Below, piece by piece: positions 1 through 64,000 of a stretch of DNA of 64,000 bases. Each line of letters starts with the position of its first letter. Position 1 is the first letter of the stretch. The DNA lies in assembly GCF_031769215.1 (NCBI RefSeq), contig NW_026781865.1:186001-250000 (forward strand), given 5' to 3'. Below the pieces are notes generated by a model, which saw only the letters and a program-made list of their open reading frames with translations, ran no database searches and was not told the origin of the DNA. The position numbers and the translations under genes were made by a program. Source of the DNA: Ylistrum balloti. Taxonomy: Eukaryota.

Positions 1-1721
1 AATCAGAGAGAATATTGTTTAAATGGCCCCTAATATTTTTTAGGAAATCAACATTAAGATCACCTGTAATTATTATATTAGATGTTTCTTCGAAAGCTAT
101 ATCAACAGAGTGACGGAGATGATGCCATAATGTAGCATCATTATGAGAGGGAGGTCTATAAATATTACAATATTATTGTTTAGCATACATGATAAACTAG
201 AGTGAGGCGCGTACATAGTGATAAAATGCCCTTTGTCACTAAGCTGAAAAAAGACGCTACGCGGGATATCCAAGTTCGATTCCTATCTAGATTTTCGGCA
301 GAAGTGTGTTTACCCTATTCTATTATATACCTATCTATCCAATATGCAGTATATAATTACACCGGTACTTCGAAAATTGTACAAAACACACACGTGTAAC
401 TAGCAACTTAAAATAGATTTAGATACAGTAGAGCCTATAATACTGAAGCATGATTAGTTTTCATTACCTCCAAAATCAATGTATTTTCATCTTAGAAACA
501 ATATTTCATTTTTCTGTTATCTAATTCTTCGCAATGAAACAACGCTGACCTGGTTATATTTATCAAAAGTGAAATATTGCGGTTGATAGTTCGAATTTTA
601 TCATTAAGTCTTACTAACGACTGTAATCATTTACCTCGATTACAGTTTTGATTTTAAAAGCTTTATTCCCACCTCCCGAGTTCATTTTTTTTATCATCTA
701 TATCTTGACTTTGTCGTGATTCAAGATAAGAACAAATGAAATGATTGTGTTTGTACACATTATCTAGTGTATATATCATCTACGTTCTCCAGTCTACTTC
801 AATATAGAACGGACTCCTCACGCCCCAGCTTGGCGTCTGACTGACTGTTCTAAACCGAAAATCCTTCAAACTATATTCCCACTGCAGTATTACTAGCTAC
901 CTATAAAAATCATCGCTAACTCACGAGAAATAGTAGGATTTTAATACACGCGATGTTCTACCATGGACTAAGAGACACAAGTCCTTGATTTTAAATGTCC
1001 ACGGATTTTTTTATTTATTTATCTTTTTTTTTTTTTTATTTCACTTTTGCTGCTTTGGGTTTTTTCCAATATTATTAGCATAACAAACCATTTCAGATCT
1101 TTATATAAACAGTATTACCTTCTAAATCTAAAGTATTTAGATATTAGATGGCATAGCTAGATCGTGAAATAGATTATGGAATATATCCATACTTCTTTGT
1201 CAAGTCAATGTCTTAGTTACAACAGAATCCCTCACCTTTCCTGATCTTACCTGTAACATCGATTACTACTAAGGGCATTACACACACAGGTGAGAATTCT
1301 ACCAGACTGAGTTACCTCCCCCGAGAGCCGTTTTACACACGTAGAGGCTCATTCTTACCTTACCTCCGTGTAAACAAAGCGATCGCCGGGCTTTCGGTCG
1401 TAGCTAGCTGTCAGTTACGAGTATGGAGGCTAGCACGTGCCTGCGTTGTCTAATTGTGCTTATGTGTCATCCTCTTTTACCTAAATAACGGAGAATCTAT
1501 CCTAAAATTCCAACATTTTATCAAGAAAAGAAGCATGGATAGGAGGAAATCATGATAAAAGCGCCACACATGTGTGTAACAGGTCCACACTTGTGAATAT
1601 GGAAGGATTATTTGAAACACAACGATGTGGCGATTTGTGTTGTCGTAAAATATGTAATCTTATTAGTATGTAGACCTTGATGTTGTTATTTGTGACAAAT
1701 CTGACATATTTGAGAGGTAAA

Positions 1722-1806
1722 ATGATATTTTGGGCCGTTGCCGTTGCCTTATTGCAGCTGTTACCTGCAGGGATTAATGGGCAGTCGAGCGTGTCGGACT
1801 TAGCTG
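1722..1806 (+). CDS. Exon 1: signal peptide MIFWAVAVALLQLLPAGING|QSSVSDLA
   Basis: ATG at 1722, hydrophobic h-region, small-residue cleavage site, strong phase-1 donor G|GTGAGT at 1807 that matches the phase-1 acceptor at 18941. Too short for the ORF track. Confidence 0.75.
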
Positions 1807-4800
1807 GTGAGTATATATACATTCATCATACGTAAATATACTGTCTTTAAGTGTCCTTGTGTTTCTTTACTACTGTACTTATTTAGTCTTGTGACTTGAT
1901 GATACATTAGAGTAAATATTCAAATATTTATATATAGGGAAATGGTGAAGCTTTTTTAATTACCGGGTCTATTTAAATATACACACAACACTGAGAGAAA
2001 ATTTCTGATTGTATTGAAAGTCGCCGGTTGACACATCACACTTGACTATAATGCCGCTTCATTTATAGTGGTCGGTAAAATAGACACAGCTTTGGAATCT
2101 CTTCTTATTTTTGTCTTGATACGTGATAGTTGATAGTTGTTTCAAATGTAAACTTGTTTACCGCAGTTTTAAATACATAAAGCAAAAACGAATTCACAAT
2201 GTAATTGCCAGTCAAGACGTATTTAATGCAAGGACACAATTTACCAGACGCCTTTGCTAAATATACCATCTACAGAATAAGCGAAAACAATTAAATAACT
2301 GTATCACTTAATATGAGTTTGATGAGCAATTATATGCTGTTTTGATATTTAGTTATACATTTATTGGTTCTCATTGACATACAAACTATTTTTAAAAACA
2401 ATATATCTATCTATCATTCCAGGTACAATGTATTATTATAGTTTCAAAGTCACGCGTATCTAGATCACAAAACGATACTATCTGCATAATATTATGAATT
2501 AGTATAAAGTAAACCAAAGCACTAAAATTAACATAAAAAAATTTAATGAAAAGAGAAATATAAATTCTAATTTAAATTTGATACATATAGAAATGAAAGA
2601 ATTATAGAATTAATAAATCAAAAGAATAAGAATATATATATATGTGTATATATACAACAAAAACAAATAAACAAAACAATAAGGAAATAAAGAAAAATAT
2701 GTATGCGTGTCCATTTGTAGTGTAACACAAATTGTAATATACCGTAGGGTGTGTTCGATTTATATTCCGCAGTCAATACGTTATGCACTTATCATAACTG
2801 TGATATATTTTGTAACACAAAGCCATTGGGAAGCATATGGTGTTCCCACATAAACAACATGTTTCCAAGGCAGTCGCACAAAACATCTTAACACTACAGG
2901 CCTTGTGACGTCATAACGCAATTTTTACAAATCCTTGTTAGATTGACCAGATTCCAAAATACCCCTACATGTCGTTTTTATCATCTTTATCATTGACATC
3001 CTCTCTTCAAAATGAATCAATTAGTAAATAACATAGATATAATGGTTTCATTGATAAATTACATTTTTGTTCGCAATTTTTGATGCATCAAAGAATGTAA
3101 TACAATATTAAGAAAAAATAAAGTATTGTAAGCTGACTAGGCTCGAAAAAACAGTCCAAGTAAATCTACCCCAGTGTATCGTAAAAAGAGAACCTCCAAC
3201 GGAAAATAAGGCGTAAATTATTCATATTCAATCTACATTGGACGTGGTAATGTTGACTACATGATGTGGGCTACCCGACATTTCACAAGAAATGGTTCTC
3301 TGGCGGTCATATACTCCTAATTTCATTACCCATTTGAATTCTTTTGGGACTTGGCTCTACCTCATACTGGTTTTTGAGACAGATATGTTTCTCAATAAGA
3401 CAAACCCAAGGTCAGCAGCCTCTGTAACCGAGTACTTGGTACACTTTTATTGAAAAGGATAACCTTTCTGTAGTAGAAAACTACATGAGGGGATGATAAG
3501 TCTACTCTCCGTCCTCCGCAGTATCCAACCAAATTTTTAACTGACAATTAGTAAAACCTGCTGAGGTGGTGGAGGGTCGCATACTGATATCGCATATATA
3601 GCTATTAACGTTATACAGAGTTATAACCCATTGTTCATCAGTCGTAGGTATCACCAAGGGATATTGTCGCAGACTACATGACATAAATTTGTCGAGTTCT
3701 CGTTTGGAGTTTCATAAATCAAATACGTAAAGAAAGTTGTCGTTCCATACGCTCACTCACAGGTTAGAATAATTGAAACATGTGAGCAGAACGAACGCTT
3801 ACTTTTGGTAGAGAGATCGCTTCAGTGGCTGGATATTGGCGTTAAGTAGCATATGATTTAATAACAAACAGATTACTCTGCAGCTAGACCGGAAGATGGT
3901 ACCTGCTGCCAACATTGGATTCTTGTAAACTTAAGATCTTAATATTTTCTCGCTTTCCCAAATATGTTTTTTGCTTCCTAATGTCTCCTGTGACACTATC
4001 TCACCATTGGTCGTTATTGAAGTGTTCGCCCCTTTGAGAAGGCTTTGGGTTGTGTTCACGTCCGAGACAATCAAAGTCTTTGAAAATGGTAGTCACAACT
4101 CCTTGCTTGACGTTCAGCATTATGGTAGTGTAACAACTAGTTGTCGGTAGTATGTGACCGGGTGGAGTGTCCTGCTAAAGGCGGCATGCTTCAGTGTGGT
4201 AGCACTATCAACCTGAACATATCGCAGCGTTCCAAAGATACACACGTTCATCACATGCACTTACACACACCGGGAGACTGTCCTTAAATGACACAGGATA
4301 TTTATGGAACTTTAAACAGTATAACAAACAAAGTTCCATAAATTTCTAAAAAATAAATAAAACCAGAATCTTAATGAAAATAGATGTTTAATCCTAAATA
4401 AACACTTACATCATAAAGTATTCTTAAAATATAAGACGAGCGATGCATTCACTGGAAGGTATATGATGCCTTCACTGTAAGGTGTAGAATGCCTTCACGG
4501 TAAGGTGTAGGATGCCTTCAGTGTAAGGTATAGGATGCCTTCACTCTAAGGTATAGGATGCCTTCATTGTAAGTTATATGATGCCTTCATTGTAATGTGT
4601 AGGATGCCTTCACTGTAAGGTATAGGATGCCTTCATTGTAAGGTATAGGATGCCTTCATTGTAAGTTATATGATGCCTTCATTGTAAGGTGTAGAATGCC
4701 TTCACTCTAAGGTATAGGATACCTTCACGGTAAGGTGTAGGATGCCTTCAGTGTAAGGTATAGGATGCCTTCACTGTAAGGTATAGGATGCCTTCGTTGT

Positions 4801-7800
4801 AAGGTATAGGATGCCTTCACTGTAAGGTATAGGATGCCTTCACTGTAAGGTATAGGATGCCTTCACTGTAAGGTATAGGATGCCTTCACTCTAAGGTATA
4901 GGATACCTTCACTGTAAGGTATAGGATGCCTTCATTGTAAGGTACAGGATGCCTTCACTGTAAGGTATAGGATGTCTTCACTGTAAGGTATAGGATGCCT
5001 TCATTGTAAGTTATATGATGCCTTCATTGTAAGGTGTAGAATGCCTTCACTCTAAGGTATAGGATACCTTCACTGTAAGGTATAGGATGCCTTCATTGTA
5101 AGGTACAGGATGCCTTCACTGTAAGGTATAGGATGCCTTCATTGTAAGTTATATGATGCCTTCATTGTAAGTTATATGATGCCTTCATTGTAAGTTATAT
5201 GATGCCTTCACTGTAAGGTATAGGATGCCTTCATTGTAAGTTATATGATGCCTTCATTGTAGGTTATATGATGCCTTCATTGTAAGTTATATGATGCCTT
5301 CATTGTAAGTTATATGATGCCTTCACTGTAAGGTATAGGATGCCTTCATTGTAAGTTATATGATGCCTTCATTGTAAGTTATATGATGCCTTCATTGTAA
5401 GTTATATGATGCCTTCACTGTAAGGTATAGGATGCCTTCATTGTAAGTTATATGATGCCTTCATTGTAAGTTATATGATGCCTTCACTGTAAGGTATAGG
5501 ATGCCTTCATTGTAAGTTATATGATGCCTTCATTGTAAGTTATATGATGCCTTCATTGTAAGTTATATGATGCCTTCACTGTAAGGTATAGGATGCCTTC
5601 ATTGTAAGTTATATGATGCCTTCATTGTAAGTTATATGATGCCTTCATTGTAAGTTATATGATGCCTTCACTGTAAGGTATAGGATGCCTTCATTGTAAG
5701 TTATATGATGCCTTCACTGTAAGGTATAGGATGCCTTCATTGTAAGTTATATGATGCCTTCACTGTAAGGTATATGATGCCTTCATTGTAAGTTATATGA
5801 TGCCTTCATTGTAAGTTATATGATGCCTTCACTGTAAGGTATAGGATACCTTCACTGTAAGGTATAGGATGCCTTCATTGTAAGGTATAGGATGCCTTCA
5901 CTCTAAGGTATAGGATGCCTTCATTGTAAGGCCTTCACCTTCACTGTAAGGTGTAGAATGCCTTCACTGTAAGGTATAGGATGCCTTCACTCTAAGGTAT
6001 AGGATGCCTTCATTGTAAGTTATAGGATGCCTTCACTGTAAGGTATAGGATGCCTTCACTCTAAGGTATAGGATACCTTCACTGTAAGGTATAGGATGCC
6101 TTCGTTGTAAGGTATAGGATACCTTCACTGTAAGGTATAGGATGCCTTCATTGTAAGGTATAGGATGCCTTCACTGTAAGGTATAGGATGCCTTCACTGT
6201 AAGGTATAGGATGCCTTCACTGTAATGTATAGAATGCCTTCACTGTAAGGTATAGGATGCCTTCACTTTAAGATATAGGATGCCTTCACTGTAAGGTATA
6301 GGATGCCTTCACTGTAAGGTATAGGACGCCTTCACTGTAAGGTATAGGATGCCTTCACTGTAAGATATAGGATGCCTTCACTGTAAGGTATAGGATGCCT
6401 TCACTGTAAGGTATAGGATGCCTTCACTGTAAGGTATAGGACGCCTTCACTGTAAGGTATAGGATGCCTTCACTGTAAGGTGTAGAATGCCTTCACTGTA
6501 AGGTATAGGATGCCTTCACTGTAAGGTATAGGATGCCTTCATTGTAAGGTATAGGATGCCTTAGGTATAGAGGTATGCCTTCACAGTAAGGTATAGGATG
6601 CCTTCACTGGAAGGTATAGGACGCCTTCACTATAGTATAGGATGCCTTCACTGTAAGGTATAGGATGCCTTCAGTGAAAGGTATAGGATGTCTTCACTGT
6701 AAGGTATAGGATGTCTTCACTGTAAGGTGTAGAATGCCTTCACTGTAAGGTATAGGATGCCTTTGCACGTGTAGGAACTGTAGGTATAGGATGCCTTCAC
6801 TGTAAGGTATAGGATGCCTTCACTGTAAGGTATAGGATACCTTCACTGTAAGGTATAGGATGCCTTCGTTGTAAGGTATAGGATGCCTTCACTCTAAGGT
6901 ATAGGATGCCTTCATTGTAAGTTATAGGATGCCTTCACTGTAAGGTATAGGATGCCTTCACTCTAAGGTATAGGATACCTTCACTGTAAGGTATAGGATG
7001 CCTTCATTGTAAGGTATAGGATGCCTTCACTGTAAGGTATAGGATGCCTTCACTGTAAGGTATAGGATGCCTTCACTCTAAGGTATAGGATACCTTCACT
7101 GTAAGATGCCTTCACTGTAAGGTGTAGAATGCCTTCACTGTAAGGTATAGGATGCCTTCACTGTAAGATATAGGATGCCTTCACTGTAAGGTATAGGATG
7201 CCTTCACTGTAAGGTATAGGACGCCTTCACTGTAAGGTATAGGATGCCTTCACTGTAAGGTGTAGAATGCCTTCACTGTAAGGTATAGTATGCCTTCACT
7301 GTAAGGTATAGGATGCCTTCACTGTAAGGTATAGAATGCCTTCACTGTAAGGTATAGGATGCCTTCGTAAATGCCTTCACTGTAAGGTATAGGATGTCTT
7401 CACTGTAAGGTATAGGATGCCTTCACTGTAAGGTGTAGAATGCCTTCACTGTAAGGTATAGGATGTTTTCACAGTAAGGTATAGGATGCCTTCACTGCAA
7501 CGTGTAGGATGCCTTCACTGTAGTAAAGGATGCCTTCACTGTAAGGTATAGGATGCCTTCACTGTAAGGTGTAGAATGCCTTCACTGTAAGGTATAGGAT
7601 GCCTTCACTGTAAGGTATAGGATGCCTTCATTGTAATGTGTAGGATGCCTTCATTGTAAGGTATAGGATGTTTTCACTGTAGGGTATAGGATGCCTTCAT
7701 TGTAAGGTATAGGATGTTTTCAGTGTAAGGTAAAGGATGTCTTCACTGTAATGTGTAGTATGCCTTCACTGTAAGGTATAGGATGCCTTCATTGTAAGGT

Positions 7801-10800
7801 ATAGGATGTTTTCAGTGTAAGATAAAGGATGTCTTCACTGTAAGGTGTAGAATGCCTTCACTGGAAGGTATAGGACGCCTTCACTATAGTATAGGATGCC
7901 TTCACTGTAAGATATAGGATGCCTTCAGTGAAAGGTATAGGATGCCTTCACTGTAAGGTGTTGGGTGTTTTTAGTGTAATGTTTATACTATTCAATATAA
8001 GTAGTATACTATATCATCAAAATTTATAGGATGTCTTCAGTGTAGGTTGAGAAGAGCTTTCTGTGACTGCAAATATCACGTTAAAGGCATAAAATCTTAT
8101 GGTGTTAATAAGATAATAGATAAGATCGAGAACATGTAAACTAAATCGTATGTAGATACCAGGGACACACCAGAGACATGATAGATCGATTTCTTGTCAA
8201 TTGATCTGTAAAAAAAATGAAAAAATCAATATATATAAAGTGAAATTCTACCGTGTAATATTCTCATTCTTCTGGTCTGTTCGCATTAAAAACTAAAAGA
8301 CATTTCCGTAATACATTATAAATTGTACATGTACAGGTGTCTGAAACTCGTATGATAGACATATGTATCGAAGACTTTCCCAGATGACTAATTAGCACGG
8401 TTTATCTTACCGTACTTTTCATTCTAACTTGACATACCTCGGTGACTCATAAATGTTATCCTAAAATAATCTTGTTAAAGAAATAAAACTGAATATGTCA
8501 AGATGTCTATAAAATTGGGGAATTCTCCTTTCTCTCGTAAAACCTCTATGAATTATATTCTTCATACGACATTAGTGCTTGACCTTCAGGAAATCGCATG
8601 ACAACGACATATCGGCAAATTCTGCGTGTTTAGACGGTATTGGCCGGGTGAAAAAAACGTTAAAATTTATGGGTCAAAGTTCACATAAATGTTGTGAAAA
8701 GAATGAGAAACCTTAACTAGATTATGAGATGCGGGAGATTCGAAGTTGACTAAATTATCGGGCCACACTAGGCTGCATGATGGCCTATGTTTCTCTAGGC
8801 ACGATAAACAGGTACACCTTGCAGTTCTATAAGCCACTTCTTCGTGTACAAAGTTCGGGTGGCGCTTGGGCTTGAACATGAAATCCCCGGGGTCCCGGGT
8901 AAATAATTCATGCATCAGGTAGAACAATGACCTGCCGAGGTAATGACCGGAAGATCAGCCGTGTTGGAGTTTAGAGGGTAAATAATTGATTTTAACGTGT
9001 GGAGATGCGATTTTTACACCGTATAGCCAGATCATTTTTGTGTGATTCGCTAACATCTGTTGCCGAAATAACCCAATCTGTTGCGTCTTCCGACACGTAA
9101 AAATCGATCAGTCGATAAAAAGTTTTGGTATCTAGATGTATTACTGGTGCAAATGTAAGGCACAATGTGTGAAAGTGGTATAGTCGTCGCTGTAAGTCCA
9201 GTTTGCCCCGCCAGATGTTATTTATGTTGATTTTCAGTATAAAGACTCAATTTTTATGTATGTCTGACCAACCCAGTGAGATACCCACTTACTTGAAAAT
9301 AAGACGGGATTCAGCTACAGTCGGGGTCAAATCAGTTGAACATTGTGGTTGATATAATATAATCATTGACTTGGAAATGGAAATAACGGAAATGCTTCGG
9401 AAAACGCAGACAGCCATAGAAATATTCGTGAGCTTAATTACGGTCAACCATCATAAATATTCACCATCTTAAACACAAACAGCCATAGAAATATTCAACT
9501 TAAACACGGTCAACAATAGTAATTTTCAACATAAACATGGTCAGCCATACACTATCGAAATATTCGTCCCATAAATACAGAAACCACGCTGATATTTAGT
9601 CACTTAAAACACATAACCATTGGAAAATCAATTCACTCCAATATATGGAGCCACCGCCGGGAAATTATTGTTGCTCTTAAATTGACAGCAGATAACCATG
9701 AAAATAATAAATTATTTGAACGTATTTAACAATATGTGTTTGCTGGGTTTATCGCTCGATGAACAGCCAGGGTAATTTTGAGGGGGTTATCCTTGTAGAC
9801 GACGGAGTCTACATTAATGAACAACATACAGGAGGCCCTTTGCATGACATCCAGAGGGAAACGGGTAAACGTCACCACTGACCGGTCTGTTTCTCAGGTT
9901 CCTGAGAAACACAAACCACCACGGTAAGGCAGCATCGAATCACTTACCTCGCATCAACATCGCGGAGGACATCGCGTTTTACGAACTGAGCCATCGTTGG
10001 CCAAAAAAAAAAAAAAGAAAGAAACAATCTATAGAATTACATGTATGCAAATCTGTTATTTATCAGCAGGAATTAGGGGTGTTTTTAAATGAGATTATTG
10101 TATGATAGCGCGAAAACTACTGAAATGTCACACAAAATTATATGTAAAAGAAGTAATCTGTGATAAAACCATTCATACGCATACCATTCACTGAAGTCTG
10201 ATAGACTTGAGATCAGGCAAGAAGGTTAACATGATGAGTCGTAAGTTATTCATTGGTAAAAAACGACGTAGCACCCAAATAAAGGAAGATGTTGTGATTA
10301 CCCAGAGATCAAAGTCAGGAGAGTGAAAACTAAAGGTCAAATTGATATAGTGTGCTATAAGTAAGTCAATGGTTTAGGTGTATATATTAATCAATCATTA
10401 CAAGTATTCCAAAGATTTTTAAGACAAGTGATCATAAATAAATTTCTTCTATAAAGCTGTAGTGTTGTGTTGGAATTAGCAATATTTTAGCAATATTAAC
10501 ATTTTCTGAGTTGGTAACCATGGTAATCAAATGTTCGAAATCAGAGGAATTTTTTATTTACACAATATTTATTTTTCTGCTATTAATGTAATTGTTATGT
10601 AGCTTATAGATGTATATACGTGTAATGATGTATTTTCCATAACCAAACTGATTTACCTGTATATCTCAGCATGGTCAATAATTTCAGGAAAAATGCAAAT
10701 TAACAGGCCGATAATGTGATGAGAGTTTTTTCGTTGTTAGAAGAATTTTTAAGGTTTGTTTCGTGGGGGATTTGTCCATATTATTAATGATTACTAACAA

Positions 10801-13800
10801 ATAGAATCATATATAGCCGGACCAAAATGGATAACAGTTCCTCTCAAGTTCCCGTTGTTGATCTAGGACAGGACTTTACAGTAAAATCCACCATTAGCTA
10901 GATTCACTATCGACAGCCAACTCATTTACAAATAGGCTTACGTCCAGTATATATTGTGTAAATACGTGTATTTACTATGTATACTTCATAGCTCGTGAAC
11001 AAATCGTGTTATCACATGTTTGCAACGGAAACGATAAATTTTCACTTTCCATGCGAAGGAAAAGTACGCTGACTTTCAATTTTGTATTTGTCCCACGCCA
11101 CTGTAGGGAAGATTTTAGTTCCATTTACCACACCTGTATTATCGTCATTTTTGTCATCTTGTTACATGCACAAACTATTTTTTATAGAATATCAATGCCC
11201 TGAAAAATACCTCATTGTTCGGTTTGTGTTTCTGAGAAAGCTGAGAAACAGACCAGTCTGTGCTGTCGCGGTTGTGTTCTTTAGCAATCCTACATGCGGT
11301 GGAAAGTATGTCACGGGCCTCCTGTATGTTGTATAGTGGAGTAGCCACCAGCTACTGTAAGGAGACTCCGAATCCAAAATATTATGGCTGTTCATGAGAC
11401 GATAAACAAAACAAATTGCTTGTTATGTGTAAAGATGATGAAATTGGATTGCATGAGATGGGCATTCCGCATACTGTTCAGTGAGGTAACCACCAGCTGC
11501 ATTTTGGTTTATTACTCTCGAAAAAAAGTTCTCAATTTCAGTTCTTAATCTGTAATCGTTTAAAATGAGATTTAGGAATAACATGGATTCTACCTAGAAG
11601 CGACCTACCGAGATACCTGGGCATATTATCAGGTATCCTCGTCGGTCACGTGACAACATTACTGTCGCAACCATCTACTCATCAAAGACAATTTTTAACA
11701 TGGCTATCGAATAAATTTCCGGTCCTCTTTTTATAGTGAAGTCTGAGTGCGTGTTAAATGAAACCTGTGAAAGATAAGTGGTCAAAACAAGGATATTATA
11801 TCCCACTTACCGTGACTACTTTGGAAGCGATACCCTAGGATGGTCTCCCTTGTCCATGGTACTGGCACACTCTTAAATTAGCTGACAAGTTTTACGAATC
11901 CTTTTGTAAAATTTCTCGAAAATTACTTAGAATGATAATTTTAACCTCTATTTCGTTAAACTCACCATTGATAATATTTATGTGAATGCAGAATGGATTA
12001 GTTCTAAAATTCAATATTTTTTACCTTCATTAAGCTGTAAACATTTAGTATAAAATGCCGGTAAAATACCGAGGTGTTGCGAATAGATATAAACAAGACT
12101 GAAGATAATCCTGTAACTATTTGTATGTGTTACATAATTGGGTAGAGTTTCCGCTCAGTAAGGCAAGGGGGTGAGTGCTGGAGGAATTTTGTCCTTTTCT
12201 GATATGGAGTGATGACTGAATTCTGTGAAGACCCAATACAGCTTTATCTGGATGCATTTGCGCATGCAAACATTTGGGGCCGGTGTCTGTCCCAGACGAG
12301 ACGTATAGGGTCGCACAGAGAAACGTGATTTTTGTGTTTAAACAAGCAACATCAGTTTATCAATGAATCACGGATAAATAAACACTACACATGTATGTAA
12401 ACTCCCCCTCATCTGCTCACTTGATACATTTTATATATAATTACCTGTACATAGTCTCAGTTCTACTGGCCACGTTGTATTCATCAATAGACATAATGAG
12501 GGAATTATTGTACTGTACCTTTTGAATTACTTATAGTTAAGAAATCGCTGTTTTGCAATGGCATTTACGACACTTAAAATGACAACGTTTTGCAGACAAA
12601 CAACATTGCCTTAAATATATATATATATATACCCAAGTATGCAAGGGTGGAGGGGTAGGGGATGGGCTTTCCTACGTTAGTCGCCTTTTACAACGGTCAC
12701 CAGGTAACAATAGATTGCAAGGGTGGAGGGGTAGGGGATGGGCTTTCCTACCTTAGTCGCCTTTTACAACGGTCACCAGGTAACAATAGATTTTTTGTCT
12801 TTATCAATTTAGTTTAATTTCAGTTTTCAGTTTCTCTACCTTTCGACTCGCAGAGTGAACGATAAACTCGTTCTGACAATGTTTTATATATTGTTTGTAT
12901 AAAGATATGTAAAGTTTATACCTCAATATACATATGTACAAACAAGCGAACAGAAAAGTCCTATAAATTACAATATTTATGTAAACATGCTCACTTTGTC
13001 AATATCGTTTGTTTACCTGTGGATATATGATTATAAAGACAGTGTCCAAAGATGATGGTGTCGCTCAAAACTCAATGTTACATTTCACTGAGTACCGTAA
13101 CATATACCCTATTGTTCAAATACCCGGCTAGGTAAGATAGACCGCTCTACACGAAATAGGTTAGAGTAAAATAGGTAATATTTCACAGCAGGTAAAAGTT
13201 GTACTGTGTACCTCACACCGTCATAATCCGATATCTACATTATATGATAACATCTATATCTGTATTTGTATCTACATTTTAATTTCTCGACAAAAACATT
13301 TAATAAAAGGTTATCTATACACGAATCTTCTGACCAATAGTACATTATTTAAAAGTTGTAAATACCTTTACATGGTTTTCTAAATAATTATCAGTTATTG
13401 CCAAATCAAAACGCTCCAATAACAAATCTTACAGGAGGAACTTACAGTAAATTGATTTAATATTTAAACATCATCGATCGCATCGTTATTTCTGTAAGTT
13501 TAACCAACATATTTTATTTGACTCGGCTATATCAGTGATCTTTGTAATTGACGTCTGTTTATCATGAACACCATTTGTTAAAGGGTAGTAACGTTATTTA
13601 CAAAGTGTTCAGACTTGTCACTTGTTTTATATTCTAATATGGCTTATTTTTAGCGCCTTACAAGTCAAAGTGGCTAAACATATCCTACATAAGTGTGTTT
13701 TATTAAGTAAATTAATATAGAATATATAATATGTGTGACACTCAAATATTTCACTGTATATTACTTGTTATTTAGTGACATTTTAAATCTACTTCTCACC

Positions 13801-25800: not shown

Positions 25801-28800
25801 CCTCATTAGAATTATTACAAGCTCCTAAGTTTTTGTAAAGATATGCTGTTGTTACACAAACTTATCTCAGGCTGGTTTGAAACTTGACCCAAATATATTC
25901 AAGAGATCAAAGTTACATAACTTACTTTTATTTAAAAATTTCAATTTTCTAGAGACAGGGGCTTGTCTTTATCACCGTATTCGCTATTCATTCCTAATGC
26001 TTACAACCTCGCCAGGAAAATAAAGCTAGGCAACAAGAATGGGCTGTGGTGTGGATGATATTAATTTGTGAATTTTAAATCATTTTTGTTTAGCACAACC
26101 TCATGAACGTCCGATTACGGTTGCACAAAGCATACAGAAATATAACATATTGTTTTATCAATGATACTTGGTGTAGAAAATTACTTGTTTATAAAAGCAC
26201 TTGCAGTTTATGTATATGAGATGTAACTAAAAGACTTTCTCTGTTATATTGCATAAAGAAATCACAAACTGCAATAAAAGCCTCGTCAGAGTATAAACAA
26301 AATATATGTTTTCATGCATTGCACAATACAAATGTCATCTCCACAATATAGGATAATTCAGTCCTAACATTTCTTAAATTAGAATGATTGTAAGTATTAT
26401 ACAATACAAATATCATCTCCATTCCACGTGGATAATTCAGTCCTAACATTTCTTAAATTAGAATGATTTTATGTATGATACAATACAGATATCATCTCCA
26501 TTCCACGTGGATAATTATCTTTGAAACGAGATATATGGTAGCAAACTATATCATATTCAGTTATACAGTCATGTATTACTTTAATATTAGATCTCAAGAT
26601 GGCTTGGAGACAGAGGACATAGCAGAGGATGCTGAATTGATAAAATCCCCTAAAAAGAAAAAGGGAGAAAAAGGGAAACGGAGAAATAAACGAAAAGGTA
26701 AAATGAAATGAAAAGTTAATTCTATCGTGCCAAATTCTGTAATGTGAATATGTGGATATTCAAAACGAAGTTTGTCAAAGTATTGATTCTGCTCATTTAC
26801 ATTAGCTGATGTTTACAAAGACATGTTATGCAAGCACCTTCCTGATACGGTATTTGTAATGAAAATTGCTGAAACCATTTATGTTTATATAGCATATTGA
26901 TACAAAATCACCATAATAATAACACGACATGCCAATTTACAGACGGAGAACTGGAAGACGAGGAAAAAGAAGTGATTACTAAAACAGTACACCCAGCTAA
27001 CCTTTTAGTTCCCCAGTCAGAGCCTTTTGCTGAAAACGCATATTACTCTGCAGAGGTAAGATTTCGCCTCCTATATCCAGAGATTGCTGTAGTAATATGA
27101 TTTCATTATCTTGATACAACACGTGATGCAATAGCATTTTAATAACATATATCGTATCTTTATCCAGATAGATTAATTAAGAGGATTGTACAAAAAAACT
27201 AACTTCAAACAGCAACTTTCAGGAAATTCATAGTAAAATACCGTAGAGACAAATTATGAAATAAACCATAGGATTCGTTAGTGATGCGAGGGCCTAAAAT
27301 AGTAAATTAGACAGTTTCTAATACTCGATGATCAAAACTATATATACAGTCTGTAAGTTAGTTTTCTATAATGTTCAATAATTTTCAAATGCCCATTTCC
27401 GATTGTTTCTTATGATAAATATTCAAGAATGTGTTATACTGAACTGGAAATATACATTCAGGTAACAGATAATGAAATTTATGGGGGATATCTATATATG
27501 TGTTTATGAGGTATATATATATATCTATATAGTTCCGCTGTTTTTTTATAGGAAGAAGACGAACTTAAAAAACGAAAAGCTGCAGAGCGAAAGAAAAACA
27601 AACAACGAATTAGAGAAAAGAAGAAGAAAGAAAAACGGCAAGGTAATATAAAACATCTTTCAAAATCAACTGGATACGGTCAAAGTACGCTAAATACTCT
27701 ATAACTCGAGTACAAACCGACCTTAAATCAATTAAGAAAATAAGCCTGTAATATCTTATATGAATAAACCTGCATATGCTTCCTATTAAAGTAAATACAC
27801 CACGTCTTAGTTTTGAGTTTGAAGAGTATATAAACTGCAGTAAAATTGTGTTATTGATTCAAAGTCACCAATTTTCATTTTTGATTATTTGCATTACAAC
27901 TAGCTAGGTTGTTAACATTAAAGAAAAAAACACGAGTAAGATATAGTATATATATGAAGCAGTTTAATATCAAGCTTTTTTAAAATGCAAGCATGACGCA
28001 TCTGTTCAAACTCATTGCTTTGAATTAGTAAATCAGCTACATTACATGTTTCATTTTTGAATCGGAAAGATGCTATTTAAACATGGCCGCAAACATAAAG
28101 GCATGAATTTTGGAAAATTAAAGGTTGATCCTTAGATATGATTGTAATGTCACGTTCTTAAATGAGAACAAAGTCTACGGCAAGGGAACCACGATGCATG
28201 TTACTAAGTGTCAAACACATTTAACTTCATTCGCATAAGATAATTGAATATTTCCAATGAGATCATTATGCCGGTCGCAAAACTTTCCGAAAATCGTCGT
28301 CAACCTGAATTCTGAATTAAGCTGTCAGTTGTCGATATCTTGCACGGAAATCTTATGTCTTTAGTACAAAGAATACATGTGAAGACAAGAAAAACTTTAA
28401 GACGAAGACTTTGAGAGTGTTGTTTTATTGTTTAAAGATAAAAGCGCAGATCAGTTGATGGTAGAATATCTAGCTGCACAGGAGGAGATAGACTCAGTAC
28501 TAGAGGCACCCCCCAATAATGAAGAACTCCCAGATGTGTTCATCCACAAGAAAAAGAAAGAGTAAGTGAAGCACGTGGTTACACTTTAGTTGTCGTATAC
28601 AAAAGAGAACGCAATACTGCTTCAAATATGCATATTACAGTCACGGTTTCAATTGGTTTCAGAAAAATCGGCGACCTACGTGGTTGCCTGTATCAGGTCA
28701 TAGTAAATGATTACATTACTAAAATATTATAACTTCGACAATGCAACATTTTACAGAACAAAACACAAAATAACTTAATGTTATTGATTCGTTATTATGT

Positions 28801-31800
28801 ATAAAACTTATAATTAACCAATGTATATATGTTAACAATCAGAGCGCATATAGGAAAAATCAACAAATGAAAAATGTACAAATGAATTTGTACACACGGT
28901 GCTAATGAAGAATGAAAATACCATAAACATATATATCAAATAAATTATTTCGTTTATGTTTGCTTTACGGGAACAGAGATGAATTAATTCAAGTTTACAA
29001 CGTGTATTAGAAACATTCGGAAATGTGATACACATATTACAACGTGTGTTAGAAACATTCGGAAATGTGATACACATGGTACAACGTGTGTTAGAAACAT
29101 TCGGAAATGTGATACACTTGTTTCAAGGTGTGTTAAGTTCATATTACTAATTGCCTTTGATGTATACACTATCAATAAAGTACCTGCTTTCAATCCAGTC
29201 ATTACAGGGAAAAGTATAATTTGGAGCGAATGAATTTACTTTATATGCATGTATAAAGAAACGTTGATATACCAGCAAATCAGCTACGGATATCTTTATT
29301 CTGTATTTAAAAGGCCCATTTTTGTTAACAATTTATATTTAAAGAATCTTGATTTAAAGGAGTGCCTATGACCTGCGTAATTACCATGTTACGGATATGC
29401 GGATATTATCGTTGTTTATTTATAGTCACAATTGTTTTGTAACAATATTGATTTATTGTATAAGCAGAGCTGACACATCAAAGATATCATGACCAATTTA
29501 ATACTACAAAGATCCCGAATCGCATTCATTATTCATCGATACAACTATGTTTGTTTTTTGTAAGGAATCAATTGGTTTTTACCTTGTTTGTTTCAGGCCT
29601 ACTAAGAGTACGCTGCAAGGACATGATGTAAGTAGTCTCTACATTCCAATCTATTTGGCACTACGTGTATTGCATTGAATCATCTAAACATATCGTTTTG
29701 AAAACCAAACCCTTATATAGATATTTGGCTCTGTTGATATAACATACTAATCAATAATAATAAGTGAAAAAGAAAATGCGATTTGTCTCCAGAACTAAGA
29801 TTAGTGACATTGTCTCTTTGTTATTGTCGCATATTTCAATCTAACAAGAAATAAAAGATCTCATCTGCCAAGTATAGTCCCTTTGTTAGTTGTGTAATTT
29901 AACATTGCTTTTCACTTCCGAAACAAGTGCGAGTCACGATAGTGTTATCACACATGGGTCAATATGAAAGTGTGCAATCTATATTTTTTTCCAATCGAAT
30001 CTAACTTGTCATGAAGAGGACAACTATATGATAAAAGTAGCATACATGTCAATCATGACAAACATATGCGATATGAACATTGTTTTCTAAAGGTCTCAGA
30101 ATAACTTCAGTGTAAGATTTTTTTTTTTTTTTTGCGATTTTCTTATAGAATATGGCGTTATCGGCAGAAGAGTCCCTTAACGTAGCGCGTAGCAGGATGC
30201 ATGAACTCTTAGATGACGCTTTCTCATTGATATCTCCATCCGCCGCCAGTATCACTCAAAATCAACCACCAGAAGATGAAGGGTAAGTAATATTTGTATC
30301 AATGGCAAGCGAAAATATGGTTATATAAGATATAACGATTAAAGCATATCTTGACTTTGAATAATTTTGAATCTGAGTACGACACATTTGCAAACATCTT
30401 GGATGTGATAATAGAAAATGGTTACTATCAAATGTTTAAGCAGTTATCTCGTTTATGTAAAAAACATTATTTTCATGCAGTTTTCATTCTCCGAGAACTC
30501 AGAGTCCAAGGTCACCAAGGTCACAATTGATGTTATTGAACCAAAGGTATATTTTTCATGGTTGTAAACCGCATTGGTTGCATGGTAGTCTAGAGGCATG
30601 GTATCCACCAATACTTCAAAACTGAATCTAAGACGTATCTATGTTAAAATCTATGAAAGAAAATAGATATCAGGCTTTTAATATACGTTATGTTTTGAAC
30701 ACATTTTAGTGGTATTACGAATCCTCAACAGCTTTGTTACTTTATCATACCATGAACACATATACTGTACACGATTACCTGGTGCATGTATTTTATTCAA
30801 AAATCTTTTTTTCTCTCCATTTCATAAAACTTTTAATTCTTGTTTTTTATCCACCTCGTATGCACTCCTTTTTTTATATCATATGTTTTTGTGTTTGGTA
30901 CTTTTGATATTGCTTACTCTCATTACAAATTATTTGTTTGACATTTATTTACCAGTTCACGACTAAATGTATCGTATCATATCATTAATGGTAATAAATG
31001 TGCTTATACTCATTGTTCTCTTGAAAAATATCATGTACATGAACGGATATTAAAGTACTGGATGAAATGTATGATTGAATGTTAATTTCTTTCTTTGGGT
31101 TTTTAGATATTGTCGATATCATCAATACTTAAATCTGACACTGCAAGTTAAAGTTTTGTCAAATTTTTACATTAAAATAATTGTTGATGTCAGTTTTCAG
31201 AATGCTTCTGATATGTCCCCTTTACGTTATCTTGTAGCTCTCGTATCAAAGGAGGTGTAGAAATTACAAACGTATACTGAAATATATTGTAGTTGCATAG
31301 GACATCTTAGAAACATTTTGAAAACTATAACTTTGTTAAATATTATTTGCAAATCTCAGTTTGCCTGTTGCTAACGTGAACAACCCGTTTTAATTCCATG
31401 TTATCATTTCTCTTAATGCCTTATGGTAATACATGGCTTTGTTAGTGTTTCGACATCGTTTGAATTTTATAATTGATGGTAATGGTTATAAATCTGTGCT
31501 GAGATAGTATTTTGCTATTGTCTTGCTACAGGAATTTGAACAAAGTATACCCTGCTGATGTCGACGCTATTCCTATAGGGTAATAATTTATATGTGATAT
31601 TCTCAAGGAAAAAGCCCAGACTGTAAATATGTTCCATTCTTCATACCGAATTCTTCATAAATCATCCATATAAAAAAACCTACTACATTTACCTTTCCAT
31701 CCTCATGCAAATTCAATGTTTCCCTCATCGGGGAAAAATTGTGTTATTTAACATTCTTACTGAATAGAATGGACGAATTGAATATTAACTCAGATAAGTA

Positions 31801-34800
31801 AAAACTATTACAGTTTACTGCATCTGTTTTCTTTTCTGTTCCAAACATTCAAAAAAATCATTGAAAAGTTGGTCTACTCTTTTTAGCATTATATAATTAT
31901 CTTTGTAAGAGAAAGAAAAACGTTACCGATAATCTTCTGTTTTAAGTTGTTGATCATGCTCAGGTTTTCTTATTATTTGTTTTCTGTCTACGTTTCTCAG
32001 GAACAATCGCGAGGATTTGGAGTTATACGGGTAAAATCTGCATGGATATATATTGTATTGTCAAAATTCATACAGCATGCCAACTGTATTTAAGTAGATC
32101 TTGAGTCAGTTTTCTTTGATAAGAATTAACACAAGAATGAAATTAATTCTGAAGATAAGAATGATTTCCAAAAAAAAGACGAACTTGTAGGATAAATGAT
32201 GTTCTTGATTCACTGTATAGCATCCTCTCGCTCAGTCTTGCGTACTGAATGTATTATTCACAACTGACCCACAATGAGGTGTCGAACCCATACTCTCGAT
32301 CGAAACGAGAAAGGAAGACCCTGCTTTTTGTCTATTTAAAGGAATAACAGGGATTTGTCTTTAATATCACCTACTGTTTTCGTCGATTAAAATTTTGTTT
32401 TTATGCTGGAAATGAAATATGAAATGATCTATATCCGTTGTAAGTTGTAATACTGCACATTCTTCCACGTTGTGCATTTTTTTACTAAATATGCACGACT
32501 GTTTCTCTACCCTTTTCACAGTAGTTGCGACAAATTTCAGTCATCCATTATGTGGATATATTTCTGTGCAGTTTGAATATCAAATATAGGCTGAAAATTG
32601 CTTGTAGATTTTACTTCATGGTGTTGTAAATGACCTTTTCTTTCTTTTGTGAAAATATTGCATGATGTCATTTTTATACATTGTATACATCATATATTCA
32701 TTAAGAGCTATAGAAATTATACCGTTTGATTTTAACAATAGTTTGTCACTTAATCAAGCAAATAAGAATTTTGCTAACAAAGTGTTAATTGTTCACGATA
32801 CAGTTAATTAAATTGTGTAACTTTTCCCATACAGCCGGAGATGTGTCAGAATGGGAAAGTGCGTCAAAAATAAATCTGGGCGCTTGTGTTAGAAACATGC
32901 TTATTTACCCTATATTATCTACTGTGGTTACAGGTCAGAGGTCATACTTGTTGACTCGAGAGCTCCATCACCTTATTCTGGGTAAAATATCACTTCTCGC
33001 TTCATGTCACTGATAAATAGGTTTCAGTATGATTATCTGTCAATAATAGTTTAAAATGTGACTTCCGGATTTTCCATTGATAAATCATTGGTTTATGTTT
33101 TGTGTTTTATATATACCAAACTGTAGCTTTCCCTGTATGATTGATCAGTCTACCTTTATTTCTCTTAACATTTCTTCATTTGCTGATTCAGCAATTTTCC
33201 TTCATCTGTCTGCTTCAAGTTTTACCTCATGGTGTGTCCTGTGACTGCTCTTTTGCTAAATAATTCGTCAAATCTTCGGAATTGAGCTAATGAGATGATA
33301 TTGGTGTCAATCACATGTACTGTCATATTAGATACAACTAAAACGATTGTGGTTAAATACTGAGACTTTAATTATAACTTGTTTGATTTTTGTGAAACAG
33401 GCATGACATATTTCTCGCCCGATCATCGTCACCGGTTTCTAGGTAAATAAGTAATAATATTCCACTGTTCACACAGCGTAAAATCACAGTCACATACCCC
33501 TTTCGATCCCAGATGTTGTGAAATATTACAAAATGTACATGGTATATTGCACGATTTTAAAACACACACTCAAGAAATTGTTCACCTCATACATATGCTG
33601 ATATTTGACGGAAATATTGTATAACTGAATCACAAGTCAAACCAATAAGAATAAAAGACATGTACATCCGAATTGGTTCTGATAATGCAATCAGTTTAAA
33701 TCAGTCGCGTACATTTGTGTCAAATAGTTTATCAGAATGCTTAGTTTTTATATAATGAAATATCAAAATATGTTCATGGAATCAGGAATCCAACTATTTC
33801 AATTAAATAAGAAAAGTACACAACAAGCAAGCAAAGCCGCAGAACATTGAACACATAGGAAGATAAACGACTCTTGAAAGGCCAGTCATCGGTTACAACT
33901 TAGTCTAACATTGTGTAAAATTAGAGTTTTTGAAATCCTGCATTTAAGAACAATGTCATTTAATAATTTACACGTACCATTACAAATACATATCAATGGA
34001 AACTACGAAAAGTAGAAAAACATAGGTACTCAATCCTCTTTTTTTCATTTTGACTTTTTTGATAAGCTATCCGAATTCAATCTTTATGCTGTTTAATAGT
34101 TGTAGACATATAAACTGTATGATCTGTTACATATGATATGTTTTATATAAGTTACGATAATACACAGTATGCATGATACCGAAGAGTACTTATCCTTTTA
34201 TGCTGTATGCACAACATCACAATATTTTATATACTTCATTAATATAGTATCTTCAATGTATATATCTCCTGCTTTAGCTTTTGTGAACCTTAAATGTACT
34301 TCTCTATTATAATTCCTCTTCACAGCTCTGAATCCATCTCCGTACCGGAAGACACTACTTCCACAGGGTAACACTTTATTATGATCCAGGAATGTAGTTT
34401 TTCACAATGTCGTTATGCTGAAACACTCGTGGAGTATGCAAATCTGTACTGGTATATGTTGGTAGTTCACTTTGTAATTGTTATCAATTATGTCAAATAT
34501 GCATTTTAAGAAATGTGAATTTAATTTTCTTTCTTTTTTTTTTTTTGTGATATTTGCATGTACTGTATTAGTGCAGACTTGCTACCATGCAGTAGCGTTA
34601 GTATGTTGTTAGGTGCTTTCATGAACGATTAGATGTAGGGGCGTTGCTGGAAACCCAAACAGATGTGACAGTCTTTTGACTGTTATAAACCTTTTTAAGA
34701 TTTGATGATAGTAAAAAAAACTCAGTTGAGAGCACATTCAGAGACATATGTGTTTTAAGACTCATAAATCATTTTCATACAATCTCGAACTGAATTGAGT

Positions 34801-37800
34801 TCGTTAAGATGAATAGATGTATAATGTATATCGTATTTAAACCTCACTGCATGTCCTAATGATGAAAGATCAACACTTATATATTGATTACGCAGAGAAT
34901 CTCTGGGTTGGATGTGATTTGGTGCCCGTATAATTCATTATTTGGCTCTATTGTATCAAATTCCAAATATGAATTGAAAGGCTTTTTTATTTCATTTTTT
35001 ATTTGTGAGGTGTGGTGACCAGAATGATGTATCCTTATGTGTGTGTTTAAAGACAGTTCTCGGATCAATATTATATTTTGTAAAAGCCTTTGTATTGATA
35101 TAAAATCATACTCCGTGATCATATACTTACAGTTTGAATAAGATATGCATAGTTATCACATGATTGAAATTGACCCAAGTTCCATCCATCTGCCAAGGAT
35201 CTGTGGTTTAGCATTTGTTGTCATTACAACTTTTTATTGAGAGACTTCTTCTACCTCCATGATAATGACATTTCGTGCTTAGTACATACCCTATCAGGGA
35301 CGCAGTATTGTCAAATGTCACGTATTTTAAGGTACGTATGGTTTTATACTGTAAGATGATTGTCATTATCCCATTTTAAAGGTCAGAGGGGGTCAACACA
35401 TCGTGCTGAATGTTTCAAGTTTCTGCTAAATATGTTTTAGGTGTAAAGTAATTTAATCGTATTTTGTCTTTCTTATACTGTGTTTCTTCTAATAAATGCA
35501 AATACATTAAAATGTACTAGTTTCCTTTGTAGTCCAATGATTCTATTCATTTAGTAAGTTCTACTGGTGCATCAATTCCGTATGGTATGGAGTTATGATG
35601 TGTAACCTTTGATAAGGGGAAGTGCTAGGGTTAACGTTGTCAGGTCGGTGGCGCTTCACCTTAAGATGTTTTTTAAGCAGTACTGAATCACAAATGCCAA
35701 TGGTCTGTTGATCATAACTTAGTTCAAGCACTACTAGGATTTATTAGCGATATGGTTTACCATGTCGCTTACGTTTATGGGTCACAAAAGGGGAAACGTG
35801 TATTTGTATTCATCACCAGTAGGACTATGTTGTTCTCAAACAGCTCTTACTTAATAAGCAGGAATTATGATTTTATGAGACACGTGATTAAAAACAGCTT
35901 GGCATTTATATACATCACTAGAAATAAATATTCTTCTGTACGTCGAAAGTATCACACCATTATCCGTCACATTTAACCGCCTTTGGCTATTTTCACTTTC
36001 ACTGGGCGCATAGCTGAAAGTAGTGAATACATTTTATTAACATATATGTTAGTGTGCTAAAATTCCACCAAATCGATGTTCTCACTATGAAAAACGCTTA
36101 CTTGTATTTATCACAGCAACAAAATGTTAATCTTTCTATAACTTTATTAGGTTTTAATAATCGCTTTAACTCATGTCTCGACTAATCAGCACCATGTTGA
36201 AAATGTTTTTGTTTCAGGTTTGCGGTATGTTATTCCCGTTAATTGTATCGTATGCAAATACACTTTATAACATTTTGGCCATGAACTTTAAGCTTGTTTC
36301 TTTTGTTTCAGATCCTACGATGTTCGGGGTTCAAGTAAGTAGCTGAATTTTATCGATAGATAACTTACATTTTCAGTCAATTTTTATCGGTTATAACGTT
36401 TAGAATTTTCCAGGTATTTTAAGAGTATATAGGGTGTATGCTAAAAGATACGGGTTTTGACGTATTCTATGACGTGCTTCCATTCTTCCAAATACCATCA
36501 GTGAATTTCATTAGAAATTGGACACACGAAAAACAATATGTTGAACAATGTTGTTTTCTAATCAGTATTGATAACATCTTTATTATTTTGTCAACTACAT
36601 GTTTGATGGAGTGAAATAATTTGTTACAAACTCAAAGTATGATATGCAATATTGAATGTTTATTTTTACAAGGTACTACGAAGCATAGCCCATTGAAAAT
36701 GGAGTCTTACAAAGGTGAACCAATACTACAGACATGGAGTCCATACCGTGCGGCTGACCAGGTTGCTCTAATATCCATGCCAAATAAGATGGTAAGTTCC
36801 AGGTTTGTCAAATAGAACATTTACAAAAATGATTATCACAATTAATTCCGTTTTTAGATATGAAAAAGATTTTGATCAGGGAAACTACCTATCAATTAAT
36901 TTTCATAGGATAACTTTGTAATGGTTAATTATTTTTATCGGGTGTTGAACTTTGGGATGATGTTAAGGTGTAGGGCAGTAGAATACGTTAAATTTCACTG
37001 TAGGATGCAAAAATAACATCCAATATACTGATTCAATCTCCTGAATCTTAATTAAAATTCAGATTCGATGGAACTACGTCAAAATACAAAAAAACAAAAG
37101 GAAAAAGCATAAGGAAAATAGGATCAGTTTTGTATGACGTCAAGTGCTCTTATTATCCCTACGTTGATGACGTCATAGGGACGCATTTGTTTAAAATAAT
37201 TGTCTGTGTCATACATACATCAAAAATTTGTTTAAAGTTAAATCAAGCCTAGTTTTTGAGCTTTGTAGCATGTATTGTGTTGCCGGAAAGCACAGTAATG
37301 AAGTAATTCAATTAAAAATGTTGGAATAATTTTCCATGACTAAATCAATGGTATATCGCCGTTGTTTGTTGAATAACCGAAATTTTGTTTTGATTTTAGC
37401 AAACAACCATTGGCAGAACACCAAGCGGTCGAACTAAACGCCCTGCAGCTGATTTAGTAGGTAAAAAATCCAAAGACAGTGTTCCTAAACCAGCATTCCT
37501 TAAGTCTAGAGATTTAATATCTAGCAAAGGAAGTACTGTAGATCTCTCCTCAACAAAATCCCAAAATGGTGACGTCGCCAATAGGACAAGTAAAAGTAAA
37601 TCTGTTTCATCTGAAAACACAGACGAACAAGAAGGGGAGACAACTGAGGTTTTACAGTCAAACGATCAATTTGAAGACTCAAAAATAAGTAATGAAAACG
37701 CAATGTTACCATCAATAAGAGAGAGGAAATTGGCAAAAGCGGCAAAGAAACGTGCAAAAAATGGAGGAGGAGGTGGGATTGAAATGAAACTTTTGAACGG

Positions 37801-38026
37801 AAAGGTAGGACAAAAGCATAAAGAGCCGTTCAAAACTGTGCCAAATGGTGAAGATGAGATGGACATCGTTACTAGGAGTGTTCAAAGTGCTGTGACGCCC
37901 GCTTCTACTGTTAATTCTATCAGGAACGAGATCAAGTCAGGTATACCAGACAAAAATGTAGTGACAAGTTTTAGTGGACCTGGACGGAACAGTAGAGCCT
38001 CAGGTTCATTAGTAGATATAGCATAA
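1722..38026 (+). CDS. KIAA1549: KIAA1549/UPF0606-family mucin-like type I membrane protein, ~2045 aa. join(1722-1806,18941-22561,23119-23294,23940-24111,24446-24675,25370-25450,25542-25759,26591-26697,26943-27055,27552-27642,28438-28561,29597-29627,30149-30282,30481-30546,31532-31579,32001-32030,34326-34367,36312-36334,36673-36791,37400-38026)
   Basis: All listed exons have AG/GT boundaries and join in compatible phases into one open frame (6138 nt). Architecture: signal peptide, S/T-rich ectodomain, EDFINRMETGLANL...RRRRA...MAIELQYVV module, TM WIIAVVAAGVTILIVIAIVGLCI, cytoplasmic ARSRMHELLDDAFSLISPS. From memory these match vertebrate KIAA1549/KIAA1549L (EVFQAEMERKLAQL..RRA; EARQTMHSLLDDAFALVAPS). 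Orthology to KIAA1549 versus KIAA1549L is not resolved. Confidence 0.85.
4005..4335 (+). mobile_element. tRNA-derived SINE remnant resembling the Meta-domain SINEs of bivalves
   Basis: Degenerate tRNA-like head, then aaatggtagtc..ctccttgcttgacgttcagcat..atgtgaccgggtgg..ggcatgcttcagtgtggtagcactat and an A/C-rich tail. Family recognised from memory. Confidence 0.55.
4440..7962. repeat. 23-bp satellite, ~150 copies (GGATGCCTTCACTGTAAGGTATA), in intron 1
   Basis: Directly visible tandem array with variant units; an isolated degenerate unit at ~8025-8047. Confidence 0.98.
9410..9710. repeat. Old degenerate ~30-bp minisatellite (cagccatagaaatattc..cttaaacacgg)
   Basis: Recurrent cagccata/aaccat-gaaatattc blocks. 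Confidence 0.5.
9735..10002 (-). mobile_element. tRNA-derived SINE remnant
   Basis: The minus strand begins GGCCAACGATGGCTCAGTTCG (A-box-like), then GATTCGATGC (B-box-like). The plus strand shows aacagccagggtaatttt, typical of mollusc SINE tails. Confidence 0.55.
12641..12792. repeat. 76-bp tandem duplication with a G4 motif in each copy
   Basis: gcaagggtggaggggtaggggatggg...taacaatagatt, twice, with 1 mismatch seen. Confidence 0.95.
14402..14460. repeat. (GAT/ATG)n microsatellite with one interruption
   Basis: 9 ATG + TCG + 9 ATG. Confidence 0.98.
14897..15570. repeat. 28-bp minisatellite, ~24 copies (CAGAGTAACACAGACCAGGTACGGCCTG)
   Basis: Directly visible; explains the overlapping Cys-rich minus-strand ORFs. 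Confidence 0.97.
18941..22561 (+). CDS. Exon 2: 3621-nt Ser/Thr/Pro/Met-rich mucin-like ectodomain
   Basis: ORF 18913-22569; acceptor ctttccacag|CC at 18940 and donor ACA G|gtaaat at 22562. Confidence 0.9.
23119..23294 (+). CDS. Exon 3: start of the UPF0606 SEA-like module, with a polybasic RRRR site
   Basis: ttctttag|AT ... ACA|gtaagt; DVNVPVSTNVSGEDFINRMETGLANLYVTAYSRKRDIDAGSFDNNRRRRAVTKGDITVT. Confidence 0.9.
23940..24111 (+). CDS. Exon 4: second half of the SEA-like module
   Basis: gaacag|ATG ... AAA C|gtaagt; MQDVTRDQTDPENVSMMYTVDK...SDQEMAIELQYVVTKKAK. Confidence 0.9.
24446..24675 (+). CDS. Exon 5: transmembrane helix with KKKK stop-transfer
   Basis: tttacag|CA ... GAC|gtaagt; WIIAVVAAGVTILIVIAIVGLCIATKKKK. 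Confidence 0.9.
25370..25450 (+). CDS. Cytoplasmic exon (IRFVVMNTADGRTEIDYNDLTEGKVLN)
   Basis: tatacag|ATT; donor AAT|gtaagc, with an alternative in-frame donor at 25442. Confidence 0.7.
25542..25759 (+). CDS. Cytoplasmic exon (DEEDIGSS...EHLYAEVKKPKK)
   Basis: ctcgcag|GAC ... GG|gtacga; phase 0 to 2. Confidence 0.8.
26324..26516. repeat. ~78-bp tandem repeat, 2.3 copies, intronic
   Basis: tcatctcca..ggataattcagtcctaacatttcttaaattagaatgatt is repeated. Confidence 0.9.
26591..26697 (+). CDS. Cytoplasmic Lys-rich exon
   Basis: atattag|A TCT CAA ... AAA G|gtaaaa; phase 2 to 1. Confidence 0.8.
26943..27055 (+). CDS. Cytoplasmic exon (DGELEDEEKEVITK...NAYYSAE)
   Basis: tttacag|AC ... GAG|gtaaga. 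Confidence 0.85.
27552..27642 (+). CDS. Cytoplasmic exon, basic coiled-coil-like (EEDELKKRKAAERKKNKQRIREKKKKEKRQ)
   Basis: ttttatag|GAA ... CAA G|gtaata. Confidence 0.85.
28438..28561 (+). CDS. Cytoplasmic exon (DKSADQLMVEYLAAQEEIDSVLEAPP)
   Basis: tttaaag|AT ... GA|gtaagt. Confidence 0.85.
28997..29117. repeat. 42-bp tandem repeat, ~3 copies, intronic
   Basis: acaacgtgtgttagaaacattcggaaatgtgatacacat.. three times. Confidence 0.95.
29597..29627 (+). CDS. 31-nt micro-exon (EPTKSTLQGHD)
   Basis: ttgtttcag|G ... GAT|gtaagt; needed to convert phase 2 to 0. Confidence 0.7.
30149..30282 (+). CDS. Exon carrying the conserved UPF0606 motif ARSRMHELLDDAFSLISPS
   Basis: tcttatag|AAT ... GG|gtaagt; motif recognised from KIAA1549. 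Confidence 0.9.
30481..30546 (+). CDS. 66-nt symmetric exon (FHSPRTQSPRSPRSQLMLLNQ)
   Basis: tttcatgcag|T ... AG|gtatat; phase 2-2. Confidence 0.75.
31532..31579 (+). CDS. 48-nt symmetric micro-exon (NLNKVYPADVDAIPIG)
   Basis: ttgctacag|G ... GG|gtaata; phase 2-2. Confidence 0.7.
32001..32030 (+). CDS. 30-nt symmetric micro-exon (NNREDLELYG)
   Basis: gtttctcag|G ... GG|gtaaaa; phase 2-2. Confidence 0.65.
34326..34367 (+). CDS. 42-nt symmetric micro-exon (SESISVPEDTTSTG; also open in another frame)
   Basis: cctcttcacag|C ... GG|gtaaca. Confidence 0.55.
36312..36334 (+). CDS. 23-nt micro-exon (SYDVRGS)
   Basis: ttttgtttcag|A ... A|gtaagt; converts phase 2 to the phase 1 needed at 36673. Confidence 0.6.
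36673..36791 (+). CDS. Penultimate exon (TTKHSPLKMESYKGEPILQTWSPYRAADQVALISMPNKM)
   Basis: ttttacaag|GT ... ATG|gtaagt. Confidence 0.85.
37400..38026 (+). CDS. Terminal coding exon ending ...ASTVNSIRNEIK...GSLVDIA*
   Basis: gattttag|CAA, open to TAA at 38024-38026, in frame with ORF 37703-38026. Confidence 0.85.
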   Translation, partial: QTTIGRTPSGRTKRPAADLVGKKSKDSVPKPAFLKSRDLISSKGSTVDLSSTKSQNGDVANRTSKSKSVSSENTDEQEGETTEVLQSNDQFEDSKISNENAMLPSIRERKLAKAAKKRAKNGGGGGIEMKLLNGKVGQKHKEPFKTVPNGEDEMDIVTRSVQSAVTPASTVNSIRNEIKSGIPDKNVVTSFSGPGRNSRASGSLVDIA

Positions 38027-40182
38027 CGTCAAACTTAAATATTAGTTCATGTTATGATTGTACAAAAATGTGAATACAATGCTTGTAAGATATCCAAGTA
38101 ATATTTACAATGCATGTCAAAGTGATTAAGATAAATTATTGATTATAATCCTGAACAATTCACCTTCAATTCAAGCCTATTTATCCCTATTGTCAGCTTC
38201 ATTATTTCGAGTGTGGTAATATAGAGCGCGTATTTTATTGGCAATCATAACTTTTTCTGTGTTGAAATATAATTGCCCTAATTGCAAGTTTTATATGTTA
38301 TTTATATAACAATTAATTCCGATGAGCAATCTAATCATTGTGCTAATTTGCCCACTAAAATTGAAAATGCACCAAAAATTGCATGGTGAATCACGAGGAA
38401 TCAGCGATACATTTACGTATGAATCTCCTAAGCATGTTTTTGCGATGAAACTTGTGACTAAAACTGAAAGTCTGTTTATAAAGATTTAGCCACGTTTAGT
38501 GACTGACTATGTTTTAACTGACGACTTACAATTTAAAACAAAAAGAAATCCACTTCTTGAAATATTATTATGTGATGCATTTCGATTTTATTATGTAATT
38601 CTGTCGATTGACACGGGTGAATTAAGATGATTAATTCTGTGATAATTTTTCTGTTTTGACAGTATATTGATTATAGATCATGTTCCGTATATTTATTTTA
38701 TTTATATGATTCAACAACATAGACTGTTGTAGCACCAGCTCATTTCGTTTCATAAAAGTCACTGAAAGCGTTGTATCCGTAAACCTAACTGTGACATATA
38801 TTATGTACAAAATTGGATTACGTATATGATTTTACAAGCTTTGGAAAAAAGTTTTGATATTTGATTTAAAATAATAGTTAAGATTTAATGTTCAAATACT
38901 TAACCAAAGTACCGTTTTATTTGAATGTGTTTTGATGTTCAAATTTTATGTCCGCATGAACTGCGTTCAGATTGATATTGCTTCATCTTAATAGATAACT
39001 AATTGTGATTATACATTATTCCAGTCATTTCACAACAACATAGTAGAATTCACGCATACCTAACATATAGGGAACTTCCTATAAAGCCTACAATCATTAG
39101 TGTTCGTCCTTACATTTGTAGATTATATATTTCTTTTTGCGCTATAATCGAATACTTTATCACATGGTAATTCAATATCTAGAATATTTCCAGAACTCCT
39201 GATATCTAAATTCTGTCAAGAAATCTGTTGCTTTCATTGTTAGTTTTGATTAATAGTTATTATTTATTAATGCCAATTAATGTTGTCCATATTATACATA
39301 TCATAATCATTTTGTTATATTCATTATTTTCCATGACACCTTCGTGATTTTAAACTTGCCATTTTGTTGTTTAGATTTTAAAAATGAGGATGGCATTCGT
39401 TTTTTTTTTTTTTTTTTTGTTATTATTACCACATGTACCATTTGATGAAATGTCATAAAGCATATTGTAAATATGTAACTGACATTCCCAAACAACGTTT
39501 TTACTGAGGCAAATTAAGCCTCAGGTCGATCGTTCAATGACACTACGGTACCGCACACACCGTTCGTAAATATAAATGAATTATTTAAGTTTACTTAATT
39601 TTAGAAAATAATCTAATCGATTATATCAATATATATTCATATGTATTTGTTATTAGAATGAAATAACTTTTTACATCGATGACACATCAGCGTTATACGT
39701 GCTTTGCTGCATTGGCACCAGCTGATGTTTCAGTTTATTTGACTTTTCTCACATGAAGTGTCACAATATGTCAAAATCTGTATAGGTTGTCATTTTCGGG
39801 AATGAAATAAAATCATCAAAATGACTACAATGAAGACGAAAAGATTAATGGTGAATACAGAAGTCACGTATTACGTTTGTAAAAGCATTGATTGTAAGTC
39901 ATATTAATATTTAAAATTTCAAGGATAAATCTAAATGTTGATATTCGTTTTTTACATTTGATTTATCGACATCGTTAAGCAGAACTATATGTCAACGCTA
40001 TTGATGTTTTTTCATAGTTAAAAACTATAACTTATACATGTATATTCACACCTTGGTCGAAAGTATTACATTCAGTATTGATTCATTTACACAAAATGTG
40101 ATTATTGATTTGTTAAGTGAATGGTTTTATACAAAGTGTAAAAATTGCAATGCGATGGAATTTAAAAATCAATCAATTTTCA

Positions 40183-40188
40183 AATAAA
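40183..40188 (+). terminator. Candidate poly(A) signal for the KIAA1549-like gene (3'UTR ~2.2 kb)
   Basis: AATAAA followed by a GT/T-rich tract at ~40203-40220; another AATAAA at 39806. Confidence 0.4.
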
Positions 40189-40758
40189 ATCACAATTTAA
40201 ATTGTTTTTGTGTTTATGTTTAAATGCTTTCCTGACGAACACCATGTTTACTGTACTGCATGTAAAATGTATTATTATAATCGTCCATGTATTTCATCAT
40301 GACTTTTGATGTCCATGCAACTTACTGAATCATATGAGGACGCTTTTCTTGTATGTTTTGATTTAATTATTTTCGCAATATCTTATTATGGCAAAAGGTA
40401 AACCGCATTTTTGATAATTGAAAATTGTATAAAAGACTGATCAGATTTACGTAACAAAATTAGGTTGTTAGGATAATTTGACCTCTTTACAAAATTAGTT
40501 ATCACGCTTTTATCGAGTTATAGCATTAAATATTATGCTAGGGCCTATTTTTGCATGGTAATAAAAAAAAATGGCACAACGGTTCTGATTTCTCTAATAC
40601 AATGTCTATATTTCTTTCAGTATTCACTGGCAGCAGCATAGTTGACGCGTAACAAGTCTGTAAATACTAAGATACTGTTTGATGTCAGATCTCAGGCGAA
40701 ATGTAATCACTATTTGTAAACTATAACACACTAATTTGAGGCTTTCTGACCTAACATC

Positions 40759-42672
40759 ACTCCAGAGTATAAAAGTAAAAATATTACATGTAACCTATGA
40801 TTACAGGACATGTTTTACTCCACGGTATAAAACGAAATGTTACATGTAACCTATGATTACAGGACATGGTTTACTCCACAGTATAAAAACGAAATGTTAC
40901 ATGTAACCTATGATTACAGGACATGGTTTACTCCACAGTATAAAAACGAAATGTTACATGTAACCTATGATTACAGGACATGGTTTACTCCACAGTATAA
41001 AAACGAAATGTTACATGTAACCTATGATTACAGGACATGTTTTACTCCACGGTATAAAACGAAATGTTACATGTAACCTAAGATTACAGGACATGTTTTA
41101 CTCCACGGTATAAAACGAAATGTTACATGTAACCTATGATTACATTACATGGTTTACTCCAGAGTATAAAACGAAATGTTACATGTAACCTATGAGTACA
41201 GGACATGTTTTACTCCACAGTATAAAAACGAAATGTTACATGTAACCTATGATTACAGGACATGTTTTACTCCACGGTATAAAACGAAATGTTACATGTA
41301 ACCTAAGATTACAGGACATGTTTTACTCCACAGTATAAAACGAAATGTTACATGTAACCTATGAGTACAGGACATGTTTTACTCCACAGTATAAAACGAA
41401 ATGTTACATGTAACCTATGATTACAGGACATGTTTTACTCCACGGTATAAAACGAAATGTTACATGTAACCTAAGATTACAGGACATGTTTTACTCCACG
41501 GTATAAAACGAAATGTTACATGTAACCTAAGATTACAGGACATGTTTTACTCCACAGTATAAAACGAAATGTTACATGTAACCTATGAGTACAGGACATG
41601 TTTTACTCCACAGTATAAAACGAAATGTTACATGTAACCTATGAGTACAGGACATGTTTTACTCCACAGTATAAAAACGAAATGTTACATGTAACCTATG
41701 ATTACAGGACATGTTTTACTCCACGGTATAAAACGAAATGTTACATGTAACCTAAGATTACAGGACATGTTTTACTCCACAGTATAAAACGAAATGTTAC
41801 ATGTAACCTATGAGTACAGGACATGTTTTACTCCACAGTATAAAACGAAATGTTACATGTAACCTATGATTACAGGACATGGTTTACTCCACGGTATAAA
41901 ACGAAATGTTACATGTAACCCATGAGTACAGGACATGTTTTACTCCAGAGTATAAAACGAAATGTTACATGTAACCTATGATTACAGGACATGGTTTACT
42001 CCACGGTATTAAACGAAATGTTACATGTAACCTATGATTACAGGACATGTTTTACTCCACAGTATAAAACGAAATGTTACATGTAACCTATGATTACAGG
42101 ACATGGTTTACTCCACGGTATAAAACGAAATGTTACATGTAACCTATGATTACAGGACATGTTTTACTCCACAGTATAAAACGAAATGTTACATGTAACC
42201 TATGATTACAGGACATGGTTTACTCCACAGTATAAAACGAAATGTTACATGTAACCTAAGATTACAGGACATGTTTTACTCCACAGTATAAAACGAAATG
42301 TTACATGTAACCTATGAGTACAGGACATGTTTTACTCCACAGTATAAAACGAAATGTTACATGTAACCTATGAGTACAGGACATGTTTTACTCCACAGTA
42401 TAAAACGAAATGTTACATGTAACCTATGATTACAGGACATGTTTTACTCCACAGTATAAAACGAAATGTTACATGTAACCTATGAGTACAGGACATGTTT
42501 TACTTCACAGTATAAAAACGAAATATCACATGTAACCTAAGATTACAGGACATGTTTTACTCCAGAGTATAAAAACGAAATGGTTCATGTACCCTATGAT
42601 TACGGGACATGTTTTACTTTAGTGTATAAAAACGAAATATCACATGTAACCTATGGTTACAGGACATGTTTT
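40759..42672. repeat. 56/57-bp satellite, ~34 copies (AAAACGAAATGTTACATGTAACCTATGATTACAGGACATGTTTTACTCCACAGTAT)
   Basis: Directly visible; contains the palindrome GTTACATGTAAC. Confidence 0.98.
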
Positions 42673-44293
42673 ATTGACGTTTAAATGTTAATTCTTATCT
42701 ACCTCGATATCGAATAATGGGGTTTTCCTATCTGAATACAGATCTAAGAATAATGTGTTGAATAATCGTCGACATCTGTCACTAGAATACAGTAAATGCT
42801 GATGCTAACGAGTTTCATAAAAGGCAAGAATACAAACAGACAAACAAACAAAAAAACAAACACAAAAAAGCAAAAAAAAAAAAAAAATGATTTGTCATTA
42901 AAAAATGTATAGAAATATATTTATTTGATATATAAGATATATATATAACAATATTTTTATGATATTTTCTTTCCTGCCTTCAATTTTCTAACATGTTAAC
43001 AACGTCCTTATTCAAACTCGACATCGATAAGGCTAGGATATAAAACTGAGTTTGCTGCATTTTTATAAACACGAGACTATGTTTTGAAATAAGGTTTGTG
43101 CATGATTACACTCGTCAAGCCATAGTTCATACAAACAAACAAAAGGGGGATTAATGGAAAAGTATACAGGGAATAATATTAGATATTCCTGAAGGTTAAG
43201 TGTCGTCTGATTCATCGATGTATTTCAAAACGCTCATGAACACGACACTATGTTATAAAATAACCTTTGTGTAGAATGACACGTTGAACAATATCTCAAG
43301 TTGACTTTGTGTTATTTAAAGCAATAGATTAATCATCATTACATTAATGAGTTTTTACATTGTCCTCATAATAAATAATATTAGCAAGAATTATGCCACG
43401 TATATGCCATTGCTTACTCATCCAACAGGTGCCCGTGATTACTAAACCAACAGACTGTCTCGTTCCCACCAATATGTCTTATGAAATGTGAACATTTTAC
43501 AATCTCTCTGTACAGAAGAGGTGTATTATAAAATTGTTTGTGTTATTGAATATTACTTCTCGGGCTCTGATATTCATAAAGTAAAATTCAGATGTGATGG
43601 GAAAATATCAATTATGTATCACGGGACATTGTTATTTGTGCGAAATCACGTAATCATTGGTGTAGCACTTGAAATGTGAGACAAACTTCGATAAGATAAC
43701 AATATAGTAAGGTAATGTTGTGCAATCTTTTTTAAAGTTAAAATCGTTTCTGGTAGCCGATGGTCATTTACGGATATACATGTTGATTTTATGAATTGAA
43801 CAATTTTATAAAAATGGATTGAAGATTTATAAATAAACGTTTTTAAGACGTTGTCTTAATCTATGTTGTGTATTATATAAGTGACTTGCTGAAACCTTAT
43901 CATTACACGACTCTCTAGGCACAGAGATATCGGAAGGATTTCGCGGTTATTGACTTCTGCCAAGAGTTCAATATATAGACAGAAATACAGAAGAGCGTTG
44001 AGGTACCTTAAACGTGTTTCAGTAAGTACATGGTTATATACAAAAAACACTTAAACGCTGTACGTCGATTTTGTTGTAATTGATAAATGTTCTTTAATGC
44101 CATATGCTCATTACAGTTATAACTATAATTCGTTAAAAATAATGAAAAATATCGATGTTCCAGACTTCATACTTCTATCTTTGTAGTAAAGCCCATAGTT
44201 TGTAACTCTTTTTTCTCATGTGGCTGAATTAATATAATGTAACTCTTCCTTGTTCTTATCTATCAGATATTTTCTTTTAAAAATGTTTTCAAT

Positions 44294-44348
44294 ATGCCTC
44301 ATGCTATATGGAAAATGAATCATCGTTCGCTTTCGTTGCCTGAAAAAG
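44294..44348 (+). other. Probable upstream exon of the ShKT gene (5'UTR, or in-frame extension MPHAIWKMNHRSLSLPEK)
   Basis: Phase-1 donor AAA G|gtaggc compatible with acceptor ttttag|AA ATG at 44631. Confidence 0.4.
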
Positions 44349-44632
44349 GTAGGCTGGGATAGATATATAATACTGAATTATTCCGAAACGCATTCTGTGA
44401 TACTACTCTACTGACCAAGGTCAGGACAACAGATAACATAAGTGTAAACTGTTTGAATCGCTGACTTTGCCGAGTCTCTTAACGGCATTAGAAAAAAACT
44501 GTGTGAATGTCAAACCATGGTAGATAGGGAGATGCACTGACCCAATATTCAAGAAACTTTGTAATCGTCAAGTATATATTTTTATTCACACGTCATAACT
44601 GATGATAAATCTTGAGCCTTTCTGTTTTAGAA

Positions 44633-46930
44633 ATGACGTTCTATGTTGTAATCCTGATCCTGATGGCAACATTCTGCAAAGGTGATAAACAATATATATT
44701 ACATACAAAGTGCTTCATACCACATCAACAATACAACAAATACTATTGTCGATGGTGAAGTCAGCAATGTTTTCAAGAACCTGTGCCAATCTGTTACTCT
44801 CATTGCATATATACCATCCCTTTGTATTAAATCAATGTGTGTTATCCGTTATATACAGGTTGATAAACAATTTGCGAGGAAGTTTGAAATTTGCTTTACA
44901 TAAACGTTTGATTTGACTACCACCGTTTTTTTTTTTTTTTTTTTTTTGAAAACTGATTTTAAAATCATTCTGACAGGAGTTTATGAAACACTTCTCGTTT
45001 TGACAATTAGTGATATCCTAGTGTATGTATTTAACCTCGTTTAATTTCATAAATCCCATGACAATTGCAATGCATGTTAATATATTAATTAATATTCAGT
45101 AGGATCTATCAGAAAAAAAAACATCCAGATTTCCATTTGAGAATAGAGAATTCTTTAAAATCAGTCAATGAATCTTCAATTTTGTTTTTACAGTTGCTCA
45201 ATTCACAAACATTGCTAACGTGCCATATTAAAATCGAGGCAGCAAAACTTTCAAAGAATGCCTTCATTTGTCGGTTATGTACTGATATTATATATGTTAC
45301 CTTTACAAAATGTAAACTTTCTTGTTCAATACAAAAGCATATGAAATGAGATTTAATTCCGCTGATCATTATAGTATTATATCTATATTATACAGAAATG
45401 AGTTCTGTTGCTAAGACAAGAGATGTAATGACACCGGTTTTGTCTACTACGGCAACGACAGAATGTGTCGACGTGTTTCACCATTGCAAAGCCTTTAACA
45501 CAACAGCATGTGACGCCAACCATCAAAGCTGGGCCAAAAAGTATTGCGCTAAGTACTGCAGTCTATGCGGTAAGCTACACATTTGTTTGTTTGTTTTTTG
45601 TTTTTGTTTTTTTTTTGTTTTGTCTTTGTAATACGGCATTCTAAAAGAATTCTTAAAGCACAATAAACAAAACGTTTGAGTATGGATTTTCAATTCTCCA
45701 CTACCAACATCACAAATGTATAAGTTTTGTATCAAGTAGGAGGATATTATTTCCAAAAGTCATGTTTGTTAAATATATTGTTACATAAGACTTCAAAGTA
45801 CTTGTGTCTTATTTTGATGTTAAGACATATTGTCATACCATAAGGATATAAACGATAGAATCGTAACATGCGTGCAGCTGGAATCGGTGTATTTTGTAGA
45901 TGACGCTTGTGTTGATGTCGAGCCTAACTGTGAGACATATGGCTTGGCTGCTTGTCAAATGGCATTCACATCTTGGGCCGCAAATAATTGTGCCCGCTTC
46001 TGCGGATTATGCGGTGAGTTTTAAACTGCTGAATATTTCTTGTTACCGGATTCGTAAAATTGATTACATCTCTGCATTAAACCTTGTTTTGTTGTCCAAT
46101 GAGCTCTTCAAAATAAATTTACACTGCTTAAAAATTTACATTGCTTTGTAACTAGTTTGTGTTAAACATAAGAGTTTTGTTTCGGTATAATTATAAAGTT
46201 AGGTATAATATGAAATAAAAGTGTTCCGAAATGATTCCGTAACCATTTAATGTGATCATGCATTTTTCAATAAATGACTATTTGAAAATCTTCAAAACTA
46301 AGATTGTTTATATACGGTATTCTTAGTGACATACCCATAAGAAACGCTTTGTGTTAAACATCTGCTAATTTTCAGTGAATGCAGAAATACCTACCCCACC
46401 AAGCGGGGCAATGCCTTCCCGCGCTGGTTGTCATGACACACAAAACTGCACTGCTTATTCTCATGATGTGTGCACGAAATATAATATATGGGCCCGTCAA
46501 CACTGCGCATCATTTTGCGGATTCTGCAGTAAGGATTTAACTAATTATTTTGTTAACCCAGAAACGAATGCTGCGAGATTTTCAAGACAATTCTAATTTA
46601 TCTACTGTTTTGTTAAGCGCTTTTCAGTTTCGTAAGCGGTATTTACATATTGGCACAATAATCAAGAGATATTTTTATAGGAAATTGTTAGTAACAACTA
46701 TATAATACAATATAATAGAAATACATTCATGCAAATGAGTGAAATGCTCTATCGAAGTCATTCTTGGTTTTATACTAGTATTGAGACTATTGAAAGTCAT
46801 ACTATTAAATTCTCTATGTATTGTATGTTCGGACATATATTAATGAAACCACTTATACCTTAAATGCAAAAATACAGATTTCTGACCTAGTTTTCAATTT
46901 GAAAATGTTTTGTTCTTTGTTTCAGGCTAA
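44633..46930 (+). CDS. Secreted protein with three ShKT (ShK toxin-like) domains, ~164 aa. join(44633-44681,45396-45569,45900-46013,46376-46528,46926-46930)
   Basis: Signal peptide MTFYVVILILMATFCKE, then three six-Cys modules: CVDVFHHC..CAKYCSLC and CVDVEPNC..CARFCGLC (both C-x6-C-x7-C-x11-C-x3-C-x2-C) and CHDTQNC..CASFCGFC (C-x5-C-x7-C-x9-C-x3-C-x2-C). All introns are phase 1 with canonical sites. AATAAA at 47030. Confidence 0.9.
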
Positions 46931-47029
46931 GTTAAGAGAATTTATGTAAACAATGCCTACACCAGCCGCAAATACATGTACATCGAGTTTAGTATCCATG
47001 CTATCTTATTAGACTTCAATTTGATGTGA

Positions 47030-47035
47030 AATAAA
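47030..47035 (+). terminator. Poly(A) signal of the ShKT gene
   Basis: AATAAA 100 nt after the TAA stop. Confidence 0.6.
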
Positions 47036-47129
47036 AAGAGGTTTTCGCAATATATCTCTATTTTGTCTCCTTTCATTTCTATATTTCAAACAAAATGCAA
47101 TCAAGTGAAACGTATCCAAATCAAAGTAG

Positions 47130-47370
47130 AAATATATGGAGGAAAATATCATAAAATGATCGAGTTTCTGGTTAAAACATCTTCGTCGGCGGTAAAATCT
47201 TCCAACAGACTATTGACATACCTATGGAGACCAACTGTGCCCCTCTGTTGGCTGACTCGTTTTCATACGAGTCAGAACTTGGATTGGCCAAGGTTTACAT
47301 AGCGGGTGTCGTCGATGAAGTATAAGACTATTACTCTTCCGGACCACCTGGTCTTATTCTCCATGTACGT
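47130..47370 (+). mobile_element. Penelope-like retroelement remnant (RT fragment joined to terminal-repeat sequence)
   Basis: Frameshifted KMIEFLV/NIFVGGKIFQQTIDIPMETNCAPLLADSFSYESE matches the PLE RT motif IPMGTNCAPLLADLFLYSYE. It is followed by gcgggtgt..ttactcttccggaccacctggtc, typical of bivalve PLE ends (from memory). Confidence 0.7.
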
Positions 47371-50179
47371 TTTCAGGAATTTATTAATACTTTTTAACTT
47401 ATTACTGATTTGTTTGGTTATTATTGCCTGAAAATTGATAATTGATTTGGCAAAACATTACATGTGTATTATTTACTTTAATGGACACCAATTGTACGTC
47501 TGTTTATGTGTGAAAATACATAATTCTTACAAGAATAGGCTTGCACTTTTGTAAACAGAACAGTTTATCACACATGAAAAATTACAGTAATATAATAAAC
47601 ATACGTGTGAGGAAAATAAGTACAAAATGAAAAAAATAATGAATTGGATGGGAAACCAAACATACACCCAAACTATACACCATTATATCACAAAGATAGT
47701 TCAAGGAAAGAAATGAGTACAACTAACAACATCATTTTATTAATAAATGTTTGATATGTGGAAATGCTTTATTTGGTAAAAGGCAGTATCCATTTATCGG
47801 GGTGGTTTCTGACGGGCCTTGATGTAAGTGATTACAATTTGTCCTTTCGTTTGGTTCTTTTCCTTGGAGTTTCGTGTTTTAGCATTCTTGTTTTTTTTAG
47901 TGGATGGGTAATGAGGGTCGTTAGGTTTTCTTTTTTATTACTTGATTAACTGTTTAGTTTAACATTTTTGTTGAAATATTTCGCTTGCTGTCAGCACATA
48001 TATTTTGTCAATCAATTCCGAAAATGACAATAGCCCGAATAGGCAAACATATGAATTAAATCACAATATAAAAATAAAATTTAATTCAGCTATTATTTTT
48101 TTGTTTGTTTATCTATTTATCCATATATTTATTTTTTTTTTCTAATTATTTAGCAAGATTCTTTTTAAAATATACTTTGTTTTAATTGTAATTATTAAAT
48201 AAGAATATTACTCTTGTTGCAACGCTTTATATATATAATTTCTATAACAAAGCAGGTTTTCCACTTAGATAAGAGGACTGGTAATTTACACTTTGGGCGA
48301 ATAGATCTAATTGATTCAATAATATAATAATTGTTTTATGTAAATTGAATGTATACTGTTCTTATATTACTATATCAGTTTTCAAGGAGATAATAAACTG
48401 TGACTGTCGAACCCTGGAAATCGATTAATTTTTCAATTGATGATATTTCTTTCATTTATTCATACGACTATATACGGCATGAGAACTGTGACAAATAATA
48501 ATTTAATCAATAAACCCTTAAACATTTCTTACCCTTACCCAGTTTGTTTCAATGTCTTCTTCACAAAATAACAAATATTATACATTATTTCATAGAAATA
48601 TTTTGTATTGATTTGTGTATATGTGAATGATCTGATATTTGATAACGATTAACAGAATTAAATTTAAGCAAAAGATCTAAATCAATCTCGGGTGTTTAAC
48701 GTCTTATCATTTCAACTATTTCTTATGAACACAAGCAAAAATAGAGAATATGTTATAAAATTACAAGTTTAAAAGGGTAATATTATGAGATTGAGAAAGC
48801 AGAAATATTTCCATAATTTTATAAAAAAAAAAAAAAAACACTTTTTTCACCAATGCATACCTACACTAAATGCACCATGACAATATTATACGAAAAGTTC
48901 GCACATACATTAATGCGTTGAGTGGAAAATAAGTGAAGCAATAAGTTCATTTCTTTGCAGCACTTTAAATTGAGATGGTGTGAAAGGGACATAAATCCTA
49001 GCATCAATACAATTTAGATTATTTTAGATTATTAAATACTTTGGTTTAATGGTAATTTAAATGCATACAATGGATTATACTTACCTCGACTTAACTATTA
49101 AGTTACATATGTATTGCTTAATTCAATCCCTTAATGTTAACGTGAAAGTTAATAACCCTTACCCCATACTTGTACGATTGTTTACATCTGTGAAGACACT
49201 TTTTAACACTTTCCTTCAGGATTTGTCTTCCGACCCGATTTCAGCGGCGATCGCCCCAACCAACGTCGTATATTCATCGACCGGTCCTGTATACAAATAT
49301 AGTCACATCAAAAAACATTTGTATTAAAATGAAAGTGGTATATATTTCGGTAATTTTTTCTTTGATGCTCAATGCTCTTTTTTGATTGTTAAATGCATCA
49401 TTCAGTTGCATTGTGACAGATTTGTTTTTTACAATTGGTGATCGGAATCAACATTATTGCAATCACTTGTAAGCTTGCAGGTTATATGATTATGATTGTA
49501 AGAATCTCACCAAATGATATATTTGGAAAACTTTGTTGCCTCTGTTTACCAGTGAAGTGATCGGAATCTCCTGGAGTATTGTCAGGTATTGTAATGGTTG
49601 CCACAGGTTCCATTTTATTTGCTGGATAACATTAAGAATGTGACGATAATGTAATGTGAATTTATTCTCATACTTACATTTAAGACGCACTTACGATGCA
49701 ACAAGTAAATTTTGACTACTTTGAAAGTTAAATTTTAGACTGATCAACAATATAATAGGTATGTCTAACTATTTTCAAATGATTGAACGTATCCTACTTT
49801 ATAACGTTTCAAATGATAACACATCAAAAATAATTGACATAATAGGAAAAAGTTTTTATATTGTTTAGTTTGGATAATAATAACGACAGACGATAATAAT
49901 TTGTTTATTACACATTGCGTCAATGACTCTTCTCGCATGTTGTCGAATATGGACTATCAGAAAGAATTTATCTATATCTTACATTACCAAGGGGATGTTA
50001 CTCTAATCGCCAGTTATTATAACTTTTGTAACATTATGTTATATATGTAACATAAGTATGTGATTAGATGAAAAGAGGAATAAATCTTACAGTATAATGA
50101 AACGTAACTCTTATCGCAAGCTATTTTGACATGTGTAACATTATGTGACATATATAACATAAAAGTATGGTTAGGTGTA

Positions 50180-51130
50180 AAGAAAGTTAACCCAATTTTT
50201 AAAGAGGGTGAGAAAAGCGTTGTCAGTAACTATAGACCAATATCAGTTTTACCTGTCCTGTCTAAACTTCTAGAAAAACATGTTCATTCTACCTTGTATA
50301 GATTTTTAACAGAGCATAACTTAATTATTGAAAACCAATCTGGTTTTAGAAGTATGCATTCTTGTCAAACTGCTTTAACAGCTTTAACAAACAGCAACAG
50401 GGTGAAGTATAATGAGTGTATACTGATGTATAAAGTTATCAACAAACTATGTCCAAACTATCTAAATTGTAATACCCTGGTCTCCAATGTCCATAACAAG
50501 AAAACTAGGTCAGCAACTTCAGGTAAATATGTATTACCTCAACACAAAACTGAAAAATTTAAAAGTTCATTTATATACAATGGTCCTTTACTCTGGAACA
50601 GTTTACCAGTTACTGTGACTGGAAGTGGGACATTAAAAACTTTCAAGGTGGAATGCAAAAAACACTTTTTAAATCTATCTTAGTTATGATTCTAACTACT
50701 TTCCAGTGGCCTTGTAAGGTTTTAGTACTATGACTATCCAGTAACTTTTAGTTTAGAATTAAATGTCCATCTTTTTAGCTACAACCAATCAATTTTAATA
50801 TATGCTATATTAGCGTATAGTCGGTTAAATTTTATTATTTGTCACATTGACATATATGTATATTGGACACTTAAATATGTGTTTTAATTCCAATATATAT
50901 GCATCATGAGCTTTATGTAGTGCACTACTTTTAATTAATGATCCAAATTAAAACTATCATTATGTTCACTGTGATACATTTACTCTATATGTGATGTTAT
51001 AACCTTTTAATAATACAATGTAATTTAATGTTGTAAATACTGTACATTTTACTGTCGACCGCTTGTAAGAAGAGTCTTTGACTCAAAGTGTTATCGACCT
51101 GAAATAAAGTCTATTATTATTATTATTATC
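50180..51130 (+). mobile_element. 5'-truncated, internally deleted CR1/L2-clade LINE with 3'UTR and (TAT)n tail
   Basis: KVNPIFKEGEKSVVSNYRPISVLPVLSKLLEK..NQSGFRSMHSCQTAL is fused to C-terminal MYKVIN..RSA..FKSSFIYNGPLLWNSLP. 3' hairpin gagtc-ttt-gactc, AATAAA, and a tattattattattat tail. Confidence 0.9.
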
Positions 51131-51168
51131 ATTATATTCTCTTATCATGTAAATTTTACATATAAGTA

Positions 51169-51480
51169 CTAAAGATTTATAAATAAGTCCATCATGCCAG
51201 ACGCTTTACTTTTATCACAGAACACCTTTCTAGCTTCTTCACCGTTTTCTAAATGCCTAACAATTTTGTCATAAATAATTAATTGTTGATTAACAGCAGA
51301 ATCTTTTGGTATGAATCCCGATTGATTTTCAGAAATGATCTTGTATGTTAAAAAGTAATTTAACATATATTTTAAAACTATTTTTTCAAGTACCTTACTA
51401 AAGATAGGTGTGACAGAGATTGGCCTGTGATTGGATGAGTCAACTTTTCCACCTTTTCCCTTATAGACTTCTGAAACATT
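51169..51480 (-). mobile_element. Second CR1-type LINE RT fragment, opposite orientation
   Basis: VYKGKG..SSNHRPISVTPIFSKVLEKIV..ISENQSGFIPKDSAVNQ..VFCDKSKA. Confidence 0.88.
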
Positions 51481-51580
51481 CATTACAACCATGACATCAT
51501 TCCATCTTTTTTGGACAAGAGAAGTGACGTCACCTTCTAGGATGATCACGCTTTATCACCTTCACACGTATCCCCTTATC

Positions 51581-51653
51581 CTTACCTAACCTAACATAAC
51601 CTAACCCTAACCCTAACCTTTAACCTAACCTAATATAACCTAGCCTAACCTAA
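51581..51653. repeat. Telomere-like CCCTAA/CCTAA degenerate tract
   Basis: cctaacctaacataacctaaccctaaccctaacctttaacctaacctaat.. Confidence 0.85.
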
Positions 51654-51879
51654 TCGTAAACCTGTCGTTTTCAATTGCTTTATTACATCAAAGATGTATT
51701 TATACAAAACTGCAATCATGGAAGCGGTACTTATAATACCTTGAATACAGTGAAAATAAATTAACAATGTAAGGAAACGATAATAAGGATCAAATACAGT
51801 CTAAACAACTCTAGTTCTAGCAACAATGTAATTCATTGTATTTTTCGACAAATCAGGTGACAGGTGACACCTTAAAGTA

Positions 51880-53275
51880 AAAGAGACTAAGCGTCCAAAC
51901 GACACCATACCAGGAAGAAGACAAACCAAAAGCTGCAAAGGAAAACCCTAAAGGCAGAAAACAGAAAAAAAGCTGGAAATCTGATGGACAGACCGAAAGC
52001 AGCAAAGGAAACCCCTAGAGGCAGAAAACAGAAAAAAAAGCTGGAAATCCGGTGGACAGACCCAAAGCAGCAAACGAGAATGGATATAAATGCCTTGATG
52101 AGGTGTTTAAAGCAACTGAATCTGTCCATTGGGTAAGAAGAGCAGAAGCCGAAACAGATCAAGATGAAGACATCAATGAAACAGCAGAAGCCAGTTCAGA
52201 AAAAACCTGACACAGCGCAAAAGCAAGATGGAAACATTTCCAGAAACAATGATGAAGCATCAGAAGCCAACGCATAAAAATCTTACACAGCACAAGCTCA
52301 AGATGTGGATTTTTTTACAAATAACCCATCAGATGATGAAATATCTTGTACTAGTACTTTATCTGCATACAGAGGACTAGACATGAGCGTAACTTTATTG
52401 TTAAGCCACAAAAACAAAACCAAAAAAAAAAACTGCGGACTCCCCAGGACTCTGATGACGATCTAGATAGAGAAAGAGTTGGGCATTCCTTAGACGACAT
52501 ATATTATGTTGAGAGAACCGAACACGAAGGCACCAAGAAACATCAGTGAGGCCTGTGACGAAGACGTTGATGATTCAGATAAAGACCAGGACTTTAAACC
52601 ACCATCTCCAAAAAAGAACTTCTAAACCAGTCGTAAACAGTAACAATGACACAACCAACCTAGAAGGTCAGCCCGTTACCGAAATTTAAGACAATGTGGA
52701 GAATTCAGAGCGCAAACACCGAACGAGGACAATAGACCGGCCAGTTTGGTCTCCCCGGACTAGAACTTGGAAGCAATGGCCACTGTGACAAGCAACTTCA
52801 GGAGGTGTATGCAATTAGCCCGAATGGGTCCAAGCTCTTAACAAAGAAAGCTCGCTTCGTAACCAAAGATGCGGAAATCTTTAGGGGACACCTGGATGAC
52901 CTCCATCAGCGGCATCGGAGAAGGTTCAAACACCACCACAACCGAAACCACAAAAGCAGCAAGCAAAGAACATCACATCAGCCTAAATCCTGCAGACTTT
53001 AGTCAGTCAGCGACCCAGTTCGCAACTTTGGTCCTAGGTATCGAACGTCTAAAAGACGAAAATGTCTCGCAGTTAAACCACCTTATGGAAGGACATAGAC
53101 AAAGAGTTAGGTCTAGAAACAATAACCAGGTATGATAAGCTGCACCTGGCAGCAAGAGGTCAAAGACAAATACACGCCTGTAACCATAAAGAGCTTCCTG
53201 TGTTTCCTCAAAGAAGTCATGAACTTCCTGGAGGTAGAACAGCCACACGGAACACTATTGGAATGGGTTTTCGTT
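51880..53275 (+). pseudogene. Decayed coding sequence, probably from a mobile element (possibly Crypton/tyrosine-recombinase-associated)
   Basis: Purine-rich coding-like composition with frameshifts and stops; 67/68-bp tandem repeats; acidic DSDKDQDFKPP; KDKYTPVTIKSFLCFLKEVMNFL. Confidence 0.4.
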
Positions 53276-54948
53276 TTTTAAACAATTTCTTCTTGAGATG
53301 AAAGGTGAAAATTTATTAGATGTACCATTTACGATAGCTATGAAGCACTTATTTTACCAGATGTTATTAAGAAATATAATTTGAGGAATCAATTATTTTT
53401 ATCGAAAAAATTAGAATAAAATATTCAGTAGCAGTAGACCTAAATAGGATAGATTTAAATGTGAGGAAGTGTTAATACAAGTATATTTGGGGGAAAAAAT
53501 GTCGCCACCTTGACGGCATCCTTATCATGTTTTCAGCATCAAGTTCAGTTTGTCGCTGCGCAGACTTCTTAAGATTGCGTTGTACCCTCTTGATCCGAAA
53601 TGCTGCTGTATGCATTTTGTTAGCATCGGTGTATAATACACCGGACAATTCTAGCTATAACAGCTAAGACATTAAGACCTTATGCATTATACAGGTGGGC
53701 GTAATCACGTGTTCTGATAAAATTCTTAATCTACTGATTAGCATAACAAATTTACAAAGGTGGGGTCAACATTTGGCCCCCACATAGATTTATTTTTTCG
53801 CCAGTTGTAGATACATGAAAATAATCTACAACCGCATAAATGATTAGTCATTTTAACTACTTATCTTCATACTGGACACCAGGTTGTGCGACCAAGGTAC
53901 TCTAACATAATGGCAAATACTTGCTACATGACGATTTTAAATGAAAATATTTATATAACAGTCTAAAGTACATAAAATGTCCGTTATTGTGATACCACAT
54001 ATGTTATATTGGCATAAAAAATGTAAACATATTAATAACATTGATTTTAAAGAATGCAAAAAAAAATTCACAAAATAAAGAATTGATCAAAGTTTGTCAT
54101 GTTCTTTTTGTATAGTTGCAATCACAGTCTATATTTCATACTTCTTAAAAACTTACTACGTATATATGCTGTCTATTGAATAAATTTTAAGTGATTTCAA
54201 AACCGGTAAAATATATTTCTAGCAATTAAAACTTGCTTATTGCATAATTTACCATAATCATGAAGATTTAATTTTCGTTATTTTTGTGCCAAACACTGCC
54301 ATATTTTCCAGTTTTTGTAGTACCAAAGCACTTAAATATTTTGTATTTGTTTCAAAATTAAATTCAGTAGGTATATCTTAACATGGTGTTTTCTGCATTA
54401 GAAATCTATCCTCTAAAGAATAACTGACTGTTCAGTTTGTATTATAAAACTTAGCAATGATTAAATACTCGGTATTACTGATAATATGTTATTGTCATCC
54501 CACTTTTCTTCGTTTATAATTAAACTTAACAATAATGGATATAAATTAGTTAGATATTCTACTTAATACTTATTAAATGAGGCCAGAAAGGATAACCTTG
54601 TCCGACATCAGAATGTGCAAGTATGTTAATTTCCTGAAACATATAAAGGTATTACTATAAAGTATTCATACCATTTTTGCTATGTATCTATAGACAATTA
54701 CATAAACAAAGTTACACTTATGTCAGACATTTTGTATTAAATTCAAAATACTGCACATATCCCATCAAGTCTACTAATAATCATGTCAGACGTGTGCATA
54801 AGTCGTGGTTGCAAAACCAGGTTGAAAGATTTATCTCAAGGACCCCGAGCTCAAGTAAGACATGTATATTTACCCCAGTATAACTGGCTGCACCAGCTGC
54901 TGACTGCTGAGTGGAAATTGCTACAAGCGGTACCTCAAGCAAAGGCCA

Positions 54949-57240
54949 TTGCAGTCTGAATTGTATGAACCTTCTGGTATGAGCAATCCAGATGACCTGG
55001 CGAATGATGCAGATGATGGTTACACTGATATCATGTCATCCGACCAATTACCACTAATCTCTGTTGAGAAATTATTTTATGGTGGCAATTCACATAAAAG
55101 ATGTGTCATATGTGGAAAAGAGGGCACTGACCTATGCACTATACCCCAGCGTGCCACGACAAACGTGATATTTTTTCCATTTTCTTTGGTGTCCCTCTGA
55201 TGTTTGCAATGACCATTGTTATGTATAAATGTTGTGTATTAATCCAAATTCATATGTGCCATGTTGACATGCCTTGTATCATATTGATTGTTTACATAAA
55301 AATTTGTTTATAATTGTCACAATATGTGTAGATAGTGCTAGGCAGATTTTTCTAGAAAGCTCGGTTACTAGAATGACCTGTGTGTTTCCGGAAGTTTCTA
55401 AATCTGGAAAGTTCGGTTATTAGAATTACCTGGGTGTTTCCGGAAGTTTCTAGAGACACATGTAAACAAGCTAGGTACCTACTAGTCTAGAATCATCTAG
55501 AAAAGAACTTTCTAGAAACCTTTAGTGTACATAAGCATGATGGAACTGAGTCTGGGCAGCCTTTTTGAAGTATTAACGCCTTGAGTGAGTTTACTTTGAG
55601 ACTTCAGTCTGTGAAGGGTGGACTTTTACGGTGATTCAATGATAGTGCCTTGTGGACTTGCACTTATATATACCCAACGAGGAAACAATTCTTGGATTAG
55701 TCTTCGGATACCCTGTTTTCTGGACAATCTTTTGTGAATTCTGGTGGATTTGGAGGACTTCCATCGCAAGATAAGTTCTGACTTTTGATTAATTAGTGGC
55801 TAGCTCTGTACACCATCGCAATATTTGTAAGTGTACTGCATAAAATTTATTTGTTGTTATTAAATTGTTGAATTGTAAACCTAGCTGTTGGGTTTCATTT
55901 GCTGTACGTTAATTCCGTAACGTAACAGCATGTAATTGGTTACATTCTGAATCCTTCTTTGGCACTAGATCTGTAAACAAGGGAACCGTTAGCTCTTCAT
56001 CTTCAAGAGAGAGCTAATCAGGTTATCAATGACCTTCTTGAACTAAGCAATTTCCTTTCTGCTGGTACTCCAACCAACACAGGCATAGATGTAGACCATC
56101 TCAGAAATGAAGAATTCACAGCATGGACTGGTTACACACTTGAACAAATGCAGCAAATCCATAGCATTTGCTCCTCATACATCAATAGAGGATCACGTTC
56201 CTCTACATTCCATGCTTTGTTTCTTTTCTGCGTTAACTGAAGACCAATATTTCATGGTCTCAACTTGGTGTCCTGTGTGGTCTGACAAAAAACAGTATGT
56301 GACTCACACATTTCATAGTGTCTTAAAAGCTTTGAGCCAGACCGTTTCCTTGGTCCAAGACACATCACCAACGAGGACGCTAAGTGACACAACACTGCCT
56401 TTACAAGATGTTTCTACCGGGACAAAGTAACTCTAAACCTTGTTGATACCTATATTTATGTCAAAAAAGTGCTGATCACCCCCTTCAAAGATCCTCATAC
56501 TGGGGGCAAAAGAAGCGTAACTATGTTTAATTCATGAGCATTGTCTTTCCAGATGGTTATGTAGTAGACACTATTTGGGCTTTTTATGGCAATGCAAATG
56601 ATGCAAATATCTTGACAAAATTGTTGGAACAGTTGTGCACCTGACCTTGTGGCTTAGTGAAGATGACAATGTGATTGTTGACCGGGGGTTTAGGGATGTG
56701 TTGGAGCTGTTGCGAGGTTCAGGGTTTTCTGTGTACATGCCTTCCTATCTTCTGTCAGGTCAGACACAGCATGATACACTTACTGCCAACGAGGACCTCC
56801 AGTGCACTAAAACAAGATGGGTTGCGGAGAGCTACTATGGTCCACTGAAACAGTGGAAACTGCTTAGAGAACAACTCAGCTCAAACTACTTCCTTAGTGT
56901 CATAGAGGAACTGTTTAACGTAGCTACTGATTCCTTGAATGCTGTACGTGGACCAATTTATGTGTCTACACCAGAGAGGAACTTGAGGGACCGTCGCCTT
57001 GCTGCGCGAATGCTATCCCGGTTGGCTCTGCCCAACACAGTACTTGATATGGAATATTTAGAAACAGTAACCTGCGAATCATACCAGTTGAACGTAGCAC
57101 CCAGATATATTGCTGAGCATCTGACTTATGCTGGAGACTTTGAAGTTTGGGTATATCAGCATGATGAAAATCTTCTCCGAGACCAAATACATTCGAAGGC
57201 ACAAATCCCAGTCAAAATACAATGTTTGGATTGCGTTTGA
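54949..57240 (+). pseudogene. DDE_Tnp_4-type transposase pseudogene
   Basis: ORF fragments 54949-55200, 56107-56430 region and 56635-57240, with frameshifts and stops; DRGF and RWxxE motifs. Confidence 0.85.
55217..55927. mobile_element. Solo LTR (711 bp, probably Gypsy-type) inserted in the transposase
   Basis: TGTTATG...CGTAACA termini (6/7 inverted), 4-bp flanks CCAT/GCAT. Removing it restores the reading frame CNDHVIGYILNP. Internal ~52-bp tandem duplication at ~55351-55452. Confidence 0.8.
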
Positions 57241-60034
57241 CATAATCTCTCTAATAAGGTCACTTTAGTGACCTTCATCAAAAGATTTGTATCTTCAAAT
57301 TGTGAAACTAGCATAAAAATGTCTTTATTTTAACTGATTTCATTTGTGTGACCTTGTACAGAGGTCAAGTTCAACAATGTTAACCAAACTGATACAAATT
57401 GACATGAAAAAATACCTTGTCAAACAGCAAGACCTGCAGACTTTTGGTAATTAAGCTGTCACTATTTAACGAAAATGTTTCTTGGTTTTTTAAGCAAATG
57501 TGTAAAATGACAAATTTACCGGTTTTCATTTTTTCCAAGAATCCTTCGTTTGAAAGATATCATCTGTGGCCAACTTTTAAGCAAGTTTGAAAAATTGACT
57601 GGTTTCGGAAGTATGAAAATTGAAGTGTCCAAAACAGTACTTTTTTTCGAAAGTAATTGTTTTTAATATGAATTTTGGCTGTAATTTTCAACATTTAAGA
57701 AATGTTTCTCCTGAAAAAGTGTGATATGTGGTATCACAATGTTGGTTGGTACAATGTGCACACATTAATGACATAATTTCATTGGAATTGCCTTATAATA
57801 ATGCACTAGAAGGAATTACATTTAACTACTTTAACACCCACCAAGGCGGCAGTCAAGGAGCTTCCATTTTATAAGAAATCAATTCCGAGACTAACTTTTC
57901 CTTATTTAAGATTCTGATACCAATATCTGTTTATGGTTATCACATTTTGAAATTCCAAGTGGGGGCCGATGCTAATCTTAAATTCCCATTTATGTTGATC
58001 CCACCTTAAAGAGTTCAATAGAGTAGTACCAATCAATTAAATAAACTTTATCATACGGCTGTTTCATTCTTCTTGGACTCGTTGGTGACAGAGGAGTTTG
58101 GTGTTTAAAGGTTATCTACGTTTGCAAACATAACATTATATCTTCATTTTTACCGCAGTGCACTTTTTGTTTTGCAAAACAGACTCGATGGTTCGATTCT
58201 TTTCGTCTTTATTTCTCAAATTTTCAAACCAATAAAGAAAAAACCCTGTAAACAAAACACATACAGTACATACGTCTTACACACAAACAAACATACTTGC
58301 ATACATGGAATAGTAAAAGGGCAATAACTCTGTCGACAACTACTATTATAGAACAGATATATTCTATGAAATGTGCATAGGCAATGATATTTAGAAGTAT
58401 ATAATTTACAAATTTTACAAATGAATATATAAATTCATTTATCCAATCTAAACGGTGGTTATTATGTTCTTTATGAAAATATATATATATATATATCATT
58501 TCTTACAAAACTATTGCTGTAACTCACACAATTTACAAATATTTAGTTAAAAACACAGCTATAGCTTAAAACATCCCGAACCCATCAGACACTCACCCAA
58601 CAGCTATGGTGTGGAGGTTTCTTTGAATTTTTCCTCAATGTAAATATTCTGGATTATCCAACCAGAAGCTTTTCTCTAAAGTAATAAATTTACCTCATAA
58701 ATACTTGGAGACTTATGAACATATGGTAATACATAGAAATAGAATTCAACCAAAAGGATACTTTGATCTTAACAGACTCAATGTCACTTTGGCCTTGAAA
58801 TTACTCAATGCAAAAAAGTCCCAATTATAATTTTATAAGAATAATTGAATCAGATAAAGTTGTTTAACCTCAATTAAAATACAAAATTGTAGATTGCCTA
58901 CATTTTCAGAAGTATTGGTTATCCAAAAAGTATATTAAACAAATAAAATAAAAAAAATTCACCAGATAAATGCTTGAGTTCTCTCCAACTCGAAAACATG
59001 TCATGGTGTTACTGGTCAGGAGCAGAGTGCCCAAGGTGGCCGAAACCCCTATCCATGTAAACTAAGGCACCTACCCTGACCAATCATATTGCCTGTCCCA
59101 ATCACACATTTCCTTAAAAGCATTATCTTTAAATACAAAACATTATTTCATATTAGGACATAAGAAACCACGAAGTTAACATTGAAACAAGCAAAGTGCT
59201 TAGATACTTGGGCACAATAAGAATAAAACTCTCATAAATGGGAATGACCAAGATAGAGCAAGTCAGAGACTGACGCTCATTCCATCGTGCCTGACCATGT
59301 CCTTGTGCGAACATCGGAAGACATTTATACCATTGGGTTTGAGGAGCGGTAAACAGAAAACATGCTTGATCAAACGTCTTACGTCATTCTATGTCCGCTT
59401 TATATATTTTGTACATGGGGCCAAAGACATATTGCTAATGTATCAGGTTATTTTATATCCATGCCACTTCATGGTTGGTAGCATATAGCAATACCCTTGA
59501 CAGTCATTCCGTCTTGATTTAGATTCCACTCATCTATCTTTAATGAATTTTTTTATAGTCAATAACTTTTACGATGTGAAGGCAGTTAAAAAATCATCAA
59601 AACCGGCCAATATGAAAACCTTGTCTAACTTTAGTGTAAGTTTAAATAAACCCCTGCATTCGAATATTAAATTTCGTTTCAGATTATATACTATAGCTTC
59701 TGGAACTTCAGATTTATAGAACATTCTTTATTATCGATTCTGCAGACAGAGCATTGGTTTCCTTCCAGATTCTGTACCATGTACTTTTCAGTCGTGTATC
59801 CAATTTTATTCTTTACCATTGATTCAGTAAACACAACCTTTCATTTCCTTGCTCGTGAGTACACCTCCTATTACTCCTTTCAATTAAAGCCAAATTGCAC
59901 TAAATTGTTCCTAATTTCCTCCTTGGTCGTCGGGGTTTAATTTCTCTCTGACACAACTCGTTCTATATACTTATAGATCTTTACATCCCATGTAACTTTT
60001 TTAACTGAATTTAGACGCTCATCAAACATATTCA

Positions 60035-61273
60035 CTACGTAAATTTGATATATAACGATATATAAGAGCAGACACCTACTACAATGATAACTTCAGTTGA
60101 CCAGAATAGAGATCTATCAAGGAATCTAGTGACATCGCTTTTCAGTATTTGTTTCCTCTCCGTAAGGTTTACCTCAGCATCGGATTCGGAATTGGCTGAT
60201 ATTTCTTTATGCTTTCCAACCATTTTCCTAGCATCTCCTTTCCTTTCGCAGATATGCCGCTGAACAATATGTATTAACCATACAGGGAAATGGTCGATAT
60301 CTAGGTCTACATCACATATTAGAGACAGTATTGTCAGTAAGATAAGTAAACAACTGAAACACATTGTCCCAAGCAGAAAATAAGACGCACCAGCAATAGG
60401 ATCAGATACTTTAGGCATTACTTCCCCTATGCTTGACATATAAACTGCCATCGACAGAAACATGGTGACCGAAAACGAGATTCTTTCGCCAGAGGCGACT
60501 GGAAGAAGAAAAACAAATGGGTTAAGAAAGCATAATAGTAGAATGGGAATACACGTAGACAGAATAAAATATTGCGGTTTTCTCCTTAGATACAACGTGA
60601 ATTCAATCATAGATACAGCTTCGGACAATTTATAATTATAACTAACTGAAGTGCTATATATATCCCACGCACCGTTTGAAGCCAAAAAATCCATATAGAT
60701 TTTAGACCCGGTGAGGTTTAGTTTAACTTCTTGAATCGTGTACATCCACGGGACAATTATTATTCTACACACATGGGAATCAGTTGGAAAATAGGTCATG
60801 TCAATATCACAACTAGATTTTATCAGTTTTCCAGGATTAAAATTCACAGTTCCAGTATTCCACATCCTTATATCAAAACGATCGTCACCGAACTCCCTCA
60901 AGTCATCAGCGGACGAAATCACAAAAATTCTCGGTGTCCATACAAGTGATGAGTTCGAGACGTAATTTGTGATTCCATCATATAAACTCGTGTTCCATGC
61001 TAGTCTGTAATCTGTCCAGGTAATACCTAGAAAAGTGCTCAGTTGTATTGTTCCAGATATTTCGTCTAAATCTAGAAGAGCCATTACGAACAAAGACGTT
61101 TCGACATGAACAGTATCACCGATGTTACTGACCGGACGTAAATGTTTGCTGTAGTTTCGAAACAAATTTTCTTCCAACCGCCTGACATCTTCCATGCTTC
61201 CGGTTGCTTTGACAGACGTATACTCCAAACAACAAGTAAAAAATAGCAATAATATCATGCTTGCCATAGCCAT
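60035..61273 (-). CDS. Cys-loop ligand-gated ion channel subunit, nAChR-like non-alpha, intronless CDS, 412 aa
   Basis: Signal peptide; RL..NLFRNYSKHLRPV; WTDYRLAWN; WTPRI; Cys-loop CDIDMTYFPTDSHVC; LRRKPQYF-M1; GERISF-M2; M3; short loop; LDR-M4. No vicinal Cys in loop C. Confidence 0.95.
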   Translation of the reverse strand: MAMASMILLLFFTCCLEYTSVKATGSMEDVRRLEENLFRNYSKHLRPVSNIGDTVHVETSLFVMALLDLDEISGTIQLSTFLGITWTDYRLAWNTSLYDGITNYVSNSSLVWTPRIFVISSADDLREFGDDRFDIRMWNTGTVNFNPGKLIKSSCDIDMTYFPTDSHVCRIIIVPWMYTIQEVKLNLTGSKIYMDFLASNGAWDIYSTSVSYNYKLSEAVSMIEFTLYLRRKPQYFILSTCIPILLLCFLNPFVFLLPVASGERISFSVTMFLSMAVYMSSIGEVMPKVSDPIAGASYFLLGTMCFSCLLILLTILSLICDVDLDIDHFPVWLIHIVQRHICERKGDARKMVGKHKEISANSESDAEVNLTERKQILKSDVTRFLDRSLFWSTEVIIVVGVCSYISLYIKFT

Positions 61274-61625
61274 TCGTTTGTAATGTCTCTGTTTTCGTAC
61301 TCAGTCAAAACTCTTGAATCGGATATCTGAAAGTACATGCGAAAAAAAATTATTGTAATAAGCATTCATTAAAATCATGAAATATTTAAATTTATCCTAT
61401 GTTTATTTTTATGTATAGACTGGTATTGATAGAAATAACCTTTTAACAATCAATCGGATGTCCATGTTTTTTATTCTACCAATATTGTCTTATTGACTAC
61501 ATGCACTTACATAGAAATACCAATTCCAGGAAAACCTATCAATAAAATGATCAATACTATAATGTAGATGCTATAGTATCAAGTCTGCATGTTTTAGTAA
61601 TGTAATATTCTTTTAGAAATTTCAC

Positions 61626-61683
61626 CTTCGCCGGCTAGTTTCCAGTAGAGTCTGTGTCTGTGAAATCGTGGTTCGAAAATGTC
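61626..61683 (-). other. Candidate non-coding 5'UTR exon of the nAChR-like gene
   Basis: On the minus strand: acceptor cttacag| at 61684, donor G|gtgaaa at 61625, coding-exon acceptor tactttcag| at 61327, upstream donor G|gtaaac at 62589. Confidence 0.55.
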
Positions 61684-63065
61684 CTGTAAGTTAAAAATAC
61701 TGACACTAGAGTATTGGACATCATTTAACAATCACGTACTTAATGTGTACTAGTTATATTTGAATATAAGGTGTATTTATCTATTTCCTATTTTACATAA
61801 TTCAGAAATAAACAATCCGCATAATAACACTTAACTTAAAACAAAAGCACCATTGATAAAAGTCTCTTTCATTGGTATGTAACTTTCAATACTAGATCGA
61901 TCGACTGTGTCAATATATTAGACCTACGAGTTTTTATTTTATTTGTATTTCATTAACAATTAGTACTTATCACTTGTGAAAATCCAGACAGAGATGATGT
62001 TTCTGTTATAACAATAGGTATCATTGACACGCACCAACCTATACCATTGTACTGACCATCATGATGCGTATAGATCCATCAAAGTTCCCTGGTAACTGGT
62101 CGTTTACACAAGCAAATAAAGCCTTTGTGCAAACACATACTATAGTGATTTTTGACAGGTATTCGATATTCGGAATGCCAAATAATAGAATTGCTTTACA
62201 CTGGTCGAACAAACTGTGATGTTACACTAGTTATAATATTGAAGGTATCAACTGTGGCCATATTCTTTTAGGTGAAATATAGCGTATCATTGTTGCAAAT
62301 TATCTATAGCATCTCCTCCGTTAAATATGGGGTAATCACAGATTTAATCATTTGAACTGAAAAAGCATATTTATTTCATTTATTTGTGCGAGATTTCGTC
62401 AGCTAACAGAAACATAACACAGGATCTCAAGACATGCAGATCGAGGAACAGTATGGGGTAGCTTTGCGATTGTTACAAATTGGAACGTGTCTAATGCTCC
62501 TCCGTATAACTGTTGATTTCATAACAGTTTACAGCGTCCCCTTTTGGGAACGTGACATTACTCACATTGATTAAGCAGAAGACGTTTACCTTTCCTGAAC
62601 ACGTGGTCTAATTCACCATGTTTTTTTTCAGGGTTATCCGTGTAAATATTTCTTTGATCATATGTTGCCCTAATTTAATCAATTTTGAGCTTTGGTTTTT
62701 AACCTTCTGGTAAGTGGTGTGGAACCATATTTTGGTGTGGGTGGGGGATATTTAGACTGGCGGATTCAATCATGCTGAAAACAAAACCAAAATAAACACA
62801 GAAACAAAAGTTTTAACAGTAATTTCCAAAGATGCTGCAGATAAGACATAACAAGTTGCTGTGTTTTACTTAAGTTTTGAGGTACTCTGAATTACGTGAT
62901 TGCAGTTACAAAAACGAAGACAATGCTATAGAATATTTTATATTCATTCTTTATTACACCAAACGAGGTGTTAAGACATCACTTATAATACTGAGAGATG
63001 CAATCTAGGCAATAGAGATGACACAAAAGATACACAAAATATCAAACAAATAACCTCTCTGAAAC

Positions 63066-63375
63066 ATAGATTATTACAAGCGAGTAACTTATTTCAAATA
63101 TAGATTATTACAAACAAGTAAATTCTCCCAAATGTAGATTATTACACCAAGTAAATTCTCCCAAATATAGATTATTACAAACAAGTAAAATCTCCTAAAT
63201 ATAGATTATTACAAACAAGTCAATTCTCCCAAATTTAGATTATTACAAACAAGTCAATTCTCCCAAATGTAGATTATTACAACCAAGTAAATTCTCCCAA
63301 ATATAGATTATTACAAACAAGTAAAATCTCCTAAATATAGATTATTACAAACAAGTAAATTCTCCCAAATGTAGA
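63066..63375. repeat. 34-bp minisatellite, ~9 copies (ATAGATTATTACAAACAAGTAAATTCTCCCAAAT)
   Basis: Directly visible. Confidence 0.95.
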
Positions 63376-63914
63376 TTACAGCAAATGCGCAGCTTATCCC
63401 AAATCAAGATTACTACAAAGGGCCATAAGATATATTAAAACAAAAGTTAAAGTTACAGTTAGGTAGAATGTATAGTCCTAAATAAGGAAGTACATCTTCA
63501 TATAAATTGTTTCCACCAAGTATCAATTTATATCCAACATATAATGTTAGATTTAGGTAATCAATATGATGTACAAAAAATTTTATCCAGAATCTTAGGT
63601 TTTGGAGGGAAAACATACTATCTTCCTTAAACAGCTGTTATCTGCTTATTATTCCTCAATATTTTAATCCCTGGCAAACGAATTTTGCTAAAACACGTGT
63701 TTCAGGTTATTGCTTCAAAGTGAATAACAAACAAACCCGTTGTATTGTATTGCTGACAATGGATCATCCTATTGTATTCGCTTGAATGAATTAACAAATC
63801 TCTCTGAGATTCTCCTGACTACATGCGAGCTAGATCGGATTTAATTCATTTATGATTAATATGGAATCGCCAATCAAACCGTTTGGAGGGTTGCAAAATA
63901 GTGGATTATTAAGC

Positions 63915-64000
63915 AGCAAAACTTACTTGTGTCGAACACGCTTGAATCGAATGTTTTGTTCGGTCCCGAACACTGTTGAGTCGAACAATGCATTCACGCG
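63915..64000. mobile_element. Possible start of a Tc1/pogo-type MITE at the window edge
   Basis: cagcaaaact..tgtcgaacacgcttgaatcgaa..ttcggtcccg resembles CAGT-type MITE termini; truncated by the window. Confidence 0.3.

What the first reader, a model, noticed from the sequence alone, without database searches (positions are those of the whole stretch)
60035..61273. Intronless orphan nAChR-like channel with an eroded acetylcholine pocket: candidate chemosensory receptor
The Cys-loop and cation-type pore are kept (GE at -2'/-1', Leu 9', no -2' Pro). By manual alignment to alpha7, the agonist site is remodelled. Loop C (SYNYKLSEAVSMIEF) lacks the vicinal cysteines and the Y198 equivalent. Loop A Tyr is replaced (WTPRIFVISSAD). 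Loop D Trp is Phe. Only loop B Trp (WMYT) remains. The Cys-loop FPFD is FPTD, and the M3-M4 loop is only ~65 aa. Large intronless nAChR expansions in bivalves and nAChR-derived chemotactile receptors in cephalopods are established. This subunit fits a parallel non-ACh, environment-sensing channel, but its ligand is unknown.
Basis: partly seen in the sequence, partly recalled or inferred. Interest (0 to 1): 0.7.

Follow-up and report, generated by a model that had tools for sequence, protein, structure and literature searches.

The report
Scallop nicotinic-type channel gene, ordinary family member
This is an intact, selectively maintained single-exon gene for a nicotinic-receptor-like cation channel subunit in a scallop; its missing acetylcholine pocket is real but is shared by all 81 sister genes examined in this genome, a bivalve gene expansion already described in the literature.

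Summary
Window 60035-61273 (-) is one 412-aa ORF with signal peptide, Cys-loop ligand-binding domain, four TM helices, a cation-type pore (G-E-R, Leu9', Glu20') and a short M3-M4 loop. It lacks the loop A Tyr, loop D Trp, the vicinal Cys pair and the second loop C Tyr.

The gene is not an orphan and its pocket is not special. The genome is Ylistrum balloti. It holds at least 101 nAChR-like matches, nearly all uninterrupted ORFs. Of 81 examined, none has the vicinal Cys pair or loop A Tyr, 5 keep loop D Trp, and about 95% keep Cys-loop, Glu-1' and Leu9'.

The gene has a 65%-identical paralogue on the same contig and single-exon orthologues in Mizuhopecten and Argopecten (clade support 100). Selection is purifying (omega 0.22 overall, 0.155 ligand-binding domain, 0.09 M1-M3), so it is maintained.

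This is the known lophotrochozoan intronless nAChR expansion (Jiao 2019), and the non-ACh or chemosensory idea is already published. The clade profile matches alpha7 best, not octopus chemotactile receptors. No RNA data were reachable, so expression and ligand are untested. This scan noted the same gene class at two other loci of this genome. New member of a known kind; low to moderate interest.

The parts
60035..61273 (-). Complete single-exon CDS, 412 aa plus TAG stop, of an nAChR-like Cys-loop channel subunit
   Evidence: ORF list. Pfam LBD and TM domains. AF2 model with pLDDT 90.1 and a full nAChR fold. ORF intact in a second individual, with 3 synonymous and 2 non-synonymous SNPs and no indels.
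61199..61273 (-). Signal peptide, residues 1 to about 25 (hydrophobic N-terminus ending ...VKATG)
   Evidence: Read directly from the sequence. AF2 helix 2-15, followed by the start of the mature domain that aligns to residue 1-4 of mature alpha7 and alpha3. The cleavage site itself is inferred.
60569..61198 (-). Extracellular ligand-binding domain, residues 26-235. Loop D Phe81, loop A Ile119 and loop B Trp176. N-glycosylation sequons at 40, 94, 107 and 186.
   Evidence: Pfam PF02931 covers residues 32-233. Alignments to alpha3, alpha6 and alpha7. Sequons. Omega 0.155.
60767..60811 (-). Cys-loop, C155-x13-C169, with FPTD in place of FPFD
   Evidence: The Cys pair is kept in 80 of 81 paralogues. 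The third FPxD residue is variable in the nearest paralogues (T/S/L/V/N/I/M) and is Phe in 51 of 81 overall.
60611..60646 (-). Loop C, residues 210-221. No vicinal Cys, Val220 at the Tyr198-equivalent position, and Tyr212 possibly at the Tyr190-equivalent position.
   Evidence: alignments. Within the subclade the loop has a semi-conserved pattern (hydrophobic at 214 and 216, Ser/Thr at 217, Val/Ala at 220, Ser at 221).
60308..60568 (-). M1-M2-M3 channel core, residues 236-322, almost invariant across the subclade
   Evidence: Subclade alignment. dN/dS 0.03-0.08 by counting and omega 0.089 by ML. AF2 helices 234-256, 263-285 and 291-322.
60413..60493 (-). M2 pore lining, residues 261-287: Gly-2', Glu-1', Arg0', Leu9' and Glu20' (cation-type)
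   Evidence: Gly-2' in 79 of 81, Glu-1' in 77 of 81 and Leu9' in 79 of 81 paralogues.
60113..60307 (-). Short intracellular M3-M4 loop, residues 323-387, the least constrained part
   Evidence: AF2 pLDDT dips to 53-59 around residues 350-370. dN/dS is 0.2-0.5. The region is indel-rich in the subclade alignment.
60038..60112 (-). M4 helix and short C-terminus, residues 388-412
   Evidence: AF2 helix 378-411. Alignment.
59727..59941 (-). Candidate poly(A) signals: ATTAAA 93 nt, AATAAA 224 nt and AATAAA 302 nt after the stop codon
   Evidence: Pattern scan. Consensus matches only, with no transcript evidence.
61274..61350 (-). 5' flank: in-frame stop 30 nt upstream of the ATG (61301-61303), and a polypyrimidine tract plus CAG about 53 nt upstream (near 61327) that could be the acceptor of a 5'-UTR intron
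   Evidence: The stop is shown directly by the sequence. The acceptor is speculative, with no RNA data.

Best explanation
This is a functional, selectively maintained single-exon gene of the saucer scallop Ylistrum balloti. It encodes one subunit of a pentameric Cys-loop cation channel.

It belongs to the alpha7-derived, non-alpha, intronless nAChR-like expansion that is already described for bivalves. That expansion arose by retroposition followed by tandem and dispersed duplication.

Shown here:
- The protein has a signal peptide, a ligand-binding domain with an intact Cys-loop, four TM helices and a short intracellular loop.
- The pore carries the cation-selective signature (Glu-1', no Pro-2', Leu9' gate, Glu20').
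- Four of the five aromatic-box positions and the vicinal disulfide of the classical ACh site are replaced. Only loop B Trp is surely kept.
- This pocket state is ancestral to the whole clade, not a feature of this gene.

Inferred:
- An interface made only of such subunits cannot form a classical ACh site.
- The pocket positions are constrained and carry orthogroup-specific signatures.
- I therefore judge it most likely (about 40%) that the channel is gated at the orthosteric site by a ligand other than ACh. A structural role beside canonical alpha subunits comes next (about 30%), then non-classical gating by ACh or choline through loop B Trp (about 15%).

Expression site and ligand are unknown.
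For: Identity:
- Pfam LBD and TM domains.
- Best solved relatives are alpha3, alpha6 and alpha7 at about 1e-43. The clade profile scores alpha7 at 284 bits.
- AF2 pLDDT 90.1 with a full nAChR fold.

Species:
- Fourteen paralogous ORFs are 100% identical to NCBI Ylistrum balloti proteins.

Family context:
- At least 101 matches in the genome, nearly all uninterrupted ORFs.
- Of 81 examined, all encode ORFs of 251-482 aa. None has the vicinal Cys pair or loop A Tyr, 5 keep loop D Trp, 55 keep loop B Trp, 80 keep the Cys-loop, 77 have Glu-1' and 79 have Leu9'.
- The same pattern holds in public pectinid, Pinctada and Mya relatives.

Orthology:
- The subclade holds L001, L002, Mizuhopecten P0001 and Argopecten P0002-P0005 with SH-aLRT 100.
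- Orthologue gene models are single-exon and sit next to other nAChR genes.

Selection:
- NG86 dN/dS is about 0.2 overall and 0.03-0.08 in M1-M3.
- ML omega is 0.22 overall, 0.155 in the ligand-binding domain and 0.089 in M1-M3.
- A second individual has an intact ORF with 3 synonymous and 2 non-synonymous SNPs.

Pocket:
- Pocket positions are more variable between paralogues than the rest of the ligand-binding domain (2.15 vs 1.54 bits, permutation p 0.0006).
- They are 56% identical within orthogroups against 27% between them.

Literature:
- Jiao 2019 (PMC6896357) reports 99-217 nAChR genes in bivalves, mostly intronless and tandem, with only 13 of 132 oyster genes keeping the full principal site.
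Against: - There is no expression evidence for this gene. The only public run holding it is DNA.
- Its exact protein, and that of paralogue L002, are absent from public protein collections. Public annotation therefore either missed it or found no support for it.
- Jiao 2019 reports that intron-poor nAChR genes are more often silent than intron-rich ones: 7.7% vs 3.6% in oyster and 31% vs 7.5% in pearl oyster.
- dS between subclade members is near saturation (1.0-2.7), so the pairwise dN/dS values are rough. The ML estimate agrees with them.
- Higher variability at pocket loops is also what surface loops show in any family, so it does not by itself show ligand diversification.
- The related orphan Alpo4 has resisted ligand identification. 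A remodelled pocket does not guarantee a findable ligand.
Confidence: 0.85

Rival explanations
1. Environment-sensing (chemosensory) receptor. The subclade forms channels in exposed epithelia such as mantle edge, tentacles or gill. These channels would be gated by external small molecules, in parallel to cephalopod chemotactile receptors.
For: - The pocket is remodelled to mostly aliphatic or hydrophobic residues (Phe81, Ile119, Val220) while the gate and pore stay intact.
- Pocket positions diversify between paralogues yet stay partly conserved within orthogroups.
- The gene structure and expansion mode (intronless, duplicated) match those of the CRs.
- Jiao 2019 finds the highest nAChR expression in bivalve gills, where ChAT is not expressed.
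- CRT1 uses a hydrophobic orthosteric pocket.
Against: - There are no tissue data for this gene.
- The clade is not specifically related to the CRs.
- Omega in the ligand-binding domain is 0.155, with no sign of the positive selection reported for CR pocket residues. Site tests were not feasible with 8 sequences.
- Gill expression with stress or immune responsiveness fits internal, non-neuronal signalling equally well.
Confidence: 0.2
2. Structural or accessory subunit. It co-assembles with canonical alpha-type subunits and contributes no agonist site, as vertebrate beta1, beta3 and alpha5 do. It would tune conductance, trafficking or desensitisation of ACh-gated receptors.
For: - It lacks both principal-face residues (loop A Tyr, CC, loop C Tyr) and the complementary-face Trp, as non-binding subunits do.
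- The pore and the Cys-loop coupling elements are highly conserved.
- The genome also shows about a dozen exon-sized matches of 170-220 aa to a canonical CC-bearing query. These suggest that intron-containing canonical genes exist as possible partners.
Against: - At least 81 such genes would be a very large pool of accessory subunits for few alpha partners.
- Pocket positions keep orthogroup-specific conservation (0.56 within vs 0.27 between, up to 0.84 in one orthogroup), which is not expected for faces that bind nothing.
Confidence: 0.3
3. Still cholinergic. It would be gated by ACh, choline or a related quaternary amine through a non-classical pocket built around the retained loop B Trp.
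For: - Loop B Trp, the main cation-pi partner, is kept here and in 55 of 81 paralogues.
- Tyr212 may occupy the first loop C Tyr position.
- Phe81 keeps an aromatic ring at loop D.
- Alpo4 binds the quaternary ammonium of CHAPS through loop B Trp.
Against: - Loop A Tyr, the second loop C Tyr and the disulfide are all missing.
- Alpo4 keeps far more of the box, yet responds to neither ACh nor serotonin.
- Octopus CRs with similar losses do not respond to ACh, according to De Gieter 2023 citing van Giesen 2020.
Confidence: 0.15
4. Silent retrocopy or young pseudogene whose ORF is open by chance.
For: - It is absent from public protein sets.
- Intron-poor nAChR genes are more often unexpressed in other bivalves.
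- No RNA evidence was found.
Against: - The ORF and those of all seven subclade members are intact despite about 35-43% amino-acid divergence and dS of at least 1.
- Omega is 0.22 overall and 0.089 in the channel core.
- The ORF is intact in a second individual.
Confidence: 0.03

Closest known systems
Bivalve/lophotrochozoan intronless nAChR expansion (Jiao et al. 2019, BMC Genomics 20:937, PMC6896357)
   Same: - Single-exon CDS with LBD-NTM architecture.
- Lineage-specific duplication in arrays.
- Mostly non-alpha subunits, with ACh-site residues replaced.
- Cation-type pore.
- The scallop Mizuhopecten was among the species counted (138 genes).
   Different: Nothing in kind. This particular Ylistrum gene, and its paralogue L002, are simply not in public protein sets. 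The present census adds that in this genome 0 of 81 single-exon members keep the vicinal Cys pair or loop A Tyr.
Human alpha7 / alpha3 / alpha6 neuronal nAChR subunits (PDB 9viq, 6pv7, 8zrn)
   Same: - Best sequence and fold matches.
- Cys-loop, loop B Trp, the M1-M3 core, Glu-1', Leu9' and Glu20'.
   Different: - No vicinal Cys, no loop A Tyr, no second loop C Tyr, and loop D Trp replaced by Phe.
- FPTD instead of FPFD.
- Loop C is 4 residues shorter than in alpha7.
- The M3-M4 loop is about 65 aa, against well over 100 aa.
- The CDS is intronless.
Cephalopod chemotactile receptors (CRT1 9e6b, CR518 8eis; van Giesen 2020, Allard 2023)
   Same: - Intronless nAChR-derived subunits with the classical ACh residues replaced and the Cys-loop and pore kept.
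- Comparable size, about 380-410 aa.
- Family expansion.
   Different: - Not the same clade. Single-sequence scores are 137.5 and 133.5 bits against 146-151 for alpha7 and alpha3. With the clade profile the CRs drop out of the best 60.
- CR pocket residues are reported to be under positive selection. Here the ligand-binding domain has omega 0.155.
- CR function (hydrophobic ligands, sucker sensory cells) is demonstrated. Nothing is demonstrated here.
Alpo4, orphan nAChR-like receptor of the annelid Alvinella pompejana (PDB 8bx5; De Gieter et al. 2023, eLife, PMC10338036)
   Same: - A lophotrochozoan nAChR-like subunit without the loop C disulfide.
- Member of the expanded repertoire, with an unknown ligand.
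   Different: - Alpo4 keeps the aromatic residues of loops A-D (F103, W159, Y199, Y205, W65) and has a Met ring constricting the pore.
- The scallop protein has lost most of the box and keeps a standard Leu9' pore.
- The sequence match is weaker, 113 bits.

Membership tests
Cys-loop pentameric ligand-gated ion channel (Pfam PF02931 + PF02932) | Ligand-binding domain and TM-region profile matches above the curated cut-offs | tested here: met
   PF02931 scores 152.5 bits (cut-off 26). PF02932 scores 36.6 bits (cut-off 28.1).
Cys-loop pentameric ligand-gated ion channel (Pfam PF02931 + PF02932) | Cys-x13-Cys loop, four TM helices and a beta-sandwich extracellular domain | tested here: met
   C155-x13-C169. 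The AF2 model has pLDDT 90.1, 10+ strands and helices 234-256, 263-285, 291-322 and 378-411. Foldseek top hits are all nAChR chains at about E 1e-31.
nAChR alpha subunit | Vicinal Cys-Cys at the tip of loop C | tested here: not met
   Tyr214 and Leu216 occupy the aligned positions, and there is no CC anywhere in loop C.
Classical acetylcholine orthosteric site (aromatic box) | Loop A Tyr, loop B Trp, two loop C Tyr and loop D Trp | tested here: not met
   Ile119, Trp176, Tyr212(?), Val220 and Phe81. One residue is surely kept and one possibly kept, out of five.
Cation-selective nAChR/5-HT3-type pore | Glu at -1', no Pro at -2', Leu at 9', and an acidic outer ring at 20' | tested here: met
   Gly262, Glu263, Arg264, Leu273 and Glu284. 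Selectivity itself is inferred from the motif and was not measured.
Bivalve intronless nAChR expansion (Jiao 2019) | Uninterrupted CDS | tested here: met
   One ORF runs from the signal peptide to M4. An upstream in-frame stop bounds it. Orthologue models are single-exon.
Bivalve intronless nAChR expansion (Jiao 2019) | Many lineage-specific paralogues, often in arrays | tested here: met
   At least 101 matches from 229 candidates, with arrays such as C411:2.077-2.143 Mb and C345:170-217 kb. This gene itself is not in a tight array: its nearest paralogue is 204 kb away on contig C8. Its Mizuhopecten and Argopecten orthologues do have nAChR neighbours within 5-10 kb.
Cephalopod chemotactile receptors | Phylogenetic placement in the CR clade | tested here: inconclusive
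   No CR sequences were available by reference for a tree. As a proxy, the clade profile ranks alpha7 first at 284 bits and the CRs fall below 236 bits, which argues against membership.
Cephalopod chemotactile receptors | Expression in sensory epithelium and gating by poorly soluble environmental ligands | not testable with these tools
   The only run holding the locus is DNA. Electrophysiology is needed.

The most novel reading that the evidence does not exclude
The seven-gene pectinid subclade (this gene, L002, Mizuhopecten P0001 and Argopecten P0002-P0005) forms cation channels in exposed scallop epithelia such as mantle tentacles or gill. These channels would be gated by an external, non-cholinergic small molecule. 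That would be an ionotropic chemoreceptor line that arose from alpha7-type nAChRs independently of the cephalopod chemotactile receptors.
Probability: 0.2. Interest if true: 0.6.

Novelty: new member of a known kind. Interest (0 to 1): 0.25.

Why it matters
The gene adds one unannotated but intact and constrained member, plus a defined seven-gene pectinid orthogroup, to a known family. That family is the largest unexplored set of ligand-gated channels in bivalves.

The useful general result is the genome-level census. Every one of the 81 single-exon members examined has given up the classical ACh site while keeping the gate and the cation pore. Pocket positions also carry orthogroup-specific signatures.

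That sharpens an already published hypothesis, that these channels respond to non-ACh ligands. It also offers compact, intronless orthogroups of about 1.2 kb that are easy to clone for deorphanisation. It does not open a new question by itself.

Tried and rejected
1. Expression. The look-up of sequencing runs (kind rna) returned a single run. Laying it showed even contig cover over the gene and both flanks, so it is DNA from another individual. It gives no expression evidence either way.

2. Scallop expression tables. The Jiao 2019 supplement held as text covers only oyster and pearl oyster by its caption. I did not pursue it.

3. Full census. The census therefore covers 81 of the 101 scored matches. 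The exon-sized matches to a canonical CC-bearing query could not be inspected.

4. Tree with cephalopod CRs and human subunits. No referenced sequences of these were available, and I did not type sequences from memory. I used PDB profile ranking as a proxy instead.

5. Careful ML tree. It did not finish in the time limit, so the quick IQ-TREE result with SH-aLRT support is what I report.

6. Pseudogene reading. Rejected on omega and on ORF integrity.

7. Retrogene hallmarks. No poly(A) tail remnant (A-run of 8 or more) lies downstream, and no flanking direct repeats were found around the gene. This is as expected for an old copy.

8. Complex prediction. Not used, because the report does not claim a specific partner and a pentamer exceeds the size limit.

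9. Site-wise positive-selection tests. Not attempted, because 8 sequences with saturated dS give no power.
Full report
**1. Observation**

The window holds a single ORF at 60035-61273 on the minus strand, 412 aa from ATG to TAG. An in-frame stop lies 30 nt upstream of the ATG, so no upstream coding exon is needed.

Pfam finds the neurotransmitter-gated channel ligand-binding domain (1.4e-44, residues 32-233) and the TM region (7.6e-9). The best solved relatives are human alpha3, alpha6 and alpha7 nAChR subunits (E about 1e-43 to 1e-41). Octopus CRT1 and CR518 come slightly behind (5.7e-39 and 9.1e-38), and Alvinella Alpo and 5-HT3A further down.

| Element | Canonical | This protein |
|---|---|---|
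| Loop D | Trp55 | Phe81 |
| Loop A | Tyr93 | Ile119 |
| Loop B | Trp149 | Trp176 (kept) |
| Loop C Cys pair | Cys-Cys | Tyr214 / Leu216 |
| Loop C second Tyr | Tyr198 equivalent | Val220 |
| Cys-loop | C-x13-C, FPFD | C155-x13-C169, FPTD |
| M2 | cation type | Gly-2', Glu-1', Arg0', Leu9', Glu20' |

One refinement: in the alpha3 alignment Tyr212 takes the place of the first loop C Tyr, so that residue may survive.

An AlphaFold2 model built on 61 homologues is confident (pLDDT 90.1). It shows the beta-sandwich domain, M1-M3, a short intracellular segment and M4. Foldseek returns only nAChR chains at the top. The M3-M4 segment is about 65 residues.

**2. Organism and family context**

Fourteen of the closest paralogous ORFs in the same assembly are 100% identical to NCBI proteins of Ylistrum balloti, the saucer scallop. 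The assembly is 648 Mb in 1372 contigs, and the window is C8:186001-250000.

A six-frame search of the assembly with the protein gave 101 scored matches out of 229 candidates. Nearly all are uninterrupted open frames of 400-500 aa. I extracted 81 of them.

All 81 give ATG-to-stop ORFs of 251-482 aa that match the query by phmmer. Aligned to the query, they show:

| Feature | Kept in |
|---|---|
| Vicinal Cys pair in loop C | 0 of 81 |
| Loop A Tyr | 0 of 81 |
| Loop D Trp | 5 of 81 (Gly, Val or Ile are commonest) |
| Loop B Trp | 55 of 81 |
| Both Cys-loop cysteines | 80 of 81 |
| Gly-2' | 79 of 81 |
| Glu-1' | 77 of 81 |
| Arg or Lys at 0' | 80 of 81 |
| Leu9' | 79 of 81 |

The same pattern holds in public relatives from Mizuhopecten, Argopecten, Pecten, Pinctada and Mya. 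Only one distant hit (P0069, 24% identity) has the classical W/CC/Y set. The FPTD variant is also ordinary: the third residue of FPxD is T, S, L, V, N, I or M in all of the nearest paralogues.

The 'eroded pocket with a preserved cation pore' is therefore the default state of the whole intronless clade. It predates the split of scallops from pearl oysters. It is not a peculiarity of this gene.

**3. Not an orphan**

The closest paralogue (L002, 65% identity, 422 aa) lies 204 kb away on the same contig. Public searches find Mizuhopecten P0001 (62%) and four Argopecten proteins (57-62%).

In a quick ML tree of 75 pectinid, Pinctada and Mya sequences these seven form a clade with SH-aLRT 100. Its sister is L003 plus Mizuhopecten P0015, with support 97. 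Within the clade the query pairs weakly (80) with Argopecten P0005.

The orthologues' public gene models are single-exon and sit beside other nAChR genes.

The exact proteins of the query and of L002 are not in the 15-billion-sequence collection, and no hit of 90% or more appeared. Both genes therefore seem to be missing from the public annotation, like several other intact paralogues (L003, L008, L017, L019-L022).

**4. Is it maintained?**

- Pairwise Nei-Gojobori estimates give dN/dS of about 0.2 over the whole gene. By region they are 0.10-0.25 in the ligand-binding domain, 0.03-0.08 in M1-M3 for the older (between-species and L001-L002) pairs and about 0.17-0.19 for the recent Argopecten paralogue pairs, and 0.2-0.8 in the intracellular loop. 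dS is high (1.0-2.7), so these values are rough.
- An ML codon model (GY+F3X4, 8 sequences) gives omega 0.22 overall, 0.155 for the ligand-binding domain and 0.089 for M1-M3.
- The M1-M3 core is almost invariant across the subclade.
- A public run holds the locus at even depth over the gene and flanks, so it is DNA from another individual. It shows five SNPs in the CDS (three synonymous, plus N186T and K22Q) and no indels.

This is a constrained protein-coding gene, not a decaying retrocopy.

**5. The pocket**

Positions homologous to loops A-E of the ACh site are more variable among paralogues than the rest of the ligand-binding domain. Among the 22 nearest paralogues the values are 2.15 vs 1.54 bits (permutation p 0.0006). 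Among all 81 they are 3.17 vs 2.34 bits. The M1-M3 core is the least variable, at 0.88 bits.

Across 11 orthogroups, pocket positions are 56% identical within groups and 27% between groups. The rest of the domain gives 66% and 43%. In two orthogroups the pocket is as conserved as the scaffold, 0.84 vs 0.81 and 0.67 vs 0.64. In the query's group it is 0.51 vs 0.68.

The site is thus faster-evolving but not free, and it carries orthogroup-specific signatures. This fits a diversified binding site. Surface loops vary in any family, however, so it is suggestive only.

**6. Relation to known systems**

Jiao et al. 2019 (PMC6896357) described this phenomenon:
- Bivalves have 99-217 nAChR genes, mostly intronless through retroposition followed by tandem duplication.
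- Only 33 of 132 oyster genes are alpha-type, and only 13 keep the full principal site.
- They suggest that the diverse ligand-binding domains bind diverse ligands.
- Expression is highest in gill, with stress and immune responses.

De Gieter et al. 2023 (PMC10338036) solved the orphan lophotrochozoan receptor Alpo4 and drew the same parallel to octopus chemotactile receptors. The MolluscaGenes preprint (PMC13174522) resolves 15 molluscan clades. It notes clades with substituted ligand-binding residues, proposes an ionotropic chemosensory role, and reports a CR-like clade that reaches into bivalves.

I could not place the scallop clade in that scheme, because no CR sequences were available by reference. 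As a proxy, a profile of the clade scores alpha7 highest (284 bits), then alpha6, alpha3, alpha1, alpha4, the beta subunits and 5-HT3A. The octopus CRs fall outside the best 60, below 236 bits.

This scan had already noted the same class at two other loci of this genome (s1-238081 and s1-258787). A follow-up on s1-258787 reached the same conclusion.

**7. Mechanism and odds**

Shown:
- The gene encodes a secreted-signal, four-TM Cys-loop subunit with a cation-type pore and an intact gate.
- It is under purifying selection.
- Both its principal and complementary faces lack most classical ACh contacts.

Inferred: it assembles into pentamers that conduct cations. For the gating ligand I put about 40% on a non-ACh ligand at the orthosteric site. 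About half of that 40% would be an external, chemosensory cue. I put about 30% on a non-binding accessory role beside canonical alpha subunits. About a dozen exon-sized matches to a CC-bearing query suggest that such intron-containing genes exist, but I could not inspect them. I put about 15% on non-classical ACh or choline gating through loop B Trp, and about 3% on a silent copy.

No expression data could be obtained.

**8. Verdict**

The gene is a new, unannotated member of a known kind, and the functional hypothesis is already in print and remains untested. Interest is low to moderate. Its practical value is as one compact, constrained orthogroup for deorphanisation experiments.

Noticed in passing
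window 63011-63451: Minisatellite with a 34-bp unit, about 9-13 copies, roughly 1.7 kb upstream of the channel gene. The other individual's contigs skip 135 nt here (63120-63256), about four units, so the array is length-polymorphic.
   Followed up: partly
window 18913-22569 (+): Open frame of 1218 aa with no Pfam hit and a very Ser/Thr/Pro-rich composition (S 24%, T 16%, P 8%). It contains a small 42-nt repeat at 21552-21687. It looks like a large mucin-type exon. The GC content (0.44) and the GC skew stand out from the rest of the window.
   Followed up: partly
window 50126-50683 (+): ORF of 185 aa with a partial reverse-transcriptase domain (RVT_1, 2.2e-8), a retroelement fragment.
   Followed up: no
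G000 loci L001, L002, L003, L008, L017, L019-L022: Nine of the 22 nearest intact single-exon nAChR-like ORFs have no identical protein among the public hits. The other 13 are 100% identical to NCBI Ylistrum balloti proteins. The public annotation of this family therefore looks incomplete.
   Followed up: partly
L034:19862-21200 (Argopecten irradians CM084278.1): The public model P0002 is 555 aa spliced over 18 kb. A single ORF in the last 1.3 kb already encodes a complete 411-aa subunit with its own signal peptide. The public model probably joins foreign upstream exons.
   Followed up: partly
L001 vs L002, residues 236-322 (window 60308-60568): Synonymous divergence between the two Ylistrum paralogues is lower in M1-M3 (pS 0.39) than in the ligand-binding domain (pS 0.57). 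This could reflect old gene conversion or constraint on codons or RNA in the channel core.
   Followed up: no
G000: C53:60130-60672, C240:2020331-2020846, C179:787088-787594, C712:156115-156615 and others: About a dozen open frames of 170-220 aa match only residues ~120-310 of a canonical CC-bearing nAChR query. This is the pattern expected for exons of intron-containing, possibly classical, nAChR genes.
   Followed up: no
G000:C411:2076700-2144200: A dense array of at least 13 single-exon nAChR-like ORFs within about 67 kb, in mixed orientations, including near-identical pairs such as L044/L045 and L050/L059. It is one of the largest arrays of the family in this genome.
   Followed up: no
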